Shown here: positions 1-64,000 of the stretch, one piece after another
How the letters are laid out: every line of letters begins with the position of its first letter
Position numbering within the stretch: the first letter of the stretch is position 1
Source: Escherichia coli
Lineage (GTDB): Bacteria > Pseudomonadota > Gammaproteobacteria > Enterobacterales > Enterobacteriaceae
DNA length: 64,000 bases
NCBI RefSeq assembly: GCF_024502345.1
Contig: NZ_JALDNN010000001.1
Reading direction: 5' to 3' (one strand)
Notes under the pieces: model-generated
Databases searched by the model: none
What the model was told of the DNA's origin: nothing
What the model saw: the letters and a program-made list of their open reading frames with translations, nothing else
Made by a program: the position numbers and the translations under genes

Positions 1-14120: not shown

Positions 14121-14196
14121 TGGCTCCTCTGACTGGACTCGAACCAGTGACATACGGATTAACAGTCCGCCGTTCTACCGACTGAACTACAGAGGA
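14121..14196 (-). tRNA. asnT: tRNA-Asn (GUU)
   Basis: Reverse complement reads TCCTCTGTAGTTCAGTCGGTAGAACGGCGGACTGTTAATCCGTATGTCACTGGTTCGAGTCCAGTCAGAGGAGCCA, the canonical E. coli tRNA-Asn. Confidence 0.95.
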
Positions 14197-14296
14197 ATCG
14201 TGTGAACGGGGCGCATATTACTTAGCGGTACCTTGTCTGTCAACACTAAATTTCATAAGTCATTTCAATTGGTTAATTAATCTGCAAAGTTGTTAA

Positions 14297-15094
14297 TTAA
14301 TGAACATTCGTCGCCGAAAACGAGTCTGTATCATTAGTGCGATGCAGTCTCTGCAAAGGATCTTGTTGATAAAATTGGCAGAAACGTTGCCACAATGAAG
14401 GGAAACGAGGAGCAAAAAGTTCTGGGGCGCTAAAGAAATATTCAGAAAGTACGGCAAAACATTCAGCAGGATCACTGGCAGCATAAGCATCAATGCTCGC
14501 CGCATTCTCGCCAACCAATTCGATTTCTTCCTGAATGTTGTTCATTGCAGCATGAAGATCGTGTTCCCAGCCAGCAACCTCACGCAACGGAATAAAGGGA
14601 ACTCCGCTGGCGCGATCGCCGTTACGGGTGTCCAGCTTATGAGCGACTTCATGAATAATCAGGTTAAAACCAGAAGCATCAAAAGAATCTTGTATATCCA
14701 ACCAGTTCAAAACGATAGGCCCTTGCTGCCAGCTCTGACCTGACTGAACAATACGTTGGTTATGCACCAGACCGATATCGTCTTCCCATTCATCATCGAC
14801 CACAAATGGCGCAGGATAAATTAAGACTTCATGAAAACCATCCAGCCATTCCAGTCCTAACTCCAGAACGGGTAGGCAAAATGGAAGTGCTATCCGGCAG
14901 CTTCTTAATGAATCCAGTTCAAAGCCCTGTAAAGGAACAAGCCGCTTTTGCTGTAAAAAACGTTCGGCAAGAGTGACTAATTTGCTTTGTTCCTGTTCCG
15001 TCAGACCCGTTAAAAGGGGGATCGATAGTGCTTCCTGCCAGGGAAGGGCAGTTTGATGTGCTGATTCTTGTACTTTCCAGGGCCACTTAATCAT
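14297..15094 (-). CDS. mtfA: Mlc titration factor A (zinc metallopeptidase-like)
   Basis: Begins [26 protein letters not shown] and carries an HEVAH motif. The supplied ORF has a short upstream extension. Confidence 0.85.
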
Positions 15095-15187
15095 CGTTTT
15101 GCTCGCAAACTCGTCACTTGAACAAAATTGCACGGACAGGGACTGTTAAAATGCCAAATTTCCTGGCATCATGGCAACCATCTGAAC

Positions 15188-15277
15188 GGAGAGATGCCGG
15201 AGCGGCTGAACGGACCGGTCTCGAAAACCGGAGTAGGGGCAACTCTACCGGGGGTTCAAATCCCCCTCTCTCCGCCA
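15188..15277 (+). tRNA. serU: tRNA-Ser (CGA)
   Basis: GGAGAGATGCCGGAGCGGCTGAACGGACCGGTCTCGAAAACCGGAGTAGGGGCAACTCTACCGGGGGTTCAAATCCCCCTCTCTCCGCCA: long variable arm with CGA anticodon. Confidence 0.95.
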
Positions 15278-15846
15278 CTTTATCAATGACTTATCTCCCG
15301 ACTTCCCGCCTTGCTTTTCCTAAACAGAACAATCGTAGAATATTCTTGAAGGGTTAGATCGTCACTGTTTTCTGTTCGATACTGTGACATTCAGCACTTG
15401 ATTCGCTATGGATCTGACAGGAAGCTTTCGAGCGAAAATGTGCAGTTATTCAGTCGTTTTCTTATCGCTCACCATTATTCTTTTAGACATTCATCCTATG
15501 AAACTGCCGCAAAGTTGGTGGTGGGAACTGAAGTTGCGTAGAGAAGGGGTCAATAATTGAGTCAAAAAAGGAACGCGGCCGTCAGATTAAAGCCGCGGGA
15601 CAAAGTCCATAATTTCCAAGAGTTGTTGAATTTCCCAGCTTTTTTGAAAGCCTTTGTATCATACTAACAAGTAAAAAAGGTTTAAATACCAAAATTAACC
15701 TGTATTTTTGATAAGTCTTACCATTGTACGATTTACACAGTTTCTGCTCCTCCTTGTTGATAGTGGAAAGGGTGCATTGTGCACTTGCGTAAACATTTAT
15801 GACGCGTTGATGTCCATGGTTCACATTTCCTTGTCAGGGGATCGAC

Positions 15847-16377
15847 TTATTTGCGGCGAGGCATCATTCGTAACAGAGTATTATCTTTCTGAATGTAGTG
15901 ATGAAAGAGTGCTGCGCCAGCGTGAGCTGCGATTAAAAAGTAACCTATATTTGCCCAGGTTTCGTGAATATTTTTTATCAGTGCTTTAATTTCGCTGTTT
16001 GGGGTAACAAAGGGAGACACATTGAAACCAAGGAAACTCCACGATTTTCCACTGTAAGCCATCAAAGCAATCCCCAGCAGAGGAAGTGCAAGGAAGGTTA
16101 TATAAAGCATGATGTGCATTAGCGAAGCCGCTTTCATTTGCCAGGCAGGTGGCGGTGGCACAATAGAAGGATCACTATAACGGTGTTTTATAATCAGGCG
16201 TGAAAACATTAACACCCAAACGAATATACCCGCATTGTAATGTGTTTCTCGCATCAGCAGATAAGTACTACTACCTTTAGGAAACCAGCCACGGAGTTCC
16301 ATCGCGGCATAGGTTATTGCAACGAAAAGCAGCGTTATCCAATGTAAATAAATTTGAGTTTTTGAGAATCGGTTCAT
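15847..16377 (-). CDS. yodB: Cytochrome b561 family membrane protein
   Basis: Begins MNRFSKTQIYLHWITLL; hydrophobic with conserved His residues. Position between serU and zinT matches E. coli. Confidence 0.8.
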   Translation of the reverse strand: MNRFSKTQIYLHWITLLFVAITYAAMELRGWFPKGSSTYLLMRETHYNAGIFVWVLMFSRLIIKHRYSDPSIVPPPPAWQMKAASLMHIMLYITFLALPLLGIALMAYSGKSWSFLGFNVSPFVTPNSEIKALIKNIHETWANIGYFLIAAHAGAALFHHYIQKDNTLLRMMPRRK

Positions 16378-16719
16378 TTTTGTAGCTCCTGTAATTTTTA
16401 CAGTCAAGCTATCCCACGAACCTTAAAAATTCCTTATACAGATGTGGTTTTAAGAATTTGTTATTTAAAAAATTGATAGTGCACATTGTAACCAGCCAAT
16501 ATAAGCAATGGCGTGAGCACAGGTATCTTTCTCTGTTGGCCGTATTGTGTATGGAATCCGTTATTGGTTAACTCAATGCGGGTTAGCTTATTAATATACA
16601 GACACGTCATAGTGATGAGCGTGTCTGTAGCTAGCTTGCGTTCAGTGGCGTTTGTGGATGGACCAGTGGCAGTTATGATGACTTACTAAAGCGGCATCGA
16701 GGCGTTATCATGAGAATAC

Positions 16720-17370
16720 TCAATGAGACATCATTTCCTCGACCACTTCTTCGCTACTCAACTGATATGGATAATACGTTGGCCAGTTTTCCATTTCATT
16801 TAATAAAGATTGCTGTGAATCATTACCCATAAAAATGTGAAAATGAGATGATTTTCGTGGTGCAATTATATGATCGCTAAATTGTATATATTTAGGGGCT
16901 TTGCTTTCAGGATCTTTACATTCGAATAAGTAACGAACGCCTTTCTTGCCTGATTTATAGGTGAGTATTTTGTATCCATCGTAATCATATTTACAGGATG
17001 TTGTTTCATTATTTCTATGGAATTCAACAATGCCGTCCTCAATGCCAATCATCTCGATATCTGTTGCATAACCTTTGTGATAATAATCTTTAATTTCAGC
17101 AAATGTTTTAGTTTTATCTGCATCCGCTTTCTTCTGAAAGACGGGGTCAAGTTTGCCACTTTGCAGTAAAGGATAAACGGATTGCCAGACTCCATCCCAG
17201 TCACTGAGCGTTCGGTTTTGTACATTGGCATCATCAAAAACACCATTAGCAGCTTTTTGTTCGACCTCTGTTAAGGGTTTGCCGTGTGAGTGATGACCAT
17301 GCGAAAAGGCAGGAGCGCTAACAATAAAGACACCTAAAGCAACAGCCAGTTTGTGAAGACGAATCGCCAA
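16720..17370 (-). CDS. zinT: Periplasmic zinc/cadmium-binding protein ZinT
   Basis: Signal peptide followed by the His-rich HGHHSHGKP motif. Likely TTG start giving the 216-aa form; the upstream in-frame ATG at 17391 is an alternative. Confidence 0.85.
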
Positions 17371-17626
17371 AACAGTTTCCTCCAGAGTCATTGTATATGA
17401 TGTGTAATGTTATATTGTAACATATGGCAAAATGCAACAACTCTTAGGAGATGAGAGCATAGTTTTCTCAGGTGTACTTATCTATCTTATTGAAATAAAA
17501 TGAATTATGTTGATAATTTGAGGTTGATGACAAACGAAACATAACCTGATGTGATCTGCGCAGGCAGGACAGGGCGCTCGCGCCACATCCGGCAGGGATA
17601 ACGCGTACTTTGTCGGCAATATGAAG

Positions 17627-18262
17627 TTATACAGATAATTTGTTGTGAACCTGCTTGCGTAACCGGTTAAAAAGGGAACGCAACTTCTTATACCGTAAGG
17701 CTAAAAGCAGTACAGCCAGCCCAGCGTAGATGAGCGGCTGCGGTGAAATAATCTTCACTGACCACAGATAATGTATTGGGGCCAGGATCGCGACAAGATA
17801 GACGAAATTATGCAACTGTTGCCAGTGCTTGCCGAGTTTTCGCTGCATCGCCTGGGTTGAAGTAAACGCTAAAGCAAGCAAAATAACCCAGCTGATAATT
17901 CCTAACGTTAAATAAGGCCGGGTAATTAACTCCTTGCCTAATAACGCCAGATTATTCACGCCCAGCTCCAGCAATGCGTAACTGGTTAAATGCAGTGTCG
18001 CCCAGGCAAAGCACCATAAGCCTAACAGGCGGCGAGTGCGTATCAATAACGGCTGTTTTGCGTAGCGTGCCAGAGGTGTGATTAACAAGGTCGCCAGCAA
18101 AAATTTCAGTGCAGTGCGACCGGTAAAATGCTGAATATCTTTCACCGGATCGGCACCCAGTCCACCGTGATTGATCGCCCAGACCAGCCAGAGAAACGGC
18201 AACAATCCGGCAAGATGCAGGCTAACTTTCAGCCATGTCACCTGTTTTGCTGTCAGACGCAT
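17627..18262 (-). CDS. msrQ: Methionine sulfoxide reductase haem-binding membrane subunit
   Basis: 211-aa polytopic membrane protein directly downstream of msrP; the stop/start junction is contiguous. Confidence 0.85.
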
Positions 18263-19273
<1,011 letters not shown>

Positions 19274-19375
19274 TCACACTTTTTTGTCGTTAGCCAGCAA
19301 GAGCCGTTTACTGTTAATCTGTCAGGGAGTGTCCTCCCTAACAGTAGCAGAGATCTGCTTTTACATATTTATGCT

Positions 19376-19789
19376 TTAACTGCCACGATAGGTTGAATAC
19401 CCATATTGGCTAAGTAATAAAGGCACATGATAATGCTCGTTCACTTTATTAATATGAAATTCAACGGGGATCTCAGGGAAGAAACTTTCAAGATTTTGTT
19501 TCTTGAAATAGTCCCCGGTTTTAAATACGACACGGTAATCGCCAGTAGTCGCAGTTTGCTCGGGCCACAGTGCCTTAATTCGTCCATCCTTATCTGTTTT
19601 GGCGGTATTAAGTTGTAACCAGCCGTTATCCGCCTTCTTTTCAAGAGTGACTGTCACGTCAGCAGCGGGTTTTCCGGTTTGCTGGTTCAAAATGTGCACG
19701 CTAAGAATGTTTTGTTGTGCGGCATAAACCAAAGAAGGTAATGAAAATGCTGCCGTTGCTACCGAGAGTACTAAATAACGCTTTAACAT
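19376..19789 (-). CDS. hiuH: 5-hydroxyisourate hydrolase (transthyretin-like periplasmic protein)
   Basis: 137 aa with a signal peptide; the C-terminal YRGS motif is typical of transthyretin-family HIU hydrolases. Confidence 0.85.
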
Positions 19790-20006
19790 GTTTATATCCT
19801 TGTCATGTGAATGAGTTTTGAGGATAGCGAAAAAGCGGCCAGGGTAACCTTACAGCAGCATTACAATTTTGTAATGAACCAGGCTGTTTCTATAACATAT
19901 GATTTATGGCATATTATTTTCATGAAGATTTTACTTATTGAAGATAATCAAAGGACCCAGGAGTGGGTAACGCAGGGGCTTTCCGAAGCGGGTTATGTCA
20001 TTGATG

Positions 20007-21063
20007 GGCTTTGTTGAATAAATCGAACTTTTGCTGAGTTGAAGGATCAGATCACGTATCTTCCCGACAACGCAGACCGTTCCGTGGCAAAGCAAAAGTT
20101 CAAAATCACCAACTGGCCCACCTACAATAAAGCCCTCATCAACCGTGGCTCCATAACTTTCTGGCTGGATGATGAAGCTATTCAGGCCTGGTATGAGTCA
20201 GCAACACCTTCTTCACGAGGCAGACCTCAGCGCTATTCTGACCTTGCCATCACGACTGTGCTGGTCATTAAACGCGTATTCAGGCTGACCCTGCGCGCTG
20301 CGCAGGGCTTTATTGATTCCATTTTTTCTCTGATGAACGTTCCGCTACGCTGCCCGGATTACAGCTGTGTCAGCAGGCGGGCAAAGTCGGTTAATGTCAG
20401 TTTCAAAACGCCCACCCGGGGTGAAATCGCACACCTGGTAATTGATTCCACCGGGCTGAAGGTCTTCGGTGAAGGCGAGTGGAAAGTCAAAAAGCATGGC
20501 CAGGAACGCCGCCGTATCTGGCGTAAGCTGCATCTCGCCGTTGACAGTAAAACACATGAAATCATCTGCGCTGACCTGTCGCTGAACAACGTTACGGACT
20601 CAGAGGCCTTCCCCGGGTTAATCCGGCAAACCCACCGGAAAATCAGGTCAGCCGCCGCCGATGGCGCTTACGATACCCGGCTATGTCACGATGAACTGCG
20701 GCGTAAGAAAATCAGCGCGCTTATCCCTCCCCGAAAAGGTGCGGGTTACTGGCCCGGTGAATATGCAGACCGTAACCGTGCAGTGGCTAATCAGCGAATG
20801 ACCGGGAGTAATGCGCGGTGGAAATGGACAACAGATTACAACCGTCGCTCGATAGCGGAAACGGCGATGTACCGGGTAAAACAGCTGTTCGGGGGTTCAC
20901 TGACACTGCGTGACTACGATGGTCAGGTTGCAGAGGCTATGGCCCTGGTACGAGCGCTGAACAAAATGACGAAAGCAGGTATGCCTGAAAGCGTGCGTAT
21001 TGCCTGAAAACACAACCCGCTACGGGGGAGACTTACCCGAAATCTGATTTATTCAACAAAGCC
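20007..21063 (+). mobile_element. IS903-like element (IS5 family, IS903 group), 1057 bp, copy 1
   Basis: Terminal repeats GGCTTTGTTGAATAAATCG at both ends, a 322-aa transposase, and a 9-bp target-site duplication TCATTGATG (19998-20006 and 21064-21072). Confidence 0.9.
20039..21007 (+). CDS. IS903-group DDE transposase
   Basis: 322-aa ORF filling the element. The 5' DNA matches remembered IS903 sequence (GGCTTTGTTGAATAAATCGAACTTTTGCTGAGTTGAAGGATCAGATCACG...). Confidence 0.85.
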   Translation: MKDQITYLPDNADRSVAKQKFKITNWPTYNKALINRGSITFWLDDEAIQAWYESATPSSRGRPQRYSDLAITTVLVIKRVFRLTLRAAQGFIDSIFSLMNVPLRCPDYSCVSRRAKSVNVSFKTPTRGEIAHLVIDSTGLKVFGEGEWKVKKHGQERRRIWRKLHLAVDSKTHEIICADLSLNNVTDSEAFPGLIRQTHRKIRSAAADGAYDTRLCHDELRRKKISALIPPRKGAGYWPGEYADRNRAVANQRMTGSNARWKWTTDYNRRSIAETAMYRVKQLFGGSLTLRDYDGQVAEAMALVRALNKMTKAGMPESVRIA

Positions 21064-21552
21064 TCATTGATGCCGTTTCTGATGGCAGAGATGGGCTTTA
21101 TCTTGCGCTGAAGGATGATTATGCATTGATCATTCTGGATATTATGCTTCCGGGTATGGATGGCTGGCAGATCTTACAAACGTTAAGAACAGCAAAGCAA
21201 ACCCCTGTTATTTGCCTTACTGCAAGGGATTCTGTCGATGACAGAGTCAGAGGGCTGGACAGTGGAGCAAATGATTATCTGGTAAAACCTTTTTCATTTT
21301 CTGAGTTGCTGGCAAGGGTTCGGGCACAATTAAGGCAACATCACGCTTTGAATTCAACATTAGAAATCAGTGGCTTAAGAATGGACTCTGTAAGTCAAAG
21401 TGTGAGCAGGGACAATATCAGTATTACACTGACGCGCAAGGAGTTTCAGTTACTTTGGCTACTGGCCTCCAGAGCTGGCGAAATTATACCCAGAACGGTT
21501 ATTGCGAGTGAAATTTGGGGAATCAACTTTGATAGTGATACCAATACGGTGG

Positions 21553-22609
21553 GGCTTTGTTGAATAAATCAGATTTCGGGTAAGTCTCCCCCGTAGCGGG
21601 TTGTGTTTTCAGGCAATACGCACGCTTTCAGGCATACCTGCTTTCGTCATTTTGTTCAGCGCTCGTACCAGGGCCATAGCCTCTGCAACCTGACCATCGT
21701 AGTCACGCAGTGTCAGTGAACCCCCGAACAGCTGTTTTACCCGGTACATCGCCGTTTCCGCTATCGAGCGACGGTTGTAATCTGTTGTCCATTTCCACCG
21801 CGCATTACTCCCGGTCATTCGCTGATTAGCCACTGCACGGTTACGGTCTGCATATTCACCGGGCCAGTAACCCGCACCTTTTCGGGGAGGGATAAGCGCG
21901 CTGATTTTCTTACGCCGCAGTTCATCGTGACATAGCCGGGTATCGTAAGCGCCATCGGCGGCGGCTGACCTGATTTTCCGGTGGGTTTGCCGGATTAACC
22001 CGGGGAAGGCCTCTGAGTCCGTAACGTTGTTCAGCGACAGGTCAGCGCAGATGATTTCATGTGTTTTACTGTCAACGGCGAGATGCAGCTTACGCCAGAT
22101 ACGGCGGCGTTCCTGGCCATGCTTTTTGACTTTCCACTCGCCTTCACCGAAGACCTTCAGCCCGGTGGAATCAATTACCAGGTGTGCGATTTCACCCCGG
22201 GTGGGCGTTTTGAAACTGACATTAACCGACTTTGCCCGCCTGCTGACACAGCTGTAATCCGGGCAGCGTAGCGGAACGTTCATCAGAGAAAAAATGGAAT
22301 CAATAAAGCCCTGCGCAGCGCGCAGGGTCAGCCTGAATACGCGTTTAATGACCAGCACAGTCGTGATGGCAAGGTCAGAATAGCGCTGAGGTCTGCCTCG
22401 TGAAGAAGGTGTTGCTGACTCATACCAGGCCTGAATAGCTTCATCATCCAGCCAGAAAGTTATGGAGCCACGGTTGATGAGGGCTTTATTGTAGGTGGGC
22501 CAGTTGGTGATTTTGAACTTTTGCTTTGCCACGGAACGGTCTGCGTTGTCGGGAAGATACGTGATCTGATCCTTCAACTCAGCAAAAGTTCGATTTATTC
22601 AACAAAGCC
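21553..22609 (-). mobile_element. IS903-like element, 1057 bp, copy 2 (inverted relative to copy 1)
   Basis: Same inverted repeats; transposase protein identical to copy 1. Own 9-bp target-site duplication ATACGGTGG (21544-21552 and 22610-22618). Confidence 0.9.
21609..22577 (-). CDS. IS903-group DDE transposase
   Basis: Translation identical to the 20039..21007 ORF. Confidence 0.85.
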
Positions 22610-22724
22610 ATACGGTGGATGTCGCCATTCGCAGGCTCCGCGCAAAAGTTGATGATCCTTTTCCTGAAAAGCTAATCGCCACAATCCGGGGGATGGGCTA
22701 TTCATTCGTAGCGGTAAAAAAATA

Positions 22725-24083
22725 ATGAAAAGATTATCTATAACCGTCCGTTTAACCTTGCTTTTTATATTGCTGCTGTCTGTTGCTGGCGCTGGAATTG
22801 TCTGGACTCTCTATAATGGCCTGGCAAGTGAGTTGAAATGGCGCGATGATACAACACTCATTAACCGGACAGCACAGATCAAGCAGTTGTTAATTGATGG
22901 GGTAAATCCAGATACGTTACCTGTATACTTTAACCGGATGATGGATGTTAGTCAGGATATCTTGATCATTCATGGTGATAGCATCAATAAAATTGTTAAC
23001 CGGACAAATGTCAGTGATGACATGTTAAATAACATACCTGCTAGTGAGACAATCAGCGCAGCTGGCATTTACAGAAGCATTATTAATGATACTGAGATTG
23101 ATGCTTTACGAATTAATATTGATGAAGTTTCGCCATCATTAACGGTTACTGTGGCTAAATTGGCTTCAGCCAGACATAACATGCTTGAACAGTATAAAAT
23201 TAATAGCATTGTAATTTGCATTGTCGCCATTGTACTTTGCTCAGTATTAAGTCCGCTGTTAATCAGAACGGGATTACGAGAGATCAAAAAGTTGAGTGGT
23301 GTAACGGAAGCGCTGAATTATAACGATAGCCGGGAGCCTGTTGAGGTTAGCGCATTACCGAGAGAACTAAAACCTCTTGGGCAGGCGTTGAATAAAATGC
23401 ATCAAGCCTTAGTCAAAGATTTTGAACGCCTAAGTCAATTTGCTGACGATCTCGCTCATGAACTTAGAACGCCCATTAATGCATTACTGGGTCAGAATCA
23501 GGTTACGCTCAGTCAAACCAGAAGTATCGCTGAATATCAAAAAACAATTGCCGGTAACATTGAAGAGTTGGAAAATATTTCGCGGTTAACAGAGAACATA
23601 CTGTTTCTTGCCCGGGCAGATAAAAACAATGTTTTGGTGAAACTGGACTCGCTTTCTCTCAATAAGGAAGTCGAAAATTTGTTGGATTATCTTGAATATC
23701 TTTCAGACGAGAAAGAGATTTTCTTTAAGGTCGAGTGCAATCAGCAAATCTTTGCGGATAAAATTTTACTGCAACGAATGTTATCGAATCTTATTGTTAA
23801 TGCCATTAGATATTCACCAGAAAAATCGCGTATTCATATAACCAGTTTTCTTGATACCAACGGCTATCTTAATATTGATATCGCCAGTCCTGGAACGAAA
23901 ATACATGAGCCTGAAAAACTCTTCCGTAGATTTTGGCGGGGAGATAATTCGCGTCATTCCGTAGGTCAGGGACTTGGTCTTTCTTTAGTCAAAGCGATTG
24001 CCGAATTGCATGGGGGAAGTGCTTCATATCACTATCTCAATAAGCATAATGTGTTCCGAATTACGTTACCGCAAAGAAATTAA
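22725..24083 (+). CDS. hprS: Sensor histidine kinase HprS (YedV)
   Basis: Two transmembrane segments, an H-box (ELRTPINALLG) and an ATPase G-box (GQGLGLSLVKAIAELHGG). Its ATG follows the hprR stop directly. Confidence 0.85.
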   Translation: MKRLSITVRLTLLFILLLSVAGAGIVWTLYNGLASELKWRDDTTLINRTAQIKQLLIDGVNPDTLPVYFNRMMDVSQDILIIHGDSINKIVNRTNVSDDMLNNIPASETISAAGIYRSIINDTEIDALRINIDEVSPSLTVTVAKLASARHNMLEQYKINSIVICIVAIVLCSVLSPLLIRTGLREIKKLSGVTEALNYNDSREPVEVSALPRELKPLGQALNKMHQALVKDFERLSQFADDLAHELRTPINALLGQNQVTLSQTRSIAEYQKTIAGNIEELENISRLTENILFLARADKNNVLVKLDSLSLNKEVENLLDYLEYLSDEKEIFFKVECNQQIFADKILLQRMLSNLIVNAIRYSPEKSRIHITSFLDTNGYLNIDIASPGTKIHEPEKLFRRFWRGDNSRHSVGQGLGLSLVKAIAELHGGSASYHYLNKHNVFRITLPQRN

Positions 24084-24120
24084 CATAGGGCTTCAGTACG
24101 CCATAAATTAACCGTGAAAA

Positions 24121-24157
24121 AACGCAGCCACGTCGTGAGTACTAACGCGGCTGCGAT
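24121..24157. terminator. Bidirectional intrinsic terminator between hprS and hchA
   Basis: GC-rich hairpin CGCAGCC...GGCTGCG with an A-tract on one side and a T-rich tract on the other, lying between convergent genes. Confidence 0.5.
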
Positions 24158-24190
24158 TAATTATGCGCTTACATTCAAACGTAACAGGGA

Positions 24191-25042
24191 TTAACCCGCG
24201 TAAGCTGCCAGCATTTCCTGCGCCGCCAGTTTACCCAACGCATTCGCTGCGAAAGGACTGTCGCCGGTGAGAAGTTTACGGTCCTTATGTACTCGCCCGG
24301 TGATGTCGTCATTAATGATGTTCATGCCCATTTTCTTCAGCTCTTCGCCGAAGTACCAGGTGAGATGACCTGGCATATAGCCAATATCTGGCGTTTGTTT
24401 GTCTGCGGCGTCTGGGAATGCGCAAATGGAATAACCATTCAGTGGGTTATCGCCGTGGCGAAGCGCCAGAAAAGCCGCCGGGCCGTGGCAAAGGGAGATA
24501 ACAAAACGGTCATTTTTGATTGCCCACTGTAAAGCGGCAGCTACGTCCTGGCTTTCAGGTAAACCAATAAGTGCGCCATGACCACCAGGAACAAAGATTG
24601 CTGCATATTCGCTATCAGCGTTGAGGCTGGCGACAACATCCGCGAGTTTCTTCGGATTGCGGAACAACGATTTATGCTGCTCAAAGAATGGCATTACTTT
24701 TTCATCTTTGTGCGGCATAGCCCAGTATTCAAACTTGGTCATCAGACCGGAAATGGTCGCCACTTCGAATTCGAAACCTGCAGCATGGAGATGATACAAC
24801 GGCAGCAACGTTTCAATCGGATGGTTACCGGTCGAGAACAGTTTTCCGTTATCGGTTGGCAAATAACGTTCGTCCGCGGCGATCACCAGAATTTTATGCT
24901 TACCGCGATACGGTTTTGGATAGTCCACGCCATCAAGATCAGAGACGGGACTGGTATATTGGCTAAGCGAATATTCTGAAGGGAAGAACGCATTATCTTC
25001 AGCAATATCGACCTGCGGATTTTTACTTGTTTGAACAGTCAT
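24191..25042 (-). CDS. hchA: Hsp31 glyoxalase III / protein deglycase (DJ-1/PfpI family)
   Basis: 283 aa beginning MTVQTSKNPQVDIAEDNAFFPSEYSLSQYTSPVSDLDGVDYPKPYRGKHKILVIAADERY, matching remembered HchA. Confidence 0.9.
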   Translation of the reverse strand: MTVQTSKNPQVDIAEDNAFFPSEYSLSQYTSPVSDLDGVDYPKPYRGKHKILVIAADERYLPTDNGKLFSTGNHPIETLLPLYHLHAAGFEFEVATISGLMTKFEYWAMPHKDEKVMPFFEQHKSLFRNPKKLADVVASLNADSEYAAIFVPGGHGALIGLPESQDVAAALQWAIKNDRFVISLCHGPAAFLALRHGDNPLNGYSICAFPDAADKQTPDIGYMPGHLTWYFGEELKKMGMNIINDDITGRVHKDRKLLTGDSPFAANALGKLAAQEMLAAYAG

Positions 25043-25552
25043 AGTGTATTCCTTATTGTTGCTTAGTTAGGGTAGTCACTATATTTGCGACTGAGCTGGT
25101 CGCTATTTTTAACCAGGCTGGAAAATTGAGTCAATATATCGAAAGCGGTAGTCGGCGGGTGTAAGTATGTAATGATGATGCTGCACTGGTGTTGAATATT
25201 ATTCACGCCAAATTTTCCTTATTGAGCAACGTCGTCGCAAGTGGCCTCAATGATTTTAGACCATTATCAGAGATGCGGGGCGGTGGGGAGAGATTTAGTG
25301 ATGTGGAATATTGTGGTGCTGATGAATATTTATATCGCGGATTGGTAGAGAAAAAGGTTATTTCATGCACTATTTTTGCAAAGATTTCTATTTGGGAAGC
25401 GTGTTTGTTACGGGGTAATTCATCAGAATGTGCATTTGGGGTGTTGGCTGGAAGAGTCGCTGGTAGATGTTATTGTGGCAGGAGGGGCAGGGTAAGGTGC
25501 TGTATCGATATGCTTTGGCAATTGCGTGTGCCGCAGATGGAGATGAAATGCC

Positions 25553-25592
25553 AATAAAAAAGCCTGAGTTCGATGAGGGACGAACTCAGGCT
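25553..25592 (-). terminator. Rho-independent terminator downstream of the porin gene
   Basis: Hairpin AGCCTGAGTTCG...CGAACTCAGGCT followed by a T-run on the minus strand, immediately 3' of the porin stop. Confidence 0.6.
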
Positions 25593-25634
25593 AGTGTTAT
25601 GTTTTACAGTAACACGCCGCGGCGCGTTGGCTGA

Positions 25635-26750
25635 TTAGAACTGGTAGACGATACCAACTGCAAACTGGTCATCAGCTGCTGCGCCAGTAATGGCGGCGTC
25701 ATCTTTATCCAGCATGTTGAATTTGTATGCAGTATAAACGTTCATGTTCTTATTAAAGTAGTACCAGGTACCAACTTCAATGTAGTTCACACGGTCAGCG
25801 TCAACATATCTATGTCCAGGTACCCCTTTGATATCTTTACCTTTAGAGTACACATAACCTAAGGACGGACGCAGACCAAAGTCGAATTGATACTGAACAA
25901 CCGCTTCAAAGTTCTGGGTTTCATTGATAAGTTGATCACGCATTATTGTATTGCCTTCTCGATCGGCAACACCTGTATCAATAGAACCCGGAGTCATATT
26001 ACGAGTTTCGCCGTACATTACAGCTGCGTAGACATTGTTCGCGTCATACTTTGCAGCCAATGACCACAGTTCAGCATTTGAACCGTTTCCATCGGCAACT
26101 TGATCGTTGGTGCGATCAGATTTGCTATATGCACCAACGATACCAAAACCATTGATGTTATAGTCTACAGACAACGCATAGCCGTCACCATTTTGTTTCT
26201 TAGTGCTACGGTTGCTGTTTTTGCCTTGGTACTGAATCGCAAAATCAAGACCATCAACCAGGCCAAAGAAATCATAGTTACGGTAGGTTGCAACACCGTT
26301 GGTACGACCATTCATGAAGTTGTCAGCGGAAGCCCAGGAATCGCCACCCCATTCAACTAACATATCGGTATAAGCTGCGGCATCATAAGCAACACCGTAG
26401 TTACGGCCATAGTCAAATGATCCTAACTCGTTATATTTCAAACCGGCGAAGGTTAAACGGGTTTTTTCCTGGTTTTCACCTTCGGGCTTGCTGGCGTCGA
26501 GATTGTATTCAAACTGACCAAAACCAGTCAGTTCGCTGGTGATTTGGGTTTCACCTTTAACACCGAAACGAGCATAGGAGGTATCTTCGTTTTCGCTGTT
26601 ATTATCATCAGTATTTGACCAGATGCGTTCGCCAACCATCTTGCCGTAGAAATCAACTTTATTGCCATCTTTATTGTAAATTTCAGCCGCATTTGCTGCG
26701 CCAGCAACTAATAACGCCGGGACCAGCATTGCCAGAACTTTTCTTTTCAT
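25635..26750 (-). CDS. yedS: OmpC/OmpF-family general porin (yedS-like), apparently intact
   Basis: Signal peptide [21 protein letters not shown], the [12 protein letters not shown] start typical of general porins, and a C-terminal aromatic residue (...VGIVYQF). Confidence 0.85.
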
Positions 26751-27379
26751 TATGTATTCCCTTGTGATTATAATCTTCATGAATATATCAATAAGTGCCG
26801 TTATCCAAAAAAAAGCACATTTGGATACTATTCTATGAAGTTCATTTTATTTTAAAGATTACATGTAACAAATGTATTTAAAAGATTTCAAAATGTTTCT
26901 AATCTATTTAATATAATTTAGAATTATGAATTCTAAATATAAATATTCATGAAAATTATAAATGTATATCAATATGTTATGAGTTGAGCGGAAGCATAGG
27001 GGGTATCAATGATTGTTGCGCCAAACGGCTGGTGTGATCACGCGCACATTAATGAAGGCATAAAAAAAAGCCGGCATCATGCCGGCCCAAAAAATATAAA
27101 CAAGACGATAAAAGGCTAATAACGGAGGCATCATGACACAGAAAAATAAAAAGGTATAATTGTATTCAGTGCTAATATATTGATTAAATGAATTAATAAA
27201 GCCGATCTCAAAGATAAATAAAATCGCTCAAAACGATTTTTCCTGTATTCACTGCCGTTGCGCAAAAATTATCTATTTGTTCAAAAAATGAGTGAGTCTT
27301 GACTGGCTCATCCAATGTGGAAAAATGTGACTTTTATCACATAATAGTACTAAGTCTGAATTTTCCGGGTTATCTCAAA

Positions 27380-27682
27380 ATGGAATACGGTTCGACAAAG
27401 ATGGAAGAGAGACTCTCTCGCAGCCCTGGTGGCAAACTGGCTTTGTGGGCTTTCTATACATGGTGTGGCTATTTCGTCTGGGCAATGGCGCGTTACATCT
27501 GGGTGATGAGCCGGATCCCCGATGCCCCCGTGTCGGGATTTGAAAGCGATTTAGGCTCTACCGCGGGAAAGTGGTTAGGGGCACTGGTCGGATTTTTATT
27601 TATGGCTCTGGTCGGGGCATTGTTAGGCAGCATTGCCTGGTACACCCGACCTCGTCCCGCACGTAGCAGACGCTATGAATAA
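27380..27682 (+). CDS. yedR: Small inner-membrane protein YedR
   Basis: About 100 aa with two hydrophobic segments. Position upstream of yedJ matches E. coli; the start codon is uncertain (in-frame ORF begins at 27299). Confidence 0.55.
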   Translation: MEYGSTKMEERLSRSPGGKLALWAFYTWCGYFVWAMARYIWVMSRIPDAPVSGFESDLGSTAGKWLGALVGFLFMALVGALLGSIAWYTRPRPARSRRYE

Positions 27683-27721
27683 AAACTGCTAAGGTGGCGA
27701 CTCTTTGGCAACGGAGCGCGT

Positions 27722-28417
27722 ATGGACTTACAGCACTGGCAGGCACAGTTCGAAAACTGGTTGAAAAACCATCATCAGCACCAGGACGCGGCCCATGACG
27801 TGTGTCATTTTCGCCGCGTCTGGGCTACGGCACAGAAGCTGGCGGCAGATGACGATGTCGATATGCTGGTGATTTTAACCGCCTGTTATTTTCACGATAT
27901 TGTGAGCCTGGCGAAAAATCATCCGCAAAGGCAGCGTTCTTCAATCCTGGCGGCAGAAGAGACGCGTCGCCTGCTCCGTGAAGAGTTCGAGCAATTTCCG
28001 GCGGAGAAAATCGAGGCCGTTTGTCATGCCATTGCCGCTCACAGTTTCAGCGCGCAAATCGCCCCCTTAACAACGGAAGCTAAAATTGTCCAGGATGCGG
28101 ATCGGCTGGAAGCCCTGGGGGCGATTGGCCTGGCGCGCGTGTTTGCCGTTTCAGGGGCATTGGGCGTGGCGCTGTTTGATGGTGAAGATCCGTTCGCACA
28201 GCATCGCCCGCTTGATGATAAACGCTACGCGCTGGATCATTTCAAGACTAAGTTGCTGAAGCTACCGCAAACCATGCAAACCGCAAGAGGCAAGCAGCTG
28301 GCGCAGCACAACGCGCATTTTTTAGTCGAGTTTATGGCGAAGCTCAGTGCCGAACTGGCGGGGGAGAATGAAGGTGTCGATCACAAGGTGATAGATGCGT
28401 TTTCACCCGCGGGATAA
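27722..28417 (+). CDS. yedJ: HD-domain phosphohydrolase
   Basis: 231 aa with an HD motif (FHDIV...DADRLEALG). Confidence 0.8.
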
Positions 28418-28483
28418 GCGCGTGGCCCTAAATGGCTGTAATTATGTTAACCTGTCGGCCATCTCAGATGGCCGGTTAAATCT

Positions 28484-29902
28484 ATGCAGGAAAATATATC
28501 AGTAACCGATTCATACAGCACCGGGAATGCCGCACAGGCAATGCTGGAGAAACTGCTGCAAATTTATGATGTTAAAACGCTGGTGGCGCAGCTTAATGGT
28601 GTGGGTGAGAATCACTGGAGCGCGGCAATTTTAAAACGTGCGCTGGCGAATGACTCGGCATGGCACCGTTTAAGTGAGAAAGAGTTCGCCCATCTGCAAA
28701 CGTTGTTACCCAAACCACCGGCACATCATCCGCATTATGCGTTTCGCTTTATCGATCTATTTGCCGGAATTGGCGGCATCCGTCGCGGTTTTGAATCGAT
28801 TGGCGGACAATGCGTGTTTACCAGCGAATGGAACAAACATGCGGTACGCACTTATAAAGCCAACCATTATTGCGATCCGGCGACGCATCATTTTAATGAA
28901 GATATCCGCGACATCACCCTCAGCCATAAAGAAGGCGTGAGTGATGAGGCGGCGGCGGAACATATTCGTAAACACATTCCTGAACACGATGTTTTACTGG
29001 CCGGTTTCCCTTGTCAGCCATTTTCGCTGGCTGGCGTATCGAAAAAGAACTCGCTCGGGCGGGCGCACGGTTTTGCCTGCGATACTCAGGGCACGCTGTT
29101 CTTTGATGTGGTGCGCATTATCGACGCGCGTCGTCCGGCGATGTTTGTGCTCGAAAACGTCAAAAACCTGAAAAGCCACGACCAGGGTAAAACGTTCCGC
29201 ATCATCATGCAGACGCTGGACGAACTGGGCTATGACGTGGCTGATGCAGAAGATAACGGGCCGGACGATCCGAAAATCATCGATGGTAAACATTTTCTGC
29301 CGCAGCACCGTGAACGCATCGTGCTGGTGGGTTTTCGTCGCGATCTTAATCTGAAAGCCGATTTTACTCTGCGTGATATCAGCGAATGTTTCCCTGCACA
29401 GCGAGTGACGCTGGCGCAGCTGTTGGACCCGATGGTCGAGGCGAAATATATCCTGACGCCGGTGCTGTGGAAGTACCTCTATCGATATGCGAAAAAACAT
29501 CAGGCGCGCGGTAACGGCTTCGGTTATGGAATGGTTTATCCGAACAATCCGCAAAGCGTCACGCGTACGCTGTCTGCGCGTTATTACAAAGATGGCGCGG
29601 AAATTTTAATCGATCGCGGCTGGGATATGGCCACGGGTGAGAAAGATTTTGACGATCCGCTGAATCAGCAACATCGTCCACGTCGGTTAACGCCTCGGGA
29701 ATGCGCGCGCTTAATGGGTTTTGAAGCGCCGGGAGAAGCGAAATTCCGCATTCCGGTTTCGGACACTCAGGCCTATCGCCAGTTCGGTAACTCGGTGGTC
29801 GTGCCGGTCTTTGCCGCGGTGGCAAAACTGCTTGAGCCAAAAATCAAACAGGCGGTGGCGTTGCGTCAGCAAGAGGCACAACATGGCCGACGTTCACGAT
29901 AA
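28484..29902 (+). CDS. dcm: DNA-cytosine methyltransferase (CCWGG)
   Basis: C5-MTase motifs FAGIGG (motif I), GFPCQPFS (motif IV with catalytic Cys) and ENV. 472 aa as in E. coli Dcm. Confidence 0.95.
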
Positions 29903-30353
29903 GGCCACTCGCAGCAAAAATATGCGCGCGATTGCCACGCGTGATACGGCGATTGAGAAGCGCCTCGCCAGTCTGTTAACCGGGCAGGGCCTGGCGTTTC
30001 GCGTTCAGGACGCCAGTCTGCCCGGTCGCCCGGATTTTGTCGTTGATGAATATCGTTGCGTGATATTTACCCACGGCTGCTTCTGGCACCATCATCACTG
30101 CTATCTGTTTAAAGTGCCTGCGACTCGAACCGAGTTCTGGCTGGAGAAGATAGGTAAAAATGTTGAACGCGATCGCCGCGATATCAGTCGTTTGCAGGAA
30201 CTCGGCTGGCGCGTACTGATTGTCTGGGAGTGTGCATTACGTGGGCGCGAGAAGCTGACGGATGAAGCGCTTACCGAGCGTCTGGAAGAGTGGATCTGCG
30301 GCGAAGGTGCCAGCGCGCAGATCGACACGCAGGGGATTCATTTACTCGCTTGA
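29883..30353 (+). CDS. vsr: Very-short-patch repair endonuclease
   Basis: Begins [28 protein letters not shown]. The start overlaps the dcm 3' end by 20 nt in another frame, the known dcm-vsr arrangement. Confidence 0.9.
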
Positions 30354-31262
30354 TGCGTCCTGAATAACTGGCGCAACTACGGGTTTTGCCGGGAAGAGAT
30401 ATTTTCCCAACGTGACCAGTACCACCGCGAAGACAATTACGCCGAGCGCCAGCCATTCAATCTTCGACAGCGTTTCTCCGCCCAGTCCCGTACCCAGCAA
30501 GACCGCGACCACCGGGTTAACGTAGGCGTAGCTGGTGGCGAGAGCCGGACTGACGTTGCGGATTAAATACATATAAGCGTTAATGGCGATAATCGAACCA
30601 AACAGCGCCAGATAGCCGACCGCAAGGAAGCCTGAAAGGGAAGGGAGTGCCGTCAGTTTTTCACCTGCAATCATCGACGCGATCATTAACACCACGCCTG
30701 CCGCCAGCATCTCAATCGCACCCGCCATCATCCCTACAGGTAAGGTAATGCGCGAGCCATAAACCGAGCCAAACGCCCAGCTAATCGAGCCGATTAAAAT
30801 CAGAATCGCGCCCCACGGATTGCCGCTTAAATTTCCACCGCTATTGAGCATGATGATTCCGGCAAGCCCAATGGCGATACCCACCCATTCCAGTTTGCGC
30901 GTTTTAATGCCAAACAGGCGGCTGAAGCACAGGGTAAAGAGGGGCACGGTTGCAACCACAACGGCGGCGATGCCGGAAGGAACATTTTGATGCTCGGCAA
31001 CCGTCACCATGCCATTACCGACAGCCAGCAATAACAGGCCAATCAGCGCGGCATTGAGCAGCGGACGTAGCGGGGGGAGTTTGTGTCCGCGCAGTAGCAA
31101 AAATGCCAGCAATAAAATACCGGCTGCCAGGAATCGAACGCCCGCCATCATTAACGGAGGCCAGCTTTCCACGCCAATCCGAATGACAAAATAGGTTGAG
31201 CCCCAAATGATATACAACGCAAACAGCGCGCCAAAAAGCGGTAACAACTGGCGGAAACGCAT
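30342..31262 (-). CDS. yedA: EamA/DMT-family amino-acid exporter
   Basis: 306-aa protein with about 10 transmembrane segments in two EamA repeats. Confidence 0.8.
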   Translation of the reverse strand: MRFRQLLPLFGALFALYIIWGSTYFVIRIGVESWPPLMMAGVRFLAAGILLLAFLLLRGHKLPPLRPLLNAALIGLLLLAVGNGMVTVAEHQNVPSGIAAVVVATVPLFTLCFSRLFGIKTRKLEWVGIAIGLAGIIMLNSGGNLSGNPWGAILILIGSISWAFGSVYGSRITLPVGMMAGAIEMLAAGVVLMIASMIAGEKLTALPSLSGFLAVGYLALFGSIIAINAYMYLIRNVSPALATSYAYVNPVVAVLLGTGLGGETLSKIEWLALGVIVFAVVLVTLGKYLFPAKPVVAPVIQDASSE

Positions 31263-31434
31263 AATCCCTCACGGTGGAAATAAAAAGGTGGTTCATAGTA
31301 AACGTGAAAATCATTCTGCTGGCGAGAGATATAATTGCACTTGATTGTTAAAAAAATGTTGACCTGTGAAGCAAGTATCAGAGCTGCCGTTTTTGCTTCA
31401 TACTTACACCCTTCAACAATAAAAATGAGAGGGA

Positions 31435-32352
31435 ATGCTTTTGGCCGGGAGTAGTTTACTGACGTTGCTCGATGATATCGCCACACTGCTGGACGATATC
31501 TCCGTGATGGGCAAACTGGCGGCGAAGAAAACCGCCGGTGTATTAGGGGATGACTTATCGCTCAATGCGCAACAAGTTTCAGGCGTGCGGGCCAACCGGG
31601 AACTTCCCGTGGTCTGGGGCGTGGCGAAAGGATCGCTGATTAATAAAGTGATTCTGGTGCCGCTGGCGCTGATCATCAGTGCGTTTATCCCGTGGGCGAT
31701 TACGCCTCTGTTGATGATTGGTGGCGCGTTTCTCTGCTTTGAAGGAGTAGAGAAAGTGCTGCATATGCTGGAGGCGCGTAAACATAAAGAAGATCCGGCG
31801 CAGAGCCAGCAGCGTCTGGAGAAGCTGGCGGCGCAGGATCCGCTGAAGTTTGAAAAGGACAAAATAAAAGGGGCGATTCGTACCGATTTTATATTGTCTG
31901 CCGAAATCGTCGCCATCACGCTGGGGATTGTGGCCGAAGCGCCGTTGCTTAATCAGGTGCTGGTGCTTTCAGGCATCGCGCTGGTAGTGACCGTGGGCGT
32001 CTACGGTCTGGTAGGGGTTATCGTTAAGATTGATGACCTGGGGTATTGGCTGGCGGAAAAATCCAGCGCGCTGATGCAGGCATTAGGTAAAGGGTTATTG
32101 ATCATTGCGCCCTGGCTGATGAAAGCGTTATCGATTGTCGGCACGCTGGCGATGTTCCTCGTCGGCGGCGGGATTGTGGTACATGGTATTGCGCCGCTGC
32201 ATCACGCCATTGAACATTTCGCCGGGCAGCAAAGTGCAGTGGTGGCGATGATATTACCGACTGTTTTAAATCTGATTCTTGGATTTATCATCGGCGGCAT
32301 CGTGGTGCTGGGAGTGAAAGCCGTAGCGAAAATACGCGGTCAGGCACATTAA
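31435..32352 (+). CDS. yedI: DUF808 inner-membrane protein
   Basis: 305 aa containing [38 protein letters not shown], as remembered for YedI. Confidence 0.8.
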
Positions 32353-32430
32353 TACTCGCACAGGCTATTATGCAAAATTCGCCATCTTCAACTAAGGTGA
32401 ACAAGTTTCACTCGAAAAAAGGAGGCGAGT

Positions 32431-32613
32431 ATGAGCTTTATGGTTAGTGAGGAAGTTACGGTTAAAGAGGGCGGCCCGCGGATGATTGTCACCGGATACT
32501 CCAGCGGTATGGTTGAGTGTCGTTGGTATGACGGTTACGGGGGCAAGCGGGAAGCTTTTCATGAAACCGAGCTTGTTCCGGGGGAGGGGAGTCGTTCTGC
32601 GGAAGAAGTTTGA
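32431..32613 (+). CDS. yodC: Small DUF2158 protein
   Basis: 60 aa, MSFMVSEEVTVKEGGPRMIVTGYSSGMVECRWYDGYGGKREAFHETELVPGEGSRSAEEV. Confidence 0.75.
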   Translation: MSFMVSEEVTVKEGGPRMIVTGYSSGMVECRWYDGYGGKREAFHETELVPGEGSRSAEEV

Positions 32614-32625
32614 AAGGGTATCATT

Positions 32626-32654
32626 AACACCAGGCCGGATCACTTCCGGCCTGG
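32626..32654 (+). terminator. Stem-loop downstream of yodC (possible terminator)
   Basis: Inverted repeat CACCAGGCCGGA...TCCGGCCTGGTG. The trailing U-tract is weak, so the terminator function is uncertain. Confidence 0.35.
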
Positions 32655-32783
32655 TGTGCCAATGCCTGCAATGAATGATAGTCGCGTCTTATCATGCCAC
32701 CATTATAAAATTATCGCTGTTTTGCGGTACGCTATCGCCAGGTTATGCCAGAATCATAAAAAAGCAGGTTGGGAGTCGTCAGG

Positions 32784-35308
<2,525 letters not shown>

Positions 35309-35487
35309 TTACCAGGATGATTCTCAAAACAGCACAAATAATCAAAGATGATTTTTTCGGGAGCGATCCCGTTGACGCCAGAGCCACCAAGGGGTGACGC
35401 ACGTCACATTTCTATTCATAAGTAGCGTTAATCATTCATATCGCGAATATTTTCTTGTCAGCGAAAAAAATTGCGGATAAGGTGATG

Positions 35488-35574
35488 AACACATCAGATT
35501 TCCTGGTGTAACGAATTTTTTAAGTGCTTCTTGCTTAAGCAAGTTTCATCCCGACCCCCTCAGGGTCGGGATTT
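35488..35574 (+). ncRNA. dsrA: DsrA small regulatory RNA (Hfq-dependent; activates rpoS translation, represses hns)
   Basis: AACACATCAGATTTCCTGGTGTAACGAATTTTTTAAGTGCTTCTTGCTTAAGCAAGTTTCATCCCGACCCCCTCAGGGTCGGGATTT matches the remembered DsrA sequence, including the terminator hairpin and U-tract. Confidence 0.9.
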
Positions 35575-35587
35575 TTTTATTGTGCAT

Positions 35588-35815
35588 TCAACGATTCACT
35601 TCAGAGACGCTGAAGTCATGAATATCCAGTTCGAAGGCATCCGCCAATTCACGCCATGTATGATATTCACGTCCATCGACGCTAACGTGTTCAGAATCGT
35701 TCTGGCTGCGATGAACTTCGCTTTCGCTAATTTCATTGATCGCCGCCAGCAGGGCATCGACATCGACGCTGACCTCACGTTTTGCGGTATCGCTGTACTC
35801 TTTTGCGGTTTTCAT
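35588..35815 (-). CDS. yodD: Stress-induced small protein YodD
   Basis: 75 aa beginning MKTAKEYSDTAKREVSVDVDALLAAINEIS. Confidence 0.75.
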   Translation of the reverse strand: MKTAKEYSDTAKREVSVDVDALLAAINEISESEVHRSQNDSEHVSVDGREYHTWRELADAFELDIHDFSVSEVNR

Positions 35816-35887
35816 CATCTTTCCTCGCAACCGTTACTCTGTTGTTGCCGCCAGTCGTTAAGTCCGCCTGGCATCTCTTAAGTATAG

Positions 35888-36166
<279 letters not shown>

Positions 36167-36209
36167 TCTTATTCAGCCTGACTGGTGGGAAACCACCAGT
36201 CAGAATGTG

Positions 36210-36833
36210 TTAGCGCATGTTGACAAAAATACCATTAGTCACATTATCCGTCAGTCGGACGACATGGTAGATAACCTGTTTATTATGCGTTTTGATCTTA
36301 CGTTTAATATTACCTTTATGCGATGAAACGGTCTTGGCTTTGATATTCATTTGGTCAGAGATTTGAATGGTTCCCTGACCTGCCATCCACATTCGCAACA
36401 TACTCGATTCGGTTCGGCTCAATGATAACGTCGGCATATTTAAAAAAGAGGTTATCGTTGTCTCTTTTTTCAGAATATCGCCAAGGATATCGTCGAGAGA
36501 TTCCGGTTTAATCGATTTAGAACTTATCAATAAATTTTTTCTGACCAATAGATATTCATCAAAATGAACATTGGCAATTGCCATAAAAACGATAAATAAC
36601 GTATTGGGATGTTGATTAATGATGTGCTTGATGTGCTGACTGTTAGAAGCATCATGGATGAAACAGTCCTCATTAATAAACACCACTGAAGGGCGCTGTG
36701 AATCACAAGCTATGGCAAGGTCATCAACGGTTTCAATGTCGTTGATTTCTCTTTTTTTAACCCCTCTACTCAACAGATACCCGGTTAAACCTAGTCGGGT
36801 GTAACTACATAAATCCATAATAATCGTTGACAT
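36210..36833 (-). CDS. rcsA: Capsule synthesis co-activator RcsA (LuxR-type HTH)
   Basis: 207 aa beginning [34 protein letters not shown], with a C-terminal LuxR-type HTH. Confidence 0.9.
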
Positions 36834-37117
36834 GGCATACCCTCACTCAATGCGTAACGATAATTCCCCTTACCTGAATATTTCATCATGACTAAACGGA
36901 ACAACATGGGTCACCTAATGCGCCACTCTCGCGATTTTTCAGGCGGACTTACTATCCCGTAAAGTGTTGTATAATTTGCCTGGAATTGTCTTAAAGTAAA
37001 TGTTGCGATATGTGAGTGAGCTTAAAACAAATATTTCGCCGCAGGAGTATCCTGGAAGATGTTCGTAGGTATTATTTTTCGGATAATCCTTAGGATAACA
37101 TGATAAACGTTACGGAA

Positions 37118-37903
37118 TTATATTAATGGCAATTCACTAATAATATCAGCCAGCAAATTAAACATCTCACTGAATAAATGTTCGCAAAAAGGTGCAATTA
37201 ACGGCATTAATGCCGCCATTAAAGAGATACCGACAGTCAGAGTTAATGGAAATCCAATAACAAAAATGGATAATTGCGGGGCCATACGATTCAGTAAACC
37301 TAATGCCAGATTCAGGGTCAGCAGCAGAGTAATGAGCGGTAACGCCAGCATCAGCCCGTTAAGGAAAATCAAACTCCCTGCTTTGGTGAGTGCCAGAAAC
37401 GCATTGCTGTTCAACGGTTCGCCACCAATTGGCAGGGTGTGAAAGGTATCGACCAGCAGTGAAATCAACCATAAATGACCATTAAATGTCAGGAACAGCA
37501 ATAACGCCAGCATATCCATGATACGGGCTAGAACGGGCATATTTAGATGGCTGGCCGGATCGACAAACGTCGCAAATGACAGCCCCATTTGCAGACCGAT
37601 AATTTCGCCAGCGGTTCGCACAGCGGCAAAGGCAAATTGCATGGTGAAACCAAGCGCAATGCCGATCAGGATCTGCTGCACGGCCAGCCACAGAGCAAAG
37701 AACGAAAAAACAGGAACATCGTTGGCAGGTAATGATGGGGCAATAGCGAACGTGATCATCATTGCCAGACCCAGTTTTACCCGTTTCGGCACGCTGCGTT
37801 CGCTCAGAATTGGCGCGGTAGAAATGAGCGCCAGCACGCGCAGTAACGGCCAGAAGTACAGACTTAGCCAGGAAAGCCATTGATCGCTTGTCACCTGCAT
37901 CAT
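37118..37903 (-). CDS. fliR: Flagellar export apparatus protein FliR
   Basis: 261-aa polytopic membrane protein, last gene of the fliLMNOPQR run. Confidence 0.9.
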
Positions 37904-37911
37904 TGTACGGG

Positions 37912-38181
37912 CTACCCGATGATATACGGCAGGTTAGTGAACAAGGTGCGGACGTAATCCAGCAACAGATTGAGCATCCACGGTCCGGCAATAATAATGG
38001 CAATAAATACGGCGATGATTTTTGGAATAAACGACAGCGTCATTTCGTTGATCTGCGTGGCGGCCTGCAAAATACTGATGATAAGGCCCGTGACCAGCGC
38101 CACCAGCAACAGCGGGGCAGCCAGTGCCAGCGCGACTTTCATCGCTTCAGTCCCCATCATCATGACCGATTCAGGTGTCAT
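37912..38181 (-). CDS. fliQ: Flagellar export apparatus protein FliQ
   Basis: 89 aa, two transmembrane segments. Confidence 0.9.
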
Positions 38182-38190
38182 TTTGCCTCT

Positions 38191-38928
38191 CTAGCTGTAA
38201 AAGCTCTGCGCCAGCGAACCGACCAGCAATTGCCAGCCATCCACCAGTACAAACAGCATCAGTTTAAAGGGCAGAGCAATGGTGGCGGGGGGAACCATCA
38301 TCATCCCTAATGCCATCAACACGCTGGCTATCACCAGGTCGATAATCAAAAAAGGGATGAAAATCGTGAAGCCTATCTGAAATGCGGTTTTCAACTCGCT
38401 GGTCACGTAGGCCGGGAGCAAAATGCGCATCGGCACGGCTTCAGGTCCCTGCAACGGGCCGGTATTCGCCAGTCTGGCAAACAACCCTAAATCTGCCTCA
38501 CGGGTCTGACGCAGCATAAACTCACGCAGCGGCTGCGCCCCTTTTTCCAGCGCCTCCTGCATTGATATTTTCTCTTCGCTGAATGGCTGGTACGCATCGA
38601 CATAAATTTTGTCGATCACCGGTGACATAATAAAAAAGGTCAAAAACAGTGCCAGCCCCAGCAATACCTGGTTAGGTGGCGCGGAGGGTGTTCCCAGCGC
38701 GTTACGCAATAAACCAAAAACAATGATGATGCGGGTGAAACTGGTCATCATCAGTAAAATTGCCGGAATAAACGTCAACGAGGTGATGAACACCAGCGTC
38801 TGCACCGGGAGCGACCAGCTTTGTCCACCGCCAGGCAGCGGCTGGCTGGTGATACCCGGCAGTTGCGCGAAGGCGAGGGGCGTAATCAGCCAGAGAAGGA
38901 CAGGTGCGACAGACAATAAACGACGCAT
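38191..38928 (-). CDS. fliP: Flagellar export apparatus protein FliP
   Basis: 245 aa with a signal-like N-terminus and a conserved FliP core. Confidence 0.9.
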
Positions 38929-39293
38929 CAGGATCTCCCGCTACGCTTAAGCAAATTTTTCATGACCGACTGAAAATCGGTCTGCGGTATCTCTTCTGTT
39001 GGTGCAGAAGGGGGAAGTTTATGCAGCAGATTGATTTGCCCTGCGGTAACGCCGAGCACCAGCCGTGCATCATCCACATCGACCACCACAACCCGTTCAC
39101 GCGCGCCCAGCGAAGCACTGGCGCTAATTTTCAGACCGTTAACGCCAGTGCGTTTAGGGACAAATCCCAACCGTTTTACCAGCCAGGCAGCAGCGAGGAT
39201 CAGGGCAATAATGGCGATGAGTGCGCCGCTCACCTGCAGCAGTGGCGCAGCAGAAACCGGCGCGGAAGATTGCACAGTAGCGTGGTTATTCAT
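38928..39293 (-). CDS. fliO: Flagellar protein FliO
   Basis: Single transmembrane segment; begins [20 protein letters not shown]. Overlaps the fliP start by one base. Confidence 0.85.
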
Positions 39294-39295
39294 CA

Positions 39296-39709
39296 CTAAC
39301 GGCTCAGGCGGCGCATTCGCTCAGACGGAGTAATGATATCGGTGATCCGCACGCCATATTTATCGGCAACGACCACCACTTCGCCCTGGGCAATTAAATA
39401 ACCGTTGATCAGAATATCCAGTGGTTCGCCCGCCAGACCGTCCAGCGCCACGACGGACCCTTGCGTCAGACGCAACAGCTCTTTGATGGTCATCCGCGTA
39501 CGGCCCAGCTCGACGGTCAGCTTGACCGGAATATCCATAATCAGGTCGATATCCTGCAACGTTCCGCTGACATCACCACCGCCAAATTGCTGGAACACCG
39601 CGTCGGCAGCGCTTTTGCTGCTGGTTGATTTTTGTTCGCTCAAAGCTTCAGCCCACAGATCGTCCATTGCGCCGTTGTTGTCATCGGCCGGATTATTCAT
39701 GTCACTCAT
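39296..39709 (-). CDS. fliN: Flagellar motor switch protein FliN
   Basis: 137 aa with a C-terminal SpoA-like domain. Confidence 0.9.
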   Translation of the reverse strand: MSDMNNPADDNNGAMDDLWAEALSEQKSTSSKSAADAVFQQFGGGDVSGTLQDIDLIMDIPVKLTVELGRTRMTIKELLRLTQGSVVALDGLAGEPLDILINGYLIAQGEVVVVADKYGVRITDIITPSERMRRLSR

Positions 39710-40710
39710 TTGGGCTGTTCCTCGTTCAGAGAATTTAAAATCGGGTTAATCAAATGTTCTATCCGTAACGCATACTGACCGTTGAGGGTGCCGTACTGAC
39801 TGGTCAGTACCGGAACGCCGTCAACATGAGCGATGATGCGATCGGGTTTTTCTATCGGCAGGACGTCGCCGGGTTTCAGTTTTAAAATCTGCGACAGGCG
39901 TAGCGAGATATCGGCAAAGTTGGCGACCAACTCCAGCTGTGAATGCTGCACCTGGCGCACCAGGTTATCGCGCCAGTTCTGATCTTCATTACGCGAGTTT
40001 TCCAGCGGCGGGTTAACCAACAATTCCCGTAGCGGCTCGATCATGCTGAATGGCAGACAGATATTAAATTCGCCGGTCAGGTTGCCAATCTCCACATGGA
40101 ACGGCGTGTTAACCACAATGTCGTTCGGCGAGGTGGTGATATTGGTAAATTTCACCTGCATTTCCGAACGCACGTACTCAACTTCCAGCGGATTAATCGC
40201 CTTCCAGGCGTCGCTATAGCCTTCAAGCGCCAGCTTTAACATGCGGTTGATGACGCGCTGTTCGGTATGGGTAAACTCGCGACCTTCCACTTTGGTCGGG
40301 AAGCGTCCATCGCCGCCAAACAGGTTATCCACGGCGATAAACACCAGACTCGGTGAAAACACCACCAGCCCTGTGCCGCGCAGCGGTTTCAGATGGATAA
40401 GGTTCAGGTTGGTCGGCACCGGCAGGTTGCGGGCAAATTCATGGTACGGCTGAATGCGGATGGACCCGACGGTTATATCCGGGCTACGACGCAGCAGGTT
40501 GAACAGCCCCATACGAAAATGGCGGGCAAAGCGCTCATTAATGATTTCCAGCGCCTGCAAACGTTCGCGCACAACCCGTCGTTGGGTATTCGGATCGTAC
40601 GGACGAATGTCACTTTCGCCGCTAACACTGGCTGTCGGTTCGTCTTTGACTTCGCTGTCACCATTCAACAGCGCATCAATTTCAGCTTGAGAAAGAATAC
40701 TATCGCCCAT
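39706..40710 (-). CDS. fliM: Flagellar motor switch protein FliM
   Basis: Begins MGDSILSQAEIDALLNG (CheY-P binding motif); 334 aa. The supplied ORF has an upstream extension. Confidence 0.9.
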   Translation of the reverse strand: MGDSILSQAEIDALLNGDSEVKDEPTASVSGESDIRPYDPNTQRRVVRERLQALEIINERFARHFRMGLFNLLRRSPDITVGSIRIQPYHEFARNLPVPTNLNLIHLKPLRGTGLVVFSPSLVFIAVDNLFGGDGRFPTKVEGREFTHTEQRVINRMLKLALEGYSDAWKAINPLEVEYVRSEMQVKFTNITTSPNDIVVNTPFHVEIGNLTGEFNICLPFSMIEPLRELLVNPPLENSRNEDQNWRDNLVRQVQHSQLELVANFADISLRLSQILKLKPGDVLPIEKPDRIIAHVDGVPVLTSQYGTLNGQYALRIEHLINPILNSLNEEQPK

Positions 40711-40714
40711 GTCG

Positions 40715-41179
40715 TTATCGCAGAATAAAAGCGGTATACAGCACGTCGGTGACATCCTGTTTCGGTTGCCCGGCAACAAGCGGGGTGGAAAGCGTGGTTT
40801 TAATCTCGGCAATCAGGTTTTTCTTGCCTTCTTCTGTCGCCAGTACGGCAGCATCCTGACGCGAAAACAGTAACAGCAAACGGCTACGGACTTCCGGCAA
40901 ATACTCACTCAGCCGCGAGCGGGTAGCTTCATCTTTCAGGCGCAGGGTTATGCCGATATAAAGTACGCGATCTGCATCGCCCAGATTGACCGTAAAGGTA
41001 TCCAGCGCATAGAAGACCGGGGAGGGCACGACGCGTTGCTGCGCTTTGTCGTCAGCGGCAACCTGATGCGAATGCCAGTAGCTGTAACCTGCGCTGGCAC
41101 AGGCCGCGAGGGTAATGAATACCAGAATCGGGATCCAAAGCGATCGCTTGCTTTTCTTGCTTATCGCGTAATCAGTCAT
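40715..41179 (-). CDS. fliL: Flagellar basal-body-associated protein FliL
   Basis: 154 aa with a single N-terminal transmembrane segment. Confidence 0.9.
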
Positions 41180-41283
41180 GTGTTGCGGTCTTCCTGTGTC
41201 GCTACTGCTTATCGGCTAATTATCCTGCGTCTTGAGCGCAACAAAGCGGGGAAAAGACGCGGATTACGGTGCTACCTCTGACG

Positions 41284-42411
41284 TTAGGCGAAAATATCAA
41301 CGCCGCTGTTGCCTGTTACACGTACTTGTAAAGAGACGGGAACCGGAAGCGTATCGTCGTCTTCCCCCGCCAGAGGTTCATGGTTTGCTGTGCGTTGGCT
41401 TTGCTGTTGCTGGGAAGCGGCCTGCTGCTGACCACTAAAGCTTTCGCCACTGATGTTGCTTTGCCCTAACTGAATGCCACTTTCGGCCAGCTGCGTTCGC
41501 AGTACCGGAAGCGCTGCTTCCAGGGCGGCGCGTACGTGTTGATGCGGTGAAACCATCTGGATTTGCGCCTGGTTATCATCCACTTTGAGGGAGATTTGCA
41601 CTTCACCTAAATCCTGCGGGTGCAGACGCAACTCTGCACTTTGTTGCCCCTGGCGGGTGAACAGCGAAATATGCTGGCTTAATGATTGTTGCCATTCGTG
41701 AGAACCCAGCGGTGCACTCAACACAGGCGCGGCGACGGTGGGCAGTGGCTGTGTCTGGTGTGGAGTGATTAGCGGGCTGGCGGCAGCGGTCACCGGTGAA
41801 GGTGTGCTGATGACTTCCGCTTTACCCTGGGCTTCTGCTACCAGCGGTGTTAATGGCTGAGCTGGCGTGCCGGGGGCATCATCAGGCTGTGCTGTTGTGA
41901 GTTGCGCAGAAGTCAGTTTTGTGAAGAGCGTTGGTTTCTCTGCCGGTAACACGGTTGACGGCACATCAGTCACTTTGGGCGTATTGTCAAAACCCGGCAA
42001 CATCGCAAAAAGGGCGCTCAGGCTTGCGGTGACGTCTTCATTCAGATCATCCGCTTTTTCGTCTTTTGCCGTATTGTTGCCAGCCACCGCAGCCAACGTC
42101 ATCGTTTGAGCGGTGGTTAATGGTGTTGATGTGGATTGTTCGTCGTTGATGACAGGCGGTGTTTCATCCACAGGGATCAGTAAATCCGCTTGTTGCGCAT
42201 CGGCAAGAATCTCGCTGACCAGCGGCTCGCCTTTTGTCGTGGGCTTATCTGTTGCCACCAGCAACTGGGGGGCCGCTTTGTCGGTAGTTGTCTCGCCTGC
42301 TAATGCTTCGCTCAACAACGCGAGAAAATCTTGTGCAGCATCGCTGGCTTTGCCGCCAGGCAATGTGGTGGTGTCAACGTCGGCGGTAATTAAGGGCGCT
42401 AAGCGAATCAT
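41284..42411 (-). CDS. fliK: Flagellar hook-length control protein FliK
   Basis: 375 aa, Pro/Gln/Thr-rich central region and conserved C-terminal domain. Confidence 0.9.
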
Positions 42412-42851
42412 TCAGGTTTCCTCATGGCGGCGCGCTGGGCGAACTCATCCATCTTTTTCTGATCGAGGCGGTTTTCTGCAAGCAGTGCCGCCGTGGATTG
42501 CCGTTCCTGCAGTGTCTGCCAGGCCTGCAAACGTTGTTTCTTTTCTCGCCAGCTGTTCAGGGCAATGTCAACTTTCTGCGTCCACTGATTAAGTTGCTGG
42601 CGATGCTGAGTAATGGCTTTTTCCAGCGTCTGGATAAACTGCTGATAGTTGATCCAGCGGTTGCTGGTCATCCCGGCACTCATATCGCTGTTGAGGTTAT
42701 TGCGATATTCATTCTGATAATCGATCAGCATTTTGAGCTGTTCTTCCGCCTGCTGACACCCGCGACGCATTTCACCCAGCAGGCGCGCGGCATCCTCTAC
42801 CTCTTTTTCTGCCAGATCTTTCAGGGTCGCCAGCGCGCCATGTTCTGCCAT
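42408..42851 (-). CDS. fliJ: Flagellar export chaperone FliJ
   Basis: 147 aa, predicted coiled coil. Confidence 0.9.
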
Positions 42852-42869
42852 CTGCCGTTATCTCCTGGG

Positions 42870-44242
42870 TTATGACACTGTCGGGAAAATACGCTTCAGC
42901 CCCTGGAGAGACGCTTCCCAGTCCGCGCGTTCAAAAATGCCTTGTTGCAAATAGCCCTCCAGCTGCGGCCACAGGGCGATGGCTTTGTCGAGCATCGGAT
43001 CGCTGCCTTTGGCATACGCGCCGACGCTAACCAGATCGCGGTTACGCTGAAAACTCGACAACAGCTGTTTGAAGGTGCGCACTCGCGCGTAATGTTGCTC
43101 ACTGATCAACGCCGTCATTGCGCGGCTGATCGACGCTTCAATATCGATAGCCGGATAGTGCCCGGCTTCCGCCAGTCGGCGAGACAGCACAATGTGACCG
43201 TCGAGGATTGCCCGCGCAGAGTCGGCAATGGGGTCCTGCTGGTCATCGCCTTCAGTGAGCACGGTATAAAACGCGGTAATCGATCCGCCGCCGCTAATGC
43301 CATTTCCGGCACGCTCGACCAGTGCCGGTAATTTGGCAAACACCGACGGGGGATAACCTTTAGTGGCGGGTGGTTCGCCAATCGCCAGCGCAATTTCACG
43401 CTGGGCCATCGCGTAGCGGGTGAGGGAGTCCATAATCAGCAACACATGCTGACCACGATCGCGAAAATCTTCGGCAATGCGCGTGGCATAGGCGGCACCC
43501 TGCATTCGCAGGAGAGGAGAAACATCCGCCGGAGCGGCAATCACCACGGAGCGTGCACGCCCTTCGGCACCGAGGATATTCTCAATAAAATCTTTTACTT
43601 CGCGTCCGCGTTCACCAATCAAACCCACGACAATGACATCGGCGCGGGTGTAACGTGCCATCATCCCCAGCAGCACACTTTTACCAACGCCGGACCCGGC
43701 AAACAGCCCCATACGCTGCCCACGCCCAACGGTAAGCAGGGCATTGATTGGGCGCACGCCGGTGTCCAGCACATGTTCAATCGGTGTACGTTGCAACGGG
43801 TTAAATGGCGGGGTAATCAGCGCACCGGTTTCCGTCGTATCGGGGGAGGGCAGGCCATCGAGTGGCTTACCGCTGCCGTCCAGAACGCGACCTAATAACG
43901 CCGGACCGAGCGGCAACTGCTTGCTGCTTTGCAGTCCTTCAGCCGAAATGTTTTTGGCATAAACCCGCGCGCCGGGCAGGACACCTTCCACTTCCTCCAG
44001 CGGCATTAAAAACAGCCGTTGACCGTTAAAGCCAACGACTTCGCTTTCTACTTCGTGCGTTTCGCTGCCGTTCTGGCGTTCAATGACACAGGTTGCGCCG
44101 AGCGGCAATTGTAATCCGGTGGCTTCCAGCACCAGCCCGGTAGCGCGGGTTAATCGCCCATAGCGACGTACCGCAGGCAACTGCGCCATTTTGGCTTCAA
44201 AGTTATCCAGCGTGGTTAGCCAGCGAGTCAGGCGCGTGGTCA

Positions 44243-44243
<1 letters not shown>
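42870..44243 (-). CDS. fliI: Flagellum-specific ATPase FliI
   Basis: Walker A (GSGVGKS) and F1/T3SS-ATPase-like sequence; 457 aa. Confidence 0.95.
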
Positions 44244-47568
<3,325 letters not shown>

Positions 47569-47782
47569 CGCGCACCTCGTGGCTGATTATGGACGGCGTT
47601 ATTGGCAAAGTGGAACAAGACTCACTCCCGGGTCAGCAAACTCGAAAAATTGACGCTGCCATTATTTGTGCTTTCGTTTTTTTCTATCCGCCAATAAACC
47701 CGTTTTTTTGTTGCTATTTAGCGCCTTTGTCTTATTGACTTACTGGTAGGCTTTGCTACCAGAAATTATCCAGGAGACGAAA

Positions 47783-48097
47783 ATGTCAGCGATACAGGGG
47801 ATTGAAGGGGTTATCAGCCAGTTACAGGCTACGGCGATGAGTGCGCGTGCGCAGGATTCACTGCCGCAACCGACCATTAGTTTTGCCGGGCAGCTGCACG
47901 CCGCGCTCGATCGCATTAGCGATACACAAACAGCTGCCCGCACGCAGGCAGAAAAATTCACCCTCGGTGAACCCGGCGTGGCGTTAAACGATGTGATGAC
48001 CGATATGCAAAAAGCCTCAGTTTCTATGCAAATGGGGATTCAGGTGCGTAATAAGCTGGTGGCGGCGTATCAGGAAGTGATGTCCATGCAGGTGTAG
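47783..48097 (+). CDS. fliE: Flagellar hook-basal body protein FliE
   Basis: 104 aa beginning [24 protein letters not shown]; transcribed divergently from fliF. Confidence 0.9.
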
Positions 48098-48299
48098 GTT
48101 TTGTAACCTGTTGTTAATTACTTCCAATCTCACCGCTTGGGGCATGGATGGGGCAAACTCACTCAATTTCTGGTTTAAAATGGATACCTGATCCTGAAAG
48201 TTTTCTGCCATCCACGATCCGTAAACGCGATAACATGTTTTGTCGGTGATGCTGCCAACTTACTGATTTAGTGTATGATGGTGTTTTTGAGGTGCTCCA

Positions 48300-48575
48300 G
48301 TGGCTTCTGTTTCTATCAGCTGTCCCTCCTGTTCAGCTACTGACGGGGTGGTGCGTAACGGCAAAAGCACCGCCGGACATCAGCGCTATCTCTGCTCTCA
48401 CTGCCGTAAAACATGGCAACTGCAGTTCACTTACACCGCTTCTCAACCCGGTACGCACCAGAAAATCATTGATATGGCCATGAATGGCGTTGGATGCCGG
48501 GCAACCGCCCGCATTATGGGCGTTGGCCTCAACACGATTTTCCGCCATTTAAAAAACTCAGGCCGCAGTCGGTAA
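48300..48575 (+). CDS. insA: IS1 InsA
   Basis: Translation identical to the copy A InsA. Confidence 0.95.
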
Positions 48576-48997
48576 CCTCGCGCATACAGCCGGGCAGTGA
48601 CGTCATCGTCTGCGCGGAAATGGACGAACAGTGGGGATACGTCGGGGCTAAATCGCGCCAGCGCTGGCTGTTTTACGCGTATGACAGGCTCCGGAAGACG
48701 GTTGTTGCGCACGTATTCGGTGAACGCACTATGGCGACGCTGGGGCGTCTTATGAGCCTGCTGTCACCCTTTGACGTGGTGATATGGATGACGGATGGCT
48801 GGCCGCTGTATGAATCCCGCCTGAAGGGAAAGCTGCACGTAATCAGCAAGCGATATACGCAGCGAATTGAGCGGCATAACCTGAATCTGAGGCAGCACCT
48901 GGCACGGCTGGGACGGAAGTCGCTGTCGTTCTCAAAATCGGTGGAGCTGCATGACAAAGTCATCGGGCATTATCTGAACATAAAACACTATCAATAA
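48494..48997 (+). CDS. insB: IS1 InsB'
   Basis: Identical to copy A except for one residue. Confidence 0.9.
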
Positions 48998-49208
48998 GTT
49001 GGAGTCATTACCTTGCGTAAGATAGATGAGACAAACTGAGACGCATAATGGTTTGCAAGGCTCTAATACTTTGATGTTGAGGATGTGATGGGGCATGTAC
49101 GGGGCATAGTACAATGATGTCCATGCTGGTGTAGATAATCTCCAGGCTTATCCGGTGCGCCGTAAAACCCCGTCCTTCAGGGCAGGGATATAAGGCGTGG
49201 TTTTCCAC

Positions 49209-49640
49209 CTAACCAGGTGTTTGCTGTTGTTCAATGTATTGGCGGATGACGGATATTGGCGCACCTCCGCAGCTACTGGCAAAATAGCCAGCACTCCACA
49301 AAACGCCTTTGTAGTAATACCTGACTGCAATATCTGGTCGATCTCGTCGCAGTCACCTACCCGATACGCCTTTGAGGCTGTTTACCAGACTGGATATCGC
49401 CAGTTTGGGAGGATAGTTAATTAACAAATGGACGTGATCTGGTTCGCCATCCATTTCAACCAGTTCAGCTTCAAAATCAGCACATACATTTGAAAAGTAA
49501 GTGCGTAGTTTTTCTGTCGCGTCATGGTCAAAAATCTGACGTCGGTATCTGGTGACAAAGACCAGGTGAACATGCATCAGGAAAACACAATGCCTTCCAC
49601 GCCGGATATCGGTTTCTTTTTTCACAGACCAAAGTATCAT
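49209..49640 (-). pseudogene. tnpA: IS200-type Y1 (HuH) transposase TnpA, interrupted by an in-frame TGA
   Basis: HuH motif (HVHLL) in the first 95 codons. After TGA at 49353-49355 the same frame continues with ...LWSAGYFASSCGGAPISVIRQYIEQQ, the typical TnpA C-terminus. Confidence 0.75.
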
Positions 49641-49647
49641 TTGGCCT

Positions 49648-50856
49648 GTGAAACGACTACAAGCATTTAAATTCCAGTTAAGACCCGGTGGTCAACAGGA
49701 GCGTGAAATGAGGCGCTTCGCAGGCGCATGTCGTTTCGTTTTCAATCGTGCTCTGGCACGTCAGAATGAGAATCATGAGGCCGGTAATAAATACATCCCT
49801 TACGGGAAAATGGCTTCCTGGCTGGTTGAGTGGAAAAATGCCACTGAAACGCAATGGCTTAAAGATGCCCCGTCACAGCCATTGCAACAGTCACTGAAAG
49901 ACCTTGAGCGGGCTTACAAAAACTTCTTCCAGAATCGGGCTGCTTTTCCCCGATTCAAAAAGCGGGGACAGAATGATGTATTCCGCTACCCGCAGGGCGT
50001 TAAGCTCGATCAGGAAAACAGCCGTATTTTTCTGCCGAAACTGGGCTGGATGCGCTACCGGAACAGCCGTCAGGTCACGGGTGTTGTGAAAAATGTCACT
50101 GTCAGCCAGTCCTGCGGTAAGTGGTACATCAGTATTCAGACAGAAAGTGAAGTATCAACTCCGGTTCACCCTTCAGCATCAATGGTCGGGCTGGATGCTG
50201 GCGTGGCTAAACTCGCCACGCTGTCAGATGGCACAGTCTTTGAGCCTGTAAACAGTTTTCAGAAAAACCAGAAGAAGCTGGCGAGACTTCAGCGACAGTT
50301 AAGCCGCAAGGTCAAATTCAGCAACAACTGGCAGAAGCAGAAACGCAAAATACAGCGACTGCATTCCTGTATCGCAAATATCCGCAGGGACTACCTTCAC
50401 AAAGTCACAACGACCGTCAGCAAAAACCACGCAATGATAGTCATTGAGGATTTGAAGGTCAGCAACATGTCAAAGTCAGCAGCGGGTACGGTCAGCCAGC
50501 CGGGGCGCAATGTCCGGGCAAAATCAGGTTTAAACCGTTCGATACTGGATCAGGGCTGGTATGAAATGCGCCGCCAGCTTGAGTACAAGCAGCTCTGGCG
50601 TGGCGGTCAGGTGCTTGCTGTTCCGCCAGCGTACACAAGCCAGCGTTGCGCGTGCTGTGGTCATACAGCGAAAGAAAACCGCCTGTCACAAAGTAAATTC
50701 AGATGCCAGGTATGTGGATATACAGCGAACGCCGATGTAAATGGCGCTCGTAACATTTTAGCGGCGGGGCACGCCGTTCTTGCCTGTGGAGAGATGGTGC
50801 AGTCAGGCCGCCCGTTGAAGCAGGAACCCACCGAAATGATTCAGGCGACAGCCTGA
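49648..50856 (+). CDS. tnpB: TnpB (OrfB) RNA-guided endonuclease, Cas12 ancestor (OMEGA-type)
   Basis: 402 aa with a RuvC-like core and a C-terminal zinc finger (CxxC...CxxC: QRCACCGH...[18 protein letters not shown]). Confidence 0.85.
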
Positions 50857-50895
50857 ACGTAGCAGGGATCCTCGTCCTTCAGGGCGTGGAGGATG

Positions 50896-51621
50896 TCAAC
50901 AAACAGGTTGAATTAACTCCGCGCCCTGGTTTTTGACATTACCTACCGCGCGCGATACCGGGTGCCAGGTGAACTGGTTTGCTGGCACACAGCCGTTGGT
51001 AGCAATTTCTGATGCTTCTTTACCGCCAATCTCTTGCCGCATCCATTCCTGTGCAGCTTCTGGCGACAGAACCAGCGGGCGGCGGTCATGAATGTCTACC
51101 AGACCCTGGTCTGCTGCAGCAGTGACAATTAAAAATCCTTCGGCTTCGTCACCACGCTCAAATGGTGTGCTACCTATCGCGGCCATAAAAATAGGTTGTC
51201 CATCAGCACGATAGATAAAAAAAGGCTGTTTTTTGTCGCCTTCTTTTTTCCACTCAAACCAGCCATCGGCAAAACAGATTGCCCGACCATGTTGCCAGAG
51301 CGGTTTAAACATGCGACTGGTTGCGGCAGTTTCTACGCGGGCGTTAATCAGCGGCGGTTTATCCCACCATCCGGGAGCATATCCCCAGAAAACCGGATCC
51401 AGATGAAGGTGTTCATCACGTTCACTGAGCAGAAGAACTTTGGTTCCCGGCGCGACGTTGTATCTGCCAATGGGTTCGGGATCGTAGGGAATATCGCGTT
51501 CAATATCTTCCGCGAGAAGCGCAAGGTAATCTTCACGCGAGGGAATATCGCGTTCAATATCTTCCGCGAGAAGCGCAAGGTAATCTTCACGCGTTTGGGA
51601 TTGGGCAAAGCGTCCACACAT
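50896..51621 (-). CDS. yedK: SOS-response-associated peptidase (SRAP; abasic-site DNA-protein crosslinking) YedK, with an 18-aa internal duplication
   Basis: Begins MCGRFAQSQTREDYLALLAEDIERDIP. The segment SREDYLALLAEDIERDIP occurs twice in tandem; the remainder matches remembered YedK. Confidence 0.85.
   Translation of the reverse strand: MCGRFAQSQTREDYLALLAEDIERDIPSREDYLALLAEDIERDIPYDPEPIGRYNVAPGTKVLLLSERDEHLHLDPVFWGYAPGWWDKPPLINARVETAATSRMFKPLWQHGRAICFADGWFEWKKEGDKKQPFFIYRADGQPIFMAAIGSTPFERGDEAEGFLIVTAAADQGLVDIHDRRPLVLSPEAAQEWMRQEIGGKEASEIATNGCVPANQFTWHPVSRAVGNVKNQGAELIQPVC
51486..51593. repeat. Perfect 54-bp tandem duplication (two units) inside yedK
   Basis: AGGGAATATCGCGTTCAATATCTTCCGCGAGAAGCGCAAGGTAATCTTCACGCG appears twice back to back; the result stays in frame. 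Confidence 0.9.
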
Positions 51622-51727
51622 AGAAACCTCCTGAGATCATACTGAAAAGAATAGGAGAGGGGGCGGGTAAAATCTATGTGTCAGAGGCAACGATGTTCCC
51701 GCTGTGGGTCACAGCGGGAATGAGGGA

Positions 51728-51961
51728 TTACTTCTGAATTAAATAACGAATGGTCGGCCCGTCTTGCTGAATATCCAGCACCGTATAGCCGTGATTACGC
51801 GCATCCAGTGGAATATTATTGATCGACTGCGGACAGTCGCTCACCACTTCCAGGATTTCCCCTTTTTTTAACTGCGGCATCGCCTCAAGGGTTGCGACTG
51901 CCGGATAAGGGCAGGGTTCACCCACCATATCAAGGCGGTAATCAGGAACGATATTTTTCAT
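51728..51961 (-). CDS. yedF: TusA-like sulfurtransferase family protein
   Basis: 77 aa with a CPxP motif (MVGEPCPYP). Confidence 0.85.
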   Translation of the reverse strand: MKNIVPDYRLDMVGEPCPYPAVATLEAMPQLKKGEILEVVSDCPQSINNIPLDARNHGYTVLDIQQDGPTIRYLIQK

Positions 51962-53163
51962 GCGATCTCCTTAGCAGTCTGCGGTGCCGCACGGCGGAAG
52001 AAGCGTTTTTCCCAGCCGATAATCAACATCAGCGCAGCAAACAACAGCAAATATGTCACCAGCAGGCCACCCATCGGACCAAAGGTTTTCAGCAGGTTGA
52101 TTTTGTCCCAGTCGGTGGCCAGCGCCGGAGCGAAATCATCCCAGTAATACGCCAGAATCGTTGAGCCGATCACATTGCCCAGACCGACCCACCAGTAGTG
52201 CACCTGGCCTTCTACCGCGCGGTACATCCAGCCGGTTTCGCAGCCGCCAGCCAGCACGATGCCAAAACCAAACAGTAAACCACCAATTACCGCGTTTGGT
52301 CCCGCCCACATAATTTTGGGTTCAACGCCTAACTGTACGTAACTGAAGATCCCGATGGCACTCACCGCCATACCAATAATGATTGCTTTCGCCATATGGG
52401 TACGTCCGGTGATCCACATATCGCGGAACGCCGAAGTAAAGCAGATTTGCGCACGTTCAATCAGTAAACCAAAGCCGACGCCAAACAGCATTGCCAGCCC
52501 CAGTTTGGGTTGGTTCATCGCTGTGAGCAGCGCCCAGCCCAGCATGCCGAAAAAGACCAGCATCCCGAGACGAAAACGACGCCGCGCCTGATCCGGTTTT
52601 TGCGTCAGCGGTGAGGCGGCAGAAACTTTCTGCATTTTCACGGGAATACGGAAGATGGGCAGCAGGGTAAAGCGCGCGCCAAACCATGAACCAATGGCAG
52701 TGGCGATGGCAAAGAACCAGGCATGCAGCGAGAACTGAGGAATACCGGTAAAGAACGCCGCCAGGTTACAGCCCATTGCCAGACGCGCGCCAAAACCGGC
52801 GATAATGCCGCCAATGATGGCCTGCATAATGCGGATACGGCTGCGCGGCATTCGCAGTTTGACATTGTTGGCCCACAGCGCTGCGGCAAAGCAGCCGCCA
52901 AACATACCGAGGATCATCATCCCGTCGATGCGGGTTAATGGCGATCCTTCCAGATGGATAATTTTAAAGTAACCCCACTCTTCAGCATGGACGCCGAACA
53001 GTTGCAGGAGCTGGCCGCCCCAACGGGTAAATTCACCCGTGACAGCCCAAAAAGTGCCAGTAATGCCAAAATAGTAAGTGGAGAGAATACCCGCCGCGAT
53101 GACCGCGGGGATGGGCGCCCAGAATTTAATCAACCAGGAGTGTTTGAATTGCTGCCATGACAT
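51958..53163 (-). CDS. yedE: YedE/YeeE-family membrane transporter (selenium/sulfur-compound related)
   Basis: 401-aa polytopic membrane protein; its 3' end overlaps the yedF start. Confidence 0.85.
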   Translation of the reverse strand: MSWQQFKHSWLIKFWAPIPAVIAAGILSTYYFGITGTFWAVTGEFTRWGGQLLQLFGVHAEEWGYFKIIHLEGSPLTRIDGMMILGMFGGCFAAALWANNVKLRMPRSRIRIMQAIIGGIIAGFGARLAMGCNLAAFFTGIPQFSLHAWFFAIATAIGSWFGARFTLLPIFRIPVKMQKVSAASPLTQKPDQARRRFRLGMLVFFGMLGWALLTAMNQPKLGLAMLFGVGFGLLIERAQICFTSAFRDMWITGRTHMAKAIIIGMAVSAIGIFSYVQLGVEPKIMWAGPNAVIGGLLFGFGIVLAGGCETGWMYRAVEGQVHYWWVGLGNVIGSTILAYYWDDFAPALATDWDKINLLKTFGPMGGLLVTYLLLFAALMLIIGWEKRFFRRAAPQTAKEIA

Positions 53164-53346
53164 GAATGTAGCCTCTGAACTCAGAAGGTTTGAAACAAGA
53201 GTCGCGAATCATACACCATGCAAATTTATTTTCGGGGTAATAATTCACAAAAATAATAGTTAGATCAAATTTCTCTCTGAACCTGGAAAGGCTGGCGACA
53301 TCAGGGCTTTAATGCCACAATCCTCTTTTCTTCTCATGCAGGACGA

Positions 53347-53763
53347 ATGATGAAAAAACTCGCAATTGCAGGCGCGCTCATGTTGCTGGCGGGCTGTGCC
53401 GAAGTCGAAAACTATAACAATGTCGTGAAAACCCCCGCGCCGGACTGGCTGGCGGGCTACTGGCAGACCAAAGGGCCGCAACGTGCGCTGGTCAGCCCGG
53501 AAGCGATAGGCAGCCTGATTGTCACTAAAGAGGGCGATACCCTGGATTGCCGTCAGTGGCAGCGGGTGATTGCCGTGCCGGGTAAGTTGACATTGATGTC
53601 TGATGATCTCACTAACGTTACCGTAAAACGTGAGCTGTACGAGGTTGAGCGTGACGGTAACACCATTGAGTACGATGGTATGACGATGGAGCGTGTGGAT
53701 CGCCCGACAGCAGAGTGTGCCGCCGCGCTGGATAAAGCGCCGTTACCGACGCCACTGCCGTAA
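53347..53763 (+). CDS. yedD: Lipoprotein YedD
   Basis: Lipobox (LLAGC) after the signal peptide; 138 aa. Confidence 0.8.
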   Translation: MMKKLAIAGALMLLAGCAEVENYNNVVKTPAPDWLAGYWQTKGPQRALVSPEAIGSLIVTKEGDTLDCRQWQRVIAVPGKLTLMSDDLTNVTVKRELYEVERDGNTIEYDGMTMERVDRPTAECAAALDKAPLPTPLP

Positions 53764-53796
53764 TGAAATCTCCCCGGCTTGCCGCCGGGGATGAAT

Positions 53797-64000: not shown

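Follow-up and report, generated by a model that had tools for sequence, protein, structure and literature searches.

Two oppositely oriented IS903B copies interrupt the response-regulator gene hprR in an Escherichia coli genome

The response-regulator gene hprR of this E. coli strain is interrupted at codons 29 and 189 by two IS903B elements in opposite orientation, each of them bordered by its own 9-bp target-site duplication. With a probability of roughly 80%, this arrangement goes back to two separate, simple and recent IS903B transpositions into the chromosomal gene, resulting in a null allele and in the loss of oxidant induction of the neighbouring hiuH-msrPQ operon. The locus lies in the window, the 64,000-nucleotide stretch of contig NZ_JALDNN010000001.1 that was analysed, and represents an ordinary IS-driven knock-out in an IS-dense region of an IS-active genome. 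The positions of all features are listed in Table 1.

Table 1. Features of the hprR region, with positions in the window
Feature	Position	Strand	Description
msrQ	17627-18262	-	full length; 241 bits on NF003831, above cut-off
msrP	18263-19267	-	full length; 507 bits on NF003767, above cut-off
hiuH	19376-19789	-	full length; 295 bits on NF011610, above cut-off
HprR/CusR box CATTACAATTTTGTAATG	19859-19876		hiuH-hprR intergenic region; intact; exact match to the reverse complement of the published box
hprR 5' fragment	19922-20006	+	codons 1-28 and first base of codon 29; ends in the left TCATTGATG copy (9 nt)
IS903B copy A	20007-21063	+	1057 bp; terminal inverted repeats 20007-20024 and 21046-21063; transposase ORF 20039-21007
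hprR middle fragment	21064-21552	+	489 bp, native orientation; starts with the right TCATTGATG copy, ends with the left ATACGGTGG copy
IS903B copy B	21553-22609	-	1057 bp; exact reverse complement of copy A; transposase ORF 21609-22577 (-)
hprR 3' fragment	22610-22725	+	starts with the right ATACGGTGG copy (22610-22618); TAA 22723-22725 overlaps the hprS start
hprS (sensor kinase)	22725-24083	+	intact 452-aa ORF; 319 bits on TIGR01386

Structure of the interrupted gene

In agreement with the initial annotation, which described two identical 1057-bp IS903-group elements in opposite orientation, direct sequence comparison shows 100% identity of copies A and B as reverse complements. The inverted-repeat arms (20007-21066 and 21550-22609) are 100% complementary, and the 3 bp by which each arm exceeds the element are a chance run into the flanks, the elements proper measuring 1057 bp. 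The 18-bp terminal repeat GGCTTTGTTGAATAAATC occurs exactly four times in the window, each time as an IS end, with none expected. Both transposase ORFs encode 322 amino acids and reach 357 bits in a profile search with NF033579, 'IS5 family transposase' (cut-off 140). Both IS DNAs are identical to copies that encode WP_000654812.1, and copy A shows 100% identity with the IS903B elements of E. coli 730V1. Compared with RefSeq-annotated IS903B, copies A and B are 98.7-100% identical, and compared with the Tn903-type IS903 flanking aph(3')-Ia 95.9%; the name IS903B rests on the RefSeq annotation together with this lower identity to the Tn903-type element. A length of ~1057 bp, perfect 18-bp terminal repeats, 9-bp direct duplications and a single IS5-family DDE transposase ORF place the elements, as judged from sequence, in the IS903 group of the IS5 family. 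They are like the known IS903B, first described in Tn2680 (Mollet et al. 1985, as cited in PMC7986276), in length, repeats, duplication and transposase ORF; no structural difference was found, and the copies here merely occupy a new site. Three further IS copies are present in the window.

Copy A is bordered by TCATTGATG at 19998-20006 and 21064-21072, copy B by ATACGGTGG at 21544-21552 and 22610-22618. All 9 bp are exact in both cases, which confirms that each element has its own duplication, and a mis-calling of these repeats, considered as a possible objection, was not borne out. A single 9/9 match would arise by chance with a probability of 3.8e-6, and the empty sites of a sister strain contain one copy of each 9-bp sequence. 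The hprR segment between the elements measures 489 bp, as previously noted.

The location proposed for hprR, 19921-22724, was right as to the locus and one base off at its ends; including the insertions, the gene extends from the ATG at 19922 to 22725, where its stop codon overlaps the ATG of hprS. Copy A sits after gene nucleotide 85 (codon 29), in the receiver domain, ahead of the phospho-acceptor Asp51, and copy B after gene nucleotide 565 (codon 189), in the winged-helix DNA-binding domain. As present, the hprR frame continues into IS sequence and terminates at 31 amino acids. In silico removal of both ISs and of one copy of each duplication yields a 672-nt ORF of 223 codons for amino acids, whose product is identical to WP_001339045.1 and reaches 483 bits with the HprR equivalog NF008567 (cut-off 353), in line with the claim that hprR was struck twice, each time with its own duplication. 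The restored protein comprises Response_reg (PF00072, residues 3-112) and Trans_reg_C (PF00486, 146-218) domains and contains Asp51. The OmpR-type receiver, the winged helix and the equivalog match are thus features of the restored ORF only, the present gene lying in three pieces, of which the middle one matches the intact hprR of many E. coli genomes at 100% identity. The context is that of hprR as well: the gene is divergent from hiuH-msrPQ with a shared HprR/CusR box, hprS follows, and the order is as in annotated genomes. The hprR allele is predicted to be null, and in this strain the gene should be annotated as a pseudogene.

Origin of the inverted pair

After removal of both insertions, 13,359 bp align without gaps with contig LLYD01000084.1 of the sister strain (GCA_001484235.1), the only mismatch being a synonymous change private to the sister strain. 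This gapless match points to clean, recent, simple insertions. As the rest of the gene is unchanged and the near-identical sister keeps the empty sites, the events are very recent. The same contig also matches the window up to 48300, with 2 mismatches over 17,017 bp, and its end lies 56 bp inside an IS1 at 48245. Since it is free of ISs at hprR and reaches into the IS1, the sister strain has an intact hprR and shares the IS1, which, judging from this comparison, is older than the hprR insertions. Neither insertion occurs in any of the 5,426 complete E. coli genomes, searched with junction-spanning queries of 3.2 kb and 689 bp; the three matches with at least 80% coverage are hprR joined to an IS903B in the neighbouring hiuH. 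Scans of genome contigs and metagenome contigs for the exact junction patterns gave no match, and no exact-protein record was found for the three possible truncated HprR products.

In the favoured reading, identical IS903B copies would have entered the single-copy gene hprR in two simple transposition events, each creating its own 9-bp duplication, with copy B opposite in orientation to copy A. The same two-insertion architecture with separate duplications is found at other loci in strains 3090 and Z0117EC0133. Simple IS insertions are known to inactivate regulator genes, e.g. IS903B in Klebsiella mgrB. There, as here, a small regulatory gene is inactivated by a simple insertion that duplicates its target; the present case differs in that two hits occurred, the target is the HprR oxidant-response regulator, and no selected phenotype is known.

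The initial annotation had regarded the elements as independent insertions rather than parts of a composite transposon. The latter part of this claim stands, while independence is not demonstrable from sequence, because A and B share one sequence, which is also met in other genomes. One IS903B insertion followed by a duplicative inversion (intramolecular replicative transposition) and a later homologous flip-back of the segment would be predicted to leave the flanks a/a and t/t, which match those observed. IS903 is cited in PMC7986276 as capable of alternative transposition pathways, and in strain 730V1, where two IS903B copies of 100% identity lie 478 bp from each other, the segment between them is inverted and one duplication is split over the two copies as AGTAATAGT and its reverse complement, so the inverted state exists in nature. 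Close inverted IS903 pairs are present in 42 of ~2,000 IS903-bearing genomes. However, this frequency exceeds what chance would roughly give by no more than a few-fold, the gaps between paired IS903 copies show no skew to short distances, and the scenario takes three events instead of two. In contrast to 730V1, the segment here is in native orientation with direct duplications around each copy, i.e. the simple state and not that of an unresolved duplicative inversion. A literature search returned no paper joining duplicative inversion with IS903, the classic papers lying outside its scope. Overall, we consider this route unlikely.

Since neither insertion was met in any other genome or contig searched and the sister-strain assembly is IS-free at hprR, the inverted duplicate might be suspected to be an assembly artefact, for instance through a misplaced repeat or a chimeric or palindromic joining of long reads, with truly one IS or none at the locus. 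Such an error would not, however, account for exact IS termini together with exact 9-bp duplications that differ between the two sites, nor would it leave a host gene restorable to the base, and the same architecture is seen in independent complete genomes; an artefact is therefore very improbable. Inverted IS903-group copies around a short segment also resemble Tn903, in which IS903 flanks aph(3')-Ia, and a composite transposon of this type could have inserted into hprR as a unit with its passenger. The 'passenger', however, would be hprR codons 26-189, 100% identical to intact hprR and collinear with the flanks, and the duplications border each IS instead of the whole unit, whose outer flanks, TCATTGATG and ATACGGTGG, differ. 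The collinearity of the 489-bp segment with the intact sister-strain allele refutes the composite transposon, the chance of which is negligible. The likeness to Tn903 and to IS903 duplicative-inversion products consists in two identical inverted copies a few hundred bp apart, and in an enclosed segment that, as in Tn903-type structures, could in principle move or invert; unlike in these, the DNA enclosed here is native and keeps its original orientation, and direct duplications border each copy separately. The two 1057-bp inverted copies left by two simple insertions could recombine and flip the 489-bp segment, an inversion which the initial annotation had foreseen and which is plausible, with a natural precedent in strain 730V1.

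Consequences for hprS and the hiuH-msrPQ operon

The description of hprS as an orphaned kinase appears overstated: its ORF is intact but lies behind two ISs with no sigma-70-like site facing it. HprS retains Met72, Met153, Cys165 and the HELRTP histidine box, residues whose importance is described in bioRxiv 10.1101/2021.09.09.459708, and identical protein records exist from contigs with an intact hprR. A simple consensus scan, which weak or hybrid promoters escape, found no sigma-70-like site on the + strand between copy B and hprS, and the read-out from the second element into hprS that was proposed for checking found no support in it. The transposase gene of copy B (-) is directed away from hprS, and a search of the literature for outward-facing IS903 promoters gave nothing relevant. 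Because translation is coupled to hprR, two ISs lie upstream and no promoter faces the gene, a polar loss of hprS is likely; hprS is thus probably silent and not an active orphan, and its functionality should not be assumed in annotation.

Alternatively, an unrecognised promoter within or close to the end of copy B could still drive hprS, with HprS cross-phosphorylating CusR, so that oxidant control would be partly kept. The intact ORF with its key residues would allow this, and HprR and CusR share one common recognition sequence, with cross-regulation described (PMC9302797). On the other hand, no promoter-like site faces hprS, the copy B transposase gene points the other way, and what was found of the literature on HprSR and CusSR gave no support for phosphotransfer from HprS to CusR. 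The published mutants that are not inducible by HOCl lack both hprR and hprS, so they provide no direct test of an HprS acting alone. We regard continued signalling by HprS as rather improbable.

The hiuH and msrPQ genes upstream are intact, as had been stated, all three being full length and above their equivalog cut-offs. They form an HprR-controlled operon (PMC9302797), whose induction by HOCl is driven by HprSR (PMC9302797; bioRxiv 10.1101/2021.09.09.459708), in agreement with the role in the hypochlorite response given to HprRS in the initial annotation. Together with the operon, HprSR is described as central to the survival of E. coli exposed to HOCl or urate hydroperoxide and to its fitness in the inflamed gut (PMC9302797, PMC13252058). 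According to PMC9302797, deletion of hprRS in K-12 abolishes the ~60-fold induction of msrP by HOCl, while CusSR still gives ~4-fold copper induction of msrP in K-12 without HprSR; PMC13252058 reports no hiuH-msrPQ induction and death under urate hydroperoxide for an hprRS deletion mutant. The HprR/CusR box, published as CATTACAAAATTGTAATG (PMC9302797), is preserved in the strain studied here.

With hprR null and hprS expression likely lost by polarity, the strain, unless a second hprR copy lies outside the window, can probably no longer induce hiuH-msrPQ, its genes for periplasmic methionine repair and urate-peroxide defence, with HOCl or urate hydroperoxide, a phenotype extrapolated from the K-12 and Nissle deletion mutants. 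A weaker, CusSR-dependent copper induction should be kept via the intact shared box, provided that cusRS, which lies outside the window, is intact. The suggestion that CusR cross-talk may compensate would hence apply to copper control, which should survive, but not to the oxidant response, which should not (PMC9302797). Laboratory hprRS (yedWV) deletions in K-12 likewise lack the regulator and keep hiuH-msrPQ with its operator box, and the same phenotype is expected, namely induction by copper but none by HOCl or urate hydroperoxide (PMC9302797; PMC13252058). In contrast to these deletions, the allele described here is a natural one, known from sequence alone, and keeps the hprS coding sequence. 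The hprR-null strain and an almost isogenic sister of the GCA_001484235.1 type with an intact gene may form a natural control pair for the HprSR pathway, which could be used to ask whether CusSR alone sustains basal msrPQ expression.

Clustering of IS903 copies

An IS903-type copy is present in hiuH, msrQ or nearby in five genomes, compared to ~4 expected by a rough estimate from 4,712 chromosomal IS903 copies and roughly 0.09% of the genome. With no excess over expectation, the locus as an IS903B hot spot was dropped.

The double hit might also be more than a coincidence, reflecting either local or self-targeted re-insertion of IS903B, or selection against HprR after which the gene became a neutral sink. 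If the genome has only two IS903B copies, two insertions 489 bp apart would occur by chance with a probability of ~2e-4. A small number of IS903B copies in the genome, if this is the case, would favour a local or donor-linked second event: for about 5 copies or fewer the chance probability stays below 0.002, whereas for 30 or more it rises to about 0.1, at which coincidence becomes plausible. Close inverted IS903 pairs amount to 43 records, 31 of them chromosomal, which reduce to ~12 independent events, compared with ~4-10 records expected from sampled copy numbers. The excess is few-fold at most, and clonality, composite transposons and the heavy tail of the copy-number distribution all confound it. 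We consider a connection between the two hits improbable.

Closely spaced inverted IS903-type pairs with separate duplications are also seen in other E. coli strains, at loci unrelated to hprR, and some IS903-like copies sit at, or a few bp from, the ends of other IS903 elements.

Structure of the disrupted hprR gene

The response regulator gene hprR (yedW) is interrupted twice by the same insertion sequence. In this region a repeat search detected a single large inverted repeat, whose arms (20007-21066 and 21550-22609) are 100% complementary, and trimming to the element ends left two 1057-bp copies, A and B, which are exact reverse complements and lie 489 bp apart. An 18-bp repeat, GGCTTTGTTGAATAAATC, forms both ends of each copy and is found nowhere else in the 64-kb window, where none is expected by chance. 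Each copy has its own exact 9-bp target duplication and an intact transposase ORF (322 aa), the two genes converging on the 489-bp fragment. Termini and duplications thus agree with the two inverted copies described in the initial annotation, and the duplications were not mis-called; the gene was also named correctly, but its ends had been shifted by one base.

We assign the inserted element to IS903B. Its transposase scores 357 bits (cut-off 140) on the NCBIfam model NF033579, 'IS5 family transposase'. At 100% identity, both match copies from E. coli strains 730V1 and 23CRST031 annotated by RefSeq as 'IS5-like element IS903B family transposase', and they are 98.7-99.9% identical to many further RefSeq IS903B copies, while identity to the Tn903-type IS903 copies around aph(3')-Ia is only 95.9%.

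In-silico deletion of each IS together with one copy of its duplication restores an ORF of 672 nt, the 223-aa product of which scores 483 bits (cut-off 353) on the HprR equivalog NF008567 and equals WP_001339045.1 residue for residue. From the Pfam boundaries (receiver, residues 3-112; DNA-binding, 146-218), copy A breaks the receiver domain at codon 29, N-terminal of Asp51, and copy B the winged helix at codon 189. hprR is a single-copy gene (median one place per genome among complete E. coli genomes), and no second copy was seen within the 64-kb window. The hprS ORF is intact (452 aa) and keeps Met72, Met153, Cys165 and the HELRTP histidine box, all reported to be important (bioRxiv 10.1101/2021.09.09.459708). 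As annotated, the HprR targets are intact, with hiuH, msrP and msrQ full length and above their equivalog cut-offs. The HprR/CusR box CATTACAAAATTGTAATG (PMC9302797) is unaltered on the opposite strand. hprRS and hiuH are AT-rich (39-44% GC, window 50%).

Coordinates of features in the window and, for loci L001-L004, L011 and L014 from other E. coli genomes, in the respective locus
Feature	Coordinates	Remark
IS903B copy A	20007-21063	+ strand
IS903B copy B	21553-22609	- strand
Target duplication, copy A	19998-20006, 21064-21072	TCATTGATG, exact
Target duplication, copy B	21544-21552, 22610-22618	ATACGGTGG, exact
hprR start	19922	ATG
hprR stop	22723-22725	TAA, overlaps hprS ATG at 22725
HprR/CusR box	19859-19876	
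First IS1	3861-4628	
Second IS1	48245-49012	
IS3-family element	~6357-7693	
yeeJ-like gene	4548-13884	
yeeJ-like pieces	11791-13884, 7652-11563, 4548-6440	
RseX, DsrA sRNAs	27063-27152, 35488-35574	ordinary features
tRNA-Asn, tRNA-Ser	14121-14196, 15188-15277	ordinary features
IS200/IS605-type TnpB gene	49648-50856	ordinary feature
L001, L002, L004	3001-4057 in each	IS903-type copy
L003	3003-4059	IS903-type copy
L011	1501-4092	IS903B pair
L014	4552-6667	IS903-type pair

Age and origin of the two copies

The recorded contigs that encode an identical HprS protein all have an intact hprR, among them LLYD01000084.1 of the sister strain GCA_001484235.1. Compared with the IS-free reconstruction, this contig shows no gaps and one mismatch over 13,359 bp, a synonymous A/G difference at window position 19933 (hprR codon 4) that is private to the sister strain; as the window has the common base, the disrupted hprR carries no derived change. 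The contig runs on to window position 48300 (17,017 bp compared, 2 mismatches) and ends 56 bp into the second IS1, a usual break point for a short-read contig. Judged from this alignment, the sister strain has the older IS1, yet both hprR target sites are empty, and because of this we regard the IS903B copies as very recent, precise arrivals, with no further rearrangement or subsequent gene decay. The collinearity also rules out a composite transposon inserted as a unit, in agreement with the annotation, which had rejected one on the strength of the separate duplications.

Neither hprR insertion was present in any of 5,426 complete E. coli genomes; three apparent matches to the disrupted allele proved to be hprR joined to IS903B in the adjacent hiuH. 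Both junction sequences were not found in the species-representative genome and metagenome collections, and none of the three conceivable truncated HprR products is on record as a protein.

On the sequence, the locus is the result of two transposition products, but the independence claimed in the initial annotation does not follow. An intramolecular duplicative inversion from the first copy, followed by a homologous flip-back between the inverted copies, would yield exactly the flanks seen, and IS903 is cited as a user of alternative pathways (PMC7986276). The identity of the copies is uninformative on the donor, since identical copies also occur in unrelated strains. Both states of the segment between such copies are known in nature. 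Strains 3090 and Z0117EC0133 (gaps of 453 and 350 bp) have the native state, with an identical inverted pair and a separate duplication per copy; 730V1 (gap 478 bp) has the inverted state, with one duplication split as AGTAATAGT and its reverse complement ACTATTACT, which makes the annotated possibility of inversion between the copies plausible.

Chance proximity of two separate insertions depends on copy number, the probability of two copies lying <=489 bp apart being approx. 2e-4, 0.04 and 0.2 for genomes with 2, 20 and 47 IS903B copies, respectively. A second insertion would have come at no cost, because the first had already killed hprR. A search with the IS plus inverted IS as query, accepting gaps up to about 1.56 kb, gave 43 records of close inverted IS903 pairs, 31 of them chromosomal, reducing to ~12 independent events. 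Copy numbers in a spread sample put the chromosomal IS pairs of the collection at an estimated 14,000 or more, for which random placement predicts about 4-10 such records against the 31 chromosomal ones. This excess is few-fold at most, with clonality and composite transposons as confounders, and the gaps show no skew to short distances.

In other strains (loci L001-L004), IS903-type copies are found within the HprR regulon at two different sites in hiuH (duplications AAGAGTGAC and GGTAATCGC), in msrQ (duplication ACCGTAAGG), and in place of hiuH, there with no duplication and with an IS1 in msrP alongside. The idea of the hprR locus as an IS903B hot spot was dropped, because the five copies seen near it about equal the random expectation of about four, based on about 4,700 chromosomal copies in the collection and a ~4-kb search window around hprR.

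At locus L011 of E. coli O19:H7 730V1, the two 100%-identical copies lie in an alpha-mannosidase gene, with the segment between them inverted relative to the flanks; where a second duplication pair would be expected, none can be recognised, pointing to a further event. At locus L014 a 93%-identical IS903-type copy lies 2 bp from an IS903B end, and its duplication, CAAAGCCAA, includes the IS terminus. In BL12, GS04, BHD6 and NT1F31 (matches H76-H78 and H87 of the pair search) two IS903-type copies fall within about 2,123-2,127 bp. Copies at or near other IS903 ends hint that IS903-type elements may prefer IS ends as targets.

Expected consequences for hiuH-msrPQ and hprS

In K-12, hiuH-msrPQ is reported to form a single operon, in which msrP loses its roughly 60-fold induction by HOCl when hprRS is deleted, and its roughly 4-fold induction by copper depends on CusSR, not HprSR (PMC9302797). 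A 2026 preprint describes an hprRS deletion mutant that lacks operon induction and loses viability under urate hydroperoxide, and reports that the module contributes to fitness in the inflamed gut (PMC13252058). Because the published hprRS deletions lose this induction, the strain should be blind to HOCl and urate hydroperoxide at hiuH-msrPQ; copper control should persist if cusRS is intact. The compensation by CusR that had been considered can preserve copper induction but, going by the published mutants, not HOCl induction.

The kinase gene hprS had been called orphaned. Its ORF is intact, but it is probably silent rather than an active orphan, because the hprR stop overlaps its start, two ISs precede it and copy B has its transposase gene directed away from it; a promoter scan, a weak negative, found no sigma-70-like site facing it. 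The hprR allele is a new instance of the familiar insertional inactivation by IS903B in an IS-active genome, and the strain could be of use as a natural hprR null, paired with a near-isogenic sister in which the gene is intact.

Other insertion elements of the window

The window is IS-dense, with two IS1 and one IS3-family element besides both IS903B copies. The IS1 copies are direct repeats, and both are devoid of a 9-bp target duplication. Compared with NCTC9082, the window lacks about 800 bp beside the first IS1 and some 2.8 kb (emrE-ybcL-ybcM) beside the second; this second IS1 is common to GCA_001484235.1, GCA_036619395.1 and GCA_013046445.1. The two IS1 copies bracket about 43.6 kb including the whole hprRS/msrPQ/fli region, which recombination between them could delete.

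The IS3-family element (IS2 group; 416 bits on NF006918, below the cut-off) recurs at 100% identity on other E. coli chromosomes and on plasmids. It is flanked by a 16-17-bp direct duplication, (A)CTGTTTTCAGTCCGAC, which is single-copy in NCTC9082 and unusually long, as IS3-family duplications usually measure 3-5 bp. The element lies inside a yeeJ-like inverse-autotransporter (Ig-like) adhesin gene, a single 7,983-bp ORF in NCTC9082, which is in three pieces here: the IS3-family element interrupts it, IS1 truncates it and a further break lies near 11563-11791.

Follow-up and report, generated by a model that had tools for sequence, protein, structure and literature searches.

An OmpK35-like porin lineage, distinct from K-12 YedS, at the yedS position of Escherichia coli

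In E. coli K-12 the yedS locus holds a porin pseudogene, and an uninterrupted porin gene at the same position in another E. coli genome raises the question of whether it is the undamaged form of K-12 yedS or a different gene. The gene considered here lies in a stretch of 64,000 nt (the window) of contig NZ_JALDNN010000001.1 (assembly GCF_024502345.1), in the order hprR-hprS-hchA-porin-rseX-drpB(yedR)-yedJ-dcm-vsr, which is the position of K-12 yedS; the flanking genes hchA and rseX-drpB-yedJ-dcm agree with K-12, as expected from a preliminary description of this DNA that had placed the gene at the yedS locus. That description also implied that the gene is the K-12 pseudogene in working order. 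The comparisons below lead to another answer: the window gene belongs to a separate, OmpK35-like porin lineage that occupies the same slot as K-12 yedS, and is no undamaged version of it.

The gene is a real and complete outer-membrane pore gene, ordinary and already annotated (Table 1). Its 371-aa translation ends in GIVYQF followed by a stop codon and is 100% identical to the RefSeq entry WP_000824355.1, "porin [Escherichia coli]". The mechanical ORF reaches 10 codons farther upstream, to an in-frame ATG at 26780, for which inspection of the sequence found no Shine-Dalgarno sequence; the 371-aa start, which is the one annotated in the closest genome, is favored because such a sequence precedes the ATG at 26750 only. 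Pfam PF00267 (Porin_1) is matched over positions 1-337 of its 337-position profile with 396 bits (cut-off 23.7), and the protein carries both a signal peptide, with cleavage predicted at ANA/AE, and the C-terminal aromatic β-signal (...YQF). The complete precursor with signal peptide and C-terminal Phe proposed earlier is therefore confirmed, with the Porin_1 match running end to end, and the internal loss of a strand or loop that the translation might have hidden is absent: alignment with OmpK35 shows insertions on the side of the window protein alone, and all 16 strands are modelled. The gene very probably encodes an intact porin of the OmpF/OmpC/PhoE family (Porin_1) that looks functional and belongs to the classical trimeric general-diffusion type.

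Table 1. Positions of the porin gene, its parts, and neighboring features in the window
Feature	Coordinates	Strand	Details and basis
Porin CDS (lineage A, yedS slot)	25635..26750	-	371 codons plus stop; ORF and translation, Pfam Porin_1
Shine-Dalgarno sequence AAGGGA	26758..26763	-	7 nt ahead of the ATG at 26750; direct sequence reading
Signal peptide, codons 1-21	26688..26750	-	Aligned with OmpF/OmpC signal peptides
Divergent cassette (mature protein)	25650..26681	-	~55-70% nt identity to K-12/O157 alleles
Loop L3 (constriction), residues 116-152	26295..26405	-	D129, E133, motif VEWGGD; AF2, alignment
Surface loop L6, enlarged, ~residues 254-277	25920..25991	-	Alignments and AF2
Intrinsic-terminator-like hairpin and T run	25561..25592	-	Downstream of porin; 12 pairs
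Porin upstream intergenic region proper	26751..27062	-	27.6% G+C
rseX small-RNA gene	27063..27152	-	Upstream of porin; Rfam RF01401, full-model match
rseX own terminator	27068-27088	-	
Promoter-like hexamers (weak leads)	26871-26844 and 26937-26910	-	Pattern hits
OmpR-box-like core ACATTTTGAAA (weak lead)	26886-26896	-	11-mer pattern match
CRP-type site TGTGATCACGCGCACA	27033..27048	+	Pattern match; between rseX terminator and porin promoter region

One answer to the opening question is that the window gene is the undamaged allele of K-12 yedS, K-12 having gained a stop codon and a frameshift. Such an origin would account for a slot and flanking genes shared with K-12 and for a signal peptide, 5'-UTR, and terminator that are identical or nearly so, but it does not fit the mature proteins. 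Identity between the window protein and the repaired K-12 YedS is 60%, no higher than that to OmpF (also 60%), a divergence comparable to that between OmpF and OmpC, and the mature coding sequences are separated by a saturated synonymous distance (dS ~1.3). In the protein tree, K-12 YedS clusters with OmpN/OmpC, whereas the window protein clusters with OmpK35 and with the syntenic porins of Citrobacter and Klebsiella oxytoca. The motif in loop L3 likewise differs, being PEFGGD in K-12-type YedS and VEWGGD in the window protein. Furthermore, genuine intact K-12-type proteins of 387-397 aa are found in E. albertii and in further E. coli strains, and megablast searches with the K-12 yedS CDS and with the window CDS retrieve separate sets of full-length matches. 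As stated, the undamaged-allele explanation is thus refuted, next to no probability being left to it, and the reading implied at the outset, of a K-12 yedS in working order, falls on the same 60% identity and separate clades. The window gene has the chromosomal position of YedS in the sense of K-12 b4496 and a coding sequence that is not orthologous to it. We refer to the window type as lineage A and to the K-12 type as lineage B.

The window protein shares its fold and conserved constriction residues with the general porins of E. coli (OmpF, OmpC, PhoE, and OmpN), to which it is 57-60% identical, and falls short of all the NCBIfam cut-offs, equivalog and subfamily alike: 417.4 bits against 484 for the OmpC subfamily (NF007841), 449.9 against 583 for the OmpF equivalog (NF007446), and 414.4 against 599 for the PhoE equivalog (NF007544). 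Identity is 57% to K-12 OmpC, which lies in another clade, and 60% to K-12 OmpF. The earlier label "OmpC-family" accordingly stands for the general porin family and not for the OmpC subfamily (417 against 484), the closest solved relative being OmpK35, which stands on the OmpF side. PhoE differs by an additional lysine in L3 (FMTKR), which sets its anion selectivity and aligns with a glycine in the window protein (FMNGR). Citrobacter and K. oxytoca carry the closest foreign relatives, in a dcm-yedJ-(drpB)-porin arrangement.

OmpK35 of Klebsiella pneumoniae (PDB 5o77, 9hn1) matches the window protein with an E value of 8.7e-145 and ~66% identity over the full length (window residues 1-371 against OmpK35 2-360). 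The two agree in the L3 motif LVEWGGD and in the acidic as well as the basic residues of the constriction; OmpK35 differs in an L6 that is 13 residues shorter and a slightly shorter L1. It is also a major expressed porin of OmpF type; the window protein stays below the NCBIfam OmpF cut-off (450 against 583). The ompK35 gene, like ompF, is one that we take to lie outside the dcm-yedJ-drpB/hchA slot. An AF2 model of the window protein (pLDDT 79.7) comprises 16 strands and the L3 segment 116-152 with a short helix; its top Foldseek match is again OmpK35 (5o77, TM 0.92 normalised to the target), and its TM score against OmpF is 0.88-0.89. Residues 140-145 of L3 have pLDDT values below 50, so pore size is not readable from this model. 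L6 is modelled as an extended hairpin (240-262 / 268-287); relative to the nearest allele it has 14 extra residues, and relative to OmpK35 it has 13. In an alignment of 37 porins, K37, R61, R98, R116, Y122, D129, and R149 are invariant and E133 is nearly so. The constriction of the family is recognizable on both sides: the basic cluster K37/R61/R98/R149 occupies the alignment columns of OmpF K16/R42/R82/R132, and the acidic L3 residues D129/E133 those of OmpF D113/E117.

The most likely product is a general-diffusion porin that forms trimers and has an eyelet resembling that of OmpK35. By homology, the precursor would be exported by Sec through its OmpC/OmpF-type signal peptide and inserted by BAM through the C-terminal ...VYQF signal, giving a 16-stranded barrel in which L3 folds inward and D129/E133 would face K37/R61/R98/R149. 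Such a barrel is predicted to enclose a water-filled channel with mild cation selectivity that admits small hydrophilic solutes, β-lactams included. If expressed, it would be expected to act as a high-permeability channel of OmpF/OmpK35 type, because it shares the VEWGGD eyelet with its nearest solved relative, OmpK35, which has the widest pore in a published comparison (PMC7157821). In that comparison, OmpK35 had the largest constriction radius and gave the lowest β-lactam MICs (PMC7157821).

Several other porins serve as points of comparison for the slot and its history. K-12 YedS itself (b4496; named yedS/ompS1 in PMC2731931) resembles the window porin in slot, promoter region, 5'-UTR, signal peptide, terminator, and Porin_1 domain, and differs in the 60% identical mature part, the OmpN/OmpC-like clade, the PEFGGD motif, and the length of 387-397 aa. 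The same paper equates K-12 yedS with ompS1 (PMC2731931). Salmonella OmpS1 is a low-expression porin of the same family, silenced by H-NS/StpA and activated by LeuO and OmpR, and its regulation, with AT-rich, H-NS-silenced upstream DNA, is the best available model for the window locus. The protein itself probably belongs to lineage B, since names given by the sources place "OmpS1" on lineage-B proteins of E. coli and Citrobacter, and the relatives listed for the window protein, which extend down to 63% identity, include none from Salmonella. A genome scan with a lineage-B query had no Salmonella among the best 80 matches listed, and in a protein search with a Citrobacter lineage-B query the matches listed were dominated by Citrobacter clusters. 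OmpK37 and OmpK38 of K. pneumoniae, which are distinguished by synteny, are additional, normally minor Porin_1 genes that alter β-lactam permeability once dominant (PMC7157821); they are OmpC/OmpN-like and nearer to lineage B, with narrower modelled pores, whereas the window protein is OmpK35-like. For K. pneumoniae L034, in the syntenic dcm-yedJ slot, the top PDB sequence match is OmpK37 (E 1e-158).

An open reading frame could also be open by chance, the gene being a cryptic pseudogene that lost function through missense changes or promoter loss. K-12 and O157 carry lineage-B copies that have become pseudogenes, and no confident promoter was identified in the upstream DNA of the window gene, as this explanation would have it; the coding sequence nevertheless bears the marks of constraint. 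The window gene shows an overall dN/dS of 0.12-0.24 against other alleles, and within lineage A the ratio in barrel and L3 is 0-0.06 in comparisons with the alleles of NDM1, E. fergusonii, and Citrobacter and 0.11-0.15 in that with the Nissle-type allele (for L3, 0-0.03 and 0.15, respectively). Every pore-lining and folding residue is conserved, the identical protein recurs across many genomes (its RefSeq cluster has 1321 member sequences), and the regulatory region is 95-100% identical to that of K-12 in 100-base windows, with all 120 bases from -80 to +40 relative to the start the same. A cryptic pseudogene is therefore a very improbable account of the window gene.

Divergence between alleles of the slot is confined to the mature coding part. 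Sliding identity, base-level boundaries, and codon windows place this divergent segment between stretches of near-identical DNA: promoter, 5'-UTR, signal peptide, and terminator are ~97-100% identical across the two lineages, so that the mature coding part behaves as an exchangeable cassette. A comparison of hchA adds to the evidence that the flanks are conserved. The signal peptide is the same in 8/8 E. coli alleles from complete genomes, both lineages included, and shows no synonymous divergence (dS = 0) from alleles with dS >1 in the mature part. Mosaic alleles, such as that of MS20653, are present. Lineage A coding sequences (at least 80% coverage) were found in 1623 of 5426 complete E. 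coli genomes (~30%), and at least four coding classes share the slot within the species (1623, 1141, 1662, and 366 genomes). One or the other of two ancient porin lineages can fill the yedS slot, both in E. coli and in further members of the Enterobacteriaceae. An origin of these lineages from an ancestral tandem pair finds no support: E. fergusonii carries two porins in the slot, but the signal peptide of the second is of another kind, and its identity to each porin compared is just 51-62%.

How such diversity is maintained admits more than one explanation. We tentatively suggest, as a possibility well short of an even chance, that two lineages older than the genus (dS >1), together with sub-lineages and mosaics, are kept as a cassette-like polymorphism under balancing or frequency-dependent selection, which would make the type of reserve porin strain-specific. 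Phages, colicins, immunity, or antibiotics would be the selective agents, both lineages would alternate at the slot in Citrobacter, Klebsiella, and Escherichia species, and the promoter, 5'-UTR, and signal peptide would be shared and homogenised, the terminator being shared as well. The reserve types contrasted in this polymorphism would be a wide OmpK35-type and a narrower OmpC/OmpN-type channel. In the searched literature mentioning "yedS", no description of a long-lived cassette polymorphism at this locus was found.

An explanation that we regard as similarly doubtful keeps the frame intact and the gene effectively silent, and lets it matter as a phage, colicin, or antibody receptor that is polymorphic by frequency-dependent selection, with no permeability route. 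It would be in line with the four or more coding classes in one slot of one species, with mosaics of the MS20653 kind, and with the AT-rich regulatory DNA. Replacements and indels also gather in the extracellular loops, where dN is 0.21-0.60 as opposed to 0.03-0.27 in the barrel. Likewise, the decay of the K-12 and O157 homologues and the removal of the slot by IS1 in another strain suggest dispensability. A dN/dS above 1, however, was not seen in any part, the loops included, where the ratio is uninformative because synonymous sites are saturated and power is low. Moreover, the strong purifying selection on L3 and barrel shows that the channel as such is being preserved, something that a protein serving as a receptor alone would not require. 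We know of no phage or colicin that uses the window porin, and a receptor role is in any case compatible with porin function and no exclusive alternative to it.

Expression of the window porin is most likely low or conditional, in the manner of a "quiescent" reserve porin, given that its AT-rich upstream region adjoins rseX, which is silenced by H-NS/StpA in K-12 (PMC8313858), and contains a CRP-type site. A quiescent state would parallel what is reported for K-12-type yedS and Salmonella ompS1. K-12 yedS(ompS1) is repressed by σE (PMC2731931), and ompS1 is subject to H-NS/StpA silencing that is relieved by LeuO (PMC4264507). The likeness to the quiescent porins OmpS1/OmpS2 and E. coli OmpN is circumstantial, and consists in the 27.6% G+C upstream (49.8% across the whole window) and the adjacent rseX that is silenced in K-12. 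The rseX gene of the window scores 96.7 bits with Rfam RF01401 (gathering score 50, E 1.9e-13), its neighborhood is near-identical in sequence to K-12, and the K-12 annotation likewise places it between drpB and yedS; a small RNA next to a porin gene recalls micF by ompC and micC by ompN. An AT-rich upstream region belonging to the porin had been proposed for 26751-27300; the AT-richness holds, whereas sole ownership does not, since rseX and DNA upstream of drpB lie within it. The proposed downstream terminator was found as a 12-pair hairpin followed by a T run, conserved at 97% with K-12.

Regulatory motifs in the upstream DNA are of unequal weight. Promoter-like hexamers occur at chance level (8 hits against 6.9 expected), and the OmpR-like core occurs once against 0.11 expected, with a match in 11/100 shuffles as well, the pattern being taken from the reference OmpR box. 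Both are weak leads. For the CRP-type site, the homologous K-12 site at 2033766, ggTGTGAtcaggcGCACAtta, is entered under yedS in an in-vitro footprint table (PMC12871828). We read this footprint as a probable CRP site because the sequences in the table fit the CRP motif (PMC12871828). At the level of translation, RNAduplex pairing of MicF 1-35 with positions -80..+40 of the window gene gives -11.2 kcal/mol, and 334/500 dinucleotide shuffles are as good, whereas the ompF control gives -27.4 kcal/mol with 0/500. Warner et al. reportedly described, in 2013, control by MicF of a functional YedS that affects carbapenem susceptibility. Direct MicF pairing at the translation-initiation region of the window gene is unsupported, the predicted duplex being no better than shuffles. 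The pairing test was confined to that region, and MicF may act indirectly or pair elsewhere.

An intact porin at the yedS position is a common state in E. coli, annotated in RefSeq, and matters little by itself; a publication of 2013 is said to have already presented a functional YedS with an effect on carbapenem susceptibility. What matters more is that at least two porin lineages go by the name "yedS", and that these are as distant from each other as OmpF is from OmpC and differ in eyelet motif and surface loops. Conclusions on permeability, MicF control, and receptor function are therefore not transferable between strains by name, and resistance pipelines that score "yedS intact or disrupted" miss the type of channel. 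If the polymorphism outlined above is real, "yedS" in resistance genotyping would merge functionally different channels. The OmpK35-like eyelet suggests that lineage A, if induced in ompF/ompC-deficient clinical strains, would increase β-lactam entry. Finally, with its sharp cassette borders and mosaic alleles, the locus offers a compact natural case of allele replacement in a surface protein.

The porin gene of the window is flanked by hprR-hprS-hchA on one side and by rseX-drpB(yedR)-yedJ-dcm-vsr on the other. Since this is exactly the gene order around the yedS pseudogene (b4496) of Escherichia coli K-12 MG1655, the placement of the gene at the yedS position in the preliminary description is confirmed, as is the downstream terminator. 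The mechanical ORF extends ten codons further up, to an in-frame ATG at 26780 (-), which yields 381 aa; the ATG at 26750 is the better start because it has an AAGGGA Shine-Dalgarno sequence and is the annotated start in the closest genome. Within the hchA-porin spacer, a 122-aa GTG ORF (25189-25557, +) lies opposite the porin terminator, and a short "hypothetical protein" is annotated in the homologous spacer of some RefSeq genomes (loci L017/L018, the former from strain MB64), probably as an annotation artefact. On the other flank, drpB, a neighbouring gene for cell division, carries annotations of a frameshift in O157:H7 (L003 5072-5352), an internal stop in FY26 (L016 2541-2822) and a split in MB64 (L017 2657-2951).

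Features of the porin locus in the window
Feature	Position	Strand	Remarks
Porin coding sequence	25635-26750	-	371-codon open frame, C-terminal GIVYQF-stop
Shine-Dalgarno AAGGGA	26758-26763	-	7 nt upstream of the 26750 ATG
Terminator-like hairpin	25561-25592	-	12 pairs, then a T run; 3' of the porin gene
rseX sRNA gene	27063-27152	-	Rfam RF01401, 96.7 bits, full model; directly upstream of the porin
rseX terminator	27068-27088	-	rseX's own terminator
Candidate CRP-type site TGTGATCACGCGCACA	27033-27048		pattern match

The open frame encodes a complete 371-aa precursor, as first described, and the protein covers the whole Pfam Porin_1 profile (396 bits, positions 1-337 of 337). A search of solved structures gave Klebsiella OmpK35 as the nearest relative (E 8.7e-145), in an alignment that spans residues 1-371 and whose only gaps reflect extra residues in the window protein (two in loop L1, thirteen in L6). 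An AlphaFold2 model built from a 37-sequence alignment (pLDDT 79.7, pTM 0.77) predicts the 16 strands, with a short helix in the L3 segment; its top PDB match is OmpK35 5o77 (TM 0.92, target-normalised), followed by OmpF structures. The OmpF constriction residues K16, R42, R82 and R132 align with window K37, R61, R98 and R149, the acidic D113 and E117 with D129 and E133, and R100 and Y106 with R116 and Y122, all eight being invariant or nearly so among the 37 sequences. Given the full profile match, the OmpK35 alignment, the 16-strand model and the retention of all constriction residues, there is no hidden deletion of a strand or loop of the kind for which an alignment check had been proposed. 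The gene is intact and selectively maintained, and its product is a porin of 16 strands whose eyelet is canonical.

It is not, however, the K-12 yedS gene in working order, as the preliminary description had implied. After conceptual repair of the K-12 pseudogene (one stop, one frameshift), YedS and the window protein share 60% identity, the same as OmpF and the window protein (60%), with slightly lower values for OmpC (57%), PhoE (58%) and OmpN (58%) and higher ones for OmpK35 (66%), a K. oxytoca porin (73%) and a Citrobacter porin (77%). Neighbour-joining trees place K-12 YedS, together with its intact relatives, beside OmpN and OmpC (lineage B), whereas the window protein clusters with Citrobacter, Enterobacter, Leclercia and K. 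oxytoca porins, OmpK35 being the next branch (lineage A). Correspondingly, the window lineage shares with OmpK35 the eyelet motif VEWGGD, in contrast to PEFGGD in K-12 YedS, OmpF, OmpC, PhoE and OmpN. Together, the identity, the separate tree groups and the differing motif rule out a functional form of the K-12 pseudogene. The label "OmpC-family" is right in a broad sense only, because the protein scores below the cut-offs of the NCBI curated models for OmpF (450 vs 583), OmpC (417 vs 484) and PhoE (414 vs 599).

The DNA around the gene tells the two lineages apart far less. When the entire intergenic-to-intergenic region was aligned with K-12 and O157 in 100-base windows, identity was 95-100% per window upstream of the porin (100% in the 5'UTR and over the codons of the signal peptide) and, past the stop codon, 88-100% (97% in the terminator), but only about 55-70% over the mature-protein codons. 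At base level, perfect identity holds to the end of the signal peptide, at about 26682, and is back at the last 14 nt of the CDS (VYQF-stop).

Within E. coli, the 21-residue signal peptide is identical in 8/8 alleles extracted from complete genomes, which fall into both lineages.

Porin alleles at the yedS position
Lineage	Length	Strains	Identity to window protein
A	371 aa	window, NCTC9082	100%
A	357 aa	NDM1	90%
A	352 aa	MS20653	81%
A	352 aa	Nissle 1917, FY26	68%
B	387 aa	LR-45	62%
B	395 aa	ST70	61%
B	397 aa	MB64	61%

Of the lineage-B copies, those of K-12 and O157 are pseudogenes and those of LR-45, ST70 and MB64 are intact; some database entries of this lineage are 405 rather than 395 aa long, apparently from a start at the upstream ATG (window equivalent 26751-26780 (-)). 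In a CDS-only megablast of 5426 complete genomes (coverage 80% or more), the window-type query matched 1623 genomes (446 at ≥99% and 456 at 95-99% identity), the Nissle type 1141, the K-12 type 1662 and the LR-45 type 366, the four together covering nearly all of the 4911 genomes that carry the flanks. The slot usually contains an intact porin. In at least one strain, Res13-Lact-PEB21-38-A, an IS1A copy (L021 2248-2945) stands in place of the whole hprR-hprS-hchA-porin-rseX segment, from hiuH to drpB. A window-type porin at 99.7% identity also occurs in a 4.83-Mb assembly labelled "DH5alpha" (H43, NZ_CM135829.1 147346-148401), whose label or strain identity looks wrong, since a lineage-B pseudogene is what a K-12 derivative should carry.

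Relative to the window allele, synonymous divergence amounts to 0.50 for the 357-aa type, 1.39 for the Nissle type and about 1.3 for lineage B, and the signal-peptide codons of these pairs show none. Overall dN/dS is 0.12-0.24; in the barrel and L3 it is 0-0.06 against the NDM1, E. fergusonii and Citrobacter alleles of lineage A and 0.11-0.15 against the distant Nissle type, while the extracellular loops hold most replacements and indels. To judge from these comparisons, such values and loop-concentrated change fit functional genes, not decaying ones. The main alternative emphasis would place the gene's importance in a variable surface target rather than in a permeability route, a reading compatible with porin function and not exclusive of it. 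The MS20653 allele (L020 834-1892) is a clean mosaic: over its first 165 or so codons it matches the window allele at 97-100% identity, and the remainder follows the Nissle type in its per-window identity profile, the aligned protein being the same residue for residue from about residue 163. This indicates intragenic recombination between sub-lineages.

The alternation extends across species. Outside E. coli, the porins closest to the window protein sit at dcm-yedJ-(drpB)-porin in Citrobacter and K. oxytoca, and at vsr-yedJ-drpB-porin in E. fergusonii, where dcm is absent from the locus. Among the matches listed, lineage-B relatives (76-86% identity) are found at this slot in E. albertii, C. 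werkmanii, C. youngae, other Citrobacter and Superficieibacter, and its occupants in Enterobacter, Buttiauxella, Kluyvera and K. pneumoniae are OmpN/OmpC-like porins that are more distant. The dcm-yedJ-slot porin of K. pneumoniae ATCC 13883 (L034 5001-6143) matches OmpK37 best among PDB sequences (532 bits), then OmpK36 (484 bits), and is presumably OmpK37 or OmpK38, two OmpK37-like genes defined by synteny (PMC7157821). The pattern could be accounted for by a tandem pair in an ancestor, and E. fergusonii does carry a second Porin_1 gene (L103 5663-6772; 369 aa) in tandem after its lineage-A porin; this porin has a different signal peptide (MKKLTVAVSAVAASILMAMSAQA) and reaches only 51-62% identity to any porin of the comparison set, which leaves such an origin unsupported.

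The supposed "own AT-rich upstream region" (26751-27300) is indeed AT-rich (27.6% G+C over 26751-27062) but contains rseX, annotated at the same place in K-12, and is not one regulatory region. An sRNA gene likewise adjoins ompC (micF) and ompN (micC). Promoter-like hexamers upstream of the porin (26871-26844, 26937-26910) are not above chance for this composition. An 11-mer resembling the core of an OmpR box occurs once (26886-26896; 0.11 expected), a candidate that serves as a lead only. MicF reportedly controls functional YedS, according to Warner et al. 2013; computation did not bear this out at the start region of the window porin, where the best MicF duplex (-11.2 kcal/mol) falls within the shuffle distribution, the ompF control reaching -27.4 kcal/mol with 0/500 shuffles as good. 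From -80 to +40 the gene is identical to K-12 (120/120), so any factor acting there acts on both lineages. The K-12 yedS counterpart of the candidate CRP-type site is listed as an in-vitro footprint (PMC12871828). A perfect CRP-type palindrome (TGTGACTTTTATCACA, 27326-27341), distinct from that site, lies some 60 nt before the start of drpB. The K-12 yedS(ompS1) mRNA drops upon sigmaE induction (PMC2731931), rseX is under H-NS silencing, StpA serving as a back-up (PMC8313858), and in Salmonella LeuO relieves the silencing of ompS1 by H-NS/StpA (PMC4264507).

As a member of its family, the porin would be exported by Sec, cleaved after ANA, inserted by BAM via its terminal Phe and assembled into trimers, allowing passive diffusion of small hydrophilic solutes with a mild cation preference. 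Its channel may be relatively wide, like that of its nearest relative OmpK35, which has the largest constriction radius of the compared porins and the lowest beta-lactam MICs (PMC7157821). The genomic context suggests that expression is low or conditional.

RefSeq lists an identical protein as "porin [Escherichia coli]" (WP_000824355.1), in a cluster with 1321 member sequences. Since the slot is usually intact and a functional YedS has been reported by Warner et al. 2013, the finding as first noted is known and ordinary. No description of two lineages or of a cassette was found in the searched literature mentioning yedS. Judged on sequence, "yedS" is a slot name covering two porin lineages that differ as much as OmpF does from OmpC and that are apparently swapped as a cassette of mature-protein codons, with the regulatory DNA in common. 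This correction is modest but real, and has practical consequences for carrying results between strains.

What the first reader, a model, noticed from the sequence alone, without database searches (positions are those of the whole stretch)
27061..27095. Orphan minus-strand intrinsic terminator in the AT-rich region between the porin gene and yedR
AAAAAAAAGCCGGCATCATGCCGGCCCAAAAAA forms a perfect GC hairpin that, read on the minus strand, is followed by a T8 run. No annotated minus-strand gene lies immediately upstream of it; yedR and yedJ are on the plus strand. It may terminate an unannotated small transcript originating in 27100-27300, or insulate the porin promoter from read-through.
Basis: seen in the sequence. 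Interest (0 to 1): 0.3.

Follow-up and report, generated by a model that had tools for sequence, protein, structure and literature searches.

The report
Terminator of the known RseX sRNA
The hairpin is real, but it is not an orphan: it is the transcription terminator of RseX, a 91-nucleotide regulatory RNA of E. coli described in the literature since 2002-2006, so the finding is ordinary.

Summary
At 27070-27086 there is a perfect GC-rich palindrome (GCCGGCAT/ATGCCGGC). On the minus strand it is followed by eight U (27069-27062). It folds at -14.6 kcal/mol (z about -3.4).

It is not an orphan. It is the 3' end of the rseX gene, at window 27152..27062 on the minus strand. Rfam RF01401 matches 27063-27152(-) at 96.7 bits, against a gathering score of 50. 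The MG1655 record annotates rseX (b4603, 91 nt) in the same place, between drpB (yedR) and yedS, and the window copy matches it at 89 of 91 bases, with an identical terminator.

"Unannotated" holds only for automatic (PGAP) RefSeq annotations, which list nothing there.

RseX binds Hfq. When over-expressed it represses ompA, ompC, fimB, ihfB and fepA. H-NS silences it in wild-type cells, so ordinary term-seq would probably show no 3' end here, and that would not refute the terminator. A 2024 paper reports that the loop of this same terminator is needed for fepA repression.

Novelty: already known. Interest: low.

The parts
27062..27152 (-). rseX gene: the 91-nt Hfq-binding small RNA RseX
   Evidence: Rfam RF01401 matches 27063-27152(-) at 96.7 bits (gathering score 50), E 4.6e-13, over the full model 1-94. 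Alignment to MG1655 rseX b4603 (2033649-2033739) gives these ends, with 89/91 identity.
27068..27088 (-). Terminator stem-loop. The core is a perfect stem, 27070-27076 paired with 27080-27086, with loop UGA at 27079-27077. Two G-U pairs extend it.
   Evidence: It is identical in K-12. The core stem, the loop and the G88-U68 wobble pair do not vary in 7 Escherichia sequences; the other wobble position, G87, is A in E. coli E69.
27062..27069 (-). U8 tail of the terminator, which is the 3' end of RseX. By established knowledge of Hfq-dependent sRNAs it is the expected site for the proximal face of Hfq.
   Evidence: Read from the sequence. The tail is T7-T8 in all 7 Escherichia sequences. The Hfq role is inferred, with support from the discussion in PMC11979758.
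27089..27114 (-). Unstructured U/AU-rich linker, RseX nt 39-64 (CUUUUAUCGUCUUGUUUAUAUUUUUU).
   Evidence: Unpaired in the minimum-free-energy fold and in the Rfam consensus structure. Nearly invariant across Escherichia. Any function in pairing or Hfq binding is inferred.
27115..27139 (-). 5' stem-loop of RseX (nt 14-38). The loop reads CCUC(C) here and CUUC(C) in K-12.
   Evidence: Fold and Rfam structure line. The loop is the most variable part of the RNA among Escherichia.
27159..27164 (-). -10 hexamer TACAAT of the rseX promoter, at -12 to -7 relative to the K-12 5' end.
   Evidence: Read from the sequence. Its position follows from the annotated 5' end. The 5' end was mapped by 5' RACE and a sigma-70 promoter was reported, as cited in PMC8313858. 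The hexamer is TACAAT, TAAAAT, TTCAAT or TACCAT in other Escherichia.
27182..27187 (-). Weak -35-like hexamer TTAATC with a 17-nt spacer (inferred).
   Evidence: Sequence only. It matches 3 of 6 positions, which is why the promoter scan did not list it. It overlaps the H-NS motif reported at -42 to -32 (PMC8313858).
25635..26750 (-). Flanking gene: yedS-type porin, intact here (371 aa from MKRKVLAML). It lies downstream of rseX on the same strand.
   Evidence: ORF list. Annotated 'porin' or 'ompC' in RefSeq relatives. It is a pseudogene in MG1655.
27380..27682 (+). Flanking gene: drpB (yedR), divergent from rseX.
   Evidence: The 100-aa form starting at ATG-22 is from PMC7648144.

Best explanation
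The hairpin plus U8 run is the Rho-independent terminator, and so the 3' end, of rseX, a stand-alone sRNA gene at 27152..27062 on the minus strand. Transcription starts at a sigma-70-type promoter (-10 TACAAT at 27164-27159). It runs 91 nt through a 5' stem-loop and a U-rich linker. It stops when the GC stem forms ahead of the U tract. The hairpin and U tail then stay on the RNA as its Hfq-binding and stabilising 3' module. From K-12 experiments: RseX binds Hfq; when over-expressed it represses ompA, ompC, fimB and ihfB; and it represses fepA through its 3' 40 nt, where the exposed loop nucleotides of this terminator are required. In wild-type cells the AT-rich locus is silenced by H-NS (with StpA as back-up). 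Shown here: the identity, ends, structure and conservation of the element. Taken from the literature: expression, Hfq dependence and targets. Inferred: that this strain's copy, which differs at 2 of 91 positions, behaves the same way.
For: The Rfam rseX model matches over its full length, 96.7 bits against a gathering score of 50. The MG1655 record annotates the ncRNA rseX (b4603) between drpB and yedS, in the same order and orientation as here. Pairwise alignment gives 89/91 identity, with an identical terminator and identical nt 52-91. The hairpin is stable (-14.6 kcal/mol, z -3.4) and is one of only two strict terminators in 64 kb; the other belongs to the sRNA DsrA. The 91 nt are present in 4876 of 5426 complete E. 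coli genomes. In other Escherichia species the transcribed part is far better conserved than the DNA upstream of the promoter, and the core terminator stem and loop do not vary. Literature: a 91-nt RNA that lowers OmpA and OmpC (PMC7648144). The 5' end was mapped, a sigma-70 promoter and a Rho-independent terminator were recognised, a product of about 91 nt appears on Northern blots only in hns mutants, and fimB and ihfB are targets (PMC8313858). RseX+52 (window 27101..27062) represses fepA 23-fold, and terminator-loop mutations abolish this (PMC11979758).
Against: There are no expression data for this strain. Native RseX has never been detected in wild-type K-12, so the physiological role is uncertain. 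The terminator stem never varies among the sequences compared, so covariation gives no independent support for the structure. The whole-RNA fold is not significantly more stable than shuffles (z -1.46); only the terminator is. The -35 element is poor (3 of 6).
Confidence: 0.95

Rival explanations
1. The hairpin is mainly an insulator for the porin gene. It exists to stop minus-strand transcription from the drpB/rseX side entering the yedS promoter region, and the short RNA it releases is incidental.
For: The terminator is co-oriented with yedS and lies 311 nt upstream of its start codon. Both lie in one AT-rich block of 20-37% GC. Native RseX is undetectable in wild-type cells.
Against: The 91 nt upstream of the U tail are conserved much better than the neighbouring intergenic DNA across Escherichia species. 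The RNA has documented trans-acting activities that depend on its sequence and on Hfq. rseX is retained in K-12, where yedS is a pseudogene. Insulation is better seen as a side effect than as an alternative.
Confidence: 0.03
2. The transcript is a small mRNA. The ORF that starts at AUG19 of RseX (27134, minus strand; 42 aa, MMPPLLAFYRLVYIFWAG...) encodes a hydrophobic micro-protein, and the hairpin lies inside the coding sequence.
For: The ORF 27006..27134(-), 42 aa, appears and its product looks hydrophobic.
Against: There is no Shine-Dalgarno sequence upstream; the 18-nt leader is U-rich. The ORF runs through the terminator, so the 91-nt RNA would have no stop codon. A 1-nt indel in the U-run shifts the frame, so that four of seven Escherichia sequences stop after 18 codons inside the terminator loop. 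The ORF is therefore not conserved.
Confidence: 0.01
3. The palindrome is a chance occurrence or a repeat-element remnant with no terminator function.
For: The loose terminator scan finds 15 sites in 6 kb against 7.1 expected, so such patterns are common.
Against: Under strict criteria there were 0 hits in 100 shuffled windows against 2 observed. The core stem and loop are invariant across Escherichia. It sits exactly at the 3' end of a curated sRNA family. The product of about 91 nt seen on Northern blots fits termination here.
Confidence: 0.01

Closest known systems
RseX sRNA of E. coli K-12 (rseX, b4603; Rfam RF01401)
   Same: It has the same locus (drpB - rseX - yedS), the same orientation, the same 91-nt length and 89/91 identical bases. 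The terminator and the 3' 40 nt are identical.
   Different: There are two substitutions: nt 9 A to U, and nt 26 U to C. The second turns the 5' stem-loop's loop from CUUCC into CCUCC, a perfect anti-Shine-Dalgarno pentamer. The neighbouring yedS porin gene is intact here but is a pseudogene in K-12. The exact 91-nt allele, or one identical over 90 nt, is in 851 of 4876 E. coli genomes that carry rseX.
Terminators of SdsR and ArrS (sRNAs whose terminator loops act in fepA repression)
   Same: Each is a Rho-independent terminator that doubles as a regulatory module. According to PMC11979758, loop nucleotides of the RseX, SdsR and ArrS terminators are each required for Hfq- and RNase E-dependent repression of fepA.
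   Different: They are unrelated in sequence. The mechanism is unknown and apparently does not involve direct pairing with fepA. It was shown only with over-expressed RNAs in K-12.
Other Hfq-dependent sRNAs that regulate outer-membrane proteins (MicA, RybB, MicC, MicF, OmrA/B)
   Same: They are short, stand-alone genes with their own promoter and an intrinsic terminator with a U tail, they depend on Hfq, and they repress omp mRNAs (from the literature cited).
   Different: RseX is not under sigma-E or OmpR control and is silenced by H-NS. In an exact-pattern scan it was found only in the genus Escherichia. It has no sequence similarity to these sRNAs. The weak Rfam RyhB hit (23.1 bits against a gathering score of 55) covers only the generic terminator.
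DsrA terminator in the same window (35549-35571, +)
   Same: It is the only other site in the 64 kb that passes the strict terminator definition, and it is also the 3' end of an Hfq-binding sRNA.
   Different: It is a different RNA family (RF00014), on the other strand, with an unrelated sequence.

Membership tests
RseX sRNA (Rfam RF01401 / E. coli rseX b4603) | The sequence-plus-structure match to the curated covariance model reaches the gathering score. | tested here: met
   96.7 bits against 50, E 4.6e-13, model positions 1-94 of 94, not truncated.
RseX sRNA (Rfam RF01401 / E. coli rseX b4603) | Near-identity to the experimentally defined 91-nt K-12 RNA, with the same 5' and 3' ends. | tested here: met
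   89/91 identical, with the ends at 27152 and 27062.
RseX sRNA (Rfam RF01401 / E. coli rseX b4603) | Synteny: located between drpB (yedR) and yedS, divergent from drpB and co-oriented with yedS. | tested here: met
   The order hchA - yedS - rseX - drpB - yedJ - dcm - vsr is the same as in MG1655.
RseX sRNA (Rfam RF01401 / E. coli rseX b4603) | Own sigma-70 promoter at the mapped 5' end. | tested here: inconclusive
   The -10 hexamer TACAAT is correctly placed, but the -35 is weak (TTAATC) and the scan does not list the site. Promoter activity cannot be tested here. 5' RACE support is cited in PMC8313858.
RseX sRNA (Rfam RF01401 / E. coli rseX b4603) | Hfq binding, and repression of ompA and ompC (also fimB, ihfB, fepA). 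| not testable with these tools
   Literature on K-12 only. A crude duplex calculation gave only weak signals for ompA and ompC (z -1.3 to -1.9 and -0.5 to -1.4).
Rho-independent (intrinsic) terminator | A GC-rich stem with a short loop, immediately followed by a U tract on the transcribed strand. | tested here: met
   A 7-bp perfect stem (6 G-C) plus two G-U pairs, a 3-nt loop and U8, at -14.6 kcal/mol.
Rho-independent (intrinsic) terminator | A transcript actually ends in the U tract. | not testable with these tools
   Indirect only. The 91-nt annotation in MG1655 ends at the last U, and a band of about 91 nt is seen in hns mutants (PMC8313858).

The most novel reading that the evidence does not exclude
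In strains like this one, where the neighbouring yedS porin gene is intact, rseX and yedS may form one H-NS-silenced module. The efficiency of this terminator would then set how much rseX transcription reads into yedS. Alternatively, the strain-specific CCUCC (anti-Shine-Dalgarno) loop allele may change the set of RseX targets. Neither idea has been examined in the papers I found, and neither is excluded by my data.
Probability: 0.08. Interest if true: 0.35.

Novelty: already known. Interest (0 to 1): 0.08.

Why it matters
It matters little as a discovery. The element is the terminator of a published sRNA. Three practical points follow.

1. Automatic RefSeq (PGAP) annotation leaves rseX out of nearly all E. 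coli genomes, so a sequence-only reader will keep finding it as an "orphan".
2. Because H-NS silences the gene, standard 3'-end mapping in wild-type cells would probably find nothing. That result would wrongly suggest the terminator is inactive.
3. This hairpin has recently been shown to be more than a stop signal. Its loop is required for repression of the iron-enterobactin receptor gene fepA by an unknown mechanism. Its core stem and loop do not vary across the Escherichia sequences compared, which is consistent with that role but does not prove it.

Tried and rejected
1. Bidirectional terminator. The plus strand has no T run after the hairpin, so this is rejected.

2. RyhB relative. Rfam gives 23.1 bits against a gathering score of 55, covering only the generic terminator. 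Rejected.

3. Small protein from the 42-aa minus-strand ORF (27134..27006). There is no Shine-Dalgarno sequence, there is no stop codon within the RNA, and the frame is not conserved among Escherichia. Rejected. The plus-strand GGAGG (27124-27128) followed by an 8-codon ORF (ATG at 27133) is simply the complement of the RseX CCUCC loop. I did not pursue it.

4. [quoted passage not shown] RNAduplex energies are no better than for shuffled RseX (z +0.3 for the window allele, +0.55 for the K-12 allele). The method is crude: it produces long AU-rich duplexes and uses no accessibility term. This is therefore weak negative evidence.

5. Covariation support for the terminator stem. This is not possible, because the stem is essentially invariant in all sequences obtained.

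6. Wider taxonomic distribution. One exact-pattern scan of 100,044 species genomes found only Escherichia: E. coli, E. whittamii and two unnamed Escherichia species. The pattern had to match exactly, so diverged homologues, such as the Citrobacter ones mentioned in PMC8313858, would be missed.

7. The primary paper (Douchin et al. 2006, J Biol Chem) is not in the searchable library. Its results are quoted through papers that cite it.

Full report
**The observation**

It consists of A8 (27062-27069), then GCCGGCAT (27070-77), C, and ATGCCGGC (27079-86), then CC and A6. The inverted-repeat finder reports the two 8-nt arms as 100% complementary with 1 nt between them (pair I6).

The terminator scan lists the site on the minus strand as 27088..27068, with 9 pairs (6 G-C), a 3-nt loop and the tail TTTTTTAT. 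As RNA, the minus strand folds into GGGCCGGCA-UGA-UGCCGGCUU followed by further U residues. The energy is -14.6 kcal/mol, against -6.7 +/- 2.3 for dinucleotide shuffles (z -3.4).

The loose scan finds terminator-like sites at only about twice the chance rate: 15 observed against 7.1 expected in 6 kb. That scan alone therefore proves little. I wrote a stricter test: a perfect stem of at least 7 bp with at least 5 G/C, a loop of 3-6 nt, and T7 within 1 nt of the stem. Two sites in the whole 64-kb window pass, and none passed in 100 locally shuffled windows. One is this site. The other is the terminator of the sRNA DsrA at 35549-35571.

The plus strand has no T run after the hairpin, so the element works in one direction only.

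**What it is**

A scan of 24000-30000 against all Rfam families gave one strong hit. This was rseX (RF01401, "rseX Hfq binding RNA") at 27063-27152 on the minus strand, with 96.7 bits against a gathering score of 50, E 4.6e-13, and full model coverage. The hit was reproduced on the whole window. The hairpin and U run occupy the last 26 model positions.

A megablast of 26700-27400 against complete E. coli genomes shows that the window is E. coli chromosome. The query is 99.9% identical to many strains and is present in 4909 of 5426 genomes.

The MG1655 record annotates an ncRNA at the corresponding place: rseX, b4603, "small regulatory RNA RseX", 2033649-2033739. It lies between drpB (formerly yedR) and the yedS pseudogene. 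The gene order in the window is hprS, hchA, porin (yedS), rseX, drpB, yedJ, dcm, vsr, which is the MG1655 order read in the opposite direction.

Aligning the window's minus strand to MG1655 places RseX at 27152..27062, 91 nt. It differs at two positions: nt 9 A to U, and nt 26 U to C. From nt 27 to the 3' end the two are identical, terminator included.

PGAP-annotated RefSeq genomes carry no feature here. The closest relative (strain H2) lists only porin and drpB around the site. All twelve sampled genomes in the 91-nt search have "none" under the match. The hand-curated K-12 record and Rfam both have it.

**Anatomy on the minus strand**

- **-35-like hexamer:** TTAATC at 27187-27182. It matches 3 of 6 positions and is inferred.
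- **-10 hexamer:** TACAAT at 27164-27159, after a 17-nt spacer. It ends 7 nt before the 5' end.
- **5' end (+1):** 27152.
- **U-rich leader:** nt 1-13.
- **5' stem-loop:** nt 14-38 (27139-27115). The loop reads CCUC followed by C, where K-12 has CUUC followed by C.
- **Linker:** nt 39-64 (27114-27089), unpaired and U/AU-rich.
- **Terminator stem-loop:** 27088-27068.
- **U8 tail:** 27069-27062.

The full 91-nt fold is not significantly more stable than shuffles (z -1.46). The terminator accounts for most of the stability.

**Conservation**

The 91 nt are found in 4876 of 5426 complete E. coli genomes. In 851 of them the match is at least 99% identical.

An exact-pattern scan of one genome per species (100,044 species), using a conserved 23-mer from the linker, returned only Escherichia: E. 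coli, E. whittamii and two unnamed Escherichia species. In an alignment of these sequences with the window and K-12:

- The DNA upstream of about -25 diverges strongly.
- The transcribed part is nearly invariant except for the 5' loop.
- The core terminator (GCCGGCAUGAUGCCGGC plus U7-U8) is identical in all seven.

Because the stem never varies, there is no covariation evidence either for or against it.

**How it works (literature, K-12)**

PMC8313858 summarises the history and adds new data:

- The RNA was predicted in 2002 from its sigma-70 promoter and Rho-independent terminator.
- The 5' end was mapped by RACE.
- The native RNA was never detected in wild-type cells.
- A band of about 91 nt, plus a shorter form of about 75 nt, appears in hns mutants.
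- RNA-seq shows a stronger increase in hns stpA double mutants.
- An H-NS motif lies at -42 to -32.
- fimB and ihfB are direct targets.

The low GC content of the intergenic block, 20-37% over 26700-27400, fits H-NS silencing.

PMC11979758 bears directly on the finding. RseX represses fepA. A truncated RNA, RseX+52, consists of nt 52-91 (window 27101..27062), which is the terminator plus the U-rich stretch before it. It represses fepA 23-fold. Mutating the exposed terminator-loop nucleotides abolishes the effect without lowering RNA levels. Regulation needs Hfq and RNase E, and there is no evidence of direct pairing with fepA.

"Terminates a small transcript originating in 27100-27300" is right: the start is at 27152.

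"Unannotated" and "orphan" are wrong with respect to the reference annotation and Rfam.

"Insulates the porin promoter" fits the geometry. The terminator is co-oriented with yedS and lies 311 nt upstream of its ATG at 26750. This is a side effect of ending rseX and was not tested. rseX is also kept in K-12, where yedS is a pseudogene.

The suggested refutation, no minus-strand 3' ends at about 27060-27070, would probably be met in wild-type cells simply because H-NS silences the gene. It is not a valid refutation unless the experiment is done in an hns background.

**Alternatives considered**

A 42-aa ORF starts at AUG19 of RseX (27134..27006). It has no Shine-Dalgarno sequence and runs through the terminator. 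A 1-nt indel breaks its frame in four of seven Escherichia sequences, which stop after 18 codons. It is very unlikely to be coding.

A weak Rfam RyhB match (23.1 bits against 55) reflects only a generic terminator.

I tested whether RseX might pair with the translation-initiation region of its neighbour yedS. Duplex energies were no better than for shuffled RseX (z +0.3 and +0.55). The known targets ompA and ompC gave only mild signals (z -1.9 to -0.5). The method is crude, so this is weak negative evidence.

**Verdict**

The feature is real, correctly described, and already known. It is the intrinsic terminator of the Hfq-binding sRNA RseX, in a strain whose allele differs from K-12 at two positions outside the terminator. 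Novelty: already known. Interest: low.

The most novel reading left open is a functional link between rseX, its terminator and the intact neighbouring porin gene, or an altered target range for the CCUCC loop allele. I give this less than 10% probability.

Noticed in passing
window 27133-27160 (+): This is the best sigma-70-like site in the 6-kb scan: ATGACA, a 16-nt spacer, then TATAAT (11 of 12 matches). It lies on the plus strand, inside and antisense to the 5' end of rseX. Its -10 (27155-27160) overlaps the rseX -10 (27159-27164, minus strand) by 2 bp, so the two would fire back to back, with starts about 15 bp apart. Both hexamers are invariant in 7 Escherichia sequences, though that may simply reflect RseX conservation. 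It is not the mapped drpB promoter, which lies between GTG-1 (27318) and ATG-22 (27380) (PMC7648144). Whether it drives a plus-strand transcript is unknown.
   Followed up: partly
window 25635-26750 (-): The yedS-type porin gene next to rseX is an intact 371-codon ORF here, whereas MG1655 annotates yedS as a pseudogene. PGAP names it 'porin' or 'ompC' in related strains.
   Followed up: partly
window 27128-27124 (-) = RseX nt 25-29: The U26-to-C substitution relative to K-12 makes the 5' loop read CCUCC, a perfect complement of a GGAGG Shine-Dalgarno sequence (K-12 has CUUCC). The loop is the most variable part of RseX among Escherichia. In 851 of 4876 E. coli genomes with rseX, the match to this 91-nt allele is at least 99% identical.
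   Followed up: partly
window 26916-26938: A perfect 10-bp inverted repeat, ATTTAGAATT-atg-AATTCTAAAT, lies in the 20%-GC region upstream of yedS. Other AT-rich palindromes are nearby (26942-26957; 26802-26827). They may be a regulator-binding site for the porin promoter, or just a consequence of AT richness.
   Followed up: no
window 25561-25592: A 12-bp-stem hairpin sits just downstream of the yedS stop codon. On the minus strand it is followed by TTTTTATTGG, so it is probably the yedS terminator. It lies in the gap between yedS and the divergent hchA.
   Followed up: no
window 35488-35574 (+); 14124-14196 (-); 15188-15274 (+): Other RNA genes in the window are the sRNA DsrA (RF00014, 102.5 bits) and two tRNA genes.
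   Followed up: no
RefSeq E. coli genomes (e.g. L001 = NZ_CP028733.1 1977267-1982968): PGAP annotation omits rseX. No feature is listed under the 91-nt match in any of the 12 sampled genomes or in strain H2. About 550 of 5426 complete genomes give no megablast match to rseX at all.
   Followed up: partly

Follow-up and report, generated by a model that had tools for sequence, protein, structure and literature searches.

The dcm and vsr genes in the 64-kb stretch of Escherichia coli DNA analyzed here (the window) almost certainly make up the chromosomal E. coli dcm-vsr module in its standard form, with the start of vsr embedded in the 3' end of dcm. By direct reading and in the open reading frame (ORF) listing, the segment shared by the two genes occupies 29883..29902 on the plus strand, is 20 nt long including the dcm stop codon, and has the sequence ATGGCCGACGTTCACGATAA. 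The overlap is a well-known feature, found here in its commonest form: it was reported for K-12 over 30 years ago, nearly all E. coli share it, and the finding matters little beyond annotation quality. The features of the locus are as follows.

27299..27345, plus strand: two overlapping sigma-70-like promoter matches upstream of drpB (yedR), from a consensus scan in which the number of matches was not above that in shuffled sequence
27380..27682, plus strand: drpB (yedR), 100 aa, identical to the K-12 protein by K-12 comparison
27722..28417, plus strand: yedJ, HD-domain phosphohydrolase, 231 aa, full length, from the ORF and K-12 annotation
28484..29902, plus strand: dcm, DNA-cytosine (C5) methyltransferase, 472 aa, 1419 nt, from the ORF, NCBIfam, Pfam and K-12 alignment
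29871..29876, plus strand: Shine-Dalgarno-like AAGAGG for vsr within the dcm coding sequence, read directly and the same in K-12
29883..30353, plus strand: vsr, very-short-patch repair T:G mismatch endonuclease, 156 aa, 471 nt, from family profiles and identity to 1CW0
30342..31262, minus strand: yedA, convergent neighbour, from the ORF and K-12 annotation

An earlier note on this DNA had named the two overlapping genes dcm and vsr, and both identifications were borne out by profile scores far above the curated cut-offs and by a junction identical to that of K-12; no result spoke against them. Dcm matched NCBIfam NF007772 (DNA cytosine methylase) at 951.4 bits, with a curated cut-off of 710 bits, over residues 1-469 of 472, i.e., a full-length match; its Pfam matches were PF00145 (260 bits) and the Dcm-type N-terminal domain PF18284 (72 bits). 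The motifs that serve catalysis and AdoMet binding in m5C methyltransferases are FxGxG (I), PCQ with its nucleophilic Cys (IV), ENV (VI), QxRxR (VIII) and GN(S/A)V (X). All of them were found in Dcm, as FAGIG at residue 93, PCQ at 176 (catalytic Cys177), ENV at 224, QHRER at 274 and GNSV at 435. Compared to K-12, dcm differed at 19 nt, 18 of them synonymous and one non-synonymous (Q163K), with 471 of 472 amino acids identical. The substituted residue, 163, is not part of any conserved catalytic motif. At least 1000 public contigs carried exactly this Dcm, K163 included, under the label E. coli DNA-cytosine methyltransferase; Q163K is a common natural allele. Because of the 471/472 identity to K-12 Dcm, we infer that the enzyme methylates the inner C of CCWGG in the present strain.

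The assignment of Vsr is equally direct. The protein scored 182.7 bits with TIGR00632 (cut-off, 97.85), a full-length match, and 134 bits with PF03852 (cut-off, 27), and it was 100% identical over 155 residues to PDB 1CW0, the E. coli Vsr bound to DNA, and to K-12 Vsr, the 12 nt differences between the present vsr and that of K-12 being all synonymous. Residues D51, T63, H64, C66, F67, W68, H69, H71, C73, W86 and C117 were all found; among these, we take Asp51, His64 and His69 to be catalytic, Cys66, His71, Cys73 and Cys117 to be zinc ligands, and Phe67, Trp68 and Trp86 to be intercalating residues, as in the 1CW0 and 1VSR structures. Since its sequence is identical to that of the characterised enzyme, Vsr would be expected to nick 5' of the T at the T:G mismatch in CTWGG/CCWGG. 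The synonymous to non-synonymous counts relative to K-12, 18:1 for dcm and 12:0 for vsr, indicate purifying selection on both genes.

With Vsr matching 1CW0 at 100%, Dcm altered at Q163K only and all motifs in place, the further claim that the module is intact held at the sequence level, and an intact dcm-vsr module is supported as far as the two coding sequences predict. A strain with standard Dcm and Vsr should have CCWGG-methylated DNA, which would bear on cloning, on the use of Dcm-sensitive enzymes and on 5mC signals in nanopore or bisulfite data; the presence of Vsr should also hold C-to-T hotspots at CCWGG in check.

Closer reading of the overlap placed the vsr ATG at 29883-29885 and the dcm TAA at 29900-29902, so that the shared segment takes in six dcm sense codons and the TAA stop. 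The vsr frame is +1 relative to dcm (29883 - 28484 = 1399, which leaves 1 modulo 3), and the dcm TAA begins 17 nt downstream of the A of the vsr ATG. According to the earlier note, the vsr ATG was located 20 nt upstream of the dcm stop and in another frame; the different frame is correct and the coordinates given correspond exactly to the overlap, but the distance is 17 nt, 20 nt being the length of the overlap. The AAGAGG element is separated from the vsr ATG by 6 nt. The vsr start codon thus lies inside the 3' end of dcm, on the same strand and with vsr directly downstream, as in the enterobacterial dcm-vsr overlapping module, and the 81 nt at the junction (29842-29922) show zero differences from K-12 MG1655.

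The same organization is found throughout the species. In K-12 MG1655, dcm (b1961) and vsr (b1960) have the same order and neighbours (drpB-yedJ-dcm-vsr with convergent yedA), the same lengths, the same 20-nt overlap in the +1 frame and the same Vsr; the present strain differs from it by the 19 and 12 nt changes in dcm and vsr, by Dcm Q163K, by a G-to-T change at -7 of dcm and by a slightly different C-terminus of YedJ. The yedJ ORF has the K-12 length, and its BLAST alignment ends 4 nt early from terminal mismatches only. Of 5426 complete E. coli genomes, 5367 carried the 2-kb locus, always annotated as dcm, vsr, yedA and yedJ, and 5319 (about 98%) carried the 81-nt junction, 3274 of them without a mismatch. 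In the most divergent junction variants sampled (n = 2; 96-97.5% identity), RefSeq annotation keeps the 20-nt overlap. The G-to-T change relative to K-12, at 28477, is 7 nt upstream of the dcm ATG and within a weak GGTGA ribosome-binding region; 96 nt across the yedJ-dcm intergenic region were identical in 1006 complete E. coli genomes, and this allele, too, is common among E. coli. None of the differences from K-12 at the locus is unusual for the species.

We then compared the module with those of other genera, using a Salmonella contig and a Klebsiella replicon found by tblastn of Vsr against plasmid and chromid records. In the chromosomal dcm-vsr pairs of Salmonella enterica and Klebsiella pneumoniae, the overlap is exactly 20 nt, and the ATG and TAA fall in the same alignment columns as in E. 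coli. Dcm and Vsr are 83% and 86.5% identical, respectively, between Salmonella and the present strain, and 78% and 77% identical between Klebsiella and the present strain; Dcm is 476 aa long in Salmonella and 466 aa in Klebsiella, whose Vsr has 164 aa and whose dcm-vsr pair has yedJ, yedA and yedI as neighbours, as in E. coli. The 27 residues at the N-terminus of Vsr are identical in E. coli, Salmonella and Klebsiella, with the initial MADVHDK invariant, and it is the GAT-AAR codons of this heptapeptide that create the dcm TAA. Two substitutions within the overlap among the three genera are silent for Vsr and alter the tail of Dcm (HGRRSR, DGGRSR and DGGCSR), and the 25 nt before the vsr ATG, which code for Dcm only, are far more variable across the three genera. 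Because changes in the overlap are silent in Vsr and the Dcm-only 25 nt are more variable, the N-terminus of Vsr is constrained and the tail of Dcm is not. The purine-rich ribosome-binding element upstream of vsr is less conserved in Salmonella and Klebsiella. As the junction is identical to that of K-12, widespread in E. coli and kept in Salmonella and Klebsiella, the dcm/vsr overlap is no chance arrangement.

An overlap whose length stays fixed in three genera as the residues of the Dcm tail vary permits a stronger reading, which we regard as rather improbable: the exact geometry, with the AUG 17 nt before the stop, and not just the Vsr coding sequence, may be under selection in the Enterobacteriaceae because ribosomes terminate and reinitiate there in a way that keeps Vsr low relative to Dcm. 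The Dcm tail would then be a free spacer, with no other function than to bring ribosomes across the vsr start. Three genera are too few to separate such selection from simple conservation of the Vsr N-terminus.

Plasmid-borne type II restriction-modification pairs provide a more distant comparison. In Aeromonas media pE31B, a Thauera humireducens plasmid and Agrobacterium salinitolerans pAtCFBP5507a, an m5C-methylase gene is followed directly by a vsr homologue that overlaps it and has the same orientation; these overlaps span only 1, 4 and 8 nt, and the Vsr proteins are 41-48% identical. These pairs carry a restriction endonuclease gene, whereas E. coli Dcm is an orphan methylase, and they share with dcm-vsr the logic that repair of deaminated 5mC goes with the methylase. 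A vsr start inside the methylase gene is a recurrent design, and the 20-nt version is the enterobacterial one.

With regard to transcription, yedJ lies directly upstream of dcm with a gap of 66 nt, and the 3' ends of yedA and vsr overlap by 12 nt (30342-30353), as in K-12. In the consensus scan, neither a promoter for vsr alone nor a clear one for dcm stood out from background, and no sigma-70-like site lay inside dcm. It is possible that the promoter matches at 27299..27345 mark the start of an extended drpB-yedJ-dcm-vsr transcript. SMRT-Cappable-seq of K-12 places yedR (drpB), yedJ, dcm and vsr on one operon (PMC6131387), and dcm and vsr have been described as forming an operon (PMC4924334; PMC12907096); all four genes are intact in the present strain. 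Across the window as a whole, an Rfam scan matched only DsrA, rseX and two tRNAs, and no family at the junction.

It has been established that Dcm methylates the inner C of CCWGG, that deamination of the product gives T:G, and that Vsr nicks by the T and starts very-short-patch repair (PMC2715241; PMC11741368). In the present strain, 5-methylcytosine made by Dcm would accordingly be expected to deaminate to a T:G mismatch, with Vsr nicking 5' of the T and repair restoring the C. From the literature and from the gene order we infer that dcm and vsr are on one transcript, probably drpB-yedJ-dcm-vsr. A ribosome that completes dcm would cross the vsr start codon and stop 17 nt further on, and this would make Vsr synthesis dependent on Dcm translation, so that the repair enzyme would be made whenever the mutagenic methylase is made.

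Such translational coupling of vsr to dcm is the most likely reading of the overlap, and we consider it probable on the basis of the literature. In the passage of the ER2796 genome paper that cites Dar & Bhagwat 1993, dcm is stated to overlap vsr partially and the dcm-6 nonsense mutation at codon 45 to abolish vsr activity as well (PMC4444293). Our full-text search of the literature on translational coupling of vsr and dcm found no paper. Dar and Bhagwat in 1993 reportedly observed a common promoter and no fusion protein, and are said to have concluded that efficient Vsr synthesis requires upstream dcm translation. There is precedent in the E. coli trpE-trpD and trpB-trpA pairs, in which the downstream start is at or before the upstream stop and downstream expression is linked to upstream translation. 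Coupled overlaps of the trp type are typically 1-4 nt (ATGA or TGATG), compared to 20 nt in dcm-vsr; unlike the trp pairs, coupling of dcm and vsr would need a ribosome back-step of 17 nt or a site that is kept accessible.

The strongest competing explanation, which we regard as unlikely, is that the overlap reflects compact gene packing and that vsr is translated independently from its own AAGAGG; by the same reading, loss of Vsr in dcm nonsense mutants would be due to Rho polarity or mRNA destabilisation. This is favoured by the strong Shine-Dalgarno match with its 6-nt spacing, and dcm-6, at codon 45, is a very early nonsense mutation, of the type most prone to polarity. It is also in keeping with the finding of no significant local RNA structure that would need unwinding: the single-sequence fold of the junction RNA (29820-29950) was not more stable than that of shuffled sequences (z = -0.88), and the consensus fold of E. 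coli, Salmonella and Klebsiella at the junction had no covariation support (covariation term, +0.5). Given these two results, nothing points computationally to a vsr ribosome-binding site that is hidden until dcm translation opens it; with respect to coupling itself, RNA folding at the junction is evidence neither for nor against. Macintyre et al. in 1999 reportedly found that Vsr and Dcm levels diverge with growth phase, which speaks against strict 1:1 coupling. Independent initiation is at odds, however, with the conclusion that Dar and Bhagwat are said to have reached, with conservation of the 20-nt geometry in three genera while the tail of Dcm drifts, and with the recurrence of overlapping or abutting methylase-vsr junctions in unrelated systems.

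A different concern is that the module may be intact in sequence and yet functionally silent or impaired in this strain, with CCWGG un- or under-methylated, the candidate causes being the G-to-T change at 28477, Q163K or altered transcription. We consider this very unlikely. The strain does depart from K-12 at two such positions, -7 of dcm and Dcm residue 163, and a sequence by itself is no proof of expression. Against this, both variants are common natural alleles by the genome and contig counts above, residue 163 is outside the catalytic motifs, the substitutions are strongly synonymous, and Dcm methylation is reported to be conserved among E. coli, as Dcm itself is in E. coli and related genera (PMC9210283).

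Least credible of all, and hardly to be entertained, is that Vsr is wholly or partly a Dcm-Vsr fusion made by +1 ribosomal frameshifting in the overlap and not by initiation at 29883: the vsr reading frame does stay open back to a TTG at 29721 in the mechanical ORF listing, such that a shift at any of the last 54 codons of dcm would lead into Vsr, but vsr has a canonical ATG and a Shine-Dalgarno element, alignments to the family profiles begin at residue 1 or 2 when the protein is counted from the ATG, the crystallised 1CW0 protein begins at Ala2, ATGGCCGACGTTCACGATAA contains no evident slippery or frameshift-stimulating motif, and a fusion was reportedly excluded by Dar and Bhagwat.

We also examined the window for an oligonucleotide footprint of methylation and repair. 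CTWGG and CCWAG were depleted, with 17 and 9 sites, respectively, i.e., 26 in the window compared to about 125 expected for each (about 249 in total), and the observed-to-expected ratio of CTTGG/CCAAG under the Markov model was 0.49. Scarcity of CTAG has other causes in many bacteria. For CCWGG, 145 sites were counted in the window, with about 124 expected from composition; the maximal-order Markov test gave no over-representation, with a ratio of 0.73 (below 1) owing to the high abundance of the tetramers CCAG and CTGG. The clear signal is depletion of CTWGG/CCWAG only. This bias has long been known in E. coli and is attributed to very-short-patch repair; the skew is a record of the species' past rather than a measure of what the enzymes do in the present strain.

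The intact module had been set in contrast to many IS-damaged genes nearby, a description that proved overstated. Six IS copies do make this 64-kb window IS-rich, but the only genes that they disrupt are yeeJ and hprR, and a single deletion (yedL/yedN) goes with them. The copies are placed as follows.

3861-4628: IS1, with a deletion of ~800 bp at the 3' end of yeeJ and at yeeL
6357-7691: IS2-like element of the IS3 family, in yeeJ
20007-21063 and 21553-22609: two inverted IS903B copies in hprR, each with a 9-bp target duplication
about 48.25-49.0 kb: second IS1
49353-50856: IS200/IS605 element, where K-12 has yedL-yedN-intG

The window runs colinear with, and inverted relative to, the segment of K-12 between ~1.998 and 2.0565 Mb. 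Out of 54 K-12 protein orthologues compared, 47 passed a strict test for full length and no stop, and only yeeJ and hprR were IS-interrupted. Four of the seven failures were due to details of the comparison and not to damage: msrP and yedJ failed by terminal alignment mismatches only, tcyL was cut by the window end, and fliC had its usual variable middle. yedK was full length with an in-frame duplication. Neither yedL nor tcyN had a match in the window, yedL being missing and tcyN lying beyond the window end. A Shigella origin, as might be suggested by the IS load, was considered and rejected: because all flagellar genes compared, except the variable fliC, are full length, this is not a decayed region of the Shigella type, and the locus has 97-99.8% identity to E. 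coli genomes. The IS copy closest to dcm ends at 22609, about 5.9 kb upstream of the gene.

Seven nucleotides upstream of the dcm ATG, at position 28477, the G of K-12 is replaced by T (GGTGAAATCT to GGTTAAATCT), a change that falls within the weak ribosome-binding region of dcm. Because the 96-nt stretch containing this T is found in identical copies in 1,006 complete E. coli genomes, the G-to-T change is a common allele. At the other end of the dcm-vsr pair, vsr and the convergent gene yedA share their 3' ends as follows.

30342-30353, 3' overlap of vsr (+ strand) and yedA (- strand), 12 nt

The overlap is the same in K-12, whereas the corresponding overlap in Klebsiella is 26 nt. When the 90%-identity protein cluster containing Dcm was inspected, its members were found to include a 610-aa Klebsiella UvrC (P0003); this membership seems to be an artefact of the clustering or of the look-up rather than biology.

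Oligonucleotide counts were compared with those expected from base composition over the whole window. CTWGG and CCWAG together occur at 26 sites against approximately 249 expected, while CCWGG occurs at 145 sites against approximately 124 expected. This strong skew fits the footprint already known at species level and ascribed to very-short-patch repair, and it also fits general CTAG avoidance.

Rfam models identified four RNA genes in the window, with the Hfq-binding small RNA rseX located directly upstream of drpB, yedJ, and dcm on the opposite strand, and DsrA lying farther along.

14124-14196, - strand, tRNA
15188-15274, + strand, tRNA
27063-27152, - strand, rseX
35488-35574, + strand, DsrA

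A full-length open reading frame for an OmpF/OmpC/PhoE-like porin (381 aa) is present at 25635-26780 on the - strand, whereas K-12 carries only the yedS pseudogene at this position. Since the protein scores under the equivalog cut-offs of all three named porins, OmpF, OmpC, and PhoE, it is a distinct porin of the YedS type.

The response-regulator gene hprR is in three pieces (region 19922-22725), cut through by two IS903B copies facing opposite directions.

20007-21063, IS903B copy 1, with its transposase open reading frame at 20039-21007 (+ strand)
21553-22609, IS903B copy 2, with its transposase open reading frame at 21609-22577 (- strand)

Each copy is accompanied by its own 9-bp target duplication, and a 489-bp hprR fragment remains between them in a composite-transposon-like layout. 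As hprS (22725-24083), encoding the partner kinase, is intact, the split of hprR leaves it as an orphan kinase gene.

Several lesions were also found in the adhesin gene yeeJ (within 3861-13884), including two insertion elements.

3861-4628, IS1, with approximately 800 bp deleted, so that yeeJ lacks its 3' end and yeeL is partly lost
6357-7691, IS2-like element within yeeJ

The open reading frames of the latter fall under the NCBIfam IS2 cut-offs, so the element is a relative of IS2 and not IS2 proper. The yeeJ reading frame is broken somewhere within 11563-11791, and an additional repeat block of approximately 0.9 kb that K-12 lacks is present at 9707-10601.

In place of the yedL gene, yedN pseudogene, and intG remnant of K-12, the counterpart region here (48235-50899) contains one copy of IS1 and, after it, an element of the IS200/IS605 family; the 64-kb window lacks yedL. 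The tnpA of this element is truncated, its 95 aa matching positions 2-84 of a 126-position profile; the TnpB homologue of the element is full length.

49648-50856, homologue of the RNA-guided nuclease TnpB, 402 aa
50896-51621, - strand, yedK, SRAP/HMCES-type abasic-site protein

Inside yedK, a perfect 54-bp tandem duplication (51486-51593; 2.0 copies, 100% match) adds 18 in-frame residues close to the N-terminus, the protein being 241 aa here versus 222 aa in K-12; Cys2 is still present.

In fliC (57834-59846), no K-12 sequence matches the middle (approximately 58361-59573), and identity to K-12 in the conserved ends is just 89-92%, so the flagellar H antigen of this strain differs from that of K-12. 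The remaining fli genes included in the comparison all have their full length.

Follow-up and report, generated by a model that had tools for sequence, protein, structure and literature searches.

An IS609 copy with a nonsense-interrupted tnpA, an intact tnpB and a predicted guide RNA at the 3' end of yedK in Escherichia coli

Among the closest described systems, IS609 itself is already catalogued: Escherichia coli K-12 carries a copy with a broken tnpA (the pseudogene yncK) and an intact insQ, annotated as a "putative RNA-guided DNA endonuclease," and NCBI labels the yedK locus studied here alike. A second point of reference is ISDra2, whose target motif is TTGAT, from Deinococcus radiodurans. 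In Geobacillus stearothermophilus, most ISGst elements have no tnpA of their own and depend for mobilization on one TnpA from elsewhere; the donor joint, left without a scar, is cut by TnpB, which uses the same motif as TnpA, and a TnpB-mediated retention mechanism has been shown (PMC10055086). Moreover, tnpA lies nearby for only about 25% of tnpB genes (PMC10055086), and thus a nuclease without a transposase is the norm for the IS200/IS605 family. With respect to RNA, IS607 TnpBs use RAGATH-18 RNAs as guide scaffolds (PMC11061315), HgcC has the right-end-like UUCA tetraloop of tnpB 3'-end transcripts (PMC4615843), and RNA-seq of E. coli K-12 has been reported to contain a 3' sense transcript from tnpB (PMC4615843). 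One screen included the purification of an IS609-type TnpB (PMC12781874), but no activity result for a TnpB of this type was found in the literature covered.

We analyzed a 64-kb stretch of E. coli DNA (hereafter, the window), which contains one IS609 copy. The element at the 3' end of yedK belongs to the IS605 group of the IS200/IS605 family and was identified by reference to the copy annotated as IS609 in E. coli K-12 MG1655 (NC_000913.3, 1503161-1504908), to which it is 98.5% identical over 1748 bp. The two copies share this length, their ends, the TTAT target, the divergent arrangement of tnpA and tnpB with 7 bp between the start codons, and the same TGA at codon 96 of tnpA. They differ by 27 substitutions over the element, in the native tnpA stop (TAG kept in the window copy, lost to CAG in K-12) and in the insertion site, which is the yedK 3' end in the window and ydcL/ydcO in K-12, so that the predicted guide differs as well. 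With ISDra2 (PDB 8BF8, 8EXA, and 8H1J), the element shares the RuvC D-E-D triad, the CxxC...CxxC zinc finger, and a guide RNA, predicted here, that overlaps the gene 3' end and the right end and takes its guide from the flank, whereas the TTAT motif and the divergent tnpA and tnpB set IS609 apart. Unlike ISGst, which also has another host and other sequences, the window copy still has its tnpA, broken by a single nonsense codon. RAGATH-18 and HgcC both match the tnpB 3' end and right end, with a UUCA loop in the hairpin of the window, at scores below threshold. On the evidence set out below, we regard it as very probable that the yedK element is a non-autonomous IS609 copy in which tnpA is dead and an intact tnpB, with a predicted scaffold and a guide from the flank, would serve in retention.

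The element spans positions 49152 to 50899 of the plus strand (1748 bp, without target-site duplication), as defined by the limits of homology to K-12 IS609, which opens at CCGGTGCGCC (window 49152) and closes at GGAGGATGTCAA (window 50899), and by the K-12 empty site. An earlier sequence-only reading had placed the bounds at 49150-50895 and had proposed alignment to an IS605 reference to fix the ends and confirm the tnpA stop; alignment to K-12 IS609 shifted both bounds, made the ends base-exact and confirmed the TGA. Directly 5' of the left end lies TTAT (49148-49151, plus strand), the target and transposon-adjacent motif (TAM). The yedK site is empty in K-12, where TTAT is followed directly by CAAACAGG, and K-12 yedK reads ATAATCTCCAGGCTTAT immediately followed by CAAACAGGTTGAATTAACTCC, i.e., the two flanks of the window joined exactly, indicating insertion 3' of TTAT without duplication. 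Each of the five E. coli loci examined has the same tetranucleotide before the left end, again without duplication, which is the fixed-tetranucleotide insertion of the IS200/IS605 family; the right flanks at the other four loci (ydcL/ydcO, yeaR/yeaQ, inside ytfA, and gltX/yfeD) all differ. In relatives from other genera, the left end was preceded by TTAT or TTAC, with boundaries judged by eye from the output of a noisy fuzzy-pattern search.

Both ends carry subterminal CGTCC-TTCA-GGGC hairpins in place of terminal inverted repeats, as is usual in the IS200/IS605 family. The left end (49152-49208, plus strand), which is conserved in relatives, includes an imperfect hairpin at about 49168-49187 (CCCCGTCC-TTCA-GGGCAGGG), and the core CGTCCTTCAGGGC is common to the left and right ends. 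The right-end hairpin (50869-50890, plus strand; UUCA loop at 50878-50881) is the last helix of the consensus structure described below and shows compensatory changes in four of its nine pairs across genera. In single-sequence folding, which is uninformative alone, the folding energy of the end hairpins was no better than that of shuffled sequence. The hairpin had been expected between the tnpB and yedK stops and was found there, but the right end itself crosses the yedK stop: the TGA that now terminates yedK (50896-50898, minus strand) is supplied by the IS609 right end, changing the end of the protein from ...PV to ...PVC.

On the minus strand, the element contains a tnpA pseudogene for a Y1 HUH transposase (49209-49640, ATG at 49640), whose conceptual 143-aa protein scored 146 bits against NF033573 (cut-off, 55) and matched solved IS200/IS605 transposases. 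The frame encodes the HUH motif (DHVHLLI, residues 69-71), meets a TGA at 49353-49355 (plus strand "tca") that replaces Leu96, and continues past it as LRRDRPDIAVRYYYKGVLWSAGYFASSCGGAPISVIRQYIEQQQTPG to the native TAG at 49209-49211; the HUH motif, the TGA, and the continuation into a TnpA C terminus had all been proposed earlier and were all read in the sequence. The motif WSAGYF, aligned with that of the solved transposases, lies downstream of the stop and contains Tyr119, which we take to be the catalytic tyrosine by homology to IS608 TnpA. A 95-aa product would therefore keep the HUH motif without its Tyr119 nucleophile, and with the catalytic tyrosine lost, the IS609 copy at yedK cannot excise or transpose alone. 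Leucine occupies codon 96 in all intact homologues, which are 95 to 99% identical in E. coli and 80 to 87% identical in Salmonella, Morganella, Photorhabdus, Klebsiella, and Proteus, and the alignment gives the change as TTA to TGA; Arg (CGA) and Trp were considered as the lost codon and ruled out by the same alignment. The PGAP annotation also marks the yedK-locus tnpA as a pseudogene with an "internal stop," beside an intact "RNA-guided endonuclease InsQ/TnpB family protein." The start codons of tnpA and tnpB are divergent and 7 bp apart (window 49640-49648), so each promoter must lie within the coding sequence of the other gene; a simple sigma-70 promoter scan gave no convincing site, for tnpB included.

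UGA followed by C is a weak terminator in E. coli, and the TGA-C context was read directly in the sequence, which raises the reading that the stop is leaky and that read-through gives a little full-length TnpA, leaving the element weakly autonomous. The allele is common, occurs at two loci, and is followed by an open downstream frame in all nine sampled TGA copies. However, the tnpA strand yielded no recoding signal and no Rfam match, the window copy carries P117A adjoining the catalytic tyrosine, the tnpA dN/dS of 0.62 in the TGA class, based on very few changes, is indistinguishable from neutrality, and IS609 did not transpose in K-12 mutation-accumulation lines (PMC5009759). We thus consider a weakly autonomous element improbable and retain the reading of a dead tnpA.

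The native tnpA stop (49209-49211) was itself polymorphic, being TAG in the window and CAG in many copies (L002, L003, and L006-L008). With CAG, the frame crosses the left end into the flank and gives predicted proteins of 160 to 224 aa, and in these copies PGAP notes "incomplete, missing C-terminus" on otherwise intact tnpA genes.

To describe the distribution of the stop allele, exact 35-mers were counted in 5426 complete E. coli genomes. The TGA form was present at 3146 places in 2602 genomes and the sense (TTA) form at 4459 places in 2531 genomes. Accordingly, the explanation that the TGA is a sequencing or assembly error in the window is refuted, with practically no probability left to it, by an exact match in 2602 independent complete genomes and by the PGAP flag on the same internal stop. 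The TGA allele was found at two loci or more, the K-12 copy at ydcL/ydcO being one carrier. Of 16 sampled copies, those with TGA were located at yedK (seven) and ydcO (two), and those with TTA at yedK (two), ydcO (one), and the three other loci. A distance (neighbor-joining) tree of the 16 copies did not group them by locus or according to the allele at codon 96, and TGA was fully linked to no other site among them. The TGA is an old polymorphism that has changed backgrounds through recombination or gene conversion, through trans-mobilization, or through both; the IS609 copies are mosaics, a pattern that favors recombination. As to the insertion, the junction of the right end with yedK was found in 666 of the 5426 genomes and the K-12-type empty yedK site in at least 1477. 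A larger figure, 4312 of 5426 genomes at 80% query coverage, was rejected as a measure of yedK occupancy because 90% of the query is the element itself, so that it counts any full-length IS609.

The tnpB gene (insQ; 49648-50856, plus strand) is an intact RNA-guided endonuclease gene of 402 aa with a GTG start, in agreement with the start and length annotated by PGAP. Its product scored 388.6 bits against NCBIfam NF040570, "RNA-guided endonuclease TnpB family" (cut-off, 100), contains the Pfam domains HTH_OrfB_IS605, OrfB_IS605, and Cas12f1-like_TNB, and matched ISDra2 TnpB with an E value of 7e-55 over about 370 aligned residues. The RuvC residues D183, E267, and D363 align to D191, E278, and D361 of ISDra2, and the zinc finger is retained as cysteines C334/C337 and C353/C356. 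A C336Y change in K-12 was considered as a lost zinc ligand and ruled out, since ISDra2 indexing gives C334 and C337 as the ligands and C336 as the middle residue. The score and the alignment uphold the full-length 402-aa TnpB with a RuvC-like core and CxxC...CxxC finger that had been recognized earlier, including its D-E-D catalytic triad, on whose conservation that assignment had been made to depend. Together with the family profile for TnpA and the identity to IS609, they also bear out an IS200/IS605 element in which tnpA is nonsense-interrupted and tnpB is full length. Judging from homology, TnpB should act as an RNA-guided nuclease.

A guide-RNA (omega RNA) scaffold was predicted at about 50768-50899 of the plus strand, running from the 3' end of tnpB into the right end. 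One genome per species was scanned for relatives, which gave 51 related loci, and the structure alignment was built from the last 135 nt of 15 relatives from other genera. The consensus RNA structure comprises 37 pairs in six helices, 9 pairs having compensatory changes; 97.2% of alignment cells were paired, none of 500 shuffles was as good, and controls with slid partners reached 38 to 48%. Two covarying helices fall inside the last tnpB codons, and the structure is intact in the window copy. In addition, Rfam RAGATH-18 (RF03064) matched a core at 50783-50826 of the plus strand with 25.4 bits against a gathering score of 44.9, and HgcC (RF00062) matched 50793-50912 with 19.3 bits against 50; both scores are below gathering, and thus the RNA is no member of curated RAGATH-18 or HgcC. 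Neither promoter and terminator scans nor the folding of single sequences exceeded what shuffles gave. The conserved structure may act as an RNA scaffold and, in the hairpin, as a single-stranded DNA signal read by TnpA, and the counts of pairs and changes fit both roles alike.

The terminus GGAGGATGTCAA is conserved in full-length loci from Enterobacterales to Methylococcaceae and a Zetaproteobacterium and is followed by unrelated sequence. In the window, the first bases after it form the predicted 16-nt guide CAAACAGGTTGAATTA (50900-50915, plus strand), a length assumed from ISDra2. The suggestion that any guide would derive from the yedK 3' end holds, as the flank from 50900 consists of the last codons of yedK, to whose coding end the predicted guide is complementary (antisense). 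TTAT plus CAAACAGGTTGAATTA matches the K-12 empty site, and the flank differs at every locus. At the sequence level, covariation, a conserved terminus, and unrelated flanks together give the structured 3' RNA with a variable guide that marks TnpB systems, and the window copy would express such a guide RNA.

The antisense orientation of the guide, and of any read-through transcript, to the yedK 3' end is also what would be expected if TnpB had been co-opted as a TldR-like RNA-guided regulator or if the guide RNA regulated yedK as an antisense RNA. The locus adjoins flagellar genes, near which TldR proteins are described in other bacteria. However, TldR proteins are recognized by an inactive RuvC site and the loss of transposon ends, while here the triad and both ends are intact; IS609 moreover occupies several unrelated loci with unrelated flanks, and the yedK insertion is confined to the 666 genomes noted above. 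Such co-option is therefore highly improbable, and the reading of a guide-directed nuclease serving in retention is preferred.

Full-length, 402-codon tnpB was present in 14 of the 16 sampled copies, the other two carrying a 100-bp deletion. The dN/dS of tnpB (Nei-Gojobori) was 0.28 over the 14 full-length copies, 0.37 in the TGA class, and 0.22 in the TTA class, while that of tnpA, with very few changes, was 0.53 in the TTA class, 0.55 over all copies, and 0.62 in the TGA class. These values are suggestive of purifying selection on tnpB outlasting the loss of tnpA, and only suggestive because the sample of 16 copies is small, holds few substitutions, and was drawn by similarity to the window. 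The deletion copies, and a tnpB stop in one of them, point to relaxed constraint in some lineages.

On this evidence, the whole element might instead be a decaying relic, with tnpB still open only because little time has passed and with protein and RNA now inert. Copies at yedK that have lost the scaffold and right end through the 100-bp deletion, one of them with the tnpB stop, fit such decay, as do the immobility of IS609 in the K-12 mutation-accumulation lines (PMC5009759) and a tnpB dN/dS that is higher for TGA than for sense-codon copies. Nevertheless, tnpB dN/dS is well below 1, 14 of 16 copies are full length despite 1 to 2% divergence, the tnpA stop is old enough to have reached 2602 genomes with tnpB yet kept, and the RNA structure is intact in the window copy. 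A relic is thus unlikely, although it is the alternative to which we assign the most weight, and a non-autonomous copy with a working nuclease is the reading pursued below.

The deletion just mentioned removes 100 bp between two GTGGAG repeats (window 50792-50891) in the yedK-locus copies of H1827/12 (L013) and NCTC9040 (L014), and with them the 3' end of tnpB, the right-end hairpin, and the greater part of the predicted scaffold. In a spread sample, 4 of 11 yedK-locus rows gave a matching two-piece pattern. NCTC9040 additionally has the tnpB stop and a frameshifted yedK.

In the mechanism proposed for the non-autonomous copy, IS609 inserted 3' of a TTAT overlapping the original tandem stops of yedK (TGA TAA), and the TTA-to-TGA change at codon 96 inactivated tnpA, leaving a copy without self-excision or self-transposition. 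TnpB would then bind a guide RNA processed from the 3' portion of the tnpB transcript and made up of the scaffold (about 50768-50899) and a guide that the flank encodes, CAAACAGGTTGAATTA, and the complex would cut yedK alleles without the element, in which TTAT is followed by the guide match. Such an empty site could arise by excision through the TnpA of another IS609 copy or could arrive as an empty allele via recombination, and repair from an element-bearing copy (the sister chromosome) would restore IS609. By analogy with the Geobacillus elements, nuclease activity and retention are probable for the window copy. Because TnpB-mediated retention acts by cleavage of the empty site that TnpA excision leaves behind, TnpA must be supplied by another copy when the element lacks its own. 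The proposal of the sequence-only reading that TnpB serves retention rather than transposition thus agrees with a mechanism known in relatives, but it calls for TnpA in trans, for which sense copies exist in 2531 of 5426 genomes. Likewise, its picture of an element that has lost its transposase and kept its nuclease fits the tnpA stop and intact tnpB of the window; this is, however, the usual state of the family, and it is not universal at yedK, since other strains have the 100-bp deletion or a tnpB stop there. More speculatively, and with little probability, the TGA could be a maintained leaky stop that throttles TnpA, or TnpB and its guide RNA at yedK could, during recombination, counter empty yedK alleles as they come in, in the manner of a drive; if true, a leaky TGA would explain its persistence in about half of E. 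coli genomes, at two loci or more, beside an intact and selected tnpB.

What the present analysis adds to the catalogued IS609 is detail, namely, the exact ends, the TTAT, the K-12 empty site, the predicted guide, the covarying RNA, the shared stop polymorphism, and the 100-bp deletion, and it matters little as a discovery. E. coli populations hold IS609 with and without the tnpA stop and with and without the guide-RNA region, plus exact empty sites, and this natural allele variety makes the TnpB retention model examinable in a model organism with known targets. IS609 at yedK could therefore serve as a natural test system.

Within the window, the gene order is fliF, fliE, IS1, and IS609, followed by yedK, yedF, and yedE on the minus strand. 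The supply of a stop codon by the right end was also observed elsewhere, as the stops of ydcO (K-12) and yfeD (O157) likewise lie inside an IS609 right end; at three of the five loci, the convergent host gene ends on the TGA in the reverse complement of the IS609 terminus (GTCAA), the sites besides window 50896-50898 being L003 7906-7908 and L008 4560-4562. As TTAT is the complement of A-TAA stop contexts, IS609 can land on a stop and supply a new one a codon later. Inside yedK, we observed a perfect 54-bp tandem duplication (51486-51593, minus strand; 2.0 copies, 100% match), which adds 18 in-frame residues near the N terminus, giving 241 aa in the window, with 223 aa in other insertion strains and 222 aa in K-12. 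On the other side of the element, an IS1 copy (about 48247-49014) separates fliE from the native flank next to the IS609 left end. The corresponding place in CFSAN061772 (L001) is occupied by about 2.8 kb containing emrE, ybcL, and ybcM, apparently reflecting an IS1-associated deletion in the window, whose exact IS1 junction occurred as one piece in no complete E. coli genome. To the left of the insertion, the window shares only 17 bp with K-12, ATAATCTCCAGGCTTAT (window 49135-49151 and L004 4495-4511). Beyond these, the K-12 sequence continues into yedL-yedN-intG and that of element-bearing strains into an AT-rich stretch and emrE-ybcL-ybcM, genes carried in K-12 by the DLP12 prophage; the divergence of the flanks beyond 17 bp places IS609 at the edge of a variable island.

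What the first reader, a model, noticed from the sequence alone, without database searches (positions are those of the whole stretch)
51486..51593. Perfect in-frame 54-bp tandem duplication near the N-terminus of the SRAP protein YedK
The 54-nt unit AGGGAATATCGCGTTCAATATCTTCCGCGAGAAGCGCAAGGTAATCTTCACGCG is present twice back to back. This inserts 18 residues (SREDYLALLAEDIERDIP) shortly after the N-terminal Cys that forms the thiazolidine crosslink with abasic sites in SRAP/HMCES proteins. A perfect duplication indicates a recent event, either replication slippage or an assembly artefact. It may alter or abolish DNA-protein crosslink formation.
Basis: seen in the sequence. Interest (0 to 1): 0.6.

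Follow-up and report, generated by a model that had tools for sequence, protein, structure and literature searches.

The report
Rare in-frame duplication in yedK
A small E. coli lineage carries a genuine, recent 54-bp in-frame tandem duplication that doubles the first helix of the abasic-site repair protein YedK; it is a rare strain-level allele of a known, dispensable gene, not a new kind of system.

Summary
Window 51486-51593 holds two perfect back-to-back copies of a 54-nt unit inside yedK (50896-51621, minus strand). The result is a 241-aa SRAP protein in place of the usual 222/223 aa (c.29_82dup; p.Pro27_Tyr28insSREDYLALLAEDIERDIP).

It is not an assembly artefact. The exact 241-aa protein is already public (WP_256632771.1). 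It is encoded in an NCBI draft genome that is 100% identical to the window over 7.7 kb, and in an ENA metagenome contig built with k=141, which is longer than the 108-bp repeat.

It is very rare. None of 5,426 complete E. coli genomes has the junction, and none of 87 aligned homologues has an insert at this position. Six other YedK alleles modelled with the insert are absent from about 15 billion proteins. Carriers share SNPs and an IS1 junction, which points to a single origin.

The junction has 0 nt of microhomology, so simple replication slippage is not supported.

All catalytic and DNA-contact residues are kept. AlphaFold2 (pLDDT 85.7; TM 0.95 to YedK crystal structures) predicts an intact core, with one repeat copy as helix α1 and the other as a floppy acidic loop. 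The effect on activity was not tested.

This is an ordinary strain polymorphism of low interest.

The parts
50896..51621 (-). yedK coding sequence, 241 codons plus stop. It encodes an SRAP (abasic-site processing) protein carrying the duplication.
   Evidence: ORF list. RefSeq annotation of the homologous locus as yedK. Pfam SRAP match over 1-229, E 2.4e-50. NCBIfam PRK09951 at 503 bits against a cut-off of 349. PDB YedK entries at E 1e-146 to 1e-154.
51540..51593 (-). Repeat copy that comes first in coding order (yedK nt 29-82). It encodes the last two bases of the Thr10 codon through Pro27, plus the first base of codon 28.
   Evidence: Translation.
51486..51539 (-). Repeat copy that comes second in coding order (nt 83-136). 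It encodes Ser28 (last two bases of its codon) through Pro45, plus the first base of the Tyr46 codon. AlphaFold2 predicts that this copy forms helix α1 (H29-37).
51538..51540 (-). Novel junction codon TCG (Ser28), created where copy 1 meets copy 2. This is the only new sequence produced by the event.
   Evidence: Coding-strand read-out. The junction probe 51513-51566 is absent from 5,426 complete genomes.
51616..51618 (-). Cys2 codon (TGT), the catalytic N-terminal cysteine. It is unchanged.
   Evidence: Invariant C2 in alignments A1 and A2.
51627..51631 (-). Shine-Dalgarno GGAGG, 5 nt upstream of the ATG. The translation signals are intact.
   Evidence: Read directly from the sequence.

Best explanation
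This is a genuine, recent, single-origin germline allele of E. coli yedK. One illegitimate duplication event copied nt 29-82 of the gene head to tail (c.29_82dup), and a small E. coli clade has propagated it clonally.

The product is a 241-aa YedK. It keeps Met1-Cys2, strand β1 and every known catalytic and DNA-binding residue, but carries two tandem copies of the segment that forms helix α1. The most likely structural outcome (inferred, not shown) is as follows. One copy, predicted to be the second, packs in the native α1 position against the β-barrel. The other becomes an 18-residue, net -4, poorly ordered surface loop between β1 and α1. The SRAP core stays folded.

I estimate roughly even odds that abasic-site crosslinking is retained at least in part, possibly with reduced stability or reduced ssDNA affinity. 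In population terms the allele behaves as a neutral or mildly deleterious polymorphism in a dispensable gene.
For: Real rather than artefact:
- The exact protein is on record as WP_256632771.1 / MCQ7030225.1.
- It is encoded on GCA_050022275.1 contig JBAOKM010000009, which is 100% identical to the window over 7,685 bp.
- It is also encoded on ENA MEGAHIT contig ERZ19695678 k141_16153, which is 99.4% identical.

Rare and recent:
- The junction probe finds nothing in 5,426 complete E. coli genomes. The control shows that 54-nt matches are detected.
- There are 0 hits in JGI metagenome contigs.
- The two copies are 100% identical.

Single origin:
- The window and L003 share 6 SNPs that are absent from three comparator genomes, and they share the same IS1|tnpA junction.
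- Insert-bearing versions of six other alleles are absent from about 15 billion proteins, while the K-12 wild-type control is present.

Not a family feature:
- 87 homologues at 30-98% identity have 15-24 residues in this segment, against 36 here.
- All PDB YedK chains are single copy.

Function-relevant residues kept:
- The DNA and catalytic contacts listed by Wang et al. 2019 (PMC6821365) are Cys2, Arg4, Pro40, Trp67/68, Asn75, Arg77, Glu105, Trp106, Thr149, His160 and Arg162. None lies in residues 10-27, and all are present, shifted by +18.

Fold:
- The AF2 model has pLDDT 85.7 and pTM 0.86. Residues 12-21 fall below pLDDT 50, and a helix is predicted at 29-37.
- Foldseek gives TM 0.93-0.96 and rmsd 1.8 A to 6KBZ, 6KCQ, 6NUH and 6KBU.

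Dispensability:
- yedK is a pseudogene with an internal stop in strain RCAD0514.
- About 1,100 of 5,377 genomes match only the 5' 68% of the gene; their 3' end is not homologous.
Against: No read-level data were available, so the reality of the allele rests on concordance between assemblies. The 100%-identical NCBI draft could be the same strain sequenced again.

L003 differs from the window at 29 SNPs and one 2-bp indel. These include a cluster right upstream of the ATG that matches a different, common E. coli haplotype. This could mean recombination, a strain-mixture consensus, or, less likely, an independent recurrence.

AlphaFold2 is not reliable for the effects of insertions, and the alignment placed all homologues on copy 2, which biases which copy is modelled as the helix. 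A shallow-alignment run gave pLDDT 44.

No mechanism of origin is identified: there is 0 nt of microhomology.
Confidence: 0.8

Rival explanations
1. Assembly or sequencing artefact: the extra 54 bp is not present in the organism.
For: No complete RefSeq E. coli genome carries it. Perfect tandem duplications can arise from mis-assembly or polishing errors.
Against: The identical allele is found in an NCBI draft assembly and in an ENA MEGAHIT contig, which come from different data and different assemblers. The k=141 contig requires k-mers that span the entire 108-bp repeat. The protein accessions indicate a further record with a 4.74-Mb contig. The duplication is in frame and the ORF is intact.
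Confidence: 0.04
2. Loss-of-function allele: the doubled helix destabilises or misfolds YedK, or the acidic loop blocks the ssDNA groove, so the gene is on its way to becoming a pseudogene.
For: yedK is inactivated or truncated in other E. coli strains, so selection on it is weak. The insert sits three residues after strand β1, which positions Cys2 and Arg4 in the DNA groove. The insert has a net charge of -4. The N-terminal 50 residues of the model have only moderate confidence, with pLDDT 46-82.
Against: The reading frame, start codon, SD and all catalytic residues are intact. The predicted core is native-like, with TM 0.95. The allele is present in at least two related but distinguishable haplotypes without further disabling mutations.
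Confidence: 0.35
3. Recurrent hotspot or phase-variable repeat: the 54-bp unit expands and contracts repeatedly, switching YedK state.
For: The allele appears on two haplotypes that are 0.55% divergent over 5.4 kb. Tandem 54-bp repeats can collapse back to one copy by recombination or slippage (general knowledge).
Against: Only 1-copy and 2-copy states were seen. There are no carriers among 5,426 complete genomes and none on six other allelic backgrounds. There is no microhomology or hairpin that would drive recurrent formation. The two carrier haplotypes share derived SNPs and an IS1 junction, which indicates common descent.
Confidence: 0.04

Closest known systems
E. coli YedK (SRAP family, PF02586; PDB 6NUA, 6KBS, 6KBZ, 2ICU)
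   Same: It occupies the same locus (yedE-yedF-yedK). It is 98-100% identical to common YedK alleles outside the insert. It has Cys2, Asn, Glu and His at the equivalent positions, a full-length Pfam and NCBIfam match, and a predicted fold with TM 0.95 to the crystal structures.
   Different: It has 18 extra residues between Pro27 and Tyr28, a second copy of the α1 segment. No solved structure has this, and neither does any of the 87 aligned homologues.
Human HMCES SRAP domain (PDB 5KO9, 6OE7, 6OEB)
   Same: Same fold family and catalytic N-terminal cysteine (Foldseek E about 1e-16, TM about 0.7).
   Different: Only about 27% identity. HMCES has its own insertions and a C-terminal tail, and there is no tandem repeat of α1.
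Engineered tandem helix duplications in T4 lysozyme (Matthews laboratory; recalled from memory, not checked here)
   Same: An in-frame tandem duplication of a surface helix. In that system one copy keeps the native position and the other loops out, with the fold preserved. This is the behaviour AF2 predicts here.
   Different: That was an engineered model protein. Here the duplication is natural and lies next to an active-site strand, and its consequences are unmeasured.

Membership tests
SRAP / YedK (PF02586, NCBIfam PRK09951) | Full-length match to the family profile above the curated threshold | tested here: met
   Pfam SRAP covers residues 1-229 against model positions 1-214 of 214, E 2.4e-50. 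NCBIfam NF007413 scores 503 bits against a cut-off of 349, compared with 491 bits for the wild type.
SRAP / YedK (PF02586, NCBIfam PRK09951) | Cysteine at position 2, directly after the initiator Met, which serves as the thiazolidine-forming nucleophile | tested here: met
   The ORF starts MCGRF. C2 is invariant across 88 sequences.
SRAP / YedK (PF02586, NCBIfam PRK09951) | Conserved active-site residues Asn75, Glu105 and His160 (YedK numbering), plus the DNA-groove residues Arg4, Pro40, Trp67/68, Arg77, Thr149 and Arg162 | tested here: met
   All are present at +18 (N93, E123, H178, P58, W85/86, R95, T167, R180) and lie in invariant or >=90% conserved columns. The residue roles are taken from PMC6821365.
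SRAP / YedK (PF02586, NCBIfam PRK09951) | SRAP fold: a β-barrel core flanked by helices, with β1 in a flat sheet | tested here: met
   This is a prediction only. AF2 gives pLDDT 85.7. Foldseek gives TM 0.93-0.96 and rmsd 1.8 A to the YedK crystal structures.
SRAP / YedK (PF02586, NCBIfam PRK09951) | Forms a covalent thiazolidine crosslink with abasic sites in ssDNA | not testable with these tools
   This needs purified protein and an AP-ssDNA gel-shift assay.
Slipped-strand (microhomology-mediated) tandem duplication | A short direct repeat at the two endpoints, so that the perfect repeat extends beyond 2 x the unit length | tested here: not met
   The repeat is exactly 108 bp, with 0 nt of extension on either side. 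TRF reports 2.0 copies. DNA folding of the region gives z = -0.19.
Phase-variable / contingency tandem repeat | Copy-number variation of the unit among close relatives | tested here: not met
   5,371 genomes have one copy and none has the two-copy junction. Carriers all have exactly two copies.

The most novel reading that the evidence does not exclude
The α1-duplicated YedK is a functional natural variant. Its extra acidic, flexible 18-residue loop sits next to the Cys2/Arg4 strand and could modulate ssDNA binding or the reversibility of the DNA-protein crosslink, for example by acting as an autoinhibitory DNA mimic. On this reading, selection rather than drift maintains the allele in a small E. 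coli clade.
Probability: 0.08. Interest if true: 0.35.

Novelty: already known. Interest (0 to 1): 0.15.

Why it matters
It matters little beyond strain-level annotation. YedK and the SRAP mechanism are well characterised, and the allele is already deposited and correctly named. Its modest value is as a natural experiment on how much insertion the SRAP N-terminal region tolerates. If the variant still crosslinks abasic sites, the β1-α1 connection is a permissive site, which would be useful for tagging or engineering HMCES and YedK. If it does not, this is one more example of yedK decay in E. coli. It is also a clean example of a tandem duplication without microhomology.

Tried and rejected
1. 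Assembly artefact. Rejected because the allele recurs in independent assemblies.

2. 'Homologues normally carry the repeat'. Rejected using 30 close and 87 diverse homologues and the PDB chains. The 237-aa and 255-aa outliers are C-terminal and N-terminal extensions.

3. Slippage on microhomology or hairpin-driven template switching. There is no microhomology. The nearby GGGAT and TCCC repeats would give out-of-frame 65-bp or 56-bp duplications, not 54 bp (own inspection). The DNA fold is unremarkable.

4. Independent recurrence on other alleles. Six constructed insert-bearing alleles are not in the 15-billion-protein collection. This test is limited, because only a few common alleles were tried.

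5. First AF2 run with a shallow 30-sequence alignment. It gave pLDDT 44 and was discarded.

6. JGI metagenome junction scan. It returned no hits.

7. Looking for a near-identical complete genome, to date the event. The best match over the 7.7-kb flank is only 99.0%, so the lineage is not represented among complete genomes.

8. Promoter and terminator scan around yedK. Nothing informative was found.

Full report
OBSERVATION

The sequence at window 51486-51593 is two identical, adjacent copies of the 54-nt unit AGGGAATATCGCGTTCAATATCTTCCGCGAGAAGCGCAAGGTAATCTTCACGCG. TRF reports period 54, 2.0 copies, 100% identity and score 216, and the repeat finder returns the same two copies. The repeat cannot be extended by even one base on either side. 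It is the only strong tandem repeat in the 64-kb window.

The repeat lies in a 241-codon ORF on the minus strand, 50896-51621, which begins MCGRFAQSQT. On the coding strand the event is c.29_82dup. The junction creates one new codon, TCG (Ser28, window 51538-51540), so the protein reads ...DIP27-S28REDYLALLAEDIERDIP45-Y46DPEP....

IDENTITY OF THE GENE

The ORF is E. coli yedK. The evidence:
- It matches the annotated yedK ('SOS response-associated peptidase') in about 5,370 of 5,426 complete E. coli genomes.
- It sits in the conserved yedD-yedE-yedF-yedK context.
- It matches the PDB YedK chains 6NUA, 6KBS, 6KBU and 2ICU at E 1e-146 to 1e-154.
- It matches Pfam SRAP over the whole model.
- It scores 503 bits against NCBIfam PRK09951, where the cut-off is 349.

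The single-copy parent allele (223 aa, P0001) is common, seen on at least 1,000 contigs.

REAL OR ARTEFACT

I built a junction-specific probe with 27 nt on each side of the copy1|copy2 boundary, so that a single-copy genome cannot supply the 28-nt seed that megablast needs. It found nothing in 5,426 complete E. coli genomes. One search shows that 54-nt matches from this same sequence are detected at E 1e-18, so the negative result is meaningful. A 40-nt junction pattern also found nothing in JGI metagenome contigs.

However, an exact look-up shows that the 241-aa protein is already public as WP_256632771.1 / MCQ7030225.1, with a longest carrying contig of 4.74 Mb. The look-up of encoding contigs returned two further places:
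- GCA_050022275.1 contig JBAOKM010000009 (L002).
- ENA MEGAHIT contig ERZ19695678 k141_16153 (L003), seen in two samples.

L002 is 100% identical to the window over 7,685 bp and ends at an IS1 copy, as short-read drafts typically do. The window continues through that IS1, so the window comes from a different assembly. L003 is 99.4% identical. A k=141 de Bruijn contig can traverse a 108-bp tandem repeat only if k-mers, and therefore reads, span the whole repeat. The artefact explanation is therefore very unlikely.

HOW OLD IS IT, AND DID IT ARISE MORE THAN ONCE

The two copies are identical, and the allele is absent from every complete genome. The best complete-genome match to the 7.7-kb flank is only 99.0%, so this lineage is simply not represented in that set.

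L003 differs from the window at 29 SNPs and one 2-bp indel. A five-way haplotype table shows three things:
- The window and L003 share six SNP alleles that are absent from three comparator genomes. Taken, they also share the same IS1|tnpA junction at 48997/49013.
- The window has seven private SNPs, clustered in yedE.
- L003 has a private cluster at 51624-51706.

That L003 cluster is itself a common E. coli haplotype, found at >=99% identity in 454 genomes. The pattern fits common descent followed by recombination patches, or a strain-mixture consensus in the metagenome. It does not fit independent recurrence.

Insert-bearing versions of six other YedK alleles are absent from the collection of about 15 billion proteins, while the K-12 wild-type control is present. 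The six included the K-12 allele, the very common P0004 allele and a codon-aligned junction variant. Single origin in a small clade is the best reading.

MECHANISM OF ORIGIN

The junction has no microhomology. Nearby short repeats (GGGAT, TCCC) are out of register and would give 65-bp or 56-bp duplications. The wild-type region has no unusual single-strand structure (z = -0.19). Classical slipped-strand mispairing is therefore not supported. The event was some microhomology-independent illegitimate duplication, and I cannot say which kind.

IS THE INSERT A FAMILY FEATURE

It is not. Thirty enterobacterial cluster representatives have no insert at this position, and the two long outliers carry N-terminal or C-terminal extensions. 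In an 88-sequence alignment spanning 30-98% identity, the segment between Gln9 and the Tyr that follows the helix is 15-24 residues long (mode 18) in all 87 homologues, against 36 here.

LIKELY CONSEQUENCE FOR THE PROTEIN

According to Wang et al. 2019 (PMC6821365), strand β1 places Cys2 at the centre of the basic ssDNA groove, and α1 is one of four helices flanking the β-barrel. The DNA and catalytic contacts are Cys2, Arg4, Pro40, Trp67/68, Lys70, Asn75, Arg77, Thr80, Ser84, Arg85, Glu105, Trp106, Thr149, His160, Arg162, Arg206 and Asn210. None lies in residues 10-27. All are retained in the variant, shifted by +18. The start codon, the Shine-Dalgarno sequence (GGAGG, 51627-51631) and the Met-Cys N-terminus are intact.

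A first AlphaFold2 run with a shallow alignment was uninformative, at pLDDT 44. With the deeper alignment the model has pLDDT 85.7 and pTM 0.86. It retains β1 (residues 4-7), has residues 12-21 below pLDDT 50, and predicts a helix at 29-37. It superposes on YedK crystal structures with target-normalised TM 0.93-0.96 and rmsd 1.8 A.

The prediction is therefore that the second copy forms α1 and the first copy loops out as a flexible, net -4 linker directly after β1. Two caveats apply. The alignment placed the homologues on copy 2, which biases that choice, and AlphaFold2 does not measure stability.

An acidic loop beside a basic DNA groove could plausibly lower ssDNA affinity, but this is inference. 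Whether crosslinking is retained is untested, and I put it near even odds.

yedK is dispensable in nature. It has an internal stop in strain RCAD0514, and about 1,100 of 5,377 genomes match only the 5' 68% of the gene; their 3' end is not homologous. A neutral or mildly deleterious polymorphism is therefore the economical interpretation.

COMPARISON WITH WHAT IS KNOWN, AND VERDICT

The gene is a bona fide member of the SRAP/YedK family by every feature testable here. The exception is the biochemical activity itself, which cannot be tested with these tools. The duplication is a rare, already deposited, uncharacterised allele.

It is not a slippage-type duplication, because the microhomology criterion is not met. 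It is not a phase-variable repeat, because no copy-number variation is seen among relatives.

The finding is real but ordinary, and I score interest at 0.15. The most novel reading still open is a selected, functionally modulated YedK variant, at about 8% probability and of modest interest even if true.

Noticed in passing
window 49353-50856: An IS200/IS605-family element lies 40 bp downstream of the yedK stop codon. It has an intact 402-aa TnpB/InsQ RNA-guided nuclease gene (49648-50856, +) and a truncated 95-aa tnpA (49353-49640, -). The same element, with tnpA annotated as a pseudogene, sits at this site in many complete E. coli genomes.
   Followed up: partly
window 48245-48997 (a second copy near 3861-4632): An IS1 copy sits between fliE and the tnpA remnant. 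In strain UK_Dog_Liverpool this interval instead holds emrE-ybcL-ybcM, about 2.8 kb (L001 1311-4117). This suggests an IS1-associated deletion or rearrangement in the window's lineage. The same IS1 junction is present in L002 and L003.
   Followed up: partly
L005 2384-3055 (NZ_CP034106.1, strain RCAD0514): yedK is annotated as a pseudogene with an internal stop in this otherwise closely related locus, so natural inactivation of yedK does occur.
   Followed up: no
window 50896-51130 (3' third of yedK), compared with about 1,100 complete genomes: About 20% of complete E. coli genomes match only query positions 236-726 of the yedK query, which is the 5' 68% of the gene. They have a 'helix-turn-helix domain-containing protein' annotated next to it, so an alternative 3' end or neighbour of yedK is common in the species (hits H64-H69).
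   Followed up: no
window 52038-53139 (yedE) and 51709: Seven SNPs are private to the window's haplotype relative to L003 and three complete genomes, and they cluster in yedE. This looks like a small recombination patch.
   Followed up: no
L003 positions corresponding to window 51624-51706 (yedF-yedK intergenic region): The metagenome contig that carries the duplication switches to a different, common E. coli haplotype within 30 bp upstream of the yedK ATG. There are 7 differences, and 454 genomes match at >=99%. This is either real recombination or a strain-mixture consensus in the MEGAHIT assembly.
   Followed up: partly
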